DNA of 64,000 bases from Candidatus Bathyarchaeota archaeon (lineage in GTDB: Archaea; Thermoproteota; Bathyarchaeia; Bathyarchaeales; Bathycorpusculaceae). Both the position numbers and the translations under genes were made by a program. This document shows, one piece after another, positions 1 through 64,000 of this stretch (positions within the stretch are counted from its first letter, which is position 1; each line of letters starts with the position of its first letter). The stretch is from positions 192,001 through 256,000 of the forward strand of contig OY970280.1 of assembly GCA_963715865.1 (NCBI GenBank). The letters are read 5' to 3'. A model generated the notes under the pieces. It saw only the letters and a list, made by a program, of their open reading frames with translations, searched no databases and was not told the origin of the DNA.

Positions 1-8
1 AGGATGAC

Positions 9-263
9 GTGAACGCACTAATAAAGAAGAATCTTTTGGTTAGCAAACACATCCTGACGAGGGAAGATGCCGAAAAAGAATTTGATTTGACAAGGTTGCC
101 GTCTTCCGTGAGAAAAGTCAGAATCGTAGAAATCGAGGGTTTTGACAAAACACCATGCAAGGATCCGCATGTCGAAAACACAGGCGAGATTGGCTATTTT
201 GCAATTCTTACGGTGGAAAGGGTTGGGAAAGACCGTTACAGATTTGTTTTCGAAGTAAGATAA
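9..263 (+). CDS. AlaX-type tRNA editing protein (tRNA_SAD domain), C-terminal part; 5' end lies outside the window
   Basis: VRIVEIEGFDKTPCKDPHVENTGEIG resembles the AlaX/ThrRS editing motif C-x3-H-V-x-N-T-x-E-I-G. The frame is open to the window edge. Confidence 0.7.
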   Translation: MNALIKKNLLVSKHILTREDAEKEFDLTRLPSSVRKVRIVEIEGFDKTPCKDPHVENTGEIGYFAILTVERVGKDRYRFVFEVR

Positions 264-355
264 GAAAAAGTTTCTAAATTCACTTAGTTTTTAATTTTTT
301 CGATTAGCGGCGTATACTATCATCCTTTTTTCTCAAGCTGGATTATAATCTCGTT

Positions 356-868
356 CTAGATTATGTAACATTTCAAAACTCTTTGGAGGTTCTTGGGAGT
401 TTCCATTAATTGCCTTAGCATTTTCAGGACCTCAGGTTGAAGTCGGCAAATATCCTGCAGATTTATCAAGCCAATCAAGCGGTTGTCATTGATAACAGGA
501 AGGTTCTTTATTTTTTTCTCAAACATAATGCGTGCAGCCTCCTCCAAATCCACGCTGGGTCCAATAGTCACCAAAGGGCTTGACATTATTTCCTTCAATT
601 TTGTCTCCACAGAGTTCTTATCCTCTACAACTATACGTTTCAGGATATCTCTCTCAGTAAGGATTCCTATTGCCTTTCCTTCGGCGGTTACAATTACTGC
701 ACTCACGCCTTCTTGAGCCATAATTTCTGCAGCTTTCTTAGCGGATACATTCTCGTCAAGAGTAATGACTTCCCTGGTCATAACATCTTCAGCTTTCATG
801 GGAATTACGAATTTTTCTTCCGCCCCATTTTCAGATTCATCCTCAGACACGAAATCACCATGACTCAA
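356..868 (-). CDS. Tandem CBS-domain protein
   Basis: AEDVMTREVITL...GILTERDI and LKEIMSSPLVTI...GLINLQDI are two CBS repeats. The start may be the ATG at 799. Confidence 0.85.
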   Translation of the reverse strand: MSHGDFVSEDESENGAEEKFVIPMKAEDVMTREVITLDENVSAKKAAEIMAQEGVSAVIVTAEGKAIGILTERDILKRIVVEDKNSVETKLKEIMSSPLVTIGPSVDLEEAARIMFEKKIKNLPVINDNRLIGLINLQDICRLQPEVLKMLRQLMETPKNLQRVLKCYII

Positions 869-1327
869 GCTGTTGACGGTTCTAGAATAAAAAACATCTC
901 ATGTTATCGCTTCTTTTTTAGTCCTCGCTTCCCTTATCAAACTCACAACATCCCCGCACGTGGGCTAGTAATTTTTCCTTATCGAACCCTCAGTCAGGTG
1001 GAGATGTCACCCGCAACTCCTCCTTTTTTTGATGATTTGGTGTGTCTTGAAGAGCATGCACACAATTACTAATTGCTTTTTTCCACCAAGAGTTTAATCG
1101 CTGTTGAAATCACAAAGAATCAATCTATTGAGGCCTAACTTGTCTGCAAGTATTGGAATACCTGTGCCTCTAAGTATGTCCCCTTTTGAAACAACTCGGA
1201 AAAAGATCGATAGATATGGCGCGAATTAGGGAAAATGCTCGATCACAGGCTTGGAAAATCAGCATTCCTTTGATGTGAATAACATATAAATAAAATCACA
1301 ACATGTTATTATTGGGGGTATTCTATC

Positions 1328-2842
1328 TTGCAGTCCAATCGGTTAATAGCCTACAACATCTTGGAGAAGAACATAATTAGGAATGGTTTTTGCACAGGTT
1401 GCGGAGCATGTGAAGCTGCCTGTCCAATGTCTGCTTTACATGTCGAAGATGAACAAGTAAAGCGACTTTACGATTGTTCAGAGAGCTTGGATCTCTGCAC
1501 GGTATGTTACGAAATCTGTCCACACTCAGAATTTTTGTTGCTGAGAAGCCTAGAAGCCGTTTCTGAAGCTCCTCTAAGAAGCGAAGCGTTAGGCTATTTT
1601 AGAAAAATCTTGCTTGCACAATCAAATGATCCAAAGATCAGGGAAAAGAGCCATGACGGTGCCGTTGTCACATCATTGCTCATGTTCGGATTAAATAACA
1701 AAATGTTTGATAGCGCGATAGTTTCTCCAACAGAGGATGCAAATCCTCTTAAACCCATACCTTCTGTCGTTTCGGTACCAGACGACATCTTCTCTTCAAT
1801 AGGCAGCAAGTTCTTTCCATCAGCCGTCGTTAAGGCTTATGGAGATGCGGTGCTTAGATTTGGGAAGAAAGAGATCGCTACGGTTGGAGTCCCATGCCAT
1901 ATTCTCGGTCTTCGCAAAATAGATGCATGGAAACACAAAATTAGCGGAAAATCAAAAATATCTATCGGGCTTTTCTGCTTCGGAACCTTTTCGTCGACCG
2001 GACTGTTTAGATATTTGACAGAAACTTACAAGGTGGCTCCTTCAGAAATCAGAAAAATGTACCTTTCTCACGATTTTATGGTGGAAACAGAGAAAGGCGT
2101 TATTGAAATCCCATTGTCAAGAATAATGCAGTATGTTCTGCCTAGTTGTAGAACATGCATTGATTTAACTTCCGAAGTCGCGGATATATCTATTGGGAGT
2201 GCATATCCGCTGAAGGACTGGTCTGTCGTGATAATTCGCACCAAATCGGGGGAGGACTTCTTTTTCGATGCCGTAGAAAAAGGCGTGATCAACACCAGGA
2301 GTATTGAACAGGAGCCGAAGGTATTCGAACGTGTCATCATAGCTGCGCTCAATAAGAGAACCGCGGGATTCGTGGAGGCGAGCAAGCTAGAAGAAGCCAA
2401 CAGTTTTACTCCGGTACGATTGCTGAGGGAGACAGACGAACTTGCTGGTGTAAAAGTGGAAGATATAATGACAAGGAGAATTAGGACGGTGCCAAGTGAC
2501 ATGACTGTCAGTCAACTCTTGGATTTAATGGCAGCTGAGACACATATCGGCTATCCAGTTGTCAATGAAAATGGTGAACTATCAGGCATAGTAACAATCG
2601 AGGAAGCGTCTAAAGTAGACAAAACTAACAGGTGGAAGACCTCCGTCGGAAGCATTGCGAGGCAGAATGTGGATGTTTGCTTTCCGGGAGAAACAGCATT
2701 GGATGCCTTCAAGAAAATGACCGCTCAAGAAACTGGAAGAGTGCTTGTTTTGGATCCTGCGGACCCGAAACAATTGATTGGAATAATTAGCAAGAGAGAC
2801 CTGATGCATGTATTGATAGAGCGAGCATGCAAAAAACGCTGA
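1328..2842 (+). CDS. Coenzyme F420 hydrogenase/dehydrogenase beta-subunit (FrhB/FdhB)-like protein with N-terminal 2x[4Fe-4S] and C-terminal CBS pair
   Basis: CTGCGACEAACP and CTVCYEICP ferredoxin motifs; DGAVVTSLL, VGVPCHI, IGLFCFGTF and CRTCIDLTSEVADISIG FrhB motifs; then VEDIMTRRIRTV...GIISKRDL CBS pair. Confidence 0.85.
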   Translation: MQSNRLIAYNILEKNIIRNGFCTGCGACEAACPMSALHVEDEQVKRLYDCSESLDLCTVCYEICPHSEFLLLRSLEAVSEAPLRSEALGYFRKILLAQSNDPKIREKSHDGAVVTSLLMFGLNNKMFDSAIVSPTEDANPLKPIPSVVSVPDDIFSSIGSKFFPSAVVKAYGDAVLRFGKKEIATVGVPCHILGLRKIDAWKHKISGKSKISIGLFCFGTFSSTGLFRYLTETYKVAPSEIRKMYLSHDFMVETEKGVIEIPLSRIMQYVLPSCRTCIDLTSEVADISIGSAYPLKDWSVVIIRTKSGEDFFFDAVEKGVINTRSIEQEPKVFERVIIAALNKRTAGFVEASKLEEANSFTPVRLLRETDELAGVKVEDIMTRRIRTVPSDMTVSQLLDLMAAETHIGYPVVNENGELSGIVTIEEASKVDKTNRWKTSVGSIARQNVDVCFPGETALDAFKKMTAQETGRVLVLDPADPKQLIGIISKRDLMHVLIERACKKR

Positions 2843-3069
2843 GATAACGCCCGGGGAATATAAGTAGCATAGAACACAAGTTTGTCAGTCATTTTTCATT
2901 TGATAAAACCAATCACAGCGATAGAATAAGGAACAATTCTTTCTTGCTATTCTATCGATAGTGCTGTAAATTTGCGATTTCAATGGGAACAAAACCTTTA
3001 GAAAACGCAAATGACAACTGCCACGAAAATTTCTTTGAGTACTTGGGTGTTGAGTTGGTGATGTTGAAG

Positions 3070-3094
3070 TGGACCAGAGGGGATTTGAACCCTC
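3070..3094 (-). repeat. Isolated tRNA 3'-half relic (tRNA-Ala-like), possible old att site
   Basis: Reverse complement GAGGGTTCAAATCCCCTCTGGTCCA is a T-loop plus acceptor 3' strand CTGGTCC-A, with U70 as in tRNA-Ala. There is no D arm or anticodon arm. Confidence 0.5.
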
Positions 3095-3274
3095 ACCACA
3101 GTGGAGATGCACCCGCAAACCCCTCTTTTTTCTTTTTTAATAGTTACTGAAAAAGAGCAAAAAGAGATAATGAAATGGCCTACTTTAGATTTATGCTATC
3201 ATTGGACGCTGCAAACGTGCCGGTCTCGTTAAAAAAATGTTAAATATTTTGACGAGAAAGAGAATGTGTTGATT

Positions 3275-3643
3275 ATGCCCTGCAGAAATAAACATGAAGA
3301 GTTTGGTAGATTCCTAGCTAAAAAGGGCGTTCTTCTTCCTGATGGACGATATGGCTAAGTTCACACCTTCATGGATCGAGGTACTGAAACGTTTGGTGGG
3401 AAGCATCGCGAGTATGACCCATATCACAAAGAAAAAGGGCTACGGCAATGGCTTAATGGGAAGTACAATGTCATTGGGCAAGACCTTGCAACAGATTGGT
3501 TACGTGCGGGTCTTGGACATATTTGCCTTGACGAAGTCGAAAGTTATCTGAAAAAGAGCTATTCGTGGGAAGAGGTGTTCGATTCTGCCTATCGATCAAT
3601 GGCTCAAAGAAGGTGGAAGAAGAAACACTTCGTGCCGAAGTAA
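3275..3643 (+). pseudogene. Small His-rich putative metal-binding protein interrupted by an in-frame TAA at 3356-3358
   Basis: ATG at 3275 reads MPCRNKHEEFGRFLAKKGVLLPDGRYG*VHTFMDRGTETFGGKHREYDPYH...GLGHICLDEVES, in frame with the 3371 ORF. Confidence 0.5.
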
Positions 3644-4400
3644 ATAAGCGCATGAGAAAAGTACGAGGAATACGAGAAGAACAAAAGAGATAACGAGAAA
3701 GAGAAGCGGCATGCTCATGTTAACTCGTATTCTTTGCGCGCATTTTCCATAACCCTTCTAAAAGCGGCGATCCTGCTCGCGTATGCTTCAATCACATACG
3801 CACCGGGTCTATTATTCAATCCTGTTCACCTCGATGGGGCTCAATTTTCACTCGCCGACAAAGGGTACTCATGTCCTCTTAAGGGCAGGCTCCATTAACG
3901 CTTTGTTAAGAGCAACTTAACTAATTGTTAAGAAAAAGGTATAGGGCGGTAGGTACTTTTTTTACGGCGGGCTTCCCGGGAACCGGCGATACATAGCCCG
4001 TCTGACAAATTTGACAAAGTTCCCAAAATTCCGCCTACTGCAGCATAAAAACCGATCCAATACCCAAAAACAGCCATAGCTGCAATTCCTTTGAATACTG
4101 CAGGTAAACCGCTTGCAGCGTAAAATGATCGACCAAAAAATAAGCCTGCGAAGATGCCAGTTAAGATGGTACTAAGAACGCCTCCAAATAAACTGTGGCG
4201 AACCTCGCGCGCTTATGCAACAGGCTGGCGTGCTCAGCGTTAGATATCACTAAACACACTGTCAACATGCTTTAATGTTTTTTCTGACAACAAGAGCGAT
4301 TATGACTTTCCGTTTCGATATTTCGCGACATTACCATTATGGCGGAGTTGGCTTTAATAGGTTCCTTTCGCATCTGCGATGTACTCAAGAGGTCTCTTAA

Positions 4401-5042
4401 ACGTTCGCAATTGGCCACTTTGCCTTGGGATACATAACGGGAAAAGGCTCTTCAAAACTTGCCAAAGTCAAAGTGAACCTGCCGCTACTGTTTGCAGCTT
4501 CAGTTCTTCCAGACGTTGATCTGCTAATGCGTTTCCTTATGCACCGGGGACCTACACACTCATTAATCACTATAACCGTGCTAATGATTCCGTTTTTTAT
4601 CGTTTATCGCAAACAAGCCATCCCGTATTACGCGGCTTTGCTTTCTCACATTCTCATAGGCGATTTTTTCACCGGAGGAGTCCAGCTGTTCTGGCCTCTG
4701 TCTCAAGCCCGGTTCGGAGCTCTAAACATTGACGTAACTAGCCTAACTAACGTCATTGCGGAGCTTGTCCTTTTCTTTTTAACGTTGCCGATCATGTACA
4801 AGCTGGGCGATCTGCAGACTCTTTTGAAGCCGCACAACAAGAACTGGGTTCTAATAATCCCGTTAGGCGCGGTTCTCGGACCTTTGCTCGCGGTTGGTCG
4901 AGGCCAAGAATCTACTCTTCCAACCCTACTTGCGGTTCCAAGCCTGTTCTATATAGGTCTGTTTGCTTATTCCATGTTTGTTGAACTTAGAGCTGAGCAC
5001 AATCAGGACGCAGACAAGCTACAACCTAGCAATACCTCTTAA
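4401..5042 (+). CDS. YdjM-family membrane-bound metal-dependent hydrolase
   Basis: SVLPDVDL, HRGPTHSL, LSHILIGDFFT and LFWPL motifs with hydrophobic helices. The conserved-looking N-terminus FAIGHFALGY starts at 4404 after an ACG codon; the ORF track start is TTG 4425. Confidence 0.75.
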   Translation, partial: TFAIGHFALGYITGKGSSKLAKVKVNLPLLFAASVLPDVDLLMRFLMHRGPTHSLITITVLMIPFFIVYRKQAIPYYAALLSHILIGDFFTGGVQLFWPLSQARFGALNIDVTSLTNVIAELVLFFLTLPIMYKLGDLQTLLKPHNKNWVLIIPLGAVLGPLLAVGRGQESTLPTLLAVPSLFYIGLFAYSMFVELRAEHNQDADKLQPSNTS

Positions 5043-5115
5043 TGCGTATTCCCCAGTTTTGCAACTCCAGACGGCTATTGTAGTTTTCGACATAATCCAA
5101 GAACTCTTCTTTCAT
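5026..5115 (-). pseudogene. 5' relic of HepT/DUF86 (HEPN) toxin gene
   Basis: ATGA overlap with the MNT stop codon. Reads MKEEFLDYVEN, like a DUF86 N-terminus, then diverges and stops after 29 codons. Confidence 0.5.
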
Positions 5116-5420
5116 ATTTGTACAACTTCTTCCAAGACATGCTTTCCAATTCTTGGTTTAAGAGTATGTTTTTCCACTAAATCTACCTTGGTTCCCAAAA
5201 CATCACTCAGGTAATTTTCCACTCTGATGAAATCAAGCAGGCTTAAGTTTGCTGTTTCTTCAAACTCCACCAAGATGTCAAGGTCACTTTGTTTTTTCTG
5301 TTCGCCTCTAACGTAGGAACCAAAAACGCCTATTTCTTTAACTTTGTATTTTTTACTCAACTCATCCCTGTGCTTGGCTATAGCGTTTTTTATCTCATCT
5401 AAAGTTTTCATGTTGCTCAC
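5112..5420 (-). CDS. Minimal nucleotidyltransferase (MNT) antitoxin
   Basis: IGVFGSYVRGEQKKQSDLDILVEF matches GS-x10-DxD; about 100 aa. Confidence 0.9.
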   Translation of the reverse strand: MSNMKTLDEIKNAIAKHRDELSKKYKVKEIGVFGSYVRGEQKKQSDLDILVEFEETANLSLLDFIRVENYLSDVLGTKVDLVEKHTLKPRIGKHVLEEVVQI

Positions 5421-5460
5421 TTCTAAATTGGCAGTTTAAAAGTTAAGCTTTGTCATTTAA

Positions 5461-5512
5461 GGTTCTGAAAGATTTTGGTGGGGTGGCCGAGATTTAAACC
5501 CAAACGGGTTCA
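5461..5512 (-). repeat. Degenerate att-like site: tRNA 3' end with CCA fused to a hairpin
   Basis: Reverse complement of 5476-5501, GGGTTTAAATCTCGGCCACCCCACCA, matches 20/26 to the tRNA-Pro 3' end (39425-39450). The flank TCTTT..TCAGAACC also resembles the tRNA-Pro flank. Same orientation as the tRNA. Confidence 0.6.
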
Positions 5513-5588
5513 AGCCGCGTTTTCAGAAAAGCGAATTTCCCTTCTAAATTATATACAGAAGGAGGTATGGCAGAAACCGCGGAACTGG

Positions 5589-5623
5589 AGATCCTTGAAC
5601 CCAAAAGGGTTCAAAACCTTATT
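5589..5623 (+). repeat. 35-bp perfect inverted repeat, left copy (partner at 27231-27265), with internal hairpin TTGAACCC-AAAA-GGGTTCAA
   Basis: agatccttgaacccaaaagggttcaaaaccttatt is the exact reverse complement of 27231-27265. Confidence 0.9.
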
Positions 5624-6275
5624 CAAATGAAAAGGATAATCTTCTCGTCTCAAATAGGAGCGGGCGGAAAAGAAGACTGACAACTCTGCTAATAAAATGT
5701 TAAGAATTATCCTCCAAAAGCGGGTCCGATGGGATGCGCTTAAAGTATTAAGCGAATCCTAAACGCATCCAATTTTGAGATACATCGAACGGTTATTCTG
5801 TGCCACCAACTCAGATTAAAATTTGGTTTTCGTGGTCCTCGTTTATGTGCCATGCTATAATGCCGCACTCCGCAACTTTTGGATGAAGGGGGCGAACAAG
5901 AGAAGGAGCTTAAGAGCAAGTGCTCGCCTAAATTTCAGCGCAGAAGATATAGCATCGCACTTAAAAAACTACAGATAATACAATTTTGATGTTGAGAGAT
6001 ATTTTTTTAGAAACCGACTTTGTACCATCCTTCGCTGACTCGTAGAAGAAAGTGAGGTGCATATGAAAGTTCCAACGTGAGCTTCAGAGAATTGATCAAG
6101 AAGCAATGAAAGAAAAGAGGTCGCGAAGTGAAGGGATAGAACTTCATTTTGGGACCATTTTTCTTTAACACAGTGAATCCGATTGAACTAAGCAGAGGAA
6201 ATTAGATTCTCAATAATTGTAGCCAACCAGCAAAGACGACCGCAATTGATCCATTAGAAAATAGAGATCCAAGGA

Positions 6276-6773
6276 TTATTTGGGAACTGTATATAACTTG
6301 TTTCGAGCCATCATTATAGTCTTGCTTGCTCTCTTTTCCCATGAAGACACAAGAATTAACCTTATTACATAAGCTGTAAAAGTAGCGGAAATAACAAAGG
6401 TAATTAAACTATTACCTAAAACAACTGAATTATAATAGAACACAAAAAAAGAGCAAACGAGAAATACTGCCAAACCCAAAAACAAGGCATAGTACATTTT
6501 CCTTAATCCAAGTCCTTTGAATTCAATCTTTTCTGCCAATATTCTTAGTTGTTGTTTAGTATACCAATATCCACCAATTAATCCAAATGTCAAGCCTAAA
6601 AACATACCCAAAACAGACATTTGTATTAAAAATGGGTTAATAGCATTAAATATCGGAATATCAATAAGCAGAAATGCCGTCCCTAAAAAGATTAGGGAAA
6701 TTAGGATTAAGCCGATAAGAGTTGCATCAAACAGTCTTATCGCCACTGTAATCCATCTCCTAAGAAGGCGCAA
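6276..6773 (-). CDS. Hypothetical multi-pass membrane protein
   Basis: About four hydrophobic segments; overlaps the upstream gene, consistent with an operon. Confidence 0.6.
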   Translation of the reverse strand: MRLLRRWITVAIRLFDATLIGLILISLIFLGTAFLLIDIPIFNAINPFLIQMSVLGMFLGLTFGLIGGYWYTKQQLRILAEKIEFKGLGLRKMYYALFLGLAVFLVCSFFVFYYNSVVLGNSLITFVISATFTAYVIRLILVSSWEKRASKTIMMARNKLYTVPK

Positions 6774-7698
6774 TATGCTCTATGAGCGTCATGTCCATAT
6801 TCGTACTCATTCCGTAGTTCAGTGTTGCCGATTGCATCGAAACCGTTTCTTGCATGCTTGATTTTATCTGCCGCATTGTTCCATATTCAATGTACATTTG
6901 GGAGTTCATATCTAAGCTAATTGTGATATTGGCTGGTGTAAAGTTGCTTAAGCTGCCCATTGGCGAGTTGTAGTTCATCTTTAGATTGTTACTAGTTATG
7001 TCGATTCTAAATACCTTGAATGTTCCTGCGGGAACCGTAAGGTCTTGTATGCCTTTGAAGGTCATCGTTAAGTCTCCGGTTATCCCAATGCTTGAATTGC
7101 CACTGGGAAAGGGAACCTCAACTGAGTCTCCAACTTTGACCTCTGGCTTGCTTAATAGTTGTGCAAGATAAGAGGTACTTGTAACGCCATCGTTAGGTAT
7201 CTCTTGTTGTGTACTTCCAAGGTTAAGCAGATACGCTGAATACCCTGTCTTATTCATCTTTTCAGTTAATGAGATGCTTAACGGTTTGCTGTTCGTGCTC
7301 AAAGTCATTGTGTGGTTTAAAGTATAGTATTCACCGTCGAAACCAGTTACTTCGATTGTTTGCTGCATGTTTATACTTGTATTATTTGGAAATTGAGAAG
7401 TTATCCCTGTTGGCAAAGCCGAATTACCATATTGAAAAGAACTGGTCATTGTAGCATCATAAACCATCTTCTCTCCAACGGTATAGTTGACGTTAAGTGG
7501 TATTGAAGCGGCTCCCTGCGGAATCAGCAGAGTGACCGCAAGTATCAAAATTGCAATAATTGCAAATATCATAAAGTAGATTTTTCTTCCAGATAATCGA
7601 CGTTTCGGAGCCGATGATGTCTTTTCCTGTCCTATTGATGAAGGTGATTCCCAAGAACCTTCAGACAATTTAACTTTGAAGTTTTTCATATCACTCAC
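6760..7698 (-). CDS. Membrane-anchored S/T/N-rich extracellular protein
   Basis: Single TM helix IYFMIFAIIAILILAVTLLI followed by a beta-rich region (TVPAGTFKVFRID) with many N-x-S/T sites. Confidence 0.7.
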   Translation of the reverse strand: MSDMKNFKVKLSEGSWESPSSIGQEKTSSAPKRRLSGRKIYFMIFAIIAILILAVTLLIPQGAASIPLNVNYTVGEKMVYDATMTSSFQYGNSALPTGITSQFPNNTSINMQQTIEVTGFDGEYYTLNHTMTLSTNSKPLSISLTEKMNKTGYSAYLLNLGSTQQEIPNDGVTSTSYLAQLLSKPEVKVGDSVEVPFPSGNSSIGITGDLTMTFKGIQDLTVPAGTFKVFRIDITSNNLKMNYNSPMGSLSNFTPANITISLDMNSQMYIEYGTMRQIKSSMQETVSMQSATLNYGMSTNMDMTLIEHIAPS

Positions 7699-7726
7699 CG
7701 CTAATTCTATAGTAGCCTACAGCTTT

Positions 7727-7766
7727 TAGCTCTAATCATAGAACACTTTGTTCTACTGATAGAACG
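7727..7766. promoter_or_regulatory. Putative operator, copy 1 (TAGAAC-N5-GTTCTA plus extra TAGAAC)
   Basis: 34/40 identical to 9491-9530. Both copies lie just upstream of minus-strand start codons. Confidence 0.65.
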
Positions 7767-7769
7767 GAC

Positions 7770-8279
7770 TTAAGGTTGTGGTTTTTCCACAGCTATCTTT
7801 TTTTTGCTGCTGTCATTCTGAGTTTTCTTGCGAAGCCACATACCTTCGCTAAGAAACAGCACCATCGCAATGGCGGTAGGTCCCATCAAGTAAAAAAGAT
7901 ACAACCCTGGAGTTTGGCCGTTTTGAAATAATGGAATGACAATTGCTAATACTTCCACGATGAGTATGCCGATGAAAAAGAATGCGTAGAAGATTAGCCT
8001 GGGAACGAGTGTTTTTCCCACCCACAAATGGCCACTGATGTTTATTTTTTCCTTAACTGTATATTCGCCATATTCATTCTTGGCGATTAAACCCAGCGAC
8101 TCCAGTTTTTGAAGATGCCAATAAGCAACGCTTGGGCTACTAAGATTTGCAAGCCGCATGGTTTCACGTGGACCTAGCGGTTTACCTTCCTTCACCATAC
8201 ACGAATATACGTTTAGGGTTGTACCTTCAAGTTCTTCTCCGTTTGTCAATTTATGGCTCCTCTTTGATGAAAGCTTCAA
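7770..8279 (-). CDS. Membrane-tethered winged-helix transcription regulator
   Basis: N-terminal wHTH (LGPRETMRLANLSSPSVAYWHLQKLESLGLIAK) followed by two TM helices. Confidence 0.75.
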   Translation of the reverse strand: MKLSSKRSHKLTNGEELEGTTLNVYSCMVKEGKPLGPRETMRLANLSSPSVAYWHLQKLESLGLIAKNEYGEYTVKEKINISGHLWVGKTLVPRLIFYAFFFIGILIVEVLAIVIPLFQNGQTPGLYLFYLMGPTAIAMVLFLSEGMWLRKKTQNDSSKKKIAVEKPQP

Positions 8280-9453
8280 TACCGTTTGGGGAGAGCTGGA
8301 ATGTTTGGTTGCCTGAGAGAACAGCGTTGTATATGTATCCGTTGGGCGTAATTTGTAGTTGCACTGTGTTCAGCCATGTGGCAGTTGCAAGAGTGTTGTA
8401 ATAAACTCCATTGACTGGCATGTTATTAATGAAACTGGTTATTGATCCATACAGAGATATACTCCCGTTTTCAAGAGAAGCGAGTGTGCTGTTTGTGCCC
8501 TCAGCGTTATTGTAAGACTGCATGCCCGTGAATGCGATAAGTTTAGATTGATGCGGTTCCCAAATGTAGCTAAACCCGGTTCCGCCAGACCATCTAAGTG
8601 TTGGACCGTTGGAGTTATACATGTGCCAATCAGGAAATGAGGTTACTGGACCGATACTGGCATTCATATTCTGGTAGATTGGAGTGCCTGAGGCTAGTAC
8701 TTGGTCTACGAGTGTATTGCTTGCTAGAACCATCGGTTGCGGGGTACCAGGTTGTACTCTGCCTGTTACATCTACCCATGCACCGTTAATGTAAATTTGC
8801 GTCTCGGACATTTTGGTAGGGTCATAAGATTCGCCTATCGGAACGCCCTCTATCCAGGTGCCTTCACTGGTTGCGTTTTCAGGCAAATCAGGAATAGACG
8901 ACAAGGTTCTATGCTGCGGAGTCATTATTTGAAAGACGTTGTCAGGGTAGTTCTTTCCTGGAATCCAGGTTGTGTTTACCCATTTGTTGTCCAGCCATAC
9001 TCCGTCTATAACGCCGCCAAAACTAACGCCTGGATCTTTAGCGTAGCCTCGGTTGAAGGATTCTCCACCTAATGCTGAATTGACTATGTTTATGTTTTGG
9101 GCAGCTGCAAAACCCATCTCATGCATTTTAGCGCTTAAATCCGATAGATTGGTTACATTAGCTATAACCAAGTAAGTGACGTTTGTGAATGGAATAAATT
9201 CGGTAACGTTCATCGACGAGTAGTTGCCAGTTATAGGGTCTTCAACCCATTTTTGTACCGTCTGGTTTTGAGACCACTCAATAACTGTCAAATTAGCGTA
9301 TAAGATATTAATGCTAAAGTCTGCTTTCGGTCCTTCACTGACGTGCGGGTAAGGTTTAACGTCCAAAGGCACTATGAGCATTGGCGCGGCAAATGCTGTT
9401 CCGCTTAACAAGGCTAATACAGCAACGGCGATAAGTTTGTACTTAAAGTCCAT
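8251..9453 (-). CDS. Secreted/surface protein of unknown function
   Basis: Signal-peptide-like N-terminus (KYKLIAVAVLALLSGTAFA); N/T/G/W-rich with many sequons. Confidence 0.7.
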   Translation of the reverse strand: MDFKYKLIAVAVLALLSGTAFAAPMLIVPLDVKPYPHVSEGPKADFSINILYANLTVIEWSQNQTVQKWVEDPITGNYSSMNVTEFIPFTNVTYLVIANVTNLSDLSAKMHEMGFAAAQNINIVNSALGGESFNRGYAKDPGVSFGGVIDGVWLDNKWVNTTWIPGKNYPDNVFQIMTPQHRTLSSIPDLPENATSEGTWIEGVPIGESYDPTKMSETQIYINGAWVDVTGRVQPGTPQPMVLASNTLVDQVLASGTPIYQNMNASIGPVTSFPDWHMYNSNGPTLRWSGGTGFSYIWEPHQSKLIAFTGMQSYNNAEGTNSTLASLENGSISLYGSITSFINNMPVNGVYYNTLATATWLNTVQLQITPNGYIYNAVLSGNQTFQLSPNGIEAFIKEEP

Positions 9454-9490
9454 ATGTTGTCACTGCAAATATTGTTTTGTTGGTGCTTAT

Positions 9491-9530
9491 TAGCTCTGGT
9501 CATAGAACGTTTTGTTCTATAGATAGAACG
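9491..9530. promoter_or_regulatory. Putative operator, copy 2
   Basis: tagctctggtcatagaacgttttgttctatagatagaacg; 34/40 identical to 7727-7766. Confidence 0.65.
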
Positions 9531-9808
9531 CTTGATAATTAAAGCAAGAATTGTCAATAATGGAAATTAAAAGGTGCCATGCTAAGGTTCTAACTAATCC
9601 TTTTCTGTTTTACCCCAGCTTTCCCTGGCAAAGGTTGTCATTGCCCCGTGCCAGCCAACATAAGCTTGACCTCTTCAACCTCTGCTAAAGTCTACTTGAG
9701 AAGTTGCTGGTTATACTTCAAACGACCAATCTTATCGCTTTGGCTACGCTTCTTTTTGATGTTTTAAGCGGTTTTTTGACACAAAATGTAACTGGTTCAA
9801 GCCGCAGT

Positions 9809-10618
9809 CTACCTGCAATGGTTTTTCAGAGACGGCCAATCCGTTTTCTTAACAACAAGCTTGCCCTTCTGATTGCACAGTTTGATTAGGGATTTCTGGA
9901 CTAAAGGCACTTTTTCAGGTTCAATTTCAACTGCCAAATCGCCCCTTGCAACCATTAGTCCGCTAGCGGCATCTAAAATCTCTTCGACGTTTTGGACACC
10001 CTCAGAGTTCTCTATCTTGGCGATTATTCCACCTCCAAAACTATTGGTCTGAGACAAGTTTTTCAAGTCTCTTGCGTTTCGTGCGAAGGAAAGGGCAACG
10101 TATTCGATGTCTTGTTTTTTTGCAAACTTGATGATCTCCAAGTCTTTCTCTGTGAAAGTTGGAACGGAAAGATGCTTGTTAGGAATGTTAACTCCTTTTC
10201 CGTCTTCTATGACGCCGCCGTCCAAGGTTAGAAGCCGAAGTTTTCGATCTTTCTTTTCAACTACCCGTGTTCTAATTTTTCCATTGTCAATGTATACTTC
10301 GTCTTCAACATCCATTTCATCATAGAAATCATGATTGAAGCTGACTTCACCGTCGAAGCCTATTTCCAAAATGTCTCCTTTACTGAAGACCTTTTGTTGA
10401 GTTGCCCTGATTCTGATTTCTGGTCCTTTGATGTCAATTATTATTGGGATATCCGCAACTTCTCGCACTGTCTCTATAACAGATTGATATTGAGCGAGAT
10501 TTCCATAAGCGGTGTTTATCCTTACGCCGTTCATGCCCGCTTGGAACATTTTTTCAATCACTTGCTTTGAAGAGCTAGCTGGACCCACAGTGCATATGAT
10601 CTTTGTTTTCTTCAACAA
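9809..10618 (-). pseudogene. pyk: Pyruvate kinase, 3'-truncated
   Basis: KTKIICTVGPAS, DIKGPEIR, IIAKIEN and GLMVARGDLAVE motifs. Similarity stops at GKLVV (about 9851), before the TATQM motif; the C domain is missing. Confidence 0.85.
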
Positions 10619-10895
10619 AACATCTTCTCGTTGCCTCTATGATACGGCACATTCCAAGTTAAGGTTAACGGCGAGTTTTTGCGCTGCGCGCGAACTCGTA
10701 CTTTAAGAAACAGTTAGAGTAAACACTTCAAGGTTCTTAAATGGAAAGAATATTGCCAAATTCATACCCGCCATTCTCGTTGTGAGTTAATCTATCCTGC
10801 CTGATTCACTTTGAAAATGTAGCAGTGCCCTCACACTCACAACTTGTTATAAGGCTCTACGCCTATCGTTTTCTATTTCAGGTCGTGCCCATATT

Positions 10896-11255
10896 TTGTC
10901 CAAGACAGCCACAACTAAAAAGCAGCCTACAGAAAAACAAAAAAACCTAAACCTGCTCAATACTGTTACATTTGAAAATGGCTTTCATTTTTTCACAGAA
11001 CTCGGTAAATTCACTGGAATTACGGCAACTAGCACTGTAGAGTTTGCCGAAAAACTCCAAACAGCACCCATTCAATCCGTAACATTCCATTTTCAGCGTC
11101 AAGACTTTCAAAAATGGCTCAAAAACACAATTGGCGATGAAGAACTAGCTACAAGAATTAACCAAATTAAAGCAGGGTTCCAAGATGAAAATTTGAGGAA
11201 CGCGCTTTCTACAACGGTTCAAAATCGCATTGCCGAATTACAGCAACATCCCTAA
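10896..11255 (+). CDS. DUF5752-like small protein
   Basis: GFHFFT...FHFQRQDFQKWLKNTIGDEELA pattern. Confidence 0.65.
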   Translation: MSKTATTKKQPTEKQKNLNLLNTVTFENGFHFFTELGKFTGITATSTVEFAEKLQTAPIQSVTFHFQRQDFQKWLKNTIGDEELATRINQIKAGFQDENLRNALSTTVQNRIAELQQHP

Positions 11256-11340
11256 ACATTCTTCTGGATATCAAAAAAACAACATGCCCTTTCCCTTGAA
11301 AGTCAGATGCAATATATTCAACATTAGGTAAGTGGAAAAG

Positions 11341-12336
11341 ATGAAAATAGCGTTTTTCGAAGTAGAAGACTGGGAGGAAGAATACCTCAAAAAGAAGCTG
11401 AACGGTCACGTGCTTAAGTTCTCAACTGAAAAACTAAGTTTGGAAAAAACCTCAGAAATAAAAGATTTTGATGCTGTTTCAGTCTTCATCTACTCTAAAA
11501 TAGACGCGCAAATCATTCGTGAAATTCCAGATTTGAAATTAATAACCACAAGGTCCACCGGCTTTGACCATATCGATATAGAAACATGCAAGAAACAGGG
11601 GATCATAATCTGCAATGTTCCTTCATACGGGGAGAACACTGTTGCTGAGCACACGTTTGCTTTGATTTTGTCTTTGTCGAGAAACATGTGCAAGGCATGC
11701 ATTAGACGTTTTGAACAAGATTTCTCAATAGAGGGGTTAGAGGGGTTCGACTTAAAAGGAAAAACCATAGGTGTCATCGGAACAGGTCAAATCGGCTTGC
11801 ACGTCATAAGGATTGCAAAAGGCTTCGGCATGAACGTTGTAGCATATGACGTCCGCCCAAACAAACTCCTATCTGAGGTCTTAGGTTTTGAATATGTTAC
11901 GCTGGAGGACCTTTTAGCTATATCAGACGTAATTACGCTACACGTACCCTACATGAAAGCCACTCATCACCTCATGAACAAAGATACATTCAAACTTGTA
12001 AAGAAAGGCGCCATTCTGATAAACACTGCAAGAGGCAGCATCGTAGACACAGAAGCATTAATCGATGCCCTTGACAAGAAAATTTTGTCCGGCGCTGGAC
12101 TCGACGTCTTTGAAGGTGAAGAAGTTATAAAAGAGGAAAAACAACTTTTATACGACCCTAAAAATCTCGAAGTCTTAACCAGCCTAGTTAAGGATCACAT
12201 TCTGCTAAGCAAAAACAACGTCGTTTTTACTCCTCACATAGCTTTCTACAGCAAAGAAGCCCTAGAAAGAATACTTGAAACAACGGTAGAAAACATAGTT
12301 GCCTTCGTTTCGGGGAACCCACAGAATGTTGTTTGA
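11341..12336 (+). CDS. ldhA: D-2-hydroxyacid (D-lactate-type) dehydrogenase, NAD-dependent
   Basis: TRSTGFDHID, VAEHTFAL, IGTGQIG, LINTARG, GLDVFEGE and TPHIAFYS motifs. Confidence 0.85.
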   Translation: MKIAFFEVEDWEEEYLKKKLNGHVLKFSTEKLSLEKTSEIKDFDAVSVFIYSKIDAQIIREIPDLKLITTRSTGFDHIDIETCKKQGIIICNVPSYGENTVAEHTFALILSLSRNMCKACIRRFEQDFSIEGLEGFDLKGKTIGVIGTGQIGLHVIRIAKGFGMNVVAYDVRPNKLLSEVLGFEYVTLEDLLAISDVITLHVPYMKATHHLMNKDTFKLVKKGAILINTARGSIVDTEALIDALDKKILSGAGLDVFEGEEVIKEEKQLLYDPKNLEVLTSLVKDHILLSKNNVVFTPHIAFYSKEALERILETTVENIVAFVSGNPQNVV

Positions 12337-12467
12337 CCGTTTTAGAGTGACCAGCGCCTGTCCTCCATTGATTCAAGGAAAAAATGGTTATGAATAGCAT
12401 GCGGTTTGTCTAATCCCAAAATTCAAGTTAGAACCATTAGCTCATGTAAGTATGTCTCAACACATGT

Positions 12468-13040
12468 GTGGTAAATAAAATGGAACACGAAAATCACAAT
12501 ATGCATTCTGGAATGGAACATAAAATGCCTGACCAAACCATGCAGGGAATGAAACATGGATCCTCAGGACATATGATGCACACTGGAATGTTCAAAAAAA
12601 GATTTTTTATTTGCCTCGCGCTTACTATTCCAGTTCTGCTTTTTTCAGAAACCATTCAAACATGGTTTCATTTCACAATTACCACACCCTATCAAACGTG
12701 CATTCTTCTAGTTTTAGCCACAATCATTTACGTCTATGGCGGTTGGCCCTTCTTAAAAGGGCTAACGGAAGAACTGAGAAAGCTTCAGCCGGGAATGATG
12801 ACGCTTATAGGCACGGCAATATCGGTGGCTTTTTTCTTTTCAGCGGCAACCGTGTTTTTCCCTGTTGGAAACGACTTCTTCTGGGAACTCGCAACCCTAA
12901 TTGATGTAATGCCCACAGAGCGACAAATGAAACATATGCTTAAGAAGACAGGTTTTGGAAGAATACATGTAACGGATAAGCCTATACTTTACCTTTGTGT
13001 ATCTACCAAGCTTAAGGGTATGATAATTAAAGTTAGTTAG
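12468..13040 (+). pseudogene. CopB-like P1B ATPase N-terminal fragment fused to unrelated sequence
   Basis: His/Met-rich N-terminus, GGWPFLKG, PGMMTLI and FFWELATLIDVM. Similarity breaks at about 12911; no actuator, P or N domains. Confidence 0.8.
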
Positions 13041-14353
13041 GTAGCGGGCTTTATCTTTTGCTCTCTAAGTTCTTCAGCAGTGTACTCTCTAATTATGCCA
13101 TGGATGCCCTTGCTTATTATCCACGTAAAGACATAGGATAATACAAAAACTGTAACGAGAACTACTGGTATAGCAAGCAATTGCAGCCCAAGTTGATGCA
13201 CGGCTTGCATTCCACCACCAAATAATAGACCATTTGGTAGACCAGAGCCGCCTCCAAAAGAAGCGTATGAATACTGCGAAAAGAACGCAACCATAATAAA
13301 ACCAAATATACCACCAAGAAAGTGACCTGGAAAAAGACCAACTGGATCAGTAAACCATTTGGCTCTTTGAAATAATTTCTCGCCTAAAATGAATACAATT
13401 GAGCCTAATATTCCAAGAATTACTGCGCTACCTGGACCAACGTAACCGGCGACAGGAGTAATCACGATTAAACCGATGAGTATACCGTTTGCAGCATACA
13501 TTATACTAGGCATTTTTCTTATTTCAAGGTACTTGAAAAACATGGTAAATAAGAAGCCAGTTGAAGCAGCCAAGAAAGTGATCAAAACCACAATGTAGGA
13601 TTGGATATTTAGCGCTAATGTGCTTCCTGGATTGAAACCAAACCAGCCGAGCCAAAGCAGAAGAATTGACAAGGCTATCCATGGCGTGTTTGGCTTAGGC
13701 AGCACTTGTGGGCTTTCACGGAATCCTTTCTTTTTTTCCTCTTGCCAAACTCTTAAAACAATGGCTAAGCCTGCTGCCCCTGCAGCTCCATGAACAACCA
13801 ATCCGCCTGCAAAATCTCTTACGCCCATCACGTAGAGCCATCCTTGCGGGTTCCATATCCAAGCAGCTGGCAATGCCCAAATGAGGATGAAGTAGGGAAT
13901 TGAATAAAGAAAGAAAGCTTCCAGCTTCATTTTTCTTAAAAAAATTACGCCAACTAACGCAAGGGTTACTGTAGCGAAAGCTGTTTCAAAGAAAAAATAA
14001 GAAGGAAGAGTAACTAGATTGTCAAAATATTTAGGACCCATTGACCACCAAACTTGCGTAAATATATCCGCAGAATTGCTTTGGAAACCACCCATGAACG
14101 GGAAATTATAGAGTGGATTGCCCATTAAGCCCCCGCCGATTGTGGGTGCAAAGGCAACGCTAAAGCCGAGAAATGCCATGAAAAAGAAGCCTGAGCATGA
14201 TATCATAATGTTCTTCATTAAGGCTCTATTGGAACCTTTGCCAAGTTCTCCTCTCTCCAGTATTCCAACTGAAATGGTCATTAGGAAAACAAGGACGCCG
14301 CATATCAAAACCCAAAGGTTATTGAAGAGATTTTCTGCTGGAAGAGAAGACAT
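13037..14353 (-). CDS. amt: Ammonium transporter (Amt family)
   Basis: DFAGGLVVHGAAG, LWLGWFGFNPGS and ITPVAG motifs; twin-His pair retained (VVHG, PGHF). Confidence 0.92.
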   Translation of the reverse strand: MSSLPAENLFNNLWVLICGVLVFLMTISVGILERGELGKGSNRALMKNIMISCSGFFFMAFLGFSVAFAPTIGGGLMGNPLYNFPFMGGFQSNSADIFTQVWWSMGPKYFDNLVTLPSYFFFETAFATVTLALVGVIFLRKMKLEAFFLYSIPYFILIWALPAAWIWNPQGWLYVMGVRDFAGGLVVHGAAGAAGLAIVLRVWQEEKKKGFRESPQVLPKPNTPWIALSILLLWLGWFGFNPGSTLALNIQSYIVVLITFLAASTGFLFTMFFKYLEIRKMPSIMYAANGILIGLIVITPVAGYVGPGSAVILGILGSIVFILGEKLFQRAKWFTDPVGLFPGHFLGGIFGFIMVAFFSQYSYASFGGGSGLPNGLLFGGGMQAVHQLGLQLLAIPVVLVTVFVLSYVFTWIISKGIHGIIREYTAEELREQKIKPAT

Positions 14354-14384
14354 ATCGACATCACTCCACTAAGCTAATCAGGTA

Positions 14385-15533
14385 CTATAGTAGTACCATT
14401 GCAAAATGATTGATTAACGGCATAAGCACTGGAGCACCGCCACTTGCTAAAATAACTATTTGCGCTGGAGCTATTGAAGGAAAAACGTGTGCGCTCAACT
14501 CTATAAGCCAAGCAGTGAACACAAACGGTCCAGTTAAGGTTGGCAGATTGAAACGTCCTGTTATTGTTCCCATGAAAGCCGTCACTATAGTCGAGAAAGC
14601 CGTGGCGAAAAGCATGACTAAGAAGTTAATTGGTGCGCCATTGAAGGGACTTATTGGCCAGAGGAATCCAACAAAGACCCCCATGACGGCCAAGGCTGTT
14701 AAGGTTCCGTTAAAACCGTACAGCCCAATTAGGACAGAGGATCTATCAGCTTTGAAAGCAATCGCGGCTAAGGTTGCAGAAAGAGTACCTATGAATGCTG
14801 TGATTCCAGCAAAGTATATTGGATATTGCACTGGGAACCCATAAGGGTTTAATGGAATAGTGGCGACAGTTAATCCAATGAAAATTAAAACTCCTGTCTT
14901 CCAGTTTTCCTGAAAGAATACTTGAGCGATGCCTGTAAAGACCAATTTTACAAAGCCACCCGCTGTGAATTCACTTAATCGCAGGGGCTCTTTTTTCTCT
15001 GTGTCTTGAGGATTTTTAAGTAATGTGCTTCTTTGTTTTGGCGCAGGCGGAGGTCCAGCCAACTTCATGTTGGAAAACTTGTGAGCTGCAAACAGGAAAA
15101 TCCAAGTTGTTAGTACAAATGCTGAAGTTTCAACAGGAAGGCCAAAAATTTTAGTGAACCAAATTAACGAGGCAGTAATAAAACCAGTTATAAGAGCGCC
15201 TATAACGGCTGCGGTTGTTGCTGATCTTCCTTTCTCAAGGAATGTATCGCCTAAGGCAATAGCCGTTAAAACCGAGTTAAACCCAAATATTCCATAAGTT
15301 AGCGCATTGTCAGGCGAAGACAAAGAAACTGGAACCAACTCTATGCCTAGAGCTAAACCAACCAAACTACCTGCTATTGACCCAATGACAGCAAAGGCAG
15401 CCGCCCTTTTTGAGTTAATAGCAAGAGCAATTACAAAGATAATTCCAACTAAAGGTGAACCCATAAAGAAAACTTGCGCAACTCCATTAAGAATAAAATT
15501 TATGGTTCCTGAAATTGGATCCAAAAAAATCAC
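14385..15533 (-). CDS. Urea transporter (UT family)
   Basis: Two homologous halves, GVAQVFF/GIAQVFF and GFNSVL/GFNGTL, with LP..T..F motifs; divergent from the urease operon. Confidence 0.85.
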
Positions 15534-15653
15534 TCACTAGAAAAAATTGTGGCAAGCAAGTTTATAGTTTTGTTGTTGTCTTTGCACAACAACATAGTTT
15601 TAAACCTCTTTCTGAAAATTTGTCTAGTGCTGTTTTTAAATAGGGTGAAAAAA

Positions 15654-15977
15654 ATGAAGTTAGTAGCGCGTGAAGTAGAAAAAATGATGATTTTCACTGC
15701 TGCACAAATGGCTGAGAGAAGACGTAAAGACGGGCTAAAACTGAATTATCCTGAATCGGTTGCAATCATAGCTGATTTTGTTCAAGAAGGAGCTAGAAGA
15801 GGCGTAATGGTAGCTAAAATAGCCAAAGATGCTAGGCATGTTTTGACGATGGATGACGTGATGCCCAACGTAGCGGATATGATAACTTTGGTGCAGGTAG
15901 AGGCAACATTTCCAGACGGAACCAAACTAGTAAGCGTACATAACCCAATCCAACCAAAGGAGGAAGACAAAAAATGA
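15654..15977 (+). CDS. ureA: Urease gamma subunit
   Basis: [10 protein letters not shown]...GLKLNYPE...[18 protein letters not shown]. The true start is ATG 15654; the ORF-track start 15549 is overextended. Confidence 0.95.
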
Positions 15978-16351
15978 CCCCAAACACAGTAGGCCAAATA
16001 ACCCTTGGACAAGGAGACATAGAGGCATTCCAAAATAGAAAATCAATTAAATTGAAAGTAAAAAATACTGGTGACAGGGGAATCCAAGTAGGTTCGCACT
16101 TCCACTTTTTTGAGGCGAACAGGGCATTAGAATTCGAGAGAGAAAAGGCATATGGCATGAAACTCGCCATTCCATCAGGCACGAGCGTAAGATTTGAACC
16201 AGGCCAAGAAAAAGAAGTCACGCTTGTCGAATACGGAGGCAAAAAATACGTTCATGGATTCAACAACCTCGTCGACGGTAGCGTACGGACCATATACCGA
16301 AAAGATATGGCACTTAGAAAAGCCAAGGAACTAAAATTCAAAGGAGCGTGA
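15974..16351 (+). CDS. ureB: Urease beta subunit
   Basis: [19 protein letters not shown]...[13 protein letters not shown]. Confidence 0.95.
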
Positions 16352-18072
16352 AAAAAATGAAAATTCCAAGAAAACAATATTTAGACTTGTATGGCCCCAC
16401 AAAAGGCGATAAAATCCAATTAGCAGACACAAACTTGGTCATTGAAGTAGAAAAGGATTGTACGTCTTTCGGCGATGAGTTGGTCTTCGGCGGTGGAAAG
16501 AGCGCTAGACAAGGAATGGGTTTATCGGATGGCACCACACAGGCAGATGGAGCTCTTGACCATGTTATCACCAACGTTGTAGTGTTGGATGCAATATTGG
16601 GTGTTGTAAAAGCTGACATAGGCATTAGAAACGGGATTATCGCTGGAATTGGAAAGTCTGGAAATCCAAACACGATGGATAACGTCACTGAAAACTTGGT
16701 GGTAAGTAACTCCACCGAAATAACCGCTGGAGAAGGACTGATAGCTACCGCTGGCTTCTTTGATACACATGTACACATGATATCTCCACAGCAAGTATTC
16801 CATGCCATAGGAAACGGCATTACAACATACGTTGGTGGAGGCACAGGACCTGCCGACGGAACAAACGCGACCACCTGCACACCAGGACCTTGGAACATGA
16901 GAAAAATGATTGAAGCAATTGAAGGATTACCCATCAACTGGCTAATCTTGGGTAAAGCTAACGATAGCAGAAAAGAAACGTTAGTTGAAGAACTTGCCGC
17001 AGGCGCTGGAGGATTTAAAATGCATGAAGACTGGGGCGCGACTAGGGCATCTTTGGACACCGGTTTAAGTGTTGCAGACGAATATGACGTTCAAATAGCG
17101 ATACACACGGATTCACTCAACGAGGGAGGCTATGTTGACGATACTATAGACGCGATAGATGGAAGGACTGTACACACCTATCATACAGAAGGCGCAGGAG
17201 GAGGACATGCTCCAGATATAATGAAAATAGCTGGAGAACCAAACGCATTACCATCCTCAACAAACCCAACAAGACCATACACCGTCAATACCATAGATGA
17301 ACATCTCGACATGGTCATGGTAACCCACCACCTTAACCCAAAAGTTCCAGAAGACGTCGCCTTTGCCGAATCAAGAATCAGAGCCGAAACCATAGCCGCG
17401 GAAGATGTATTCCATGATTGGGGCATTCTTAGCATGTATTCAGCTGATAGCCAAGCAATGGGCAGAACAGGAGAAGTTTCAACCAGATGCTGGCAGACTG
17501 CACACAAAATGAAAGCACAGTTTGGCAAACTACCTGAAGACGCCCCCGGAAATGACAACTTTAGAGTTTTGAGATACTTAGCCAAGCTTAACATAAATCC
17601 AGCAATAACCAACGGCGTTTCCGATTACGTAGGCAGTCTTGAAAAAGGAAAAATGGCTGACATAGTACTATGGGACCCAAGATTCTTTGGGGCAAAGCCA
17701 AACATAGTTTTCAAGGGAGGCTTCATAGCCTACGCAATGATGGGCGACCCCAATGCTTCAGTTCCACCAGTCGAGCCGATATTTTTCAGACCAATGTTTG
17801 GGGGATTCGGTTTAGCAAGATTGACAACATCGGCACTATTCACATCAAAATTAGCAATTGAAAATGGCATCAAAGAGAAATACGGCATACAACGCCAAGT
17901 TCTACCGGTACACAACGTCAGAAACTTAGGCAAACAGCACATGATACGGAATAGCACACTCGGCGAAATAAAGATTGATCCTGAAACCTACAAGGTCACT
18001 TTCAACGGTAAGATGGTAACGTGTGAACCTGCAAAGGAATTGCCATTAACTCAGCTCTATCATCTAGTATAG
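16348..18072 (+). CDS. ureC: Urease alpha subunit
   Basis: [41 protein letters not shown] and DSQAMGR motifs. All Ni ligands are present. Confidence 0.97.
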
Positions 18073-18109
18073 ATGCTGAGTCTTCCATCCTTTTTTTGGA
18101 GCGCTTGAT

Positions 18110-18442
18110 TTGATTAGACATTTTACATTAATTTCTAATGTGAAAAACGGAGAGGTAATTGACCCCAAAAAAGTTAAGCATGGAGAAGTTACCGCTCTTA
18201 AAATTTCAAATCTTTCCGGTTGGATTGATCAACAAACCCATTTAAATTTAGATTTTCCCAAACATCTGATGCGAGAAGTGTACATAGCAGAGAACTTAGA
18301 CATCGGCAGCAAGGTAATACTTGAGGACGAAAGGTTTATGACAGCTCTTGTGAATCCTCTAGCATACAAGCATTTTGGCTTTGTTGATGAAGCCGAAAGA
18401 GCAGAACAGCTTAAAGAAGCTATTTTGAATAAAGGTAAATAA
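18110..18442 (+). CDS. Hypothetical protein inside the urease operon
   Basis: 110-aa ORF filling the ureC-ureE gap on the same strand with short spacers. Confidence 0.6.
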   Translation: MIRHFTLISNVKNGEVIDPKKVKHGEVTALKISNLSGWIDQQTHLNLDFPKHLMREVYIAENLDIGSKVILEDERFMTALVNPLAYKHFGFVDEAERAEQLKEAILNKGK

Positions 18443-18457
18443 AAAGAGACGGCTATT

Positions 18458-18937
18458 ATGATTCTTTTCGAAAAATTAGCAAGTCAAATCAACGTCGAAA
18501 AGACTAAAGAAGTCACAACTAATAGGCAAGATGCAATGAGAGGTAGAGTAAGAACTAAGTTAAGCGACGGAGAAGACCTAATAATTAATTTACCGAGAGG
18601 CCAATCTATAGGGCAAGGTGACATTTTCGGGCCTTCAGAAAAAGGAGACTATTATAAAATATTGATCGAACCTGAACTTGTAATAAAGGTGACTTTAGAC
18701 GAAACACAAAGCAATAATCTTCTAGAAAAAGCAGTAAAATTAGGTTACAATTTAGGTAATCGGCATCTTGAGGTTTTGATAGAAGATGACGCTGTATTTG
18801 TTCCAGTTACGATAGGAGAAGTAAAGGTCAGGAAAATACTGGAATCCATGAAGTTGCCAATTAGCTTCGAATCGGTTCAAAAGGTAATATCAACATCGTC
18901 AGCAGGATATCATCCAGGAGAACTGGAAGAGGAATAA
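18458..18937 (+). CDS. ureE: Urease accessory protein UreE
   Basis: RGRVRTKLSDGEDLIINLPRG and GYNLGNRH (Ni-binding His). No His-rich tail. Confidence 0.85.
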   Translation: MILFEKLASQINVEKTKEVTTNRQDAMRGRVRTKLSDGEDLIINLPRGQSIGQGDIFGPSEKGDYYKILIEPELVIKVTLDETQSNNLLEKAVKLGYNLGNRHLEVLIEDDAVFVPVTIGEVKVRKILESMKLPISFESVQKVISTSSAGYHPGELEEE

Positions 18938-18939
18938 TT

Positions 18940-19608
18940 TTGACTGAAAACGAGAAAATTTTAAATCTACTAAGAATGTCTGATTCATTTTTCCCGATGG
19001 GCTCATTCACCATGTCACAAGGCATGGAACAGATAATAAATGACAATTTGTTACCTAAAGAAAAAGTTGCCAAAACTATAAACATTTACATGGATAAGGT
19101 TTGGAAAACATTCGACCTTGGCATTTTCTACAAAGCGCTAGAAGCAGTCGAAAAGGGAGATATTGAATTACTAAAAAAAATCGATAAAATTTGTTATTGT
19201 TCTAAAGTTACTGAAGAAAATAGGTCAGCCATCGTTAAGATGGGAAGAGGCATGATGAACGCGACGGAATTTAATGATGATTCGATAGGAAAAGCCTACA
19301 AAGACCTAATCAAGGCTGATGCGGCTTATGGAACATACCCAGTTGTTTTAGCGCTTGCTTCAATTCAGTTTAGCTATAAAGATTTAGGTGGTTTATCGCT
19401 TTTGTACGTTAACCTGATGGAAGTCACTGCTTCTTTAGTGAGAATGGGCATAATCGATTACATAGAAGCCCAAAAGATTCTGAGTAACGCTGTAACATCA
19501 ATTCAGGTAAAGCCTCTAAAGTTAACTGATTTACACCAATCTTTTCCATTAGCTGACATCGCCTCGATGAGGCACGAGTTAAGTCCGAGCAGAATGTTCA
19601 TGAGTTAA
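18940..19608 (+). CDS. ureF: Urease accessory protein UreF
   Basis: LRMSDSFFPMGSFTMSQGME N-terminus; C-terminal SMRHELSPSRMFMS. Confidence 0.9.
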   Translation: MTENEKILNLLRMSDSFFPMGSFTMSQGMEQIINDNLLPKEKVAKTINIYMDKVWKTFDLGIFYKALEAVEKGDIELLKKIDKICYCSKVTEENRSAIVKMGRGMMNATEFNDDSIGKAYKDLIKADAAYGTYPVVLALASIQFSYKDLGGLSLLYVNLMEVTASLVRMGIIDYIEAQKILSNAVTSIQVKPLKLTDLHQSFPLADIASMRHELSPSRMFMS

Positions 19609-19624
19609 AAAAGGAGACTATGAA

Positions 19625-20269
19625 ATGAGTAGAACCGTTAGAATTGGAATAGGCGGCGCAATAGGCTGCGGAAAAACCCAACTAATTGAGAAACTAGTCC
19701 CAAAGCTAGTTGAGCAAGGCTTCAAGGTTGGAGCAATATCAAACGATGTTTACTCCAAAGAAGACGCTCGACGACTTGCAGCAAGACTTGGCAAAAACAT
19801 AGATCCAAATCTCATTGTAGGAATAGAAACAGGAGGATGCCCACATACTGCCGTGAGAGATGACCCTTCAATGAACATTGACGCAGCCGAGCATCTGGAG
19901 AAAGAAAATCCAGGCTTAGATCTCATCTTAATAGAATCTGGCGGAGACAACATAACCCTAACTTTTAGTCCAAAATTGGCAGACTTCTTCATCTATATGG
20001 TAGACGTTGCGGGAGGAGACAAAACGATAAGGAAAGGGGGGTTAGGAATTAAAAAAGCCGATTTATTATTGATCAACAAAATAGACTTGGCTCCTTACGT
20101 TGAATCTACGATCCTAGAATCAGGCGTGAAGACAGCCAACCTTGACCTTATGATGCAAGATGCAAAGAAACTAAGAGGCGACAAACCCACTGTCTTGCTG
20201 TCTCTAAAAGATGGGACAGGAGTAGATGAAGTGGTAAAAATAATAAGAGAAAAGGCGCTGTTCAAATGA
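19625..20269 (+). CDS. ureG: Urease accessory GTPase UreG
   Basis: P-loop GAIGCGKT, ETGGCPHTAVRDD, ESGGDN and NKIDL motifs. Confidence 0.95.
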   Translation: MSRTVRIGIGGAIGCGKTQLIEKLVPKLVEQGFKVGAISNDVYSKEDARRLAARLGKNIDPNLIVGIETGGCPHTAVRDDPSMNIDAAEHLEKENPGLDLILIESGGDNITLTFSPKLADFFIYMVDVAGGDKTIRKGGLGIKKADLLLINKIDLAPYVESTILESGVKTANLDLMMQDAKKLRGDKPTVLLSLKDGTGVDEVVKIIREKALFK

Positions 20270-21174
20270 CTCAGGACGTCGTTCAAGACTTGATTCAAGA
20301 TTTAAGCGGTTTACCATCAGCTTTCGCGGATTATGAAGCAGAACAAACAAGACTTGCCGTTGGGTCTCCAGGCAAAAATGCTGTTGCTGACTTGACATTC
20401 ACGAAATTTGGCGATAAAACATATCTTACTGATATTTATAATGAACTCCCAGCAAAAATTCTCAGAGAACTCTATTATGATCCCTACCTGCCGGGTTTGC
20501 CATACATTCTTTTCATGAATCCAACCGGTGGAATAGTGCAAGGAGACCGTTATTTTTACAAAATACAATTAAAAGAAGGCGCAGAAGCATTCATCACCGA
20601 TACAACGGCCACAAAAGTATACAAAATGGATTTGAACTATGCCAGCAAACAAGTAGACGTTTATCTTGGAAAAAACAGTCGATTGGAGTTTCTGCCAAGG
20701 GAAACTATGGTATTTGTTGATTCCAGATGGTATCAAAGAGTAACGTTTCATGTTAACGATGGGTCAAAACTTTTGTATTGTGAAATATTCTGTCCTGGTA
20801 GAGTAGCCAGGGGAGAATTTTGGGACTTTGAAATTTATTCTTCAAAGGTAGTTATTCAAGAGGACAAAAAGCTCATGCTTAATGAAAGCACAACGTTCAC
20901 AAAGCAGGACAAAGATTTACTCGACGTTATATTCGGTGATAACAAGTTTTACCTGAAAGCATACTGGTACTCCGACAACGCTGTTAACACCAAGAAAGAA
21001 ATTGATTTTCGAAATACTTATGGCGGGGCTACACAAATGGCCAATAATAGGGGTCTCATCATTAAGGCGCTTTCAAACGATTTAAATGACCTACAGCAAC
21101 TTCAAGGTGAAATCTGGAAAATTTTCCGAAAAACCGAGACAGGGATGGAAGTTCCCTTACTTCGGATGTATTGA
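20266..21174 (+). CDS. ureD: Urease accessory protein UreD
   Basis: FMNPTGGIVQGDRY, ATKVYKM, LEFLPRETM and PGRVARGE motifs. Confidence 0.9.
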   Translation: MTQDVVQDLIQDLSGLPSAFADYEAEQTRLAVGSPGKNAVADLTFTKFGDKTYLTDIYNELPAKILRELYYDPYLPGLPYILFMNPTGGIVQGDRYFYKIQLKEGAEAFITDTTATKVYKMDLNYASKQVDVYLGKNSRLEFLPRETMVFVDSRWYQRVTFHVNDGSKLLYCEIFCPGRVARGEFWDFEIYSSKVVIQEDKKLMLNESTTFTKQDKDLLDVIFGDNKFYLKAYWYSDNAVNTKKEIDFRNTYGGATQMANNRGLIIKALSNDLNDLQQLQGEIWKIFRKTETGMEVPLLRMY

Positions 21175-21394
21175 TTTTCGTTTGCATGCGGCTGACGACG
21201 CCAATACATTAATTAGAAATTAATTAAAAAAGCTAAAGATAGGAAAACTACACTTTGAAACTGGTGTACCAATTCCGTCAATCCAAAACTGGAGCGCTAT
21301 TCTAAGATTATTATAAGTATTATTACCGTAACAGCTCTGAACCCTATATATGTTAAAAAAATAAATTCAAAGAAAGAGACTATTTTGCTTTAGC

Positions 21395-21904
21395 CTAATT
21401 TTTTCTGTTTTTTCTCTTTCGTCTAAGCTTGTCAACGATGTCAGCTTGTTCGGTAGGGAAGTAGTATGGCACCGTTCCATAGGAACTTGGAGAGACTCTT
21501 CTTGATTTCCTTTTTAGCTTCCTTTTAGCTCGCTTTGCCGCAATACTTTCTTTGATTTTCACTGTCAGAGCGTTTGAAATCAGCTGATTCATTTTTTCCA
21601 CGAGTTTCTCAGCATCTTCTTTACATTCAAGCGGAATGACAATATTCCGGTGATGAGGGAGGCTTACAGTAATTTTTCCGGTCTCGTCTAAATGTACCGA
21701 ATCTATGTCGCTTACGCGAATGTGCAACGGAACAAATATGCCAAGCATCCTACCGATTGTTTCTTTGAGAACTGGTTTATTTTCTAGTGCTTCTTCGATT
21801 TCGTTCTTGAAACTTCCTTTCAAGTCAATTTTTAGGAGATCATCGTAGAGCCTAATTGTGAAATGGGGATTGTCAACTTCCAAAACTATAGTCGTTCTAG
21901 GCAT
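21395..21904 (-). CDS. Hypothetical protein with basic C-terminus
   Basis: 169-aa ORF with plausible coding composition. Confidence 0.6.
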   Translation of the reverse strand: MPRTTIVLEVDNPHFTIRLYDDLLKIDLKGSFKNEIEEALENKPVLKETIGRMLGIFVPLHIRVSDIDSVHLDETGKITVSLPHHRNIVIPLECKEDAEKLVEKMNQLISNALTVKIKESIAAKRAKRKLKRKSRRVSPSSYGTVPYYFPTEQADIVDKLRRKRKNRKN

Positions 21905-22001
21905 TCTATGTCCCTACCTATTAAACATGCTAACAGATGAACATTGAACATTTTATACTTAGCGTGTAAGGCTCTTGCTTTTTGTAGCCAACGGCATTCC
22001 T

Positions 22002-22238
22002 TTAGTGACTTTGCCGATGAGCTATATGGTTGCCAATGACAGCGCAAAAACGAGTATCATCACTACCGCTATACCGAAAGCGTCTATTTTCACCAGCTTT
22101 CAATTTTGCAATGGTCCCCAACGCAGTCATGGCTCCCCAAACCATCCGATTGTTCTTACTTGAAAGAAAAGCGATAAATGTGCCAACATATTGAGCGATA
22201 AGTTCTGTCTTCCTTGATTGTCCCTTATGTTGTTTCAT
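22002..22238 (-). pseudogene. Probable gene fragment (helical-repeat-like segment)
   Basis: FLSSKNNRMVWGAMTALGTIA looks like an internal piece of a HEAT-type protein; flanks look non-coding. Confidence 0.3.
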
Positions 22239-22533
22239 TCTATGTTCTCTTAGCTGTTCAGGGTTTTGAAATTCGGCTTTGCAAATTGTTCTATATGAAG
22301 ACTTGTTGTCTCAGGTAAGCAACCACAAATGTGCTATATTTTAAAAAGTTCTAAAGGTCAACCTTGAATGTTTAACAAAACTAAAATTCCTTATTGGCTA
22401 ATTCGGTTAGCTTTTGCCTCTTTCCATCGGTAGATCACAAAATTCATCATAGAATTACCTTCAGAACCTGAGAAGCATTCATAAACGTAATGCGATAAAG
22501 CGGTAGTTGCAGTTCGTCTTATTTGAATAAAGC

Positions 22534-22911
22534 TCATGTGTTCTCTCTAAAGGTGTAATCGCAATTTGTGCATCTTAGGAATTGGGTGGATGATTCATCG
22601 GCGCCTCTTGTTTGCACTTGCCAGGCGTAAGCGTTGTTGTTTCCACACCTTGGGCACGCGATCTGAATGGTCGGCAAAACACTTAACTGATTTTCTTTGC
22701 TAATCACTGAAACCAACTGCTTGGGGCTATGCTCTATGGTTTTGCCGTTAATTTTTAAACTTCTATTTGTTTCTTTTGTTTTTTGTCCGCATTTACTGCA
22801 TGCGAGCACAAGCATTGCTTGTTCTCCTGACTTGACCTTTTTAGGTACAAGACGGGAACCGCATTTTATACAGAAATCCATTAAACCAACTCCTTTTCCA
22901 GCATAAGACAT
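22534..22911 (-). CDS. tfs: Transcription factor S (TFS/RpoM family)
   Basis: Two Zn ribbons (CIKC/CSKC and CPRC/CTNC) and QTRGADE with the acidic DE pair. Confidence 0.9.
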   Translation of the reverse strand: MSYAGKGVGLMDFCIKCGSRLVPKKVKSGEQAMLVLACSKCGQKTKETNRSLKINGKTIEHSPKQLVSVISKENQLSVLPTIQIACPRCGNNNAYAWQVQTRGADESSTQFLRCTNCDYTFRENT

Positions 22912-23273
22912 ATTGAAAAATAAATAGTCATGTGATTGCGTTAGCGCTATAACAGGAAAATTTTCTTGATGTGCTCAAGCAGAAATAGAAGGTTGATGGC
23001 ACGCCTGCTTGGTCGCGCCATGATTAAGGGTTGAACGCTTGTTTTTCGAGAGGTTGTAAAGCGTGTATGTGAACCCCTAACCGTTTGAATATCAACAAGC
23101 ATGACATAAATAATTTTTCCCAAATCAAGCGGCTATCAACTTCAGCTCATCTTGCATAAGTAAATTACAAATTAACGGCTTGCGATTGAATTATTAAGAG
23201 GCGCAAATCAATCTCTTGCTGGATATCTAAGTCATTATATTCTTTTCTCGCTACAGTTAACAGTTCCATTGCC

Positions 23274-23555
23274 ATGAAAAATTTTGAGGTTGTCAGAGTT
23301 CTCAGGAACATATCGATCTTGTTGGAAATGGATGACGTTCCTTTTAAGCCAAGAGCCTATGAGAAAGCAGCCATATCAATCTCGGCATTGGAAGAAGATG
23401 TCGAAGAAATCTACATGAAAAGCTGCGTTGAAGGGTTTCTGATACAGCAACTTTCAAAGGTTGATTTGAAAGAATTGATATTGAAAGTTAAAGCGAATTA
23501 TAACAAGTACAGAAGCCTCGAAGCTTATGCCGCGCTTGTCACTTGGAAAGGATAG
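23274..23555 (+). pseudogene. DNA polymerase X N-terminal (HhH) fragment fused to unrelated sequence
   Basis: ISILLEMDDVPFKPRAYEKAAISI matches the PolX N-terminus. Similarity ends at about 23421. Confidence 0.7.
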
Positions 23556-23890
23556 GAAGTTCGTTATCGAGTTTTCAGGCTCCTTTTGCTAAGATTGAGT
23601 GGGGGAGATTATTTTGAAGATTGAGGATACTTCTTGACTTTACGCAGTTCTGTGTAGTAAAGAATGAACAAATCTTGATAAAATCGACTCTAAGGCTAAT
23701 CTGAAGACACCCAAGAAACTTATGAATGACAAACTGAATTGAAACGCCCAAGCTTCAAAAGTTGTTTGCTTGGTTAAATAGGTCTATCCGAAACTCAGAA
23801 AGTCTATTCCAGGATTCTTGTGGTTGAAACGGTACAATCACACATGCTTAATAGCATTTTGAAATAATACCACTTGAAGGTACGAACCAA

Positions 23891-24100
23891 ATGAAAGCAA
23901 CCGGTTTAACTGAAAAACAGAGTATCGAACTATGCGACAACGTAGGAAAGATGCTTGTAACGGAACTTGAAGCCGACGTCGTTAAAAACAAGGTCAAAAA
24001 ACTGGTCTTAGACTATGTTAAGAAGAACAAAATAGACGACGACCCTGCGGATCTATCCAACAAGCTTACTTATTCAGTAAAAGTATCCCTAAAGAAATAA
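23891..24100 (+). CDS. Small hypothetical protein
   Basis: 69-aa ORF with a coding-like charge pattern. Confidence 0.55.
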   Translation: MKATGLTEKQSIELCDNVGKMLVTELEADVVKNKVKKLVLDYVKKNKIDDDPADLSNKLTYSVKVSLKK

Positions 24101-24103
24101 AAC

Positions 24104-24325
24104 GCGCTTCTTCCATCGAGTTTTAAGTTGATGTTCCTTTAGGTAGGTAACTTTCCATATCGAGAAGACTTTGAAAGATGGGCAAGAGATACACTTGGAG
24201 ACCCTGTCTTGGCTTTCAGGTTAAGCATCAGAGGAAGAACCACTTTGAGAGGAGAAGCCTTAAGAGAGTTTATTATCAAGCAAGTAAGAGCTCGATTTGA
24301 CGAGTTCAAGGTTAATATTCCTTAA
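24104..24325 (+). pseudogene. Degraded DUF5752-like paralog
   Basis: Frame 24149-24325 reads NFPYREDFERWARDTLGDPVLAFRL..., similar to the 10896 ORF. No start codon; upstream frame disrupted. Confidence 0.5.
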
Positions 24326-24350
24326 CTGATTATTATCTTGATAGAGCTTA

Positions 24351-25607
24351 ATGAGAACTGATATTTTTAGAGAGCAAATGGAAACTCTCTCAGAGCAGCG
24401 ATCTTTTGCTGAAGATTTTGTTCTGCCTGACTATCAAAGGCTTAGTGTTAAGAATATTTTGCCTCAAATTGGAGCAATTTTTGGTATAGGCTCTCTTGGC
24501 TCACTCAGTTTTCCTAGTGATTATTTTGGTGATTTTCAAGACATCGAGAAGGTTGTTTTGCTTATTTTCGATGGGTTGGGGTTCAACCGTTTTCTGCATC
24601 ATATAGAAAGCCATAATGGAACTTTCCTAGAGTTGGCTGAGAAAGGTATTCTTAAGCCTTTGACCACAGTTTTTCCCTCAACTACTTCAACTGTTTTAGC
24701 AAGCATTTTCACCGGTCTATCGCCTGCTCAACATCAAATAATAGGCTATCACATGTTCTCTAAAAAATACGGCTTGGTTTTCGATACTTTAGATATGAGG
24801 CCAGTTTACGGTTACAGTGGCCAAGTTGAATTAGCTAAAGACTACTCAAACAGCGTCAAGCCTTGGCTACCTATTTTAGAGCAAAATGGCGTAAAAACGT
24901 TAGTTGCAACTAAAGCATCTATTGCAGGAAGCGGCTTGTCTCAGGTTATACATAAAGACCTAAAGTTGATACCCTACCTGTTGGGCTCTGACATGTTCAT
25001 GCAATCAAGCAAAGCACTTGAAAAGCAAGGTCCAACTTTGCTTATTATGTACTATAGTGGCGTTGATACTCTTGCGCATAGATATGGACCATACTCAGAA
25101 GAGGTAACTTTTGAATTAACCTCAATAGAACACAATCTAAGGAACTTTGTTAGCAATCTCTCGGAGAAGACAAAGAAGGAAACGTTGATGCTCTTGGCGG
25201 CAGATCATGGAGTAGCGGAAACACGAAAAACGTACTTTCTAAAGGATGTTCATGAAGTGATGGCGCGACTGATGCTGCCTCCGGTTGGGGATAGTAGAGC
25301 AACTTTTCTGTTCTCAAAGCCCTATCAAAGAGATGCGCTCAGTGAAGCTTTCCGAAAGAACGTTGAAGGTTTCAAACTTTTCTCTTCTAATGAATTAATC
25401 GATAAGGATGCTTTCGGACAACCAACAAATCCCGAAGGGCTAAACGAAAAGGTTGGAGACTTTACGGCTTTAGGCATTAAGCACAACGCTTTGCAGTATC
25501 CTTTCTTTGAAGATGATAGAGTTCATCCACAGTTAGGCACGCATGGAGGCATGACAAGCGAAGAAATGATCATTCCCTTTTTATCGGTTAGACTTTCCAA
25601 GCTCTGA
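24351..25607 (+). CDS. Alkaline-phosphatase-superfamily nucleotide pyrophosphatase/phosphodiesterase
   Basis: LLIFDGLG, TVFPSTTS, VDTLAHRYGP, LAADHG and GTHGGMTSEEM motifs. Confidence 0.9.
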   Translation: MRTDIFREQMETLSEQRSFAEDFVLPDYQRLSVKNILPQIGAIFGIGSLGSLSFPSDYFGDFQDIEKVVLLIFDGLGFNRFLHHIESHNGTFLELAEKGILKPLTTVFPSTTSTVLASIFTGLSPAQHQIIGYHMFSKKYGLVFDTLDMRPVYGYSGQVELAKDYSNSVKPWLPILEQNGVKTLVATKASIAGSGLSQVIHKDLKLIPYLLGSDMFMQSSKALEKQGPTLLIMYYSGVDTLAHRYGPYSEEVTFELTSIEHNLRNFVSNLSEKTKKETLMLLAADHGVAETRKTYFLKDVHEVMARLMLPPVGDSRATFLFSKPYQRDALSEAFRKNVEGFKLFSSNELIDKDAFGQPTNPEGLNEKVGDFTALGIKHNALQYPFFEDDRVHPQLGTHGGMTSEEMIIPFLSVRLSKL

Positions 25608-25932
25608 CTTAAGCCAGATTAAATCAGCAGTCCATGCAGGCCTTCCGGCATGAGCGTTTTTTGCGGTAATTGCATTTAAGCTTTTCAGACTGGTTTTCTG
25701 GTTACTATTTCTCTCTGTTGCGGCTCCAGACAGGGCAAACCTAAAGCAGAGAAGACGCTTTCCTCCGTCTCTCCAGCCATTGCAACACAATCTTTTATCA
25801 GTCCTGTACTGCACTTTAGCGTCTACCTTTTTGATAGTGCGTAGCCTGCAAGCCACATGTTATGATCTGCTGATCCCGATGCGTATTAGCTCTTGAATGC
25901 TAAACGTTTGCGTTAAGGGAACGGATTTTTGA

Positions 25933-26283
25933 TTAAAATGGGGTGATTCTGGAACATACCCTTTGTATACCTAAACCCCCAACCGCAGCGATAATTTTTC
26001 CTTTGCTACTTGCTTCTCGTACCATTTCCACCAGGTCTCGATGAACCCGCATACGATCAGGTGCTTGATCGCCGGGAATAATCAGTGCATCGTAATCACC
26101 CAAATTCACCTCATAAGGTGAAACCTCCGAGGTAAATGGCACGCCGTGTTTGCCGATGAACTCCTTCTTCACTTTGGGCGCAACGATGTCCATCTTGTAG
26201 CCTTCTTCTTGAAATCGATAGTACGGGTAAATGAATTCTGAATCTTCTACGCCGTTTTCTACCAAAATCAACATTTTTTTCAT
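25933..26283 (-). pseudogene. PfpI/DJ-1 family protease/glyoxalase, truncated before the catalytic Cys
   Basis: GVEDSEFIYPYYR and YDALIIPG motifs. Ends at KIIAAV (about 25981), where ICHG is expected. Confidence 0.8.
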
Positions 26284-26431
26284 TTGTTCCACCAAATTAA
26301 CAAGAACTTTGCCGATTTCCGCGATAAGGGCTTGTTGGATCCGATTCGGGTCACAAACAGCAACTGGCATAGCATGAAAGGTAGGGATAAATCAGATGTG
26401 GTTCATAATTTATCCTTGTAAGGTTTAGGTT

Positions 26432-27118
26432 ATGACTGCGAAGATCATTGAGGATCCAGCTTACAGAGACCGCGTATCTGTATTTCGGGACAGGTTTCAG
26501 GCTGGCAAGCTTTTGGCCGACAAACTCCGAGAATACACTGGTAACGGAAATGTAATCGTCTTGGCTGTGCCTGCCGGTGGAGTTCCAGTGGGCTATACGG
26601 TTGCGAAGGAACTCGCTGTCCCGATGGATGTGATGGTGGTTAGGAAGGTTCAAATTCCATGGAACACTGAAGCCGGATTCGGCGCAATAACGTGGGATGG
26701 CAAAATTGTCCTAAACGAAGGCCTGGTTGAGCAGTTAGACCTGACAGAAGAAGAGATGGAGACGTCAATCTTGAGGACCAAGAGAAATATTCAAGAGAGG
26801 CTTGGAAAGTTCAGGGGAGACAAACCCATGCCCCACTTAACGGACAAGGTTGTCGTACTCGTTGACGACGGGTTGGCCTCGGGCTTTACTATGCTGGCTG
26901 CCGCGAGATCTGTGAGGGAGAGAGCACCTAAAAAAATAATCGTCGCTGTGCCCACAGCTTCCTTAGGCGCTATCGAACTGCTCGCACCCGAAGTAGATGA
27001 GATCGTGTGCCTCAACATAAGAAGCGGGCCATCATTCGCTGTCGCAAACGCCTACGTGAACTGGTACGACTTAACGGATGAAGATGTCCTAAAGATGCTG
27101 TTAGAAAAGCATAGGTAA
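26432..27118 (+). CDS. Phosphoribosyltransferase-family protein
   Basis: FRDRFQAGKLLA, AVPAGGVPVG and VVLVDDGLASG (PRPP loop). Confidence 0.88.
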   Translation: MTAKIIEDPAYRDRVSVFRDRFQAGKLLADKLREYTGNGNVIVLAVPAGGVPVGYTVAKELAVPMDVMVVRKVQIPWNTEAGFGAITWDGKIVLNEGLVEQLDLTEEEMETSILRTKRNIQERLGKFRGDKPMPHLTDKVVVLVDDGLASGFTMLAAARSVRERAPKKIIVAVPTASLGAIELLAPEVDEIVCLNIRSGPSFAVANAYVNWYDLTDEDVLKMLLEKHR

Positions 27119-27141
27119 AGACTAAATTTTCAAGTTTAGGC

Positions 27142-27181
27142 GAGGGTTCATACCCGTTTCGGGTAAGCCCGGTCCGGTCCA
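27142..27181 (+). repeat. tRNA-Ala-like T-loop/3'-end relic interrupted by a hairpin
   Basis: GAGGGTTCA + TACCCG-TTT-CGGGTA + ...CCGGTCCA. Its start and end match the relic at 3070-3094. Confidence 0.4.
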
Positions 27182-27230
27182 CACTACACTCGCTGAATTT
27201 GAAGCTTGAGAGAAAAGACCACTTGGCAAA

Positions 27231-27265
27231 AATAAGGTTTTGAACCCTTTTGGGTTCAAGGATCT
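27231..27265 (-). repeat. 35-bp perfect inverted repeat, right copy
   Basis: aataaggttttgaacccttttgggttcaaggatct is the reverse complement of 5589-5623. Confidence 0.9.
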
Positions 27266-27345
27266 ATGGGATTTGACCCCCAAAATGGGGTAGGAACCTA
27301 CATCTGAAAAATTGTCCACTTTCAAGAAAACAATGGAAAAAGCTG

Positions 27346-27621
27346 GTGCTTTCGGGGCTTTGGACCAGCATGTGCTTTGCGTATACTGCTCTGCATGCTC
27401 TGAAAGAGGGTTACGAAGTTTACGGATTAATTGATGCTGCGGGAGACTCCACTGTGGATGCGCACAAGTACGGAGTCGAGAGAATGCTGCAGGTAGGAGT
27501 CATACCGATTACTCTTGAGTCGCTCGTTTCGGAATGGATGCATGACTGGAACAATCCAAAAGCAGGCGAACTTGTCAGGGAAGTCTATTCAAAGTACGGC
27601 GCAATGATTGGTCTCCAATGA
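27346..27621 (+). pseudogene. Isochorismatase/YcaC-like hydrolase, C-terminal fragment
   Basis: (KKLVL)SGLWTSMCFAYTALHAL...DAAGDST. The N-terminal half is absent. Confidence 0.75.
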
Positions 27622-28096
27622 TGACCCATGATTCGGTTGCGGAAAACAGGCCTACGTTGTTTAGATTCAAATCTTTCTCAATATTGCATCTCAAGTCCAT
27701 ATCAAGGAATCAAAGCCCAAATTACAACACTATTGAACGCGTTAATATCTCAGGTTACTCACTGATGAAGACCTCAAAAACTCCACATTTCTATGTCTTC
27801 CCAAAAAAGATTGAAAGGAAGGGCCAGTCGTGTCCGAGGGACCAACACTTCTGAATTTAAGTTCACCGTCAAAAAGGCGTCGAATGCTATTTTGGGCCAC
27901 TCCAGAACTGAATGAGTACTATTTCCTCAAACATTCCCTTTTTTGTAATTTGACTTGGGGCCGGTTCTGAACCAAACCTTGAAACAAGCCATAGTCAAAG
28001 AACCCAAAAAACCCCCAAACGGTACAGTTACCTTTTGCGGTCAAAGTTGAATCTTAGAAAATCGGCGCAGCGGGAAAAAGGGAGGCTTGGCGCGAG

Positions 28097-29545
28097 TCAG
28101 AGTTTGAGTCCGGTTGCTACGCGCTTGCCAAACTCTTGGTCAGCTTTTGTAAGGTTTGCCACCATGCGCTGCTGAATCGGCTTGTCCGCCTTGCCCAGAG
28201 AATCAACAATGTTATCAACCAAATGGTCCTGGTCCACTTTGCTCAGAGAACGATAACGTTCACCCGCCTGCTCAAAATCGTTAGTTAGACTTATCCTCCG
28301 ACGCGTCATATCCCCTTCCATGTGCCCTTTAGCCGCGACTATGGCCTGTGCTTCTCTCGGCATTCCGCCGGCCAGAGTGTTGGGTTCATAGTTAACGGTT
28401 CCTCCACCATATGGCGCATACTGCATTGCCCCATCCCGCTGATTGTTGCTAACAGGTATCTGCGGCTGATTAACTGGAAGATGCAAATAATTGGCGCCCA
28501 GTCGGTGCCGCTGGGTATCCGCATAAGAGAAGATCCTGCCCTGCAACAGCTTATCGGCTGAAAAATCGATTCCAGGAACAATAGCGGCGGGACAGAAGGC
28601 AGCCTGCTCCACTTCAGCAAAGTAGTTCTCAGGATTGCGGTCAAGCACCATCATGCCCACTGGCATCAACGGGAACTTATCCTCAGGCCAAGTCTTCGCA
28701 GCATCAAGCGGGTCAAAGGTCTGCTTTAACTCATCAGCCATCTCCATAATCTGAACATGCAATTCAAATTCCACAGTCTTACCAGAGGCTATAGTCTCGT
28801 AAAGGTCCCGGGTCGCGATGTCCGGATCCTCCCCCGCAAGGCGAGTAGCCTCATGGCGGTCAATGGTTTCAATCCCCGCCTTGGGCTTCCAATGATACTT
28901 AACATATACAGTCTTGCCTTCCGCGTTCACCCACTCGTAAGTGTTTACGCCAAATCCTTCCATTTTTCTAAAACTTCTGACGGTTCCTCTGTCCGAAAAG
29001 AGCCAAGTGATCATGTGGGTCGATTCGGGGGATAGTGAGATGAAATCCCAAAAACGACTGTTTGCCGACGAGCTTGTGGGAATGTTCGTGTCGGGGGCCG
29101 GCTTAAAGGCATGTACCATATCTGGGAATTTGATGGCGTCACGGATGAAGAAGACTGGCAGATTGTTTCCGACCAGATCATAGTTCCCGTCTTCGGTGTA
29201 GAATTTTACTGCAAACCCTCTGGGATCGCGGGCTGTGTCGGCAGATCCTCTTGCACCGACAACAGTAGAGAAACGCACAAAAACAGGCGTCTTCTTCTTG
29301 GGGTCTTGAAGGAATTTCGCGCAAGTATACTTTGCCATGCTCTTGAAAACTTGGAAGTAGCCATGGGCACCGGCGCCCTTGGCGTGAACCACGCGCTCGG
29401 GGATGCGTTCGCGGTCGAAGTGAGCGAGTTTCTCAATCAGGTGTACATCTTGCAACAATACGGGTCCGCGTTCACCAACGGTAAGGGAATTCTGGTTGTC
29501 GGAGACTGGGACTCCTTGGTTTGTTGTAAGGTGTTTTTCTTTCAT
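28097..29545 (-). CDS. katE: Monofunctional heme catalase (small-subunit type)
   Basis: RIPERVVHAKG (distal His), VGNNLPVFFIRD and RIFSYADTQRHRLG (proximal Tyr). Confidence 0.96.
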   Translation of the reverse strand: MKEKHLTTNQGVPVSDNQNSLTVGERGPVLLQDVHLIEKLAHFDRERIPERVVHAKGAGAHGYFQVFKSMAKYTCAKFLQDPKKKTPVFVRFSTVVGARGSADTARDPRGFAVKFYTEDGNYDLVGNNLPVFFIRDAIKFPDMVHAFKPAPDTNIPTSSSANSRFWDFISLSPESTHMITWLFSDRGTVRSFRKMEGFGVNTYEWVNAEGKTVYVKYHWKPKAGIETIDRHEATRLAGEDPDIATRDLYETIASGKTVEFELHVQIMEMADELKQTFDPLDAAKTWPEDKFPLMPVGMMVLDRNPENYFAEVEQAAFCPAAIVPGIDFSADKLLQGRIFSYADTQRHRLGANYLHLPVNQPQIPVSNNQRDGAMQYAPYGGGTVNYEPNTLAGGMPREAQAIVAAKGHMEGDMTRRRISLTNDFEQAGERYRSLSKVDQDHLVDNIVDSLGKADKPIQQRMVANLTKADQEFGKRVATGLKL

Positions 29546-29625
29546 AACTCGAAAATCTCCTTTTCCTGAATACAGTGTTTTTGTCCAAAGGTTTATTTAA
29601 GAATTGTTATTATCTAATAATCTGC

Positions 29626-30129
29626 ATGAATGCCTATCAGAAGTCCGATGCTGCGGCGATCGAGGCTTTGCGCAATAAGGGATACAAGGCAACCCCGCAG
29701 AGGATTGCGATTTGCCGAATTGCGCTTCACAGTCGAGAGCATCCCTCCGCCCTGAGCATCTACGATGAAGTCAAGAAAGTGCATCCAACGGTGAGCCTTG
29801 CGACAGTGTACAAGACCCTTCAGGTACTCAGAGATTTAGATTTGGTCCAAGAACTGAATTTCCCTATAGGGCAGGCGAGATTTGATTCCTACATGAAACC
29901 TCACATAAACCTGATTTGCCTGCAATGCGGTAACATAACAGACTTAGACGATCTAACCACAAGAGAAATAGCAAACAGAGTTGCCGCCGCCACCAAATTC
30001 AAGCCGAATGGACAGCGCATAGACGTATATGGAATTTGCCAAAAATGCAGCACCACCCAACTTGAGCCGCCCAATGCTTTGCATCGAGCTAAAAAGACAT
30101 TAAGAATGCAAGAAATGAGCAAAATTTGA
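29626..30129 (+). CDS. Fur/PerR-family regulator, divergent from catalase
   Basis: ATPQRIAI, HPSALSIY, SLATVYKTL, HINLICLQCG and GICQKC motifs. Likely start ATG 29626. Confidence 0.9.
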   Translation: MNAYQKSDAAAIEALRNKGYKATPQRIAICRIALHSREHPSALSIYDEVKKVHPTVSLATVYKTLQVLRDLDLVQELNFPIGQARFDSYMKPHINLICLQCGNITDLDDLTTREIANRVAAATKFKPNGQRIDVYGICQKCSTTQLEPPNALHRAKKTLRMQEMSKI

Positions 30130-30416
30130 GCATAAGTAAGGCCGCTTAGGTTAGAACCCACGTTTGAACCCACGGTGTTAACCATTCAGAGAAGAGTTAT
30201 GACCATTTTAGACCAATTGCCGGACTCTAAGGGTGGTTCTTACCCGACAAGAGACTCCAAAGCAAGCGGAAAATCCCTTTGGCAACTACAAACTATTAGT
30301 CTTGCGTTTAACAACCACTCGAGTCTTGAAACAAAAATGACTTTGTTATTGTCTCGCTACAGCCACATATATTTAAGAAAGCTTGAACCCGCTTATAGAG
30401 TGTTTAGGTGTAAGTC

Positions 30417-30602
30417 ATGAGCAAAAAAGAGCCTCATCAGCCTCACACGTTGGGAGCGCCGTCATCTCAAGAGATACCAGTGAGTGGAATATCACCAAGC
30501 CATATTCCTTGTCCAGACTGCGGCAAAACCTTCAAGACCAACTCGGAGATGGAGAGACACAGAGATACAACGCACCATGAAACAAAAGGACACGAGCTCT
30601 AA
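30417..30602 (+). CDS. Small C2H2 zinc-finger protein
   Basis: CPDCGKTFKTNSEMERHRDTTH is a canonical C2H2 pattern. An AT-rich TATA-like tract (ATATTTAAG) lies about 45 bp upstream. Confidence 0.7.
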   Translation: MSKKEPHQPHTLGAPSSQEIPVSGISPSHIPCPDCGKTFKTNSEMERHRDTTHHETKGHEL

Positions 30603-30837
30603 TCACTAGGTTCAAACCCCACAGAATTTGCTATGTCGAATGAATGCGAGCCACTGAGAACCACATTAAACTCTACTCCAGAGAACTTGGACGTAACTCT
30701 TTGATACGAGACCCCGCTTCTCAAAATAGGCTTTTCAATTTAGGGGCAAACTAGCGCGCCCGACCGTCATGCTAGTTTCAAGAGTGCATGGTCGGCAAAT
30801 CAATCTCGCATACTCGTTTCCGACTATAATTTTTTGC

Positions 30838-30983
30838 GAGGGGTAACTTTTCTTGTCTTTTTTACCCCTCAAACTATTATTTGTTAATTTATGAGGGGTA
30901 ACTTTTCATATGTTTTTTTACCCCTAATAGTATTATTTTAATTAATTTACAGGGGGTAAGTTTTCTATTGTTTCTTACTCCTC
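30838..30983. repeat. Three tandem palindromic units GAGGGGTAA-N15/16-TTACCCCTC, period about 55-58 bp
   Basis: Units at 30838-30870, 30893-30925 and 30951-30983. The AT-rich linkers are similar to each other. Confidence 0.85.
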
Positions 30984-30999
30984 ATACCATTACCTAACC

Positions 31000-31330
31000 A
31001 TTATAATTCTTCAATTACCTACCATACCTTCTACTTAACACCCAAACTTTAGGGATAGGTCGTTTTTGTGTGTGTGTGTGGGACTAAATTTTAGTCTTTC
31101 TCTCTCTCTGTTACTGACGACTACTGACGACTACGACTAAACTCAAACTCTAACCTAACCACTACCCCCTTCTCTCTCACACCCACCCCTCCGCACAACA
31201 CACCACACACCGCACCCGCATGCGTGAATAATGTCAGTCATTGTCTCCCTGTCTGTCAGTCTGTCTCAGTCTGTCAATCAGTTACACAACAAACAAAACA
31301 CATAACACACCAAACCGCACAAAAAAGGAA
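31000..31330. repeat. Strand-skewed low-complexity tract with microsatellites
   Basis: (TG)7 at 31067-31080, (CT)5 at 31100-31109, TACTGACGAC x2, and CA-rich and GTCT-type runs. Confidence 0.7.
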
Positions 31331-31439
31331 GATGATAGTACTGTTACCTCCTCGGTTTTGAACTTAATCTCGTTCCATCATCTTCTGCATTTTTCTCAGC
31401 CTTGAACCAAGGTCTTTTTGGAGCTCGATTATTTTTGCT

Positions 31440-31886
31440 TCTGCCAACCAGAACGAGCAGAAACACTCACTGAACATGCTTGAGAAGACGAAGCTGATTC
31501 TCAAACAGTCTGCGGCCAGATTGAGAAGCGTGATAGCTGACAGCCAATACAGCGACAGCAAACTAAGAAACGCAGTCGACAAAACAGTAATTCCATACCG
31601 GGCAAACCAGAAGCGAGACGTTGAAGGCTTGCTGAGGGTGGATAAGAAGTTTCGAACCTACGGGCCAGAAGACCCGAAAAGAAAGTATCATAAGAGGCCG
31701 CGTATAGAAGCGGTCTACAGCTTCCTAAAGACACAGTACAGCATGACCACGAACAAAGTCAGAGGCTTAGGAAACGTTGCATGCTACGCGTTGTACAGTA
31801 TGCTGTGCTTGGTTCTGAACAGAGAAGCAGCAGAAAACCTTGAAAGACCAGACAAAACCGTCTCACCAACCTACTTCAACACATAA
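31440..31886 (+). mobile_element. IS4/IS5-superfamily DDE transposase, 5'-truncated fragment
   Basis: SVIADSQYS (second Asp) and YHKRPRIEAVYSFLK (Y-x2-R-x3-E-x6-K). The N-terminal half is missing. It abuts the 3' remnant of a minus-strand gene (31364-31440). Confidence 0.8.
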
Positions 31887-32017
31887 TAAAGGGACAAGCC
31901 AGCGCGCTAGAAGGTAATTTGAAATTCACGGAGAGCAGACTATTGCAGCTTTCACAGTAGGGCGTGCTTTTAGCTTATTTTCTTATTCGAAAAATTTTTC
32001 CCCTAATGAGGTGATTC

Positions 32018-32155
32018 TCAACTCTGGCGCAACTGTTCAATGGCATACTCAATAGCATGAGTTCGATTCGCGAATCTTTTCGTTTTAATTTGGGAATCAA
32101 TCCATGTCAATAGTTCTTCGTCCAGAGCAACGGATGTTTTGATTTTTTTACCCAC
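32018..32155 (-). CDS. Ribbon-helix-helix (CopG/Arc-like) regulator, 45 aa, not in the ORF track
   Basis: GTG start; MGKKIKTSVALDEELLTWIDSQIKTKRFANRTHAIEYAIEQLRQS fits the beta-alpha-alpha RHH pattern. Confidence 0.8.
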   Translation of the reverse strand: MGKKIKTSVALDEELLTWIDSQIKTKRFANRTHAIEYAIEQLRQS

Positions 32156-32236
32156 TATACCGCCAAATACCCCATAGCACCAAAACACATAAATAAGTAT
32201 CTTACCCTAATTCAGTATAATGGGGTATAATAGGGT

Positions 32237-32560
32237 ATGACATTACAGAAAAATGCGCAATTCGCGGCGATTTACGTTTCCCAAGAAGCAAAACAAGAAG
32301 TCAGCATCTCTAAGCAAGTAGAGGCTTGTCAGAATTTTCTTAGCGAAAAGGGCTTCATATTTTCAGGAGATCTTTTTCTAAAAAAAGAAGGGACTGACCA
32401 TATTGATGAACTTGTAAGGGCTCGAGCACGGTCGCAAAGATTTGATTATTTGGCAAGTTATCTCTTATGCCCTAGCAAATCACCGGGCTTTTCTATAGGA
32501 ATGATAGTCGGTTGGAATGTCCAAAACTTCCTAAGAAAGCCTATTCAAGCATTAAGGTGA
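32237..32560 (+). CDS. Degenerate resolvase N-terminal-like protein
   Basis: AAIYVS...SISKQVEACQNF..EKG resembles the serine-recombinase catalytic domain but lacks the YxRxS motif. Confidence 0.5.
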   Translation: MTLQKNAQFAAIYVSQEAKQEVSISKQVEACQNFLSEKGFIFSGDLFLKKEGTDHIDELVRARARSQRFDYLASYLLCPSKSPGFSIGMIVGWNVQNFLRKPIQALR

Positions 32561-32567
32561 CGAAAAA

Positions 32568-33371
32568 ATGGAGAAAAGACTCATTGAGAACACTGCAAAC
32601 AGGAAAACATTCCAAATAATGAAAAAAGAAAATGATCAGCAAACAACTAACACTCGGACCGAAACATTAGCCCTCCTCGATTATGTCTGCGTTCAGATTG
32701 CAGATCGATACGACCTTTTCTCAAAGGGTCAACCACGAAAAGCCGCAATAATAGAAGTGCTAGCAAGAAATACCTGCATTGCCTGCATAGACAAAGAACT
32801 GCGAGCCAAAAGCTTCCAGCGTATTGACAACATGTACACGGAGCTTCACCAACTAGCTTGCAGCATGCTTGTTGAAGAGCTATATGACCAATTAGTCAAG
32901 AATGGCCGCACCGTAACGATCACCACGGAAGAAAACATAAAATACGGAAAAATCGACGTTTTCATAATCCCTTCCAACTTTGGCCTCAGCTTACACTCAA
33001 ACCAAGTGGAAATTGCCGTTGAAGTCAAAACAGGTTTCTCCCTATCGCTTCCACAACTCCTCAGATACATGATTGACAACGACCGCCGATCGCTCATTTT
33101 ATGGCGAATAAGAAACGAACAGGTACTTCTCTTTGAAGGAACCGAAATCAAGCAATTACTTGTACAATTCACAAAAATGGTAATCTCCCGAGCCGACAGA
33201 CTCCTATCATCGCCTGAACCACAATGCAAGCATACTACCGAACGTAAAAGTTGGTCACCAAATCAACAGCAACTTCAAGAAACTTTTTCTGATTTTTCAA
33301 AAGGAATCACAAAGACCTTACCAATGATAATAGAAAAAGTGATAGCCAAACTGGAAATGGAGATGAATTAA
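32568..33371 (+). CDS. Putative PD-(D/E)xK-fold protein
   Basis: YGKIDVFII...IAVEVKTG motif spacing. Confidence 0.55.
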   Translation: MEKRLIENTANRKTFQIMKKENDQQTTNTRTETLALLDYVCVQIADRYDLFSKGQPRKAAIIEVLARNTCIACIDKELRAKSFQRIDNMYTELHQLACSMLVEELYDQLVKNGRTVTITTEENIKYGKIDVFIIPSNFGLSLHSNQVEIAVEVKTGFSLSLPQLLRYMIDNDRRSLILWRIRNEQVLLFEGTEIKQLLVQFTKMVISRADRLLSSPEPQCKHTTERKSWSPNQQQLQETFSDFSKGITKTLPMIIEKVIAKLEMEMN

Positions 33372-33528
33372 CAACGACTAATCAAAGCTTAGACGACCAT
33401 GCTAATTCAGAAAACTCAATCATAACTACAACAGATAATCGCCAAACAAACACTTGCCGATCAGCTATCTTTATTCGCGTAGGGCAAACAAATGAGAAAA
33501 ACGCGTGCATGATTAGAGATGCTCTATT

Positions 33529-34476
33529 ATGAGAAATAAAGTGGAAAAGCCCAAAACCAAAAAGAAAAAGAATGCTGCCATCTACGCGAGGACGTCCTCG
33601 TTTAGCAAGTTTAGTTACAGCATTAAGGAACAAGTGAGCAGTTGTTGGAAATACTGTGAGGAACGGGGCTGGAACGTAAAATACGTTTTTGTTGACGAAG
33701 GAAAGAGTGGAGAAAATACTGAAAGACCGAAGTTTCAATTCATGCTTGAGCAGGCAAAGCAGGGAGAATTCGATGTGGTCATATCCTGGAAACTCGACCG
33801 CATTTGCCGATCATTAATCGACTTGGTAACTACGGAAAAAAACCTGCGAAAATTAGGGATAGGCCTCTGCAGCGCAACCGAGTACATAGACACAACCACA
33901 TCGCTTGGTCGATTCAATTTCCGAAACTTAGCATCATACTCTGAACTTGAAAGGGAAATAATCGGGGAAAGGTCAAAAATGGGCTTATACGCTCTTGCCA
34001 AGGAACATAAATGGCCAAACGCCAATCCACCATTAGGCTATAACAGAAGCAGCGATGGGTGCCTCCGCCCTAATGCTGCCGAAGTCAACTTAGTAAACAA
34101 AATCATCGGTTTATACGTGAAATCAAAGTCGTTTCCGCACACGGCATTCTTGCTGAACAAACAGGGAATAAAAACCAAGAAAGTTAAGGAATGGAACGCC
34201 CGGGCGGTACGAGACATCGTCACGAACCAACTGTATGTCGGAAGATTCAACGTCGCAGGATTCCAAGACTTCGTAAGAGAGTACAAAATCGTTGACACAA
34301 AACTCTTCAAAAAAGCAAATACGACCCGGACAAGATACACAAAAGGAAAAGCCAAAAGACCACCCATGCCAAAGGACAGAAAAACACTGAAAATAGAGAA
34401 AATCTTCAATCGATACACCGAACTCTTGGAACAGCCAGACCACACAAACGCTCCAACCATAACAATAAAACATTGA
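33529..34476 (+). CDS. Serine recombinase (resolvase + recombinase domains)
   Basis: AIYARTSS, DEGKSG, ERPKFQFML, KLDRICRS and PLGY motifs. Confidence 0.92.
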   Translation: MRNKVEKPKTKKKKNAAIYARTSSFSKFSYSIKEQVSSCWKYCEERGWNVKYVFVDEGKSGENTERPKFQFMLEQAKQGEFDVVISWKLDRICRSLIDLVTTEKNLRKLGIGLCSATEYIDTTTSLGRFNFRNLASYSELEREIIGERSKMGLYALAKEHKWPNANPPLGYNRSSDGCLRPNAAEVNLVNKIIGLYVKSKSFPHTAFLLNKQGIKTKKVKEWNARAVRDIVTNQLYVGRFNVAGFQDFVREYKIVDTKLFKKANTTRTRYTKGKAKRPPMPKDRKTLKIEKIFNRYTELLEQPDHTNAPTITIKH

Positions 34477-34486
34477 GGAAGACCAA

Positions 34487-35338
34487 ATGACTCAACAAAA
34501 AGCGGCGGTGAAAACCACCCTCACAAAACTCATCAAATGCCCTAACTGTGGAAGCAAGCAACTGTCTCAATACGGCAAGAAAATGGTGTGCTCAAACTGC
34601 AGTTTCGTTATAGATCCAAACAGCACCAAAAACAGACCAAGGAAACGCATTAGGCAAAGCAGTCTCCAAATCAGCCAAGAAAATCCCTCAGTTCATTTGG
34701 ATCTTAGCGAAAAAAGCTCTAGAAAATGGCAAAAGTTGCTCAGAGTATCAGACTCAACCGAAGAGAGTTTAGCGACTGTCCTTCTCGAAATCACAAGAAT
34801 CAGCCAATGCATTTCTCTTCCAGAAGAGACGCTGAAACTCTCCCTAGGCGTTTACAAGACAATTATTCAAGCAAACCTGACAAAAAGAACCCCAGCAAAG
34901 GTGCTGGCAGCAACGATTATTTACATCGCGTGCAGACAAACCGGTATTGCACGATCACTAAACGAGATAGCACACATAGCAAACATCAGCGCTGGAAAAA
35001 TGCGACACACCCACAACACTCTAACCAAACAACTAACCTCAATGTCCAGACCAACAACGCCCAGCACGTACGTCAGAAAGCTATCAACCAGCCTCTTCGA
35101 ACAAGAAAAAACCATAGAGGCTGCAGAAAAAATCATGCAGTGCTTAAAAGACCAAAATTTCGTTCAAGGAAAAAATCCCGTCGGCTTAGCCGCTTCCGTC
35201 TGTTACATCGCCTCAATCCTAACTGGAGAAAAGAAAACACAACGAGAAATAGCCGAAATAGCTCGGGTAACCGAGGCAACATTGCGAACCAGGCACAAAC
35301 AGATTGCTAAGAGTCTTCTATTCAAGGTTTCATTTTAA
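34487..35338 (+). CDS. TFB/TFIIB-like protein
   Basis: Zn ribbon CPNCGS...CSNC, two cyclin repeats, and TQREIAEIARVTEATLRTR HTH. Confidence 0.85.
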   Translation: MTQQKAAVKTTLTKLIKCPNCGSKQLSQYGKKMVCSNCSFVIDPNSTKNRPRKRIRQSSLQISQENPSVHLDLSEKSSRKWQKLLRVSDSTEESLATVLLEITRISQCISLPEETLKLSLGVYKTIIQANLTKRTPAKVLAATIIYIACRQTGIARSLNEIAHIANISAGKMRHTHNTLTKQLTSMSRPTTPSTYVRKLSTSLFEQEKTIEAAEKIMQCLKDQNFVQGKNPVGLAASVCYIASILTGEKKTQREIAEIARVTEATLRTRHKQIAKSLLFKVSF

Positions 35339-35383
35339 TCCGAAAGAATTGTAAAAAAAACAATTATCATTCGACAAGAGTAA

Positions 35384-36985
35384 TTATTTCTTTTCTTCTT
35401 CGCCTTCTATGCCTTCTTTTTTGCAGTTTTCCTTTAGCAAGCGTTCAATATCTGCGTCCTTCAGTTTCTTGCTAGTTCGTCTGAATTTCTTCAGCAGTTT
35501 AACTAGGGCGTGCACTTTTTCGTCACGTTTAAAGAACCATTCTCTGATTTTTTGAAGCTCAGTCATCTTTACAGGGTTGAGGTGGCTTCCATCTCGAGGA
35601 CAGATGTAATCAGAGCCACCGTTGCCCTTCATCACGCCTTTGCAACGTGGACAGAGGACAGCTACATTAGGCAGAAAATCCAATACCTCAGGGCCAAAAG
35701 CTTCCACAAGTTCTTCCAGAGGTTTCTTGCGAGGCGAGTAGTTTGCATATTTTTCTTTGATTATTATTTGCACCTTTTCGAACGTAGCTTCGGTGATGTA
35801 AGCTAAACGAACGTCGGGAACGAACACTTTTCCAAATTTTTTCTCGACAACGTCGCCAGAGAATTGCGGCTTTCCAAAGTAAACAGGGTTCTCCAAAATC
35901 TGTCTAACCTGTTGTCGCGTTAATGGGGTCACCAGAAAATTTCTAAACTGATCATTAACGATACTCGTAACAAGGGCATAGTTTCCATATTTGATGAAGA
36001 GCGTAAATATCTGGCTTATTACAGGATCCCAACCAGGCGTTTTTTCTATCCAATGGCGTTTCTTTTGGTAGCCTATGGGATAGTCAAGATTCCATCGACG
36101 ATGCTGAAAAGCTTGAACTTTGGACCTTAGAGCATAATAGCCCCTGTTGTCATTTTGTTCCTCGGCGCCGAAGGCTTTCGCGGTGGTAATTATAAAATCC
36201 CCAATCTTCTTCAAATCAAGTTCCCCGTTAGGAGTAACGATTACTACACCATAACCCCTGAGCTGCAACAAGAAACCAAGCAGATTAAGTGACTTCCTAC
36301 CGACCCTATCAATTTCCGAAACAATCAATTTATCTATTTTCCCTACTGCGGCTAATGCAAGAATGGTGCTCAGCTTTCTGCCGCTGAAGTCTCTACCGCT
36401 CTTACCTGCATCTACAAGCCAAATGATACGAGCTGCTCCCATTCGCTTAGCCATTGCACGCAGTTCATTTTCCTGTGCCTCAAGGCTATCTCCTTCAACA
36501 GCCTGTCTAACAGTGCTGACTCGCAAGTATGCAACTACCGTGATTCCCGTTCTTGCAATAACTTCTATCCAGTCTATAGCTGGATAGAGAAACAGCAGAA
36601 TATCGTCTTTTCCCTTTCCTTTTCTCTTCTTTGGCTTTTTAGGCTCTTCTTTGTCCTTTTCGTCCTCATTAGAATCACCATTTGGCTCTACATCACGTGT
36701 GGGTTTATTGGAAGTCAGTCCAACGAATAGTACGGAGAACAAAGGTGAAAGAATCGCACTGCTCGATGGTAAAACATGGAAATTTGCAGCAAAAATACCC
36801 GGTAATGCAAACCATGATGCGGCAGATCCAATATAAAGAAGCCCATCGGAGAGGGTGCTTAGATTAACAACTTTTCCATAAGTTTTTAAGGATTTCATGA
36901 TGCGGGTAGGCAAGACCTGCCGCCACATGTTTTTCATATGGACTTTGCGCAAAGTTCTTATTGCATATGGAAGAAAAATGGTCAA
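35384..36985 (-). CDS. Serine recombinase with a long hydrophobic N-terminal extension
   Basis: VAYLRVSTVRQ, DAGKSGR, SEIDRVGRK and YPIGY motifs, plus a C-terminal Zn-ribbon-like CPRC...CPRD. Confidence 0.88.
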   Translation of the reverse strand: MTIFLPYAIRTLRKVHMKNMWRQVLPTRIMKSLKTYGKVVNLSTLSDGLLYIGSAASWFALPGIFAANFHVLPSSSAILSPLFSVLFVGLTSNKPTRDVEPNGDSNEDEKDKEEPKKPKKRKGKGKDDILLFLYPAIDWIEVIARTGITVVAYLRVSTVRQAVEGDSLEAQENELRAMAKRMGAARIIWLVDAGKSGRDFSGRKLSTILALAAVGKIDKLIVSEIDRVGRKSLNLLGFLLQLRGYGVVIVTPNGELDLKKIGDFIITTAKAFGAEEQNDNRGYYALRSKVQAFQHRRWNLDYPIGYQKKRHWIEKTPGWDPVISQIFTLFIKYGNYALVTSIVNDQFRNFLVTPLTRQQVRQILENPVYFGKPQFSGDVVEKKFGKVFVPDVRLAYITEATFEKVQIIIKEKYANYSPRKKPLEELVEAFGPEVLDFLPNVAVLCPRCKGVMKGNGGSDYICPRDGSHLNPVKMTELQKIREWFFKRDEKVHALVKLLKKFRRTSKKLKDADIERLLKENCKKEGIEGEEEKK

Positions 36986-37338
36986 TTCTTAATTCTCCTT
37001 GACAACTTTAGCCATACGCCGACTTTCGCGAAAAACTCCGCCTGCTCGAGAAAATCCTGTTCCGTTACAATCACCTCGTATATTGCAGAATCTTTATGGT
37101 AATTGGCGGAAACGAATGTCTTAAGGGGGCGAATGTCAATTGTAGCGTTGTTCTCACAAGTGTTTCGAGGACTGCATGTTTCAGCGATGTCGGCACTCTG
37201 AAGCTTTTGATTTTGGGTTAGCGAAAAAGCTTTGGTTGCACGGGATTTGTCAACTTTTCTCGTTTCTTTAAGCACTTTTGCTGCCGTGGTTATTTCTGAT
37301 GGGTTGATTGTTGGAACTTTGTTCAAATTACTCAGCAA
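36982..37338 (-). CDS. Hypothetical mobile-element protein
   Basis: 4-nt overlap with the recombinase start suggests translational coupling. Confidence 0.6.
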   Translation of the reverse strand: MLSNLNKVPTINPSEITTAAKVLKETRKVDKSRATKAFSLTQNQKLQSADIAETCSPRNTCENNATIDIRPLKTFVSANYHKDSAIYEVIVTEQDFLEQAEFFAKVGVWLKLSRRIKN

Positions 37339-37402
37339 GAATATAACGAAGGGGCGGAAGTGATAAAAAGAATCATGCGCATGTAACTATAGATGATTCC
37401 GA

Positions 37403-37786
37403 ATGAGCTTGGGTGGTAGACCAAAAATAGGAAGTGGCCATGAACCTCTTAATATATCGATAGAATCGGGTATACTTAAAAAACTTGAGAAAGTACCAAA
37501 CAAGTCTGATTTTATCGAGAAATCAATCATTCCACTTCTAAACCAATTAGATCCAGGTCCTTCATGCGCTTTTTTAAATGCCGTTGACAACATAGCCCAG
37601 CAAGAGCTTCATAAGGCAACAATAAAAAAAGACTATGAGAAGATTTCGACGATCGGATCAATGATGGCTTCATGGGGGGACTACCGATTGCTTTGCGTAG
37701 AAAATAGAGCAGAAGGTAATGGTACTTGCCCGCTCCCCAAAAAGTTAGAGGGCCTCAGTACATGTCTAACCGGTTCTAATGAGTAG
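37403..37786 (+). CDS. Putative DNA-binding regulator (RHH-like N-terminus)
   Basis: GGRPK...LNISIESGILKKLEKVPNKSDFIEKSI; divergent from the preceding operon. Confidence 0.55.
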   Translation: MSLGGRPKIGSGHEPLNISIESGILKKLEKVPNKSDFIEKSIIPLLNQLDPGPSCAFLNAVDNIAQQELHKATIKKDYEKISTIGSMMASWGDYRLLCVENRAEGNGTCPLPKKLEGLSTCLTGSNE

Positions 37787-38077
37787 GCTCATGGCTAAAT
37801 ATATGGTGAGTGTTCTCCTTGGTTAGCTAGCATATGCTATTAATTCCTAACTTCAAGTGCATATGTTCGTTTTGCGCATCCGCAGGTAATGGCAACAAAA
37901 AAAGAAAGCGGTGGCAAGCGGCCACAACGGCAGATAGCTTGGCAGCTGCGCATTGGTACTTTTTTCCTCTTTGGGTGAAAAAATAAGTTTGTTATCATAT
38001 GTTGTCCGTTATCAATATCTTTGACTGATCAGCCCTGCGAAAATTGGAATGAGCTAAGCACGAACGAAGACCTCTGA

Positions 38078-39367
38078 TTAGCCTAAAGGGTTTGAGTTCA
38101 TTCTAATAACAACTTTGTTGTCGGAAAGTTTCGCAACATACTCCCATCCCTTAGCCAGGTAATCATTTGCCTCATCTACTGTGACTACCTTCTGCTTAGC
38201 GCCATTCGTTGTCTGCATGCTTATAGGTTTCTTCCTTAGAATTTCATGAAATTCCTCGTCGCTTAATGCGGGCAAGTCCATCTTTTCGATTTCATTCTGT
38301 TTGAAACCTGCCACCAGTAGAAGTTGTTTTCTGAGGGCCTGAGCCAGCTTTTCCTCGCTTGTTTCCTTGCTCTTTGTGGTTTGTAGATATTCCTGGCTTC
38401 TTTCGTAGGCTTGACGCATGTCAGTGATTACGCTTTCCGGAAGCCTACGCTTGTTAGTAGTGTACCTATTCTCGATGTCGCCCTTGTGGCCCATCCAGAA
38501 CTGCCTGTAATCTCTTAGGACCATACCTTTCGATTCTGCTAGCATCAACTGCGTGTCAAAGTAAGACCTTAAAACGTAGGGTCTCCACCGAAAACCAGCC
38601 TGCCTAATGGCACCTCTCATTATGTCACCTATGTTGATTGTTCTAATGAAAGGCTTTTTTCTCTGCTTAGGCGTAATTATCGGAGAAGCGGAAGTTAGGT
38701 CTTCTCCCTCTCTCATTCTCTCTTCCAAGTAGTCCTTAAGGTACTCGCAGCCTTCCTCGCTGAGAAACGTGAAATACTGGTGTCTCGCCTTGCTGAGCTC
38801 ATTCCGAACAATGACGAGCGCAGGCACATTGGAAAAAGCAACGCTACTGCCTTCAATCTTGAGCTCGGGCAAGTCTCCGATTCTCAAGCCATCTTGGCCC
38901 ATATAATCGCCCAAAGCCTGCAAGCGTAACCCGCTGTGAGCAACAAACACGCACGCTGTTCTGGCCTTTGAGTCACCTGACAGAAATATTCGTTTCAGCT
39001 CGTTGAGCGTTGGGACTCGCTCATCCTTGAGCGTTGGGGTCTCGTCGACTCCTTTGATTTTTATCTTGACTTTTAATTCCCTGTTATTGTGCGCGAGCCA
39101 GGACTTTAGGGCTTTAATTGTTGAACTTATGTAGTTTCCTGCGTAGCCTTTCTTTTCCGCCGCTGAAACGTAGTCCATCAGCATGTTGTCCAATTCACGC
39201 TCTGACAGAGAAGCAAATTCTCTAGGAGTGACTTTGTTTGATTCGCAAAAACTTCCAAGCCGACGCAGACACACATCGGCAGTAATTCTGGAACCTCGCG
39301 CAGTGTTTTCATACCAACGTCTGACATCTGGATCTTCAAACAAATAAGCATACTTCGCGCGTCTCAT
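38078..39367 (-). CDS. int: Tyrosine recombinase/integrase
   Basis: HSGLR (Arg), YVLRSYF (box II), FWMGH and ENRYT (Tyr). Starts 58 bp from the tRNA 3' end. Confidence 0.92.
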   Translation of the reverse strand: MRRAKYAYLFEDPDVRRWYENTARGSRITADVCLRRLGSFCESNKVTPREFASLSERELDNMLMDYVSAAEKKGYAGNYISSTIKALKSWLAHNNRELKVKIKIKGVDETPTLKDERVPTLNELKRIFLSGDSKARTACVFVAHSGLRLQALGDYMGQDGLRIGDLPELKIEGSSVAFSNVPALVIVRNELSKARHQYFTFLSEEGCEYLKDYLEERMREGEDLTSASPIITPKQRKKPFIRTINIGDIMRGAIRQAGFRWRPYVLRSYFDTQLMLAESKGMVLRDYRQFWMGHKGDIENRYTTNKRRLPESVITDMRQAYERSQEYLQTTKSKETSEEKLAQALRKQLLLVAGFKQNEIEKMDLPALSDEEFHEILRKKPISMQTTNGAKQKVVTVDEANDYLAKGWEYVAKLSDNKVVIRMNSNPLG

Positions 39368-39424
39368 ATATCAGAGTTATCCATTTTCGTTTATAAGCCT
39401 AACGGTGGTTCTGAACCCAAAAGA

Positions 39425-39502
39425 TGGTGGGGCTGGAGAGATTTGAACTCTCGTCTATAGCGCCCGAGGCTACAAGCCTAGACCAAGCTAGCCGACAGCC
39501 CC
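39425..39502 (-). tRNA. tRNA-Pro(CGG), CCA encoded, no intron
   Basis: GGGGCTG/CAGCCCC acceptor stem, GTAGC-CTCGGGC-GCTAT anticodon arm and GAGTTCAAATCTC T arm. Confidence 0.95.
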
Positions 39503-39611
39503 CTTCCAGATTGGTTTGGCAGCTATTTTTTGCGGGTTCATAAAATAATGTTGGCTTAGGCTTTAAACTTTAACGGTTAACAATATCATAGTCGTTATTG
39601 AAGAAAAATGG

Positions 39612-40226
39612 TTAAGCCGTTTCATCGGTTGCCGCAGTCTCAGTTGGTGAGGTTGCAGTTGCAGGTTCTGTTTTTGGGGCTTTGGCGACTCGCCTATGGT
39701 ACAATCTTGCGGCTATGCACAATGCGGCTGCTACTATTGCCAGCCAGAAGGGCAATTGAAAACTTCCTGAAACTAAAACGCTAATGCTAGCACCCATAGG
39801 GAGGAATTGTGTCGGCAACATTAGGTTTTTTGAACCGATAAGTGGAATGCTCATGCCAAGCAATCCAGCAATTGATGTTATTACTAGTAGACCAGCCACA
39901 AAAGTTATCAACACATATAATGGCTTCTTGTACGAAAAGCCAAGCAAATGTTTAGAGTAAGATTTAGTCGGAATAAACGAGTAAATCAGCATTACTATAC
40001 CACTGGCAGTAAACGTTAGTATGCTTACAAGGTTCAACGCCCAAATCAACGGTATCGTGAACTGTGTACCAAGTAAACCAAAATTTGTGTTAACGGGAGA
40101 AGCATTAACTTCCATAAGGTTTTCGCCAACCGTTAACTGCCACCAAGGGACATACAAAGAAATAACAAGCACTATTAAAGTGATAATTCCAGCAGCAAGA
40201 CCAAACCAGTTTATTTTCCGATTCAT
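39612..40226 (-). CDS. Hypothetical multi-pass membrane protein
   Basis: About four TM segments; T/A/P-rich tail. Confidence 0.7.
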   Translation of the reverse strand: MNRKINWFGLAAGIITLIVLVISLYVPWWQLTVGENLMEVNASPVNTNFGLLGTQFTIPLIWALNLVSILTFTASGIVMLIYSFIPTKSYSKHLLGFSYKKPLYVLITFVAGLLVITSIAGLLGMSIPLIGSKNLMLPTQFLPMGASISVLVSGSFQLPFWLAIVAAALCIAARLYHRRVAKAPKTEPATATSPTETAATDETA

Positions 40227-40762
40227 CCTGTTCCCCCTGGCAACGGAATCGACCCAGCATCAAGCTCGTCCAAATGCACCTTGATGCCTCCAACAACAAC
40301 ATTCACGTTTTCAAGGGCAACGTTGATATTACTACTTCCTGAATATTGAGCTTTAAGTTGATTTATTGCATCTTGACTCAGGCTTCCAGTAGCGTTTATG
40401 ATAGCATTTTCACCGGGACTAATCTTGATTGGTTGATCTATTGATATGTTGCCTAACAGGGCATTATTGTCTTTACATTTTATCTCTGCTGATAGTTGAT
40501 CGATTGAAATTTCATTTGTCAATGGGTTAGTAAAGTTGAAGGATAAACTAAGTGCTCCAGTATCTGGATTATATTGTGGCTCGCTTGCAAGGGCTGGCGG
40601 TTGAAACTGTGACTCAGTAAAATTGCCATTCACCAAACTGTTAACTTGGGGAGGAACCACTAAACCAAGCAAGTTATCCCGGTAAGCAAACACTACACCA
40701 GCGATAGGACCTACAATAATTACTATTGAAAGTACCGTTAAAGCTATCTTTACTTTATCCAT
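40223..40762 (-). CDS. Membrane-anchored protein, LEA_2/WHy-like beta fold
   Basis: N-terminal TM helix; FNFTNPLTNEISIDQLSAEI...IKISPGEN pattern. Confidence 0.6.
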   Translation of the reverse strand: MDKVKIALTVLSIVIIVGPIAGVVFAYRDNLLGLVVPPQVNSLVNGNFTESQFQPPALASEPQYNPDTGALSLSFNFTNPLTNEISIDQLSAEIKCKDNNALLGNISIDQPIKISPGENAIINATGSLSQDAINQLKAQYSGSSNINVALENVNVVVGGIKVHLDELDAGSIPLPGGTG

Positions 40763-40835
40763 ACCAGTCGCATTGTTGTTAGTTGCTGTTACTGCTTTTA
40801 ATTTTTTTGTATATTATCAGAATCTGAAATTAAAG

Positions 40836-41567
40836 CTAAGGTTCTAAACACGTTTTATCCTTGTAAGGTGTACTTAAAACCTCTTTCACTTTATTGGTTA
40901 TCACGGGCCCAAGACCGTGCACAGCTTTCGACCAGTCATCCACATTGATTAATGCGTTTAACGGTGTTTGATAAGAATCCAGTATGGCTGTGGCTTTTTC
41001 TCTTCCAACATTAGGCAAACTAGCAATAAAATAAACTTGAGCATCAGATAGGGTTTCGCATTTTTTGAAGGCATGCACCACTGGGCTTCTTTTCTCAACA
41101 ATTTGCTCCTGCCGAGCCGCTACATAAAGGAAATCAATGGTTTCTTTGTACGATGCCGTGTTAACTAATGCAATTCCGTTTTTTGCTAAATTAAACATTG
41201 CTCCCCAAATTGCGCTGGGCTGGACATGGCTGAACTTGTAGATTATGGGCAGGTAACCCTCAAGTATGATAAGCGATTTCGGATAAGCGTCTTTAAGTCT
41301 GAAAAGCTGCTCGAAAAGGTACCGCCTAGTTAGGGTATAAACAAAATCTTGAACAGTTTTACGTTCCACCGCACACTGGTCAGAGAGAATGTAGTCGCCT
41401 TTCTCTAATAATTCAGTTTTTACGTTGACTCCTCTTTCAATTAAGCCTTTAACAATCTTTTCTGCGCTACTTGCTTCTCGGCTATCCACTATTATGGTGG
41501 GTTCTTCGCCGTTCTTCTTTTTTTCATTCATGAAGGGAATTAACGTTTCAGTTCCAGACATAACCAT
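40836..41567 (-). CDS. xpf: Short XPF/ERCC4 structure-specific endonuclease
   Basis: IVDSRE, GDY, VERKT..D (ERKxxxD) and HhH SLPNVGREKA. Confidence 0.88.
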   Translation of the reverse strand: MVMSGTETLIPFMNEKKKNGEEPTIIVDSREASSAEKIVKGLIERGVNVKTELLEKGDYILSDQCAVERKTVQDFVYTLTRRYLFEQLFRLKDAYPKSLIILEGYLPIIYKFSHVQPSAIWGAMFNLAKNGIALVNTASYKETIDFLYVAARQEQIVEKRSPVVHAFKKCETLSDAQVYFIASLPNVGREKATAILDSYQTPLNALINVDDWSKAVHGLGPVITNKVKEVLSTPYKDKTCLEP

Positions 41568-41603
41568 AACCCTACAGTTTCGGTTACGTTTTCCATGTTT
41601 ATG

Positions 41604-41756
41604 TCACTTTCGTTTCCTAAAGTATTGTGTGCCATCGGGGTCGCTGCTCACAAATTCAAAGCCCAATTCAATCAATGATAGTTTTTCTTCTTTTGTGGTG
41701 CTGCCATTAACTAGCAAACTTGGCAATCTACTCTTAACTCTATCAGCGTCAACCAT
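41604..41756 (-). CDS. 50-aa small protein, not in the ORF track
   Basis: GGAGG RBS, then MVDADRVKSRLPSLLVNGSTTKEEKLSLIELGFEFVSSDPDGTQYFRKRK. The N-terminus is shared with the 43132-43335 ORF. Confidence 0.6.
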   Translation of the reverse strand: MVDADRVKSRLPSLLVNGSTTKEEKLSLIELGFEFVSSDPDGTQYFRKRK

Positions 41757-41915
41757 GCTGGAAGCCTCCAAAAAAAGAGGAAAGGCGCGGAGCTGGTGGC
41801 ATCACCAACCCTTAGGAAACTAAGTCAAGCTAATCTGCCGTTTCTATGCTTTCTATAAAGTAAGAGGAAATAAAACAAGATTTGAAGCTAAATCCCCATT
41901 CGGAAAACTAAAATT

Positions 41916-42158
41916 TCATCTTCTGTGAAATAACAAAAAGCTGGGCTGAGAATCTCTGTATTCTTTGAAGTGCTTGTCAACAATAGCTTGTGCTTTTTGG
42001 GGTACTTTCAAATCTGGATTTTTGCTTGAAAGTTTATACCTTATTATTTTTGACTCATAATTGTAATCAGTTATTGCAAAGTCCACTTCAAGATTCTTGG
42101 CACTTAGTTTATTTGCAATCTCCTTTTTAGTGGTTCTCAAGTCAGAAGGTAAGGTCAA
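41916..42158 (-). CDS. Small hypothetical protein
   Basis: 80-aa ORF with a TTG start. Confidence 0.45.
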   Translation of the reverse strand: MTLPSDLRTTKKEIANKLSAKNLEVDFAITDYNYESKIIRYKLSSKNPDLKVPQKAQAIVDKHFKEYRDSQPSFLLFHRR

Positions 42159-42247
42159 AATCGCTTCTCCATCAATTCCATTTTATATGTTCTCTCTGAA
42201 TTTATTTACTTTGGGACGTGGGTGCCATTATCAAAAAGAAAGCGCGG

Positions 42248-43018
42248 TTAGACAGCCCAAACATTTGAACTAGTAAGCTGCCAGGTGATGATTAGTTCCA
42301 TCTCAGGGTTAGTATAAAATTCAATATGGGTTAAGCTATCGAGCATTCCTGTTTGCTTATCGAAATAGACACCCATAAAGTCGTCGCGCATCGTGTTGCC
42401 TGTTGGATCGTTAGTATCGACAAATTGGTTTTCTATTGACCAATAGTTTCTTACCCTGCTAGAAGTAGCAAATGTTTGAGTGTCTGTGCTGTTAACGATG
42501 AACCCATCAGTTCCCTTAGGGTGAAGCAGGTCATTTACATTTAGGTTTGAAGGATAAATAGCCCAAAATCCATTTGGATCAGCTTTCGCTCCATTTGATA
42601 TATCAATTATTTGCGGGCTGGTGACTTCCGTTCCATTATTGAATCGCCACAGTGTGTCAAGCGAGACTGTAGAGCCATTGATTCCTGTTATGGTAACTTG
42701 GTAGTAGTCTGTATTGTTATACTGCAAGAGCTCGTCTGGAGTCACAGCATCTGCACTACCTAAAACTGAGACACCTGTCAGTTTGTAAGTAAAAATGTCA
42801 CCAACATTGAGGTTGTCTCCCTGCAAAACTGTTCCGTTAGTTGGCGTGGGAGTTAGAGTTTGAAGTGGTGCACCTGACAATGGAGTTGGAGTAGGGGTTG
42901 AAACTCTATCGAAAAGACCACTATAGAAACCCGCTACTAAAGCTATTAGCATTATTACTATCACTGCAACAGCAATTCCAATATTTCTGTTCAAATGCAG
43001 ATTCTTTCGAGTTGTCAC
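42248..43018 (-). CDS. Membrane-anchored extracellular protein with Pro/Thr linker
   Basis: TM helix, then TPTPTP linker and a beta-rich domain. Confidence 0.75.
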   Translation of the reverse strand: MTTRKNLHLNRNIGIAVAVIVIMLIALVAGFYSGLFDRVSTPTPTPLSGAPLQTLTPTPTNGTVLQGDNLNVGDIFTYKLTGVSVLGSADAVTPDELLQYNNTDYYQVTITGINGSTVSLDTLWRFNNGTEVTSPQIIDISNGAKADPNGFWAIYPSNLNVNDLLHPKGTDGFIVNSTDTQTFATSSRVRNYWSIENQFVDTNDPTGNTMRDDFMGVYFDKQTGMLDSLTHIEFYTNPEMELIITWQLTSSNVWAV

Positions 43019-43131
43019 TTATCCCGCTCTATGAAGGTACTTCTTTGTTTTGTCTATGGATTTAAAATTTTCTGGTGAGATGCATAGCTGTTAAATCCAC
43101 ACATTTTTTTAAAAAACTTTTCCAAAGGCGT

Positions 43132-43335
43132 TTAGGGATTAACGGCTTTTTCTAACTCAGATAAATCAGCTACAACCTTATTCGTTAAAGTGTTAAATTT
43201 CTCAGGATTCGGCTTCTTTAACTGCTCAAGCCGATAACGATAACGCATAAAGACTCTCCAGCCCTTCTTACTATTAGTGCTACCATCCAAGAGCAAAGAA
43301 GGTAGTTTACGCTTAACCCTATCAGCGTTAACCAC
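43132..43335 (-). CDS. 67-aa small protein, N-terminal paralog of 41604-41756
   Basis: GGAGG RBS + GTG; VNADRVKRKLPSLLLDGST. Confidence 0.55.
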   Translation of the reverse strand: MVNADRVKRKLPSLLLDGSTNSKKGWRVFMRYRYRLEQLKKPNPEKFNTLTNKVVADLSELEKAVNP

Positions 43336-43584
43336 GCTAGAAGCCTCCGAAAAAAGAAAAAGGGAATTGTGCGCGGGTGATATCGCCACTACACAGTTCC
43401 AGACATACAGTCAACTCGTAATACGTAACCATAACTGCATGTTTATTTTACTTGCGCTTCCCAAAATCATTAATTTAAAAAATATAATCAAAACAACCAA
43501 GGGCTGGAAAATTTCCAAGCTTTCCAGTAAACGAACAAGAGAAGAAACTAAAGTTAAACTAATCGTAGCTCTTATAATTGCGAT

Positions 43585-43749
43585 TTATTCATATCTTGTT
43601 AGGAATAATGGTTTTTTTGCTGCTTTGCGCCTATCTTCTAGCGGCACATCTTTCAATGATACAAACTCAAGCTTTCCGCCTAAGCTTTCCCTTTTAGCCT
43701 TATCAAAATTCTTTTTGAAGACCCCGGATTTCTCATTTGGATAATCCAT
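43585..43749 (-). CDS. 54-aa small protein, not in the ORF track
   Basis: Strong AGGTGAGG RBS + ATG; MDYPNEKSGVFKKNFDKAKRESLGGKLEFVSLKDVPLEDRRKAAKKPLFLTRYE. Confidence 0.5.
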   Translation of the reverse strand: MDYPNEKSGVFKKNFDKAKRESLGGKLEFVSLKDVPLEDRRKAAKKPLFLTRYE

Positions 43750-43953
43750 TAACCCTCACCTTAAGTTAAGGTGACTCTCCATCATAGGATATATACACTT
43801 GTGACTGTCGCAACACTACAACAATAGTCTTTTTCATTTAAATGAAACAAGATAAAAACTGAATATTCTAATCCAGTTACAACTGGAGTAACAGCAAATT
43901 ATAGTTAAAAAGATGCCTTTTTTTAATTAAACAAAAAAATAAAATGGAAGGGT

Positions 43954-45258
43954 TTACGGTCCCTTTTTCGTGATTTCTTTCACGACGCCCGCAGCTACTG
44001 TTGTGCCCATGTCTCTGATTGCAAAGCGTCCGAGCTCTGGAAAGTCCTGATAAGTCTCTATGGCTATGGGGTGCAATGGCTCCATTTTCACCCAAGCTGC
44101 GTCGCCAGTTTTGAGAAAGCTAGGTTTCTCTTCGGTTACTTGGCCTGAGCGTGGGTCGATTTTCTTTACGAGTTCGGTGAATCTGCATGCGATTTGTCCT
44201 GTGTGATAGTGGAGTACTGGTGTGTATCCTGCTGCGATGGCGGTTGGGTGGTAAATCACTATGATTTGGCCGATGAATTCTTTAGCTACTGTTGGTGGAT
44301 TGTCAACTGATCCTGCTACGTCTCCTCGGTGGATGTCGGTTCTTGCGATGCCTCTTACGTTCATGCCGATGTTGTCGCCTGGTTCAGCTACTGGAATGTT
44401 GGTGTGGTGCATTTCTATTGATTTAACTTCGCCTGTTTTGTTGCTTGGCATGAAAATTATGTTTTGGCCTGCTTTGAGAGTACCTGTTTCGACTCTGCCG
44501 ACTGGAACTGTGCCGATGCCTGTGATGCTGTAAACGTCTTGAATTGGAACGCGTAAGGGCTTGTTAGTTGGTTTAGCTGGTACTTCTAATAGGTCTAGTG
44601 CCTCAATTAAGGAAGGACCATTGTACCATGGCATTTTATCGCTTTTCTTGATCAGGTTGTCGCCTGTCCAGCCTGAGACGGGTATAAAGTTGATTTTTTC
44701 GACTTTGAAACCCACCATTCGAAGCATTCTTGAAACTTCATTCTTTATTTCTTCGTATCTATCCTTGCTCCAGTTAACGGATATATCATCCATTTTGTTA
44801 ACTGCAACGATTAGTTGGCGAATACCTAAAGTGAATGCTAGAAACGCGTGCTCGCGTGTTTGACCACCCGGACCGATGCCTGCTTCAAACTCGCCTTTTT
44901 TAGCTGAACAGAAGAGCACGGCAGCATCGGCTTGACTTGCGCCTGTAATCATGTTTTTGACGAAGTCTCTGTGTCCCGGTGCGTCGATGACTGTGTAGTT
45001 GAATTTCCTGGTTTCGAATTTCAGGAATCGCAGGTCGATTGTGACTCCTCTTTCTCGTTCTTCCTTGAGGTTGTCGAGTACCCAAGCGTACTTGAATGTG
45101 CCTTTGCCCATTTTTTCGGCTTCTTCTTCAAAGGCTTTGATTGTTCTCTCGTCGATTGCGCCTGCTAAGTATAGAAGGTGCCCTGTGGTTGTTGATTTTC
45201 CGTGGTCAACGTGCCCCATGATTATGAGGTTTAAGTGGGGTTTTTCGCTTTTGCTCAT
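43954..45258 (-). CDS. tuf: Translation elongation factor EF-1alpha
   Basis: [33 protein letters not shown] and NKMD motifs; archaeal type. Confidence 0.99.
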
Positions 45259-45471
45259 TTTTTCATCCTCTATTAATCTTACCTAATTTATGAATTCGTT
45301 AACACATCAGTCCTTCCAATTATTTTAAGTTTATGATGTTGCTTCCGCTTGTAATATGACTGAAAAACCCAAGGACCCATGAAAAGTCAGAACACTAATG
45401 TTCAAATCAAATTTTAGGCTAATTTTTGCAGGCAATATAACTTATAACTTCTGAGACGACTATGGCTACTC

Positions 45472-46131
45472 ATGAGTGTCGGCAACGAAATGGGTCAGGG
45501 CATATCCGTAGTAACAACGACTTGGAATGAAAGAGAAAACATTAAGGAATTGATTCTTAAAGTTAGGTCAGCCCTTCGAGATTTCCCGCATGAAATCGTT
45601 GTTGTTGACGATAGCTCTTCGGATGGAACCCTTGATGTTGCTAAGTGCTTTGCAGATTTGGCGGTTGCAAAAGTTCGAGAAGGGCAAACTAAAGGCTTAT
45701 TGTATGGAATGAAACTAACCAAGTTTCCCGTAATAGTAACAATAGATGCCGACTTGGAAAACAATCCTGACTGCATACCTACCCTTATCACAAAACTCAG
45801 CGAATTCGATTTAGTGGTGGCATCGCGAACGGTTCTTCCCAGAATTTCAGAGAGGCTGGCTTCCAAAACGTTAGGTAAAATGTTCGGGGTCTCGGATTTT
45901 TTCTCAAATTTTAGGGTTTACAAGAAAGAAACAATAGCCCATTATTTGAGAGGCGGAGAAACCTTTGGCGGTGAATTATTGGTTATTGCTAAAAAGAATG
46001 GTTTCAAGATTGGCGAAGTAATGTATGAACCGCCGCTTAGGCGCAGCAACCCCCGGATTGGCGGCAAAATTAGAGCTAACTTGAGGATAATCGTTGCTTT
46101 GTTGAAGTGCTTTATTATTTATTTAGCTTAA
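45472..46131 (+). CDS. GT2 glycosyltransferase (DPM1-like)
   Basis: TWNEREN, VVDDSSSDGT and TIDADLEN (DxD) motifs. Confidence 0.88.
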   Translation: MSVGNEMGQGISVVTTTWNERENIKELILKVRSALRDFPHEIVVVDDSSSDGTLDVAKCFADLAVAKVREGQTKGLLYGMKLTKFPVIVTIDADLENNPDCIPTLITKLSEFDLVVASRTVLPRISERLASKTLGKMFGVSDFFSNFRVYKKETIAHYLRGGETFGGELLVIAKKNGFKIGEVMYEPPLRRSNPRIGGKIRANLRIIVALLKCFIIYLA

Positions 46132-46226
46132 GGCTTTTAGGCGCCTTAATGGTGACTTGCTTGGTTTTCAGGCTTTTAAGGTTAAGATTATTAGTTGGAG
46201 TTCTTTAATTTTTTAGGGTATAAATT

Positions 46227-48740
46227 GTGGCTAATTTTGAGTTATCCTTGAATGGTTCATGGAAGTTCAATGGTTTTGCCGAATGCAACGGTGAAGAATT
46301 AGGAGCCTATAAACTCGAATACGATGATGACGGTTGGCTTCCAGCGAAGGTTCCTGGAACCGTTCACTTAGACTTATTGGCTAACAATGTTATTCCTGAC
46401 CCGTTCAAGGGCTTAAGCGAGGAAAAGGTTCAATGGGTAACTGAAAATGAGTGGTGGTATCGCAGAGAATTTGACCTCCTGCAGGATTTTTTGGGCAGGC
46501 ATGCGGTTGAGCTTGTTTTTGACGGTTTAGACACTTTTGCCACTGTCTGGGTGAACGACGTAAAAGTCGGCGAAGCAGATAACATGTTTACGCCTTGGCG
46601 ATTCAACATTAACAAAGCAGTAAAAGTAGGTAAGAATGTTATCGCAGTTTGCTTCAAACCCATATACAAAGTTGCCCTTGAATTAGAACGCAAATACGGC
46701 GGCAAGTATGGCTATTTGCATGCTGAGAACTTTTCAGCCAGACCATACGTGCGCAAAGCTCAATATTCTTTCGGCTGGGATTTGGGGCCAACCTTGCCAA
46801 CGGCTGGAATATGGCGGAACTCAAGAGTAATTGCTTATGACAAGGCAAAGTTGGGTTATCTAGCAGCTTTACCCTTGCAAGTTTCAGAGGACAAAGCAAA
46901 AATCAAAACCACCGCCGAAGTTTATGCCGCAGAACCTTGTTGCGTCAAGGCTAAGTTCGTTATGGAAGGGTTTGGGCAGAGAATTGAAAAACAAATAAGC
47001 AAGCAAATCGCATCGGGACAAAGTTGTCTTGAAAGCGAGTTTGAAATTGCTAAGCCGCGTCTTTGGTGGCCCAGAGGTTATGGTGCGCAGAATCTTTATG
47101 ATGTTTCAGTGGAGCTTTGTTGTGACGAGGTATTTTTAGAAAAGGCAGCGGTTAAATGTGGAATTAGAAGTGTAAAGCTTCTGCAGGAGCCTGATGACGA
47201 AGGCAAATGCTTCATTTTCGCAATCAATGGTTTGCCGGTTTTTTGTAAGGGTGCCAACTGGGTGCCTGCTGACTCCTTCCTACCCAGAGTTACTGCAGAC
47301 CGCTATGAGAAACTTCTAGATATGGCAGCGGAAGCGAACTTTAATATGCTTAGGGTTTGGGGTGGCGGAATCTATGAAGATGATGCTTTTTACGATTTTT
47401 GTGATAAGCTTGGGATAATGGTTTGGCAAGATTTCATGTACGCAAGCTCTGCTTACCCAGAAGACGACTGGTTCCTTAAGGAAGCGGAAAGAGAAGCGGA
47501 TGAGGTTGTGCGGCGTTTGCGAGGGCATGCTTGTATAGTTGTTTGGTGCGGCAATAACGAGGTCCAATGGCAATACAAGGCTTTGTGGAAAGATATGTCT
47601 CGACTTTTTGGGTTGCAAATATTTGATGATATACTGCCGAGCGTTCTAGGCAGATTTGATGGTACACGTCCTTACCGGCCAAGCACCCCATATGATAGTG
47701 ACGAACCCAACAATGAACGTGAAGGCAGTAGGCATAACTGGACCGTTTGGAGTAAACGAGTGGATTACCCAGCGTATCTTGAGGATAAGGGGCGTTTTTT
47801 GGCAGAGTTCGGCTGGCAAGCTCCTCCAGCACTTGACCTCTTAAGAGAATATTTTGATGACGCTGACTTGAATCTTGGTTCGCCAGCGTTTAAGGCTCAT
47901 GAGAAGCAGGTTGATGGCTTAAAAATACTACGTACATTACTATCCTTGCACCACCCTGTGCCTGAAGATTTCAAGCGGTTTACGCTTTATGCGCAGTTGA
48001 ATCAGGGTGAAGCATTAAAGACAGCGGTAACTCATTGGAGAAGCCGCATGTTCAAAACCAGCGGATGCCTAATATGGCAACTCAATGATTGCTGGCCAGT
48101 CATAAGTTGGAGCCTAGTTGACTATGGCTTGAACGCGAAGGCAGCGTACTTTTTTGTCAAGCGTGCCTTTCAACCGATCATTGCACCCTTAATCATCAAG
48201 GAAGGCAAAGCACACGTTTATGTTGTTAATGAGACAGAAGATTCTTTGGAGTCAACGCTTAAGTTCCAAGTAATGACCTTTAACGGTGAAGTATTATACA
48301 GCCAACATGCAAAAACGGTCACACCAGCTTACACCTCGAAGCTAGTTCTAGAAAACGCTTTAGAAACGCTGCCGTTGAAAGACAACTGCATTTTCGCGGT
48401 AATCCTTGAAGGTGAAGGCACCTTACTGTATGAAGATGCCAAAACGATTCAAGAGCCTAAAAACATGAAACTCCCAACCCCACAAGTAAAAATCGAAACA
48501 AAAAAGTTGGACGCAGCCAACTTTGAGATTATGCTGGAATCAAACGTTTACGCCAAAGCAGTTTTTCTGAAACTGGAAGAAATCAAAGGCGAATTTAACG
48601 ACAACTTTTTTGACTTGATACCACAGAGACCAAGAATTATCAAGTGCCTGCTGGAAAGAGACGTAAGCCAGCAAGAGTTTGAAAAGGCATTGTTGCTTGA
48701 GGTTTATCCTTATGAAAAAGAGCTAACCCCCTCTCCATAA
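46227..48740 (+). CDS. GH2 beta-mannosidase
   Basis: LVFDGLDTFA, RKAQYSFGWD, KGANWVP, NMLRVWGGGIYE, WCGNNE (acid/base Glu), AEFG (nucleophile Glu) and WQLNDCWP motifs. Confidence 0.93.
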   Translation: MANFELSLNGSWKFNGFAECNGEELGAYKLEYDDDGWLPAKVPGTVHLDLLANNVIPDPFKGLSEEKVQWVTENEWWYRREFDLLQDFLGRHAVELVFDGLDTFATVWVNDVKVGEADNMFTPWRFNINKAVKVGKNVIAVCFKPIYKVALELERKYGGKYGYLHAENFSARPYVRKAQYSFGWDLGPTLPTAGIWRNSRVIAYDKAKLGYLAALPLQVSEDKAKIKTTAEVYAAEPCCVKAKFVMEGFGQRIEKQISKQIASGQSCLESEFEIAKPRLWWPRGYGAQNLYDVSVELCCDEVFLEKAAVKCGIRSVKLLQEPDDEGKCFIFAINGLPVFCKGANWVPADSFLPRVTADRYEKLLDMAAEANFNMLRVWGGGIYEDDAFYDFCDKLGIMVWQDFMYASSAYPEDDWFLKEAEREADEVVRRLRGHACIVVWCGNNEVQWQYKALWKDMSRLFGLQIFDDILPSVLGRFDGTRPYRPSTPYDSDEPNNEREGSRHNWTVWSKRVDYPAYLEDKGRFLAEFGWQAPPALDLLREYFDDADLNLGSPAFKAHEKQVDGLKILRTLLSLHHPVPEDFKRFTLYAQLNQGEALKTAVTHWRSRMFKTSGCLIWQLNDCWPVISWSLVDYGLNAKAAYFFVKRAFQPIIAPLIIKEGKAHVYVVNETEDSLESTLKFQVMTFNGEVLYSQHAKTVTPAYTSKLVLENALETLPLKDNCIFAVILEGEGTLLYEDAKTIQEPKNMKLPTPQVKIETKKLDAANFEIMLESNVYAKAVFLKLEEIKGEFNDNFFDLIPQRPRIIKCLLERDVSQQEFEKALLLEVYPYEKELTPSP

Positions 48741-49032
48741 ATTTAATCTGTCATTACTGGCGCTTTTATAATCATTCCGCTTGCTATGCTACTTTTGATT
48801 AAAGATTTAGCGCTTATCCACTCGGCAAGCGGAAAGCACGATTGACGATTTTAAAATTTACATAACTGCTTTGGAAGGTTCTTACAAAAATGTTGATGGC
48901 GATTTTGACAAAGCGGTTGCTCAGCCTGCAGAAAAAGAAGCTGAAGCCAAAGATAAAGAGGAAGAAGAAAGATCCAAAGCTATAGAGGAATACAGCAAAA
49001 AAGTTAGACCCAGATTCTACGAGTAAAAAAGC

Positions 49033-49419
49033 TTATTTTCGCTCAATCAACTCAATAAGGGTTCCATCTGGATCCTCAATAAAAGCAATCGTTGTACCTG
49101 TTGCAAGCTTGAAAGGTTCATCAGTAATCGTTACATTTTCCTTCCGCAAAGCAGCAATAGTCATTTTCATGTCTGCAACTTCAAACCCTAAATGGTCAAA
49201 CAGGCGCTCTTCATACTCAGGCTGAGTGAATTTCTTTTGGTTACGGTAGAAGGTTAATTCAAGCGTGCAGCCCTTGCCCTGTGGGTCTTGAAGGAAAGCG
49301 ATTTCAGCGTTGTTCTGCTTGATTTCTCGGCGACTCAAAAGGTTTAGGCCTAGAAGTCTGGTGTAAAAGTCAATAGATTTCTCCATGTTGCTTGTGCGAA
49401 TGCTCGCATGAACAAACAT
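49033..49419 (-). CDS. VOC/glyoxalase I-like protein
   Basis: HASIRTSNMEKSIDFY, LELT, HLGFEV and FIEDPDGTLIELIE motifs. Confidence 0.88.
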   Translation of the reverse strand: MFVHASIRTSNMEKSIDFYTRLLGLNLLSRREIKQNNAEIAFLQDPQGKGCTLELTFYRNQKKFTQPEYEERLFDHLGFEVADMKMTIAALRKENVTITDEPFKLATGTTIAFIEDPDGTLIELIERK

Positions 49420-49539
49420 AATGTGTCACTCTAAAAGTTCATTGTGGGGGTTTGTTATAATTCTTTAGCTACAAGCGTCTTCTTGATCGGAACACAGCCA
49501 AAGATTAGAAGAGAGATAGCTTAGTCAAGCGGTTATGCC

Positions 49540-50859
49540 TTAAACCATTTGCTCTTCATTTTCCTGTTTCTTCTTTTTCCTCTTAATCACTAGTGGCTCT
49601 GGTAGCTGAGTACTTTCGGCTTTAGGCTCTTTTTGCTCGTTATCGATTGCTAGGTCTTGCATAGGAAGTTTTTCTTGAATAATACAATCCACTCCCGTGC
49701 AAATTCCAACATATGTATCGTTAATTTGGGATTGCAGTTTCCTTCTTTCCTTCCATAGGCGTGTGTGTGCTTTTTCCTCGCTATCCTGAAGATCAGCCGC
49801 TTTCTGGTAGATGTCGCGCAATTTTTCTACAGTGGAAGCGAATTCTGGGCTTCTTATATAATCGTATAATTTTGATTCTTTGTTTTCCCTGTCCTTTCTG
49901 CTTTCCGATTGCTTACAAATTTCAATAATGGCTCTTCTTATCTGTCTGGCAACATCAACCACTATACATGGGTGGCATAGTAAAATCCCTTCCTTTTCAC
50001 CGAATAAGCCGTTCTTTACATATTTCTTAGGCAGGTTCTTTGAAACTATAATAACATAATCGGTGCCGTGAACATCTTTGTACTTCTTGGCTTTTTCTAC
50101 ATCTTTAGCAGTTACACTTTGGGCTTGTTTGTTATCATAAACGATTGGAGTCTCCAACGATGCATAGGTTGTCCTAATTATCTGTACAATGTCGCCCATG
50201 GCTGTACCTCTTTTCTGCCTAGTGAAGAAGTCTTGGTCAAAGGCCTGTGTAAGGCGAGCGTATAGGTCTATTTCTCCAATTTCACCCATTGCCTCCGATT
50301 GGCTTTGCTGCAATTGCCTCCTAAGCTCGTCCGCATCTCGCTTGAATCGCTCAATTTGGAGTTCCTTTTCTTTTATCTCGTTTCCTAATCGGGTCATTTC
50401 AACTTCAGCGTTAGCCTTGCCCTTGTTAAAAGCAATCTTTTCCAGACGAGTTTGTTCTTTTCTTAAAGCAACTAGCTGTTTTTCCTTATCCTGAAGCTCT
50501 TTTTTGCTATCAGCCTTCAGTTTTTTTCCGAGCGCTGCAAAAGTCCTTTGGTTATCTTTACCAAGCTTGTCATAAGTCTTTTTGAGTGCAGCAAGTTGTT
50601 GCTTGTAACTGCCCTCCATTTCTGTTTTGAGCGTCTTGTTTTGTTCAAGGAAGGAACTTTTCAAGCCAGCGATTTCTTCTTTATGCGACTTGTTTATTTG
50701 CCCAAGTTTTTCTTCAAATTCTAGCTTAGCCTTCTTGTTCTGTTCACCGTATGTTTCTGAAACCTTCTTTTTTAGCTCCTCAATTGCTTGGTAATAATCG
50801 TCACTTTCAAGAGAAGAATGACAAAGAGGACATTTAAACTCTGGAAGATCATTTTTCAA
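49540..50859 (-). CDS. DUF2130-like coiled-coil protein
   Basis: N-terminal CPLC, long coiled coil, then GEIGE...GDIVQII...IVYDNK nuclease-like C-terminal domain. Confidence 0.75.
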   Translation of the reverse strand: MKNDLPEFKCPLCHSSLESDDYYQAIEELKKKVSETYGEQNKKAKLEFEEKLGQINKSHKEEIAGLKSSFLEQNKTLKTEMEGSYKQQLAALKKTYDKLGKDNQRTFAALGKKLKADSKKELQDKEKQLVALRKEQTRLEKIAFNKGKANAEVEMTRLGNEIKEKELQIERFKRDADELRRQLQQSQSEAMGEIGEIDLYARLTQAFDQDFFTRQKRGTAMGDIVQIIRTTYASLETPIVYDNKQAQSVTAKDVEKAKKYKDVHGTDYVIIVSKNLPKKYVKNGLFGEKEGILLCHPCIVVDVARQIRRAIIEICKQSESRKDRENKESKLYDYIRSPEFASTVEKLRDIYQKAADLQDSEEKAHTRLWKERRKLQSQINDTYVGICTGVDCIIQEKLPMQDLAIDNEQKEPKAESTQLPEPLVIKRKKKKQENEEQMV

Positions 50860-50957
50860 ACCTTAAATCCCCTATAGACTGCAATAATAGGCGATAAGCT
50901 GGAATTATATCGAACTTAACTTAAGCTTTATGAAGCGAACGTATAGCAATTTCTTCA

Positions 50958-51383
50958 CTAAGTAAAAGCTCTGGATTCTTCATCTAAAGTCTTATTCACA
51001 AGCGCGTCTGCCTGCTGAATATACGGATTAGTTCTTGGGGCATTAACAAAACTTATAGTTTTAAAGCGGGCTCTCAACTCTTGCGCTCTTAGCCAAAGCT
51101 TTTGCAACTCAAAATTTTTGACAGCATATTCCCCGTTAAGCTGTTTTGCGACTAATTCGCTGTCAAGGTGGCAAACGACTTCTTCAACTTTAACCGCTAT
51201 GGCAAACTCCAATGCCGCTATCAACGCGTTGTATTCTGACTGGTTATTAGTGTGTATTCCTATGAAGCGTGAATCCGCTTTTACGACTTCGCCTTTTTCT
51301 GTTAATGCCAAATAAGCTATGGCTGCTGGTCCAGGATTTCCTCTTGCTCCACCATCAGAATAAAGCAGTAGTCGCTTGTACAT
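50958..51383 (-). CDS. rnhA: Ribonuclease HI (type 1)
   Basis: YSDGGARGNPGPA, TNNQSEY, LDSELVAKQ and ADALVN motifs. Confidence 0.92.
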   Translation of the reverse strand: MYKRLLLYSDGGARGNPGPAAIAYLALTEKGEVVKADSRFIGIHTNNQSEYNALIAALEFAIAVKVEEVVCHLDSELVAKQLNGEYAVKNFELQKLWLRAQELRARFKTISFVNAPRTNPYIQQADALVNKTLDEESRAFT

Positions 51384-51539
51384 TGTGTTCTTCGCTTCTT
51401 ATCCATGTAAGCCGTGTTTTATTATTTAAAGCGTTAAGAAGGCAATCGCAAATTTGACTGATTGTTATTGCTGATGTACAATCACATTCGTTTATGAGCT
51501 AAAGAAGCCTTAAATAAAATTAAACATGGGGAAAGTAAC

Positions 51540-51887
51540 TTGACAAGCAGTTTACTGGGAGCAACAAAATTAAATTCGCAAGAACTTCAGTTTGCTCTCT
51601 TAAAACATGACAGGGAATGGAATATTGCTAAAGGCTCTAGAAGAGGAAAATTGGATATTACAGCTGAGATTTTGCTTTTCTGCGAGCAACAAAAAACCAA
51701 AACCAGCATAATGTACAATGCAAACCTAAATTATTCCCAACTCAAAAGCCACATCAACGCTTTAACTTCTCAGGGTTTACTTGAGAAAAAACTGAACAAG
51801 TACGTTACAACCGAAAGAGGTTACCGTTTTCTTGAAATATTCGCTCAACTCAATGATTTACTAGATGAATTTACTAACCTCAAGTGA
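51540..51887 (+). CDS. Archaeal winged-helix transcription regulator
   Basis: RRGKLDITAEIL...KTSIMYNANLNYSQLKSHINAL...YVTTERG. Confidence 0.85.
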   Translation: MTSSLLGATKLNSQELQFALLKHDREWNIAKGSRRGKLDITAEILLFCEQQKTKTSIMYNANLNYSQLKSHINALTSQGLLEKKLNKYVTTERGYRFLEIFAQLNDLLDEFTNLK

Positions 51888-51952
51888 GTTTCCGATTTTC
51901 CCAAGCAGCCTTCAATTCAGCAACAAAGCCTGCTTCATCTTCTGCCAAGCGT
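51880..51952 (-). pseudogene. 3' half of the small gene split by the defence insertion
   Basis: Reads RLAEDEAGFVAELKAAWENRKLT*, continuing ...VKKRLAEDEA from 61801-61974. Confidence 0.8.
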
Positions 51953-52080
51953 CATCAAATACGCAGGATTAGAATACATCACGGCTTTAGCGAAAACCGC
52001 CACACAAATCGCTCCTGTGCCGTTATCGATACATCTTGACCATGGAGAAGATTTCGATACAGCCGCGAAATGCGTTAATG
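51931..52080 (+). repeat. Left flanking direct repeat: 22 bp matching 61801-61822, overlapping 137 bp matching fba 62274-62410
   Basis: 51931-51952 vs 61801-61822 is 20/22. 51944-52080 vs 62274-62410 is 132/137. The two segments overlap at GCCAAGCGT. Confidence 0.92.
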
Positions 52081-52241
52081 TTTCAGATTTGTCAGTAATC
52101 GAAAAGTACTCTACTTCTGAATTCGTCTTTGGAATCATTAGTATGGCGAATAAGTCCGAAGACAAATATCACAAGTACCATGGAAGTGAGATACACAAAG
52201 CAGATATTCTCTTCTAATAATAACCTGTTGATTGAACTGAT

Positions 52242-53369
52242 ATGTCTGGCTCGAGCATCGATGAGGTTTACAAGAGATATGAGTTTAACAAGACTGAACC
52301 CGAGACATTGATGGGGCTGGTCAAGCAAGCTATACAAACAGGTGACGGGGTAAAAGATGAACTGAAGAGATTCAGAGAGATCACAGAAAAAGTGGCAAAG
52401 CTTTTGGAGAAGAAGGGGGTCTTCAGAGTCTTGGACCCCTCGAAAATTGAGAACATAGAGTTCTTCCGAAATGTTTGCGCCGTTGGAATAGACGGAAGTC
52501 TTCAACCAATCGAAGGATTTGGCGGTTATTGGTTCGTACCTACAAGCTGTGCGAGAGTAACATTCGAGAAGGGTCCGAACTCCGCTACCAAAGTCGACGT
52601 CACAGCAAATATCGAGAAAATAAAAGAACATGATTACTATGGCGTTGGCGGTGAAGCCGAACTCCGTATGATGAAATCGGAGACAAAGGCGATAATGGAT
52701 TGGGCAGAGCAGCATGATGCTTCTATTAGAAGTATTATGTTTATCGATGGACCAATCGTTGACCCCCCTAGCGTTGTTGACAAAGATTACGTTAAATACA
52801 GGTGCAAAGCACTGGAAAAATGTATCAAGAAGAACATTCTAGTTATTGGATGTGTAAAAAGGATGAAAGCCAGTATATTGTTGGATTTCATTATGAAAAA
52901 CGTTTTCAAAAACGAAACCAACATGGACCTCAAAGAAAGGTTCGCTTGGGACCTTAATTTGGTAACGGCAATATTTACCAAACTCGTTGTTGAAGGAGCT
53001 AAAGGAGTCTTGAGCACTGTCCCAATCTGTGTCAGCGAGACAGATGCGGCACAAAAAGCGTACCGTGATCAAGGTATTATTGTAAATTCCCTTTATATCC
53101 AGAAAGATCCCACAGGTCGACCAATAAGAGTGGACTTCCCAATTCTGAAGAGTTGCGAGGAAAGTATTGAAGCGATAGGGGAAAAAATCATAAGTACCGT
53201 ATACGCATGGTCGTATCCTGGCATGGACATTCCACTGCCAGTTTTCTTGGCTCATAACAAATGTGAAGTCAGAAAAGGATGTGCTGATGTTTTGTACGCC
53301 GAAATAATTACGCGTTCAAAAAGTAAAGACCCATTTGAAAACATATTAAACGAAAAACTGAAGAGGTGA
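52242..53369 (+). CDS. NurA-family nuclease
   Basis: AVGIDGS, MFIDGPI, IGCVKR and YPGMDIPLPVFLAHNKC motifs (RNase H-like NurA pattern). Confidence 0.82.
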   Translation: MSGSSIDEVYKRYEFNKTEPETLMGLVKQAIQTGDGVKDELKRFREITEKVAKLLEKKGVFRVLDPSKIENIEFFRNVCAVGIDGSLQPIEGFGGYWFVPTSCARVTFEKGPNSATKVDVTANIEKIKEHDYYGVGGEAELRMMKSETKAIMDWAEQHDASIRSIMFIDGPIVDPPSVVDKDYVKYRCKALEKCIKKNILVIGCVKRMKASILLDFIMKNVFKNETNMDLKERFAWDLNLVTAIFTKLVVEGAKGVLSTVPICVSETDAAQKAYRDQGIIVNSLYIQKDPTGRPIRVDFPILKSCEESIEAIGEKIISTVYAWSYPGMDIPLPVFLAHNKCEVRKGCADVLYAEIITRSKSKDPFENILNEKLKR

Positions 53370-53374
53370 GTTGA

Positions 53375-55018
53375 TTGGTCAGTAGAAATCCTATAGGTGT
53401 GGTTCTAACAGGGGCAACAACCCAAAAAGCAGCGTGCCAACTTTTCGAATCTTCAGAAAGAGGCGGTGTCAGAGAAGGGAAATTCCTCCTGATTGAAAGC
53501 ATGCCAGGCAAGCGACAAATAATGGTTCGAGTGGCCTCCATCGTTCCTCAAAACGATTTCTACAGTCCAGGCGATGCTTGGACTGAGGCTCGAAGAAAAC
53601 AAGTAGAGATACCTGGCCAACTCGCAAGACAGTACGAAATTTGCGAGCTCGATTTACTTGCTGAGATGCCAGGGGCCAAGCCAATCGTAGTTCCACCTTT
53701 TCCAAATGACAAGATCTACGAAATGAAATTACCAGAAGAGGCTGAGAACGTATTCGGAGTGTCTAACAAGAGTCAAGGGATAATATGGTATGGAACTATG
53801 ACCGGTTATCAAAACGCGCCCATTCCTCTTAATGTCGAAAGCATACCAATGCACATTGGAATTTTTGGAACTACAGGTAGTGGAAAATCATATGATACTG
53901 GAGCTTTGATAGAAAAGCTTGTTACGATCTATGATAAAGAGGACAGAATTCTTTCATTTCCGATTCTTGTAATTGACGCTAACGGCGACTATCTTGATTA
54001 TGTCAAGTTCTTTGAAGATCACGAGAGGTTCGGTGCGGCATCAGCAGTCACGAGGTATGTCTTTCCCGGTTCTCCAGAGCTAAGTAAGATAAATGTAAGG
54101 CCTATAGCCATAGATTTGAATCTCATGTCGAAACGGGAGATAGCTGAAGCTATTAATCTCTACTATTCGGGAGGAGAGAAAACGGAGCTCCAAGTGTCTG
54201 GGTTGGAGAAACTGTTTGCTCATATGGAAGATACATCTCTAATATCGGAGGGAAACTACCAGAGCATCTTTACTGACGATGATAGGTTTGAAGATGCTAA
54301 AGGGGCTCTTGCTAACCTGAGTCTTCATTCCGGAACTGTGGCTGCAGTTCTGCGTGCTCTTGAAAAATTCAAGGAAGTTGAAGACAGTTATAGTCTTCTG
54401 TCAGAGGCGCTAAAGCTTGATAGAAACTTCGTGGATACCCTTACAAAGAATCGTGAAATTGCCATAATAGACTTTTCTGCTGCAGGGGCTCCGGGAGTTG
54501 ATCCCCGACTTAAACAATTCGTGATGTCTTATTTGGCTTCCATTCTTTTTAGGGTATTCACGGAGTACAAGATGGAAGGTCAAGAACGGTATATGCTATT
54601 CATAATAGAGGAGGCTCAGAACTATTGTCCCAATCTTTCGACCTACAACATCGGATATAGTCTTGCTCGCGAGAAACTGGCAGCTATAGCCACGCAGGGC
54701 CGTAAGTTCGGGCTCAGTCTCTGCCTCATTTCCCAAAGACCATCTTTTGTTGATCAGGTCGTTTTGTCAATGTGTAACAGTTTCTTTCTGCACAGAATCT
54801 CGCCAGAGGATGTCTCATTCGTGAAGAGGGTTACAGGAGGCTTACCTTTATCGTTGGAGCGGAGGCTGACTATTCTCGCCAATGGTGAGCTCATAGTGAG
54901 CGGGCAGATGCTGACACTGCCATTTCCAATGCTTATTAAAGTCCCTCCGAGAGAAGTCCCGCAGACTACTGGCAAAACCGACGTTTTAGGTGCTTTGAGG
55001 AGTCTGGCTACAAAATGA
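53375..55018 (+). CDS. HerA-family FtsK-like ATPase/translocase
   Basis: N-terminal HAS-barrel-like region, HIGIFGTTGSGKS (Walker A), FIIEEAQNY (Walker B) and QGRKFGLSLCLISQRPS. Confidence 0.92.
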   Translation: MVSRNPIGVVLTGATTQKAACQLFESSERGGVREGKFLLIESMPGKRQIMVRVASIVPQNDFYSPGDAWTEARRKQVEIPGQLARQYEICELDLLAEMPGAKPIVVPPFPNDKIYEMKLPEEAENVFGVSNKSQGIIWYGTMTGYQNAPIPLNVESIPMHIGIFGTTGSGKSYDTGALIEKLVTIYDKEDRILSFPILVIDANGDYLDYVKFFEDHERFGAASAVTRYVFPGSPELSKINVRPIAIDLNLMSKREIAEAINLYYSGGEKTELQVSGLEKLFAHMEDTSLISEGNYQSIFTDDDRFEDAKGALANLSLHSGTVAAVLRALEKFKEVEDSYSLLSEALKLDRNFVDTLTKNREIAIIDFSAAGAPGVDPRLKQFVMSYLASILFRVFTEYKMEGQERYMLFIIEEAQNYCPNLSTYNIGYSLAREKLAAIATQGRKFGLSLCLISQRPSFVDQVVLSMCNSFFLHRISPEDVSFVKRVTGGLPLSLERRLTILANGELIVSGQMLTLPFPMLIKVPPREVPQTTGKTDVLGALRSLATK

Positions 55019-58000
55019 GTGAGAAAAGTGATAAAATCGGTTCCATGTATTCCAGACTCCCAACGGGCCCTGGAGTTCCCACCGCAAGTCTCACAGGCTT
55101 TTCGTTCGCGATTATTGAAAGCAGAAAACCTGTGGAGAAACAGCTACGAGATTTCATGACTTTTTGCAGAAGAGATGCGCTATCGGTTAACGTTAAGATT
55201 CTGAAAGCTGAATGGGGCGAAGGAAAAACTGATGCATACGAACGGTATATTCATCCAGAAGCCGAGACGAGCGGAGATGCTTGCTATTTCGCATCGACAT
55301 CAACTATTGCAGATAGAATAAACAGATTTCACGATATTTTCTCAACAACGAGCTATGTCCCAAGCTCAAAATTCCTTGCATCCGTTTTCGTATCGATAAT
55401 TGACGAGGCGACTCATCAAAAGATCGGCGTTAAGGGTTTTCCAAATGTTTTAGATTTCCAGAATGATCCACTAAAATTCATAGAAACAACTCTAGAGAAC
55501 CATCGAAGAATTGGCTGCAAAAAGATATTCGTCTTCATTGACGAATTTGAAGAACTGCTTATTCAAGATAGCAAAGTCCAAAAAGAAATAATTTCAGGGT
55601 TGAAGGAGCTCATTAATGGACAGTTGGGTCTTGTCCATGAAGGCGGGTCTAGTCAGGGAATGCTCCATTTCTTCATAGCTTGTACGCCATATGCGTACAT
55701 TCGAATCATGGAAGACGTCGAGCTTGCCCAGATTACTGGCTCAGTCAAGTCTCGGTTGACAACACTGACCTTACCTGAAGTTACTCATAAAGAGGCGTTG
55801 CAGTTCCTAATAGACTTAACCAGATACAGTTATGGTGACATTCTGCCCGAAGCCTTTCCCTTCCGTAGTCTGGGTCCTTTGAACGGCATATACGCTATTT
55901 CCCACGGTAACCTAAGAGAAATGATCAAACTCTTTGTCAAGCTTATGTCAACTGCGGCAGATGAGAAAACCAAACAGTTTCATCTGATTGATGCAAATCA
56001 CTTTGTGTCATCATTAAGAGATGAGGATATTTCAGTTTATGGAGCCAGCGGAAAAGCCATAGATGATGAGTTACTAGATAAGGTAAATGTTAATCTGAAG
56101 AGAATCAGCAGAGGAGAAGAGTGCTTAGCCGTTTTTAACCTGCTAATGGGTGAATACCAGCCCTTCAACATCGACGAGATGGGCAAAAGATTGGGGCTCC
56201 CGAAAGACGAAATTCATCAACTTGTCTCCGCTGTAAACACGGAACTGCAAAAGATGGGGATAGACAAGGCAATTTCGGCACTTTTTCCTCTTAATGAGGG
56301 AAAGACGTTCGAGACAGTCAAGAATCGACTTCAGATTGTTCAAGACCGTATAATCATCGGAAACGCGAAGATCCCAATTAAGAAATTCAAGGAGAAGCTT
56401 TTTGCCTACACATTTCATGCAGATGGAAAACTTTCAGAGACTCTTCTGCTTCCCAAGGAGCCAAGAGATCTTGAATTGCTGTTTGAGAATATCACCGAAG
56501 AAGAGACCGGAGAACTCACGTCAGAAGAGGCTGAAAAACTGCATCATGCAATAAAGGAAGACTTTGATCAAGCGGCGGCAAAACGGTATTACGTATTATC
56601 TCAAGACATAATTAATCAAGTTTTTCCGTCTCCCTTGTGGTTACTGATGGACTTCGTAAAAGACAGAGCAAAAAGGATGGATCTATGGCGAAAGGCGAGT
56701 AAAGAATATTTTGAGTCTGTCAAGGAATTAAGAACTGGACTGCTAAGTCTAATTGAACATAACGGTATCGGCAAGTTCGAATCGAAAGAGACCAATGGAG
56801 GGAAATACTACAAATTTGATTATGAACTTCAAGACAAGGCAATTCCAATTTCTGCATACGCATATGTTAGCGCTGGCAACATTACTGAACAAGATATTGA
56901 AGAGATACGTGATGACGTGAAGAGCCGTAGACCCAATCTCGTTCTTCTGGTCTACAGTGGTGAAATTGATGCAAATTTGCCAACAGAAATCGGGGGCATC
57001 GAAACACCTATTCTCCAGATTCATTTGAGAAAAATTAGAGCCCTTCAACTAATAGTTGCTCAACTAGCTCGCCCTCTCACGGAAATCGACCCGAAAATCT
57101 TGGAAAAGAGGTTTGCTGAAGTATCCGATGAGGCTGAAATTCAGAAGAGATTCGCTGAGTGGTACAATAAATGCACGAGTGAAGGAATCGTTGTTGATGA
57201 TCCTTACACGAATTACGCTGATAGCGGTGGCAAGCTCGCTGGAATATTAAAATACTACATCAATTTCTTGGGTGAAAGAAAAACATCTTCAGAAGTCTTT
57301 GAAGATTACGAAAAAACTCTTAAGAACATCAAATTCTTCGGTGACAAGGAAGTTCCTTTTGCCCCCGTTGATATAGAAACTACAGGCGAATTTACAAAGT
57401 TCGAGGATGAACTGGTTAGAAACGGCTTTCTATCCAAGCAGAGTGCGGGTACAGTTTGCGTTGAGAATACACCCGTTGAACTGCGGATCACGTCAATTAC
57501 CAAGAGATATCCAAAGGTGGAAGTCAAGCAACTTAAGCAGTTTTTCATAAATGCTGCCCAAGCTGAAAGCGTACTTGAAAGAGTTTACCTTCCGATCTTG
57601 ATTCACAAAGGTGTCCTTACTATTGATGAGGACAACATAATTAAGAAAGAACCACAGCTGCTGCGAAAAGAATTGGAGAACGATTTTGCTACATATGAGG
57701 CAAATGCGAGAAGCAAGTCTAACAGCTGGAAAAGCTTCGCGCATATTTGTGTATCAAAGGGGCGGAAAGAAGAAAAGGGAATGATAATCATTGACCTTAG
57801 CTACGTAGACCAGTTGCTCAGATACAAGAAGAAAGAAATTGACGATGAACATGACGAGAACCTCTTGCTTCAAAAGATTCAACTATTCAAACTTATCATG
57901 AACTATTATTATGAAAAACTGGAACCCAAGATAGACATTGCGATAGCGGCTGCGAGTCAGCTAAAGAGAGAAACACACTCTGAAACAGAATCATTGAAAA

Positions 58001-59298
58001 ACGCGCTGAACAAGGTACTAGAAACCTACAACTCTTATTGTCAAGACAAGACCTATTCTTTGGAAGAGATTGAAGAATACAGCAAAATTTTGGGACACAA
58101 AAAGGACGTGGATGCCACATTTGACCAAACATTTTCCATTGATGAGCTAAATCGATACCGCAACCAAGTTAAGTGGGAGGAATATCATTTCGGTCGAGAC
58201 GCGAGAGAAGCCCACTACTTCAACCTGAAGTTTGCAATGCTTGAGAAATCCCGCCATGAACTGACTAGCGCCATTGGTGCAATCAGCACTGTAATTACAG
58301 AAGCTCAAGATCTGATTTCCAGAACAGAGGAACTAAAAAAGCAAATACACAAAGAATCATCAGTGTACAAGATACCCGCCAACTACAAAATCAGCACGAA
58401 AATTCTTGATGAACTGCATAAATACCATGCTAAACCGGCACACGCTCAGTCAGCATTGCCAAGGATTCGGGTTGGCATGATGAAAGAGTTTTTCAGTTCG
58501 CTCGAGAAGCAGTTGGGTCGAGATCAGTCTCGAGTTCAAGGTGTACTCGAGAAAGCTGAAGAGGTTAGAAAATCTGAGAAAGCCTTTCTTGAAAGCGAAT
58601 TACAGGCGTGCGTAGAAAACGCGCGAAAGTTCTTCCAGATTCCTTACGAAGAAAAATTCAAGAATGTGGAAGATTCGCTGAAATTGGCCACTGAAGAGTA
58701 CACAGAGTTGTGCGCGCAGACCGCAGAGAAATCACTAAAATCCCTTGACGATCTTTACCAGCTAGCTAACTCTGCAGGAAAGAAGTTTAAGGATTCAATA
58801 AACGAAAAAATGATTCAAGCTGAGAATGCTATTGGCCAAGTTTTTGACGAAGCAGAGAGAGGCTTGGAGAAGGTTCGGAACGAAGTTGACAGTTTCGCCA
58901 GAGTTCTCAAAAATGCATTTGGAGAAAAAGTGGCGCCTGTTTGCGAAAAATACGTTGAACATTTTGAAGATGAAATTAGGATCACACAAGGGGCGATACA
59001 AACTGTAAAACAAGGTCATGAGACAGGCTATACCTGGGCTGAGCGACAAAAGGATTTGGGCGAAGTGCGTGAGAAGTTCTTCAAAGATCTAAAACCTATA
59101 ATGCCCCCTCAAGAAGGAGCTATACTCTTGGAGATTGTGCGTATAATAAGTGAAAATCAATCTCAATGGATGAATGTGCAAGATCTTGTCTCCCAGTTAA
59201 AAGTACGACTTAGTAAATCCGACGAGGAAATCGAACAGACCTTAAAGAGACTGGTTGATTTGAATTTGGTAAGAACAGGTGCCTCGTTGCCGATATGA
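55015..59298 (+). CDS. Giant P-loop ATPase (1427 aa) with wHTH and coiled-coil regions
   Basis: KAEWGEGKT (Walker A), VFIDEFEE (Walker B), helical/coiled-coil C-terminal third and terminal wHTH-like VQDLVSQL...IEQTLKRLVDLNLV. Confidence 0.8.
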   Translation: MSEKSDKIGSMYSRLPTGPGVPTASLTGFSFAIIESRKPVEKQLRDFMTFCRRDALSVNVKILKAEWGEGKTDAYERYIHPEAETSGDACYFASTSTIADRINRFHDIFSTTSYVPSSKFLASVFVSIIDEATHQKIGVKGFPNVLDFQNDPLKFIETTLENHRRIGCKKIFVFIDEFEELLIQDSKVQKEIISGLKELINGQLGLVHEGGSSQGMLHFFIACTPYAYIRIMEDVELAQITGSVKSRLTTLTLPEVTHKEALQFLIDLTRYSYGDILPEAFPFRSLGPLNGIYAISHGNLREMIKLFVKLMSTAADEKTKQFHLIDANHFVSSLRDEDISVYGASGKAIDDELLDKVNVNLKRISRGEECLAVFNLLMGEYQPFNIDEMGKRLGLPKDEIHQLVSAVNTELQKMGIDKAISALFPLNEGKTFETVKNRLQIVQDRIIIGNAKIPIKKFKEKLFAYTFHADGKLSETLLLPKEPRDLELLFENITEEETGELTSEEAEKLHHAIKEDFDQAAAKRYYVLSQDIINQVFPSPLWLLMDFVKDRAKRMDLWRKASKEYFESVKELRTGLLSLIEHNGIGKFESKETNGGKYYKFDYELQDKAIPISAYAYVSAGNITEQDIEEIRDDVKSRRPNLVLLVYSGEIDANLPTEIGGIETPILQIHLRKIRALQLIVAQLARPLTEIDPKILEKRFAEVSDEAEIQKRFAEWYNKCTSEGIVVDDPYTNYADSGGKLAGILKYYINFLGERKTSSEVFEDYEKTLKNIKFFGDKEVPFAPVDIETTGEFTKFEDELVRNGFLSKQSAGTVCVENTPVELRITSITKRYPKVEVKQLKQFFINAAQAESVLERVYLPILIHKGVLTIDEDNIIKKEPQLLRKELENDFATYEANARSKSNSWKSFAHICVSKGRKEEKGMIIIDLSYVDQLLRYKKKEIDDEHDENLLLQKIQLFKLIMNYYYEKLEPKIDIAIAAASQLKRETHSETESLKNALNKVLETYNSYCQDKTYSLEEIEEYSKILGHKKDVDATFDQTFSIDELNRYRNQVKWEEYHFGRDAREAHYFNLKFAMLEKSRHELTSAIGAISTVITEAQDLISRTEELKKQIHKESSVYKIPANYKISTKILDELHKYHAKPAHAQSALPRIRVGMMKEFFSSLEKQLGRDQSRVQGVLEKAEEVRKSEKAFLESELQACVENARKFFQIPYEEKFKNVEDSLKLATEEYTELCAQTAEKSLKSLDDLYQLANSAGKKFKDSINEKMIQAENAIGQVFDEAERGLEKVRNEVDSFARVLKNAFGEKVAPVCEKYVEHFEDEIRITQGAIQTVKQGHETGYTWAERQKDLGEVREKFFKDLKPIMPPQEGAILLEIVRIISENQSQWMNVQDLVSQLKVRLSKSDEEIEQTLKRLVDLNLVRTGASLPI

Positions 59299-59448
59299 TT
59301 CATCGACCTCTTTGTGTTTCTTGAATCTTTGGCACAGGGTGTGAATCCGTGTTAGACGAAGGGCAAAGAGATAAGCTTATAGGAACATACTTGGTAATCC
59401 AGGAATAATGTTTCTTGGGTCATAAGGAAAAGTAAAAAGGGGACAAAT

Positions 59449-60225
59449 ATGAATAAAGCAGAGCTTTACGAGGCAATTTCGGCGAGAAAAGGGAATGGCG
59501 TGCAGATAAGACAGGAATTATGCTTTTATGACCCTGAAGATGTCTATAGAGGCTTAACATCCAACAACAAAATAATGAAATGGTTGAAATTCGTTTCAAA
59601 CCATTACTTACCTCCTTCGGACAAGAAAGTGCTTCTAATTTATCCGTGTTCGACCGAAAAACCATATCACGCATCACGATCATACAAGCGCTTGTTCAAG
59701 ACGTTAAATAACCTTGGAGACGAAAGACGGAGAATTCATGTGGTAACAATATCCGAACCGTTTGGTCTTGTACCCGAAGAGTTTTACGGCATAGAGAATC
59801 CGTGGCATGATTGGAAGAATGAATGGTATGACTGCCCGGGTCTCTTTGAATGGTGGTGTAGCAAGTATAAGCAAGCATACTCGCAAGAATTTCTCGACAA
59901 GAGCATAGAATGTCTGTCTGATTATGTTGCTAGATTTCTAACCAAGGTTCAGAAAAACAATTGCTATGAGGAAAAGATTGCATTTGTACGATCTTACACT
60001 GCACAGCTAAAAACCAAAAAAGATCATACTCACCGAAGAATTATTGAGCGGGCTGCTGCAATCTCAGATGTCAAGGTGAAAATCCTTCCCTCCAAAGATT
60101 TGGTATCAAAAATCGTCAGAAGCAATGGAAGTATGGCTTGGGACATGTATGGAGTATCCCATCCTTTGGCTCAAGAGTATCTTCTGAGATACTTGAAGGG
60201 GATCCTACATATTGAAACCAACTGA
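59449..60225 (+). CDS. Stand-alone DUF5591 (archaeosine synthase ArcS-type domain) protein
   Basis: VLLIYPCSTEKPYHASRSY...IHVVTISEPFGLVPEE...YDCPG matches the PCSxxKPYxxS motif. Confidence 0.78.
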   Translation: MNKAELYEAISARKGNGVQIRQELCFYDPEDVYRGLTSNNKIMKWLKFVSNHYLPPSDKKVLLIYPCSTEKPYHASRSYKRLFKTLNNLGDERRRIHVVTISEPFGLVPEEFYGIENPWHDWKNEWYDCPGLFEWWCSKYKQAYSQEFLDKSIECLSDYVARFLTKVQKNNCYEEKIAFVRSYTAQLKTKKDHTHRRIIERAAAISDVKVKILPSKDLVSKIVRSNGSMAWDMYGVSHPLAQEYLLRYLKGILHIETN

Positions 60226-61237
60226 GACACCATTTCTTTTGCTGAGCCAACTTGTAAACGGTTCTCCAAAGCCATGGAAGCATTTCAAAATAGACGGGCT
60301 AATGGTTAATGCTTACGAAATTCTGCAGAAAAATAAAACTCACGAAACGGTCTGTAGAGAAGGGATTCATGAATATTTAGGATACCATGGGCGCGTAGGA
60401 ATGGACTCTGGTGGATTTCTATTTATGCGAAAGAAATCGTTGGGTGTCCATCCCCAACAAATCTTGGATCTATATGAATCTAGCAAGCCTAATTTGGCAG
60501 TGGTATTGGACCATCCGCTTGAACCTTGCCTATCTATGTCACAGAGAAAGAAGCGCCAACTGAAGACCTTAGAAAACACGATGTATATGCTAAGTTCCAG
60601 AACAAGTGAAAATCCGTTGCTTATGCCAGTTATTCATGGGTATTCTTTGCAGACAGTGAGATGGTACATAAGGGCACTTGCCAAAATAGGCGATTTTGAA
60701 ACGTATGGAATTGGAAGTCTGGTACCATCGGTATTTAATGCCAAGGGGATTGGAGGCATCTACAACGTTTTGAGAATTGTCTCCTATGTCAGAAAACTTC
60801 TCCCAAATAAGAAAATCCATGTCTTTGGAATTGGGAGTACATTAACAATGCATTTGATGTTTTATGTTGGTGCAAATTCCGTCGACAGCTCCGGTTGGAG
60901 AACAAAAGCAGCGTTCGGCGCTATTCAACTTCCTGGTATCGGTGACAGATACATAACCACGAGAGAAAGAAAAAAGAACTACAGGGATCTTTCTGAGGCT
61001 GATAAGGAGATTTTGGCTCAATGCCGTTGCCCTGTGTGTGAGAAAAAAGGATTGGAAAAACTGAGGACAAGCTTTGAGGATAGAGCCTTGCATAACTCGT
61101 GGGTTTTTCAGAAGGAAATCGAGAAAATTCGATTATTAACGAGAGAGGAGGCATATGAGAGTTATGTTGAGGAAGTTCTCACAAAGTCTTCCTTCTGTAG
61201 AGCCTTTGCTTTTGCCAAGCAAATCAAGAATTCCTAG
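60212..61237 (+). CDS. tRNA-guanine-transglycosylase-like (DpdA-like) base-exchange enzyme without PUA domain
   Basis: MDSGGF, VLDHP, PVIHG, IHVFGIG, SVDSSGW (nucleophile Asp) and CRCPVC...H Zn site; 341 aa. Confidence 0.9.
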   Translation: MKPTETPFLLLSQLVNGSPKPWKHFKIDGLMVNAYEILQKNKTHETVCREGIHEYLGYHGRVGMDSGGFLFMRKKSLGVHPQQILDLYESSKPNLAVVLDHPLEPCLSMSQRKKRQLKTLENTMYMLSSRTSENPLLMPVIHGYSLQTVRWYIRALAKIGDFETYGIGSLVPSVFNAKGIGGIYNVLRIVSYVRKLLPNKKIHVFGIGSTLTMHLMFYVGANSVDSSGWRTKAAFGAIQLPGIGDRYITTRERKKNYRDLSEADKEILAQCRCPVCEKKGLEKLRTSFEDRALHNSWVFQKEIEKIRLLTREEAYESYVEEVLTKSSFCRAFAFAKQIKNS

Positions 61238-61243
61238 AAATTT

Positions 61244-61648
61244 TCATTGCAGTATTTTCACCAATAATGAAGGGATAACATCTTTGAAAACAGAACCACC
61301 GACAACAAAAAAAGTCTTGGACTTAACTAAATTCTTGAAAGTATGTTGCCACGCTCTACGTGGAGTTTCAGTCAGCACTATAAGAGCAACAGCCTTGTTT
61401 TGCAATACATAATCTACTCCTCTTCGTTCCCATTTCTCATAGGAGTTACTCGTAAGGTTATGACCCAGTTCGGACTCTATCAGCAGCCCTCTTTCATTTG
61501 CTGGATTGATGATGTAGATGTCAGGACCGGTTTTGTGCTCTCTCGCTAAGTTGATTTCTTTTATTATATAGCCCAGCGACTCCGCCACGGCATAAGTATA
61601 ATCTAACGAGAAGTCATGAAGCGTTTGATGAGTATACGTATCGCTCAT
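61244..61648 (-). CDS. Small PD-(D/E)xK-type endonuclease-like protein
   Basis: GPDIYII...LLIESE motif; 134 aa, convergent on the TGT-like gene. Confidence 0.55.
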   Translation of the reverse strand: MSDTYTHQTLHDFSLDYTYAVAESLGYIIKEINLAREHKTGPDIYIINPANERGLLIESELGHNLTSNSYEKWERRGVDYVLQNKAVALIVLTETPRRAWQHTFKNLVKSKTFFVVGGSVFKDVIPSLLVKILQ

Positions 61649-61800
61649 ATCTAATTTATATTGCGTTGTAGCTTTAAGTGGTTTCCCTTGATTAAATGTT
61701 AATCAATGGCTGAACTATTTTGTCGATCCTGCGAACCTTCATGTGGAAAACTATAGGCCCTTGGTAATTCAACTATGAGAACGATTTTCTCTGAAAATGT

Positions 61801-61974
61801 TGCTTCGTCCTCTGCCAAGCGTTTTTTAACTTGCCTCCAAACCGCTGGGCAATCCGTGTAATCTGAACCTATAATGCTGCGAATGACATTGTCAACTTCT
61901 TTTCTGTTTTGGCGTGTTACCTCTATTCCTGCTTTCTTAAAAGTCGCTTCAAGATGACGGAAATAACAAGTCAC
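61801..61974 (-). pseudogene. 5' part of a 74-aa small gene split by the insertion
   Basis: MTCYFRHL...CPAVWRQVKKRLAEDEA then reads into cassette DNA (ORF 61699-61974). Confidence 0.8.
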
Positions 61975-62127
61975 AGCGCTTCACCAAAAAACATCATAGT
62001 TACAGCACTTAGTAAATTTATTGATGCAGGTTGCTTGCTCGTTTGAGAAGTATTAAATAGTAATAATAATCGTATATTTTGGTATCATGTTATTGTCTAA
62101 CGTTTAAAATGGAGTGGAAAAAACAAA

Positions 62128-63045
62128 GTGCTTGTAACAAACAAGGATTTAATGGTTCCAGCCAGAAAAAACGGTTACGCCGTTGCAGCATTCAACATCC
62201 AAAACATGGAAAGCATGAAAGCCGTTGTGGAAGCAGCAACCGAAGAAAAATCCCCAGCCATCATGCAAATAACGCCAAGCGTCATCAAATACGCAGGATT
62301 AGAATACATCACGACTTTAGCGAAAACCGCCACACAAATCGCTCCTGTGCCAATAGCGATACATCTTGACCACGGAGAAGATTTCGATACAGCCGCGAAA
62401 TGCGTTAATGCCGGGTTTAGTTCAGTGATGATTGATGGCTCGTTTTTAAGTTTCAACGAAAACGTCGCTGTCACTAAACGAGTAGTAGATGTTGCTCATC
62501 CAAAGGGCGTTTCTGTTGAAGCTGAACTGGGCAAACTTGCGGGTGTCGAAGAACGCAGCGTGGAAGAAAGAGAAGCCATACTAACTGACCCGCAAAGTGC
62601 AGTAGAATTCGTGGAGAAAACCGGCGTTGACACACTTGCCGTAGCAATCGGCACATCGCATGGGGCTTACAAGTTTAAAAGCCAAGCAAAAATAGACCTT
62701 GAACGCTTAAAAATCATCAGCCAAAAAATCAGCATCCCACTTGTACTGCACGGCGCATCAAGCGTGCCTGCATGGATAGTTGAGAAAGCAGTCAAATACG
62801 GGGCAACACTAGATGGAGCAAAAGGCGTATCAGAAGACCAATTGCAACAAGCGATTAAGCTGGGCATTGCAAAAATCAACATTGACACTGACTTGCGCTT
62901 AGCCTTCACCGCAACAGTACGCGAAGTCTTAACCAACTCGCCAAAGGAATTTGACCCAAGAAAAATCCTTGGTCCAGCAAAAGACGCTATGAAAGAAGTG
63001 GCTAAGGGCAAAATGCGCCTGTTCGGAAGTTCAGGAAAAGCCTAA
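62128..63045 (+). CDS. fba: Class II fructose-1,6-bisphosphate aldolase
   Basis: AVAAFN, IHLDHG, SSVMIDGS, VEAELG, AIGTSHG, LVLHGAS and KINIDTD motifs. Confidence 0.96.
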   Translation: MLVTNKDLMVPARKNGYAVAAFNIQNMESMKAVVEAATEEKSPAIMQITPSVIKYAGLEYITTLAKTATQIAPVPIAIHLDHGEDFDTAAKCVNAGFSSVMIDGSFLSFNENVAVTKRVVDVAHPKGVSVEAELGKLAGVEERSVEEREAILTDPQSAVEFVEKTGVDTLAVAIGTSHGAYKFKSQAKIDLERLKIISQKISIPLVLHGASSVPAWIVEKAVKYGATLDGAKGVSEDQLQQAIKLGIAKINIDTDLRLAFTATVREVLTNSPKEFDPRKILGPAKDAMKEVAKGKMRLFGSSGKA

Positions 63046-63452
63046 ACAACCAACCTCAACCCCCTTTTCATTTGGTTTATAAAAACCTAACAGAATACCT
63101 GCCATGTTAGCGGCAGGATGAAATGCGCACTTTCTAACGGCTTTCTCTGCACCAGGGCTTCCTTTGCCAGGCTGGATTGTTTGAACAAAACTTTTACGCG
63201 ATCGAACATATGTCACTAGCTTTTTAATCTCCGCCAACCGTTCACTTAGGAAAACCGCCAGCTATCATAAACCAATAGTTGCGACTAAAAAATCTAGGGC
63301 TAAGCTGCTTCCAATTATTTCATACATTTGTTATCTCTAGCGCTCGGAAAATCAATAGCCTCTTTATTTGAAGCAACCAATGATTCAGAGGGCTTGCGTT
63401 ATTTCTGGTTAAAGCTTTAACCTGATTGTTACTCCAGCAACTTAGTTTTCTC

Positions 63453-63833
63453 TTATTTCAGCGATTCTTTTAGGGCTGAAAAGTAAGATAGAACCTGCTC
63501 AATTTGCTCTTCAGACATGGACAGAATAGTTTTAACTGCCGCTTTCTGCTTTGGCGATGAAGAAACCGCAAATGTTGCCAAGGCATAATCTAAGCTTGTG
63601 AAGAGTTGTTCCCATGGAATGTTAACTCGTTTACCTTTCAGGTTGTATAAGGCAAGGACGAATGCGCTGGCTCGGCTTAGGCTGTCTTTGAAAGCTTGAA
63701 TTGCTCCACCGATAGCTATAGCATCGTAGTCTTTTCCTGAAAGAAAACTCTTGATTACCCTATAATTTTGTTCTAAATTTTGAATTTCGGCAAAAAGATC
63801 TTGCTTAATTCTTGCTTCTGTATTATCCGGCAT
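63453..63833 (-). CDS. Hypothetical helical protein
   Basis: 126-aa ORF with an ATG start. Confidence 0.6.
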   Translation of the reverse strand: MPDNTEARIKQDLFAEIQNLEQNYRVIKSFLSGKDYDAIAIGGAIQAFKDSLSRASAFVLALYNLKGKRVNIPWEQLFTSLDYALATFAVSSSPKQKAAVKTILSMSEEQIEQVLSYFSALKESLK

Positions 63834-64000
63834 GCTTCATCGCTTTCCTGCATGTAGAAATCAAGTACATAAGACTTTTTTCAAATATTTACTTAATTGT
63901 TTGGTCCTATCTAGGAAAGTAGAGATTAATCCGTTTTTGAACCTATGAACAACGCATTGAACAGGAATGGAGAAATAGGAGTGAAGGGCTTATGATGTCT

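Follow-up and report, generated by a model that had tools for sequence, protein, structure and literature searches.

A predicted restriction-modification-type cassette linking 7-deazaguanine modification genes to NurA, HerA and an ORC/Cdc6-type ATPase in archaea

INTRODUCTION

The bacterial Dpd system, encoded by dpdA-K, is known from Salmonella Montevideo and other bacteria, as outlined in PMC10164549. Related chemistry is found in viruses: the DNA of STSV2 carries a 7-deazaguanine, and the DpdA2 and ArcS2 pair of phage nt-1 makes dG+ in DNA (PMC10516641). In the tdpABC system, tdpC alone writes a phosphorothioate mark on DNA, while TdpAB are NurA/HerA-like (PMC12914056); it is thus a precedent for a NurA/HerA-like pair clustered with a DNA-marking gene.

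Here we analyse a gene cassette in a 64,000-nt stretch (the window) of contig OY970280.1 from a Candidatus Bathyarchaeota archaeon. The original prediction was that a transglycosylase (TGT)-like enzyme and a DUF5591 protein mark self DNA with a deazaguanine, and that NurA, HerA, a giant ATPase and a further nuclease attack unmarked DNA. The cassette is most likely an undescribed immune system of restriction-modification type; two parts of the original prediction are revised below.

RESULTS

Layout and insertion of the cassette

Five co-oriented, tightly coupled genes (52242-61237) are followed by a convergent gene for a 134-aa protein (Table 1). The second gene starts after a 5-nt gap, the third overlaps it by 4 nt (ATGA), the fourth follows 150 nt further on and the fifth overlaps the fourth by 14 nt, in agreement with the coordinates and coupling first claimed for them.

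The locus had been called a clearly inserted cassette, and this is borne out by better evidence than composition (GC is 0.419 both in the insert and in the rest of the window). The congeneric genome G007 has an uninterrupted site, where a single copy of the 22-bp stretch that is duplicated around the insert in the window aligns to the left repeat (L023 13122-13144). According to the ORF list, the insert contains exactly the six cassette genes, with integrase and transposase genes absent. The copy of the aldolase gene piece at its left end (96% identity, sharp alignment edges) is a scar with the 9-nt microhomology GCCAAGCGT. The giant-ATPase gene was not found in the 36 other species of the genus and the 24 other genomes of the order that were searched. 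Given the empty site and these relatives, the cassette is an accessory element gained by horizontal transfer.

Table 1. Features of the cassette and its borders (window positions)
Feature	Position	Strand	Basis
Left copy of 22-bp direct repeat, TGCTTCATCTTCTGCCAAGCGT	51931..51952	.	Insertion border; repeat family D16
Copy (137 nt) of internal piece of host aldolase gene (62274-62410)	51944..52080	+	Repeat D1
Inserted segment, 9,848 bp	51953..61800	.	Synteny with G007 empty site on both sides; ORF list
NurA-family nuclease (P0001), 375 aa	52242..53369	+	Alignment, PF09376 in homologues, structure model
HerA/FtsK-type hexameric ATPase, 547 aa	53375..55018	+	PF01935 4.4e-25
Giant ORC/Cdc6-type AAA+ protein, 1427 aa	55015..59298	+	Motifs, model, Foldseek
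ArcS2-like protein (P0004), 258 aa	59449..60225	+	PF17884 8e-14
DpdA-like PUA-less transglycosylase (P0005), 341 aa	60212..61237	+	PF01702 1.7e-21
Conserved protein (P0006), 134 aa, convergent to TGT	61244..61648	-	13 homologues, neighbourhoods
Right copy of 22-bp direct repeat, TGCTTCGTCCTCTGCCAAGCGT	61801..61822	.	Repeat family D16; G007 empty-site alignment

Modification genes

The Pfam matches in Table 1 confirm the DUF5591 and TGT-like identities. P0004 is ArcS2-like and corresponds to the C1 catalytic core of archaeosine synthase standing alone; its profile matches AF0587 (2q07), and the NCBIfam ArcS models give it 53 bits (23-53 bits for the P0004-P0005 pair) vs cut-offs of 440-600. Its motif PC-x3-KPY-x2-S-x2-Y, invariant in seven cassette copies and aligned with ArcS2 of STSV2, has Tyr replacing the ArcS His; since the characterised enzymes have His at this place, the chemistry of P0004 is uncertain.

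Alignments of P0005 show the catalytic D65 and D225, the substrate residue D100 and the CxCxxC...H zinc site retained, with the C1, C2 and PUA domains all absent (Pfam, alignments); PUA and C2 tRNA-binding domains are absent from P0004 as well. Sequence models put P0005 nearer to arcTGT (95.9 bits on TIGR00432, cut-off 350; PDB 1iq8, 4.9e-20) than to bacterial DpdA (53 bits on NF041059, cut-off 200), and the PADLOC DpdA model matches it at 1.8e-14. Its best matches in the phage collection are the DpdA proteins of STSV1/2/4, and an insertion in the alignment is common to P0005 and STSV2 DpdA. The arcTGTs group in one clade of the tree (support 100/100), and the cassette TGTs fall outside it, separate from the housekeeping enzymes; the host, besides, encodes a bona fide arcTGT (TIGR00432, 571 bits).

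NurA, HerA and the giant ATPase

P0001 itself is below the Pfam NurA threshold and has no Pfam match. PF09376 (NurA) is matched by four of its six homologues, and the best PDB match of its model (pLDDT 71) is Sulfolobus solfataricus NurA (2ygk, E 4.7e-9), with HerA-NurA complexes and TdpAB among the other top matches. Residues D84, E147, D169 and H338 are invariant in the alignment, and P0001 keeps a full nuclease active site. The HerA protein has the Walker A motif GTTGSGKS and the Walker B motif FIIEEAQ; PADLOC HerA models match it, at up to 5.6e-35, and it scores far under every cut-off of the NCBIfam HerA models (equivalog). The names NurA and HerA given originally can be retained, the former by the homologues' Pfam matches and 2ygk, the latter by PF01935.

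The first 470 residues of the giant protein were modelled (pLDDT 81) with an ORC/Cdc6-type AAA+ fold, the top Foldseek matches being ORC2 1w5s (3.8e-8), Cdc6 1fnn, Orc1/Cdc6-DNA 2qby and TnsC. On this model, the ORC/Cdc6-type AAA+ ATPase spans residues ∼30-460, lid and winged helix included; Walker A and B are invariant, as are the motifs EWGEGKTD and F.DEFEE. The ATPase is followed by a middle region, a coiled-coil region at ∼1140-1340 (coiled-coil-type PDB matches) and, at the C-terminus, probably another winged helix. Neither the giant protein nor its homologues matched DUF6079 or BrxC in Pfam, with E values of up to 1 admitted. Its identity between phyla is 28-29% vs 54-65% for the modification proteins, and it is the fastest-evolving cassette component. 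More distant paralogues are found in housekeeping surroundings, with no partner genes, so defence is not the family's only role.

The sixth gene and the supply of base

P0006 has 13 homologues at 68-78% identity. A homologue is located beside the TGT, in the same position, in five other loci (L100-102 and L105-106), with QueT preceding in two of them (L105/L106), and the QueT-P0006 pair occurs without any cassette in L103/L104. P0006 had no match in Pfam, PADLOC, PHROG or PDB sequences, and language-model hints were weak. Its original reading as a PD-(D/E)xK-like nuclease is thus unsupported. Its family is linked to the QueT transporter gene and travels with it even where no cassette is present; P0006 is probably a 7-deazaguanine salvage accessory.

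The base had been expected to come from the host's own preQ0/archaeosine pathway. This has to be given up, as QueC and QueD were not found in the host genome (97.9% complete, single contig) and the host makes no preQ0. The only 7-deazaguanine genes found outside the cassette are those for arcTGT, which bears only a degenerate C1-like domain, and the QueT transporter; a separate ArcS was not found. The base would therefore have to be salvaged through QueT, and self-protection would hang on an external supply, which is risky for restriction-modification. QueC and/or QueT adjoin the cassette or its TGT in L011, L027, L029, L031, L024 and L105/L106.

Recurrence and modularity

The gene order recurs across phyla in archaea: the five-gene set is found in the same order in Bathyarchaeia, Korarchaeota, Asgard and Methanomethylicia, and likewise in further loci of Nitrosopumilus, Thermoplasmata, Archaeoglobales and Thermoproteota. 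Rearranged or divergent forms exist (L027, L068 and L037, the latter in the one bacterium carrying the gene set). Defence genes (Piwi, DUF1156-DUF499-SNF2, GmrSD-HNH, toxin-antitoxin) are frequent neighbours.

Every full cassette sampled has the TGT-ArcS2 pair, and NurA-HerA-giant was never seen without the TGT among the loci sampled. The modification pair is found alone as QueC-ArcS2-TGT in L029, sister to a full-cassette copy, and in L024 the TGT lies beside a PrimPol-D5 replication gene on a mobile element. A modification pair that occurs alone, together with attack genes that in the sampled loci never lack the TGT, fits restriction-modification logic. The claim that the gene set belongs to no described system stands: PADLOC matched the cassette to no defined system, DpdB, DpdC and DpdD-K were not found in it (Pfam, PADLOC), and a literature search found no paper describing the five-gene set.

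A related operon in Sulfolobus

Four of the five components are present in an operon of Sulfolobus, with cassette HMMs matching HerA at 3e-111, ArcS2 at 2e-29, TGT at 5e-26 and NurA at 1e-18; between the large ATPase of this subtype and the giant protein hhalign detected no homology (probability 4.9%). Three Sulfolobaceae genomes with the short TGT also hold a separate arcTGT. In the literature this operon (M164_0014-0019 / SSO2197-2202) is annotated only, apart from a Tn-seq study of S. islandicus (PMC6249222, Suppl. Data 2 and 8). There, two genes of M164_0014-0019 were called essential, the TGT with 1 insertion and the TGT-related ArcS2 gene with 0, whereas HerA (24), the ATPase (17), an unknown gene (9) and the NurA-like gene (19) were called non-essential. 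Such a pattern is a restriction-modification signature.

DISCUSSION

On balance, the cassette is probably a two-module system of restriction-modification type. In the scheme that we infer, from DNA substrate and mark to direction of discrimination and defence phenotype, P0005 would replace guanine in double-stranded DNA of the cell by a 7-deazaguanine base; the likeliest is preQ0, which QueT would import in this host since the de novo pathway was not found. P0004 would then act on the cyano group of preQ0 in the DNA, giving a further derivative: perhaps dG+, which phage nt-1 has, or, given the His-to-Tyr change, some other product. The giant ATPase, with its winged-helix and coiled-coil regions, may be a DNA-binding sensor or loader, as its fast evolution, like that of specificity subunits, suggests; it would steer the HerA hexameric translocase and the NurA nuclease onto unmarked DNA, leading to threading and degradation. 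Comparative evidence thus favours the core of the original prediction, a deazaguanine self-mark with NurA/HerA/ATPase attack; its base source and its sixth-gene nuclease have been dropped.

It is unlikely that the locus is a modification machine only, in which NurA-HerA and the ORC-like ATPase open or translocate the duplex for base exchange, as DpdB does for DpdA, the mark being epigenetic or anti-restriction and unmarked DNA going unrestricted. According to PMC10164549 (as relayed by PMC12839542), bacterial DpdA cannot modify DNA without an ATPase partner, DpdB, which is absent here, and anti-restriction would be the natural role of the TGT on the L024 mobile element. However, in L029 and the STSV viruses the ArcS2-TGT pair does without the other three genes, so helpers are not required; NurA has its full set of active-site residues; and in the Sulfolobus subtype it is the modification genes that are essential, with the supposed helpers dispensable, the opposite of what a modification-only pathway predicts.

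A different defence logic, in which the ORC-like ATPase and NurA-HerA capture invaders regardless of mark, with TGT/ArcS2 as an effector or second layer (e.g. one that modifies the invader's DNA, or host tRNA, once infection has begun), is quite unlikely. A 2026 comparative study proposes HerA/FtsK-centred capture systems with TGT and GNAT in a subset only (PMC12839542), and the fast-evolving giant protein is sensor-like. Yet TGT-ArcS2 is a constant, not an optional, partner in the full cassettes sampled, and disruption of the two modification genes was lethal in uninfected Sulfolobus cultures, which constitutive self-protection fits better.

That P0004 and P0005 form a split, PUA-less archaeosine synthase or second arcTGT complementing an ArcS-less host, with NurA-HerA-ATPase unrelated or RNA-acting, is highly improbable: although the host has no separate ArcS and a degenerate arcTGT C1-like domain, arcTGT models give P0005 its best scores, and archaea are known to have both split forms of ArcS and C1 proteins that stand alone (PMC10516641), the pair has neither tRNA-binding domain, falls far short of the ArcS cut-offs, has its TGT outside the arcTGT clade, is missing from all 60 relatives searched (as judged from the linked giant gene), came on the 9.8-kb insert alongside DNA-handling enzymes and keeps strict synteny with such genes across phyla.

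Among known systems, archaeal HerA-NurA end resection (with Mre11-Rad50) has in common with the cassette the NurA fold, conserved acidic and His residues and HerA immediately downstream. The cassette differs in being unlinked to mre11/rad50, on a mobile insert absent from relatives, and in the sub-threshold scores of its NurA (Pfam) and HerA (NCBIfam equivalogs). The tdpABC system (PDB 8wfd) likewise clusters a HerA-like and NurA-like pair with a single-gene DNA modification, and TdpAB are among the best structural matches of P0001; in contrast, TdpC makes a backbone phosphorothioate and exchanges no base, there is no ORC-like giant ATPase, and the hosts are extremophilic bacteria. BREX-related capture (BRC; PMC12839542) also combines a HerA/FtsK translocase with an ORC/Cdc6-type AAA+ protein (DUF6079, BrxC-like), and a subset has a TGT proposed to mark self DNA, but the cassette has no PglZ, DUF4007, STAND NTPase or GNAT, and BRC has no NurA or ArcS core.

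In Dpd, as outlined in its source, a TGT paralogue similarly modifies the cell's own DNA with a 7-deazaguanine of the preQ0 type, which another enzyme then matures; linked ATPase and nuclease genes restrict unmodified DNA, and the whole system lies on a genomic island. The cassette is without DpdB (ParB-like ATPase), DpdC (DUF328) and DpdD-K; its TGT comes from the arcTGT lineage and not from bacterial DpdA, an ArcS-core protein would do the maturing, and the restriction side would be NurA-HerA with the ORC-like giant ATPase. The viral DpdA and ArcS2 pairs (STSV1/2/4, Vibrio phage nt-1; PMC6884629, PMC10516641) resemble it in a PUA-less TGT that adjoins a stand-alone DUF5591 core with overlapping reading frames, in the shared TGT insertion and in STSV DpdAs being the best phage-collection matches to P0005. 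They differ as anti-restriction devices without a nuclease module and, in STSV2, in the reversed order, DpdA then ArcS2; the zinc-cysteine motif is missing from STSV2 DpdA, which groups with Sulfolobaceae genes in a separate clade, while the cassette ArcS2 has Tyr for the motif His and an extra C-terminal region.

The Sulfolobaceae operon has a different order (TGT-ArcS2-HerA-ATPase-unknown-NurA), a 1018-aa ATPase and a 237-aa coiled-coil protein not detectably homologous to the giant, and a TGT in the STSV-type clade of the tree. It shares with the cassette homologous TGT, ArcS2-like, HerA and NurA-like proteins, and in both a large P-loop ATPase accompanies them, encoded in the operon between HerA and NurA.

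Insertion and boundaries of the six-gene segment

An ORF scan reproduced exactly the predicted layout of five genes on one strand (the cassette) followed by a convergent sixth gene. From first to last, neighbouring genes of the five are 5 nt apart, overlap by 4 nt, are 150 nt apart and overlap by 14 nt. That these genes form an inserted segment, as had been proposed, was borne out by repeat search and genome comparison. In the congeneric genome G007 an RNase H-like gene, a wHTH gene, a small ORF and a class II aldolase gene are contiguous, and a 22-bp stretch of this empty site is doubled in the window, enclosing a 9,848-bp insert whose content is exactly the six genes. No integrase is encoded in the insert, and composition gives no sign of insertion (GC is 0.419 for the insert and for the remainder of the window). 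The empty site comes from G007 only, as flank synteny is absent in the four other congeners compared. A search of 36 further species of the genus and 24 further genomes of the order found no copy of the giant gene; the giant-protein profile has matches in 15 of 401 genomes of the host's phylum, full-length only in some of them.

At the left end, 9 nt of the repeat and the 128 nt of insert that follow make up a 137-nt copy (96%) of a segment from inside the host's class II fructose-bisphosphate aldolase gene; the fragment is joined to the 22-bp border repeat via a 9-nt microhomology, GCCAAGCGT, and the parent gene is intact. A QueT remnant was looked for at the right end of the insert and was not found. 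A second segment of ~1.9 kb, also extra in comparison with G007, carries a glyoxalase-family gene and a DUF2130 gene; the cassette neighbourhood is thus a variable region.

Positions of the features discussed (window coordinates unless a genome or locus is named)
Feature	Position	Strand	Remark
P0001, NurA-family nuclease	52242-53369	+	ORF scan
HerA	53375-55018	+	ORF scan
P0003, giant ATPase, 1427 aa	55015-59298	+	ORF scan
P0004, ArcS2-like DUF5591 protein	59449-60225	+	ORF scan
P0005, DpdA-like TGT	60212-61237	+	ORF scan
P0006, sixth gene	61244-61648	convergent to the five-gene set	ORF scan
22-bp repeat copies	51931-51952 and 61801-61822
Insert	51953-61800
Aldolase copy	51944-52080		from 62274-62410
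Second segment extra vs G007	49038-50975
Glyoxalase-family gene	49033-49419	-	in second segment
DUF2130 gene	49540-50859	-	in second segment
Host arcTGT, sole housekeeping TGT, 541 aa	G000:C1:1151485-1153050, outside the window; L001 880-2505	-	no PUA match
Neighbourhood in L019	1-1154 and 13520-21056
Neighbourhood in L013	12437-13744
DUF6884/DUF8426 genes	L100 2478-2744, L102 253-519; L011 14308-15000, L100 1838-2371
QueT and P0006-family pair	L103/L104 9409-10402
Lone cassette-type TGT with neighbours	L024 7480-11684

Recurrence of the gene set

Recurrence of the gene order across archaeal genomes, a check set out in the original prediction, was confirmed. Relatives of the cassette TGT make at least 294 clusters at 90% identity. 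The contexts of six of these clusters, from Bathyarchaeia, Methanodesulfokora, Asgardarchaeia, Methanomethylicia and two unassigned metagenome contigs, contain the five genes in identical order, with the giant gene split in one (556 + 845 codons). Twenty loci from a scan of species-representative genomes were scored with HMMs built from our alignments: seven (L025, L026, L028, L030, L031, L032 and L035) have the full set in unchanged order, L027 has divergent modules, and L037, from a Crocinitomicaceae bacterium, is a rearranged bacterial version. At L068 the order is TGT-ArcS2-HerA-giant-NurA. Among the public sequencing runs listed, those with cassette DNA are all sediment metagenomes in which its share is small, and none is an RNA run. 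ArcS2 proteins of the cassette type make up a small family of 14 clusters (50% identity, E ≤1e-30).

In the loci sampled, the NurA-HerA-giant trio is always accompanied by the TGT. The modification pair (TGT and ArcS2) stands alone at the Nitrosopumilus locus L029 and in the STSV viruses of Sulfolobus, and the Bathyarchaeia contig L024 has the TGT without the cassette. Between phyla, identity is 54-65% for the modification proteins, 50-53% for HerA, 38-41% for NurA and 28-29% for the giant protein, a pattern that specificity residing in the giant protein would predict.

Two cassettes are in defence islands: that of L019 has a Piwi-domain gene as well as a DUF1156-DUF499-SNF2 cluster beside it, and that of L013 adjoins a GmrSD-HNH gene and a DDE transposase. 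Small DUF6884 and DUF8426 genes recur a few kilobases from the cassette on independent contigs.

The modification pair

P0005 matches PF01702 (1.7e-21) and, with partial coverage, the PADLOC DpdA model (1.8e-14); it retains D65, D100, D225 and the CxCxxC...H zinc site. Domain scans and alignment detected no C1, C2 or PUA domain in its 341 aa. An insertion (WRTKAAFGAIQLPG...) is common to P0005 and the STSV2 DpdA and is missing from the host arcTGT, and the best matches of P0005 in the phage collection are the DpdAs of STSV1, STSV2 and STSV4. P0005 scores higher on the arcTGT (TgtA) model TIGR00432 (95.9 bits vs a cut-off of 350) than on the bDpdA model NF041059 (53 bits vs a cut-off of 200).

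The partner, P0004, matches PF17884 (DUF5591/ArcS-core) at 8e-14. Within the ArcS C1 signature PC-x3-KPY-x2-S, residues P66-C67, K71-P72-Y73 and S76 are invariant in seven cassette copies; the last position is Tyr79 in all seven vs His in STSV2 and in the signature PC-x3-KPY-x2-S-x2-H. P0004 had no tblastn match in phage genomes. An assignment of P0004 to ArcS itself (archaeosine synthase alpha, Nt-C1-C2-PUA) was rejected, since it scores 52.6-53 bits on NF040592 / NF053620 vs cut-offs of 440-600 and only the first part of C1 is covered. The two genes, a PUA-less core TGT beside a stand-alone DUF5591 gene with a 14-nt overlap, have the organization of the viral DpdA-ArcS2 pairs. Complex prediction for P0005 and P0004, made with an alignment that did not include the STSV2 viral row, gave run scores of 0.38, 0.00 and 0.00, which speak neither for nor against binding.

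If P0005 were a tRNA enzyme, it would be expected to cluster with housekeeping TGTs, an outcome that the original prediction had named as adverse to the defence reading. In a maximum-likelihood tree of 33 proteins it does not. Six canonical arcTGTs, the host's included, form a 100/100 clade on a long branch, and P0005 lies inside a clade of cassette-type TGTs (92/88) in which phyla are mixed. The latter clade also includes the L024 copy, a neighbour of a PrimPol-D5 gene, and the L029 copy from a QueC-ArcS2-TGT arrangement, which is sister to the TGT of a full Nitrosopumilus cassette (100/100); the STSV2 DpdA and Sulfolobaceae genes make a separate 100/100 clade. With its 95.9 bits, no C-terminal domains and a position outside the arcTGT clade, P0005 was rejected as an arcTGT. 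The enzyme of that kind in the host scores 571 bits on TIGR00432; the ArcS motif in its C-terminal DUF5591-like domain is degenerate.

Nuclease, motor and giant ATPase

In the P0001 family D84, E147, D169 and H338 are invariant in the alignment. Four of six P0001 homologues pass PF09376 (NurA), with P0001 itself below. A family profile had no match among PDB sequences, and the identification comes from fold search: the P0001 model (pLDDT 71) has Sulfolobus solfataricus NurA (2ygk, E 4.7e-9) as the best Foldseek match in PDB, followed by seven more NurA chains, with HerA-NurA complexes and TdpAB among the matches. The predicted RNase H-like NurA fold and the conserved acidic and His active-site residues place P0001 in the NurA family. 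The HerA protein matches PF01935 at 4e-25 (89.5 bits vs a cut-off of 23.2); its central HerA domain, together with the Walker A and B motifs that can be read in its sequence, assigns it to the HerA/FtsK ATPases.

Across 14 sequences the two Walker motifs of P0003, EWGEGKTD and F.DEFEE, do not vary. Residues 1-470 were modelled at pLDDT 81 as an AAA+ core, lid and winged helix, and the eight top PDB matches of this model are archaeal Orc/Cdc6 proteins, some of them DNA-bound. The N-terminus of P0003 is thus predicted to be an ORC/Cdc6-type AAA+ ATPase, matched by fold and not by a sequence family. Its sequence profile gave coiled-coil noise only against PDB, and a Pfam scan of six giant-protein homologues yielded only sub-threshold hints of nSTAND5, AAA_22 and WHD. 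An atlas search with the middle region (residues 470-960) had no match; the last third of the protein has coiled-coil character.

At L065-L067 (genus g98) and at L069, L070 and L072 (family f35) there are more distant paralogues of the giant ATPase, 1390-1550 aa long, that lack NurA, HerA, ArcS2 and TGT partners out to about 7-8 kb. One, at L065, is amid housekeeping genes (GatE, primase large subunit, succinyl-CoA ligase), and all five sampled genomes of family f35 have such a paralogue. These proteins may represent a chromosomal ORC-like giant ATPase.

Source of the base and the sixth gene

QueC and/or QueT, genes of preQ0 synthesis and transport, adjoin the cassette or its TGT at L011, L027, L029, L031, L024 and L105/L106. 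A QueT gene is present in the host genome (single contig, 97.9% complete), in which QueC, QueD, YhhQ and a separate ArcS were not found. The base must then come from outside the cell; the endogenous preQ0 pool assumed earlier is contradicted, and by its gene content the host looks like a preQ0 auxotroph. A QueF model had no match in the host; the same model misses a Sulfolobus control, so this has no bearing on QueF-L.

P0006 had been labelled a PD-(D/E)xK-like nuclease, a label that we could not support. The protein has no profile or PDB sequence match, and its language-model neighbours include PDDEXK_3, PDDEXK_11 and MunI clusters at 0.91-0.93, with few shared features. The family is linked to QueT. 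It has 13 close homologues; in five contigs the gene lies 7 nt past the TGT and convergent to it, as in the window, and QueT precedes in two of these. No P0006 paralogue was found beside the host QueT. These arrangements suggest that P0006 could be a QueT-associated 7-deazaguanine salvage factor carried by one cassette subclade.

At L103/L104 a P0006-family gene comes 83 nt after QueT with no cassette nearby, the pair sitting among housekeeping genes between glycosylation genes and DNA polymerase B. At L024 the lone cassette-type TGT lies between a PrimPol/D5-helicase replication gene and QueT; this is probably an integrated mobile element that uses the TGT for anti-restriction.

A related operon in Sulfolobus

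Genomes of Sulfolobaceae with the layout of the S. islandicus operon M164_0014-0019 are matched by the cassette HMMs of HerA (3e-111), ArcS2 (2e-29), TGT (5e-26) and NurA (1e-18); the Sulfolobus 1018-aa ATPase was not detectable as a homologue of the giant protein (hhalign probability 4.9%). Transposon insertion counts for S. islandicus M.16.4 come from Suppl. Data 2 and 8 of the source study (PMC6249222). Two genes are called essential, M164_0019 (Tgt, 1 insertion) and M164_0018 (TGT-related, 0 insertions), and four non-essential: M164_0017 (HerA, 24), M164_0016 (ATPase, 17), M164_0015 (unknown product, 9) and M164_0014 (NurA-like, 19) (PMC6249222).

A housekeeping role of the short Thermoproteota TGTs would undermine an argument from these counts. 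It was rejected because a separate canonical arcTGT (≥550 bits) is present in all five genomes tested. In three Sulfolobaceae genomes the short TGT and a separate arcTGT occur together, which makes it unlikely that the essentiality of the short TGT is a tRNA effect. The insertion counts support a restriction-modification model for this related subtype, and extend to the cassette through homology of four of its five parts.

In S. islandicus LAL14/1 the promoter of SiL_0019, the TGT gene of the related operon, is listed among the EMSA targets of the cell-cycle regulator SiL_0190, and SiL_0019 is down-regulated in cultures that express the viral homologue gp21 (PMC9976892 Table 1). The gp21 effect on SiL_0019 is possibly a viral counter-measure.

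Proposed mechanism and implications

The mechanism that we consider most likely, and favour with moderate confidence, is a 7-deazaguanine restriction-modification system, the chemistry and phenotype of which we infer. The defence reading of the original prediction is largely supported, with two corrections, to where the base comes from and to what the sixth gene does.

Archaea are the home of archaeosine, and 7-deazaguanines in DNA are known in the bacterial Dpd system and in viruses; no cellular archaeal 7-deazaguanine DNA system is described in the searchable literature. We see an even chance that the cassette is the first such restriction-modification system, in which an archaeosine-type base salvaged from the environment is written into chromosomal DNA by an arcTGT-derived enzyme together with an ArcS core, and a NurA-HerA shredder is loaded onto unmarked DNA by the ORC-like giant ATPase, horizontal transfer having taken the system to most archaeal phyla and some bacteria. 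If true, this would be a new restriction-modification architecture, in which base exchange supplies the mark, an ORC-like protein the sensor and NurA-HerA the effector, and it would explain the essentiality of two small 'tRNA-modification' genes in the model archaeon S. islandicus. Modified bases would be predicted in chromosomes of Bathyarchaeia, Asgard archaea, Nitrosopumilus and others, with sequencing and restriction analyses affected. Immunity would also be tied to micronutrient salvage, because the host cannot make preQ0. The model is open to direct test in S. islandicus, a genetically tractable species with a virus library.

Comparison with known systems

A full-text literature search, whose coverage leaves out most subscription journals, returned no description of the five-gene set. 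As anticipated, PADLOC recognised no defined system, and P0001, P0003, P0004 and P0006 were without any PADLOC match; scans with Pfam, PADLOC and NCBIfam likewise agreed that DpdB (ParB-like ATPase) and DpdC (DUF328) are not recognisable in the six proteins.

The BREX-related capture system BRC (2026; PMC12839542) has three components in common with the cassette, namely HerA, a TGT and an ORC-like ATPase, but it has PglZ, DUF4007, STAND and GNAT, which the cassette lacks, and is itself without NurA and ArcS2. Membership in BRC was rejected, as PglZ, DUF6079, STAND NTPase and DUF4007 were not found in the six proteins or in the giant-protein homologues. The likeness to Dpd consists in TGT-type base exchange as the self-mark combined with restriction by ATPase and nuclease, predicted on the cassette side; of the Dpd-defining features tested, the cassette shows only that of the transglycosylase superfamily. 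The modification pair is similar to the viral DpdA-ArcS2 pairs and the attack module to TdpAB and the HerA/FtsK 'capture' systems. A precedent is the phosphorothioate cluster tdpABC (PMC12914056), where a HerA/NurA-like pair accompanies a DNA modification gene.
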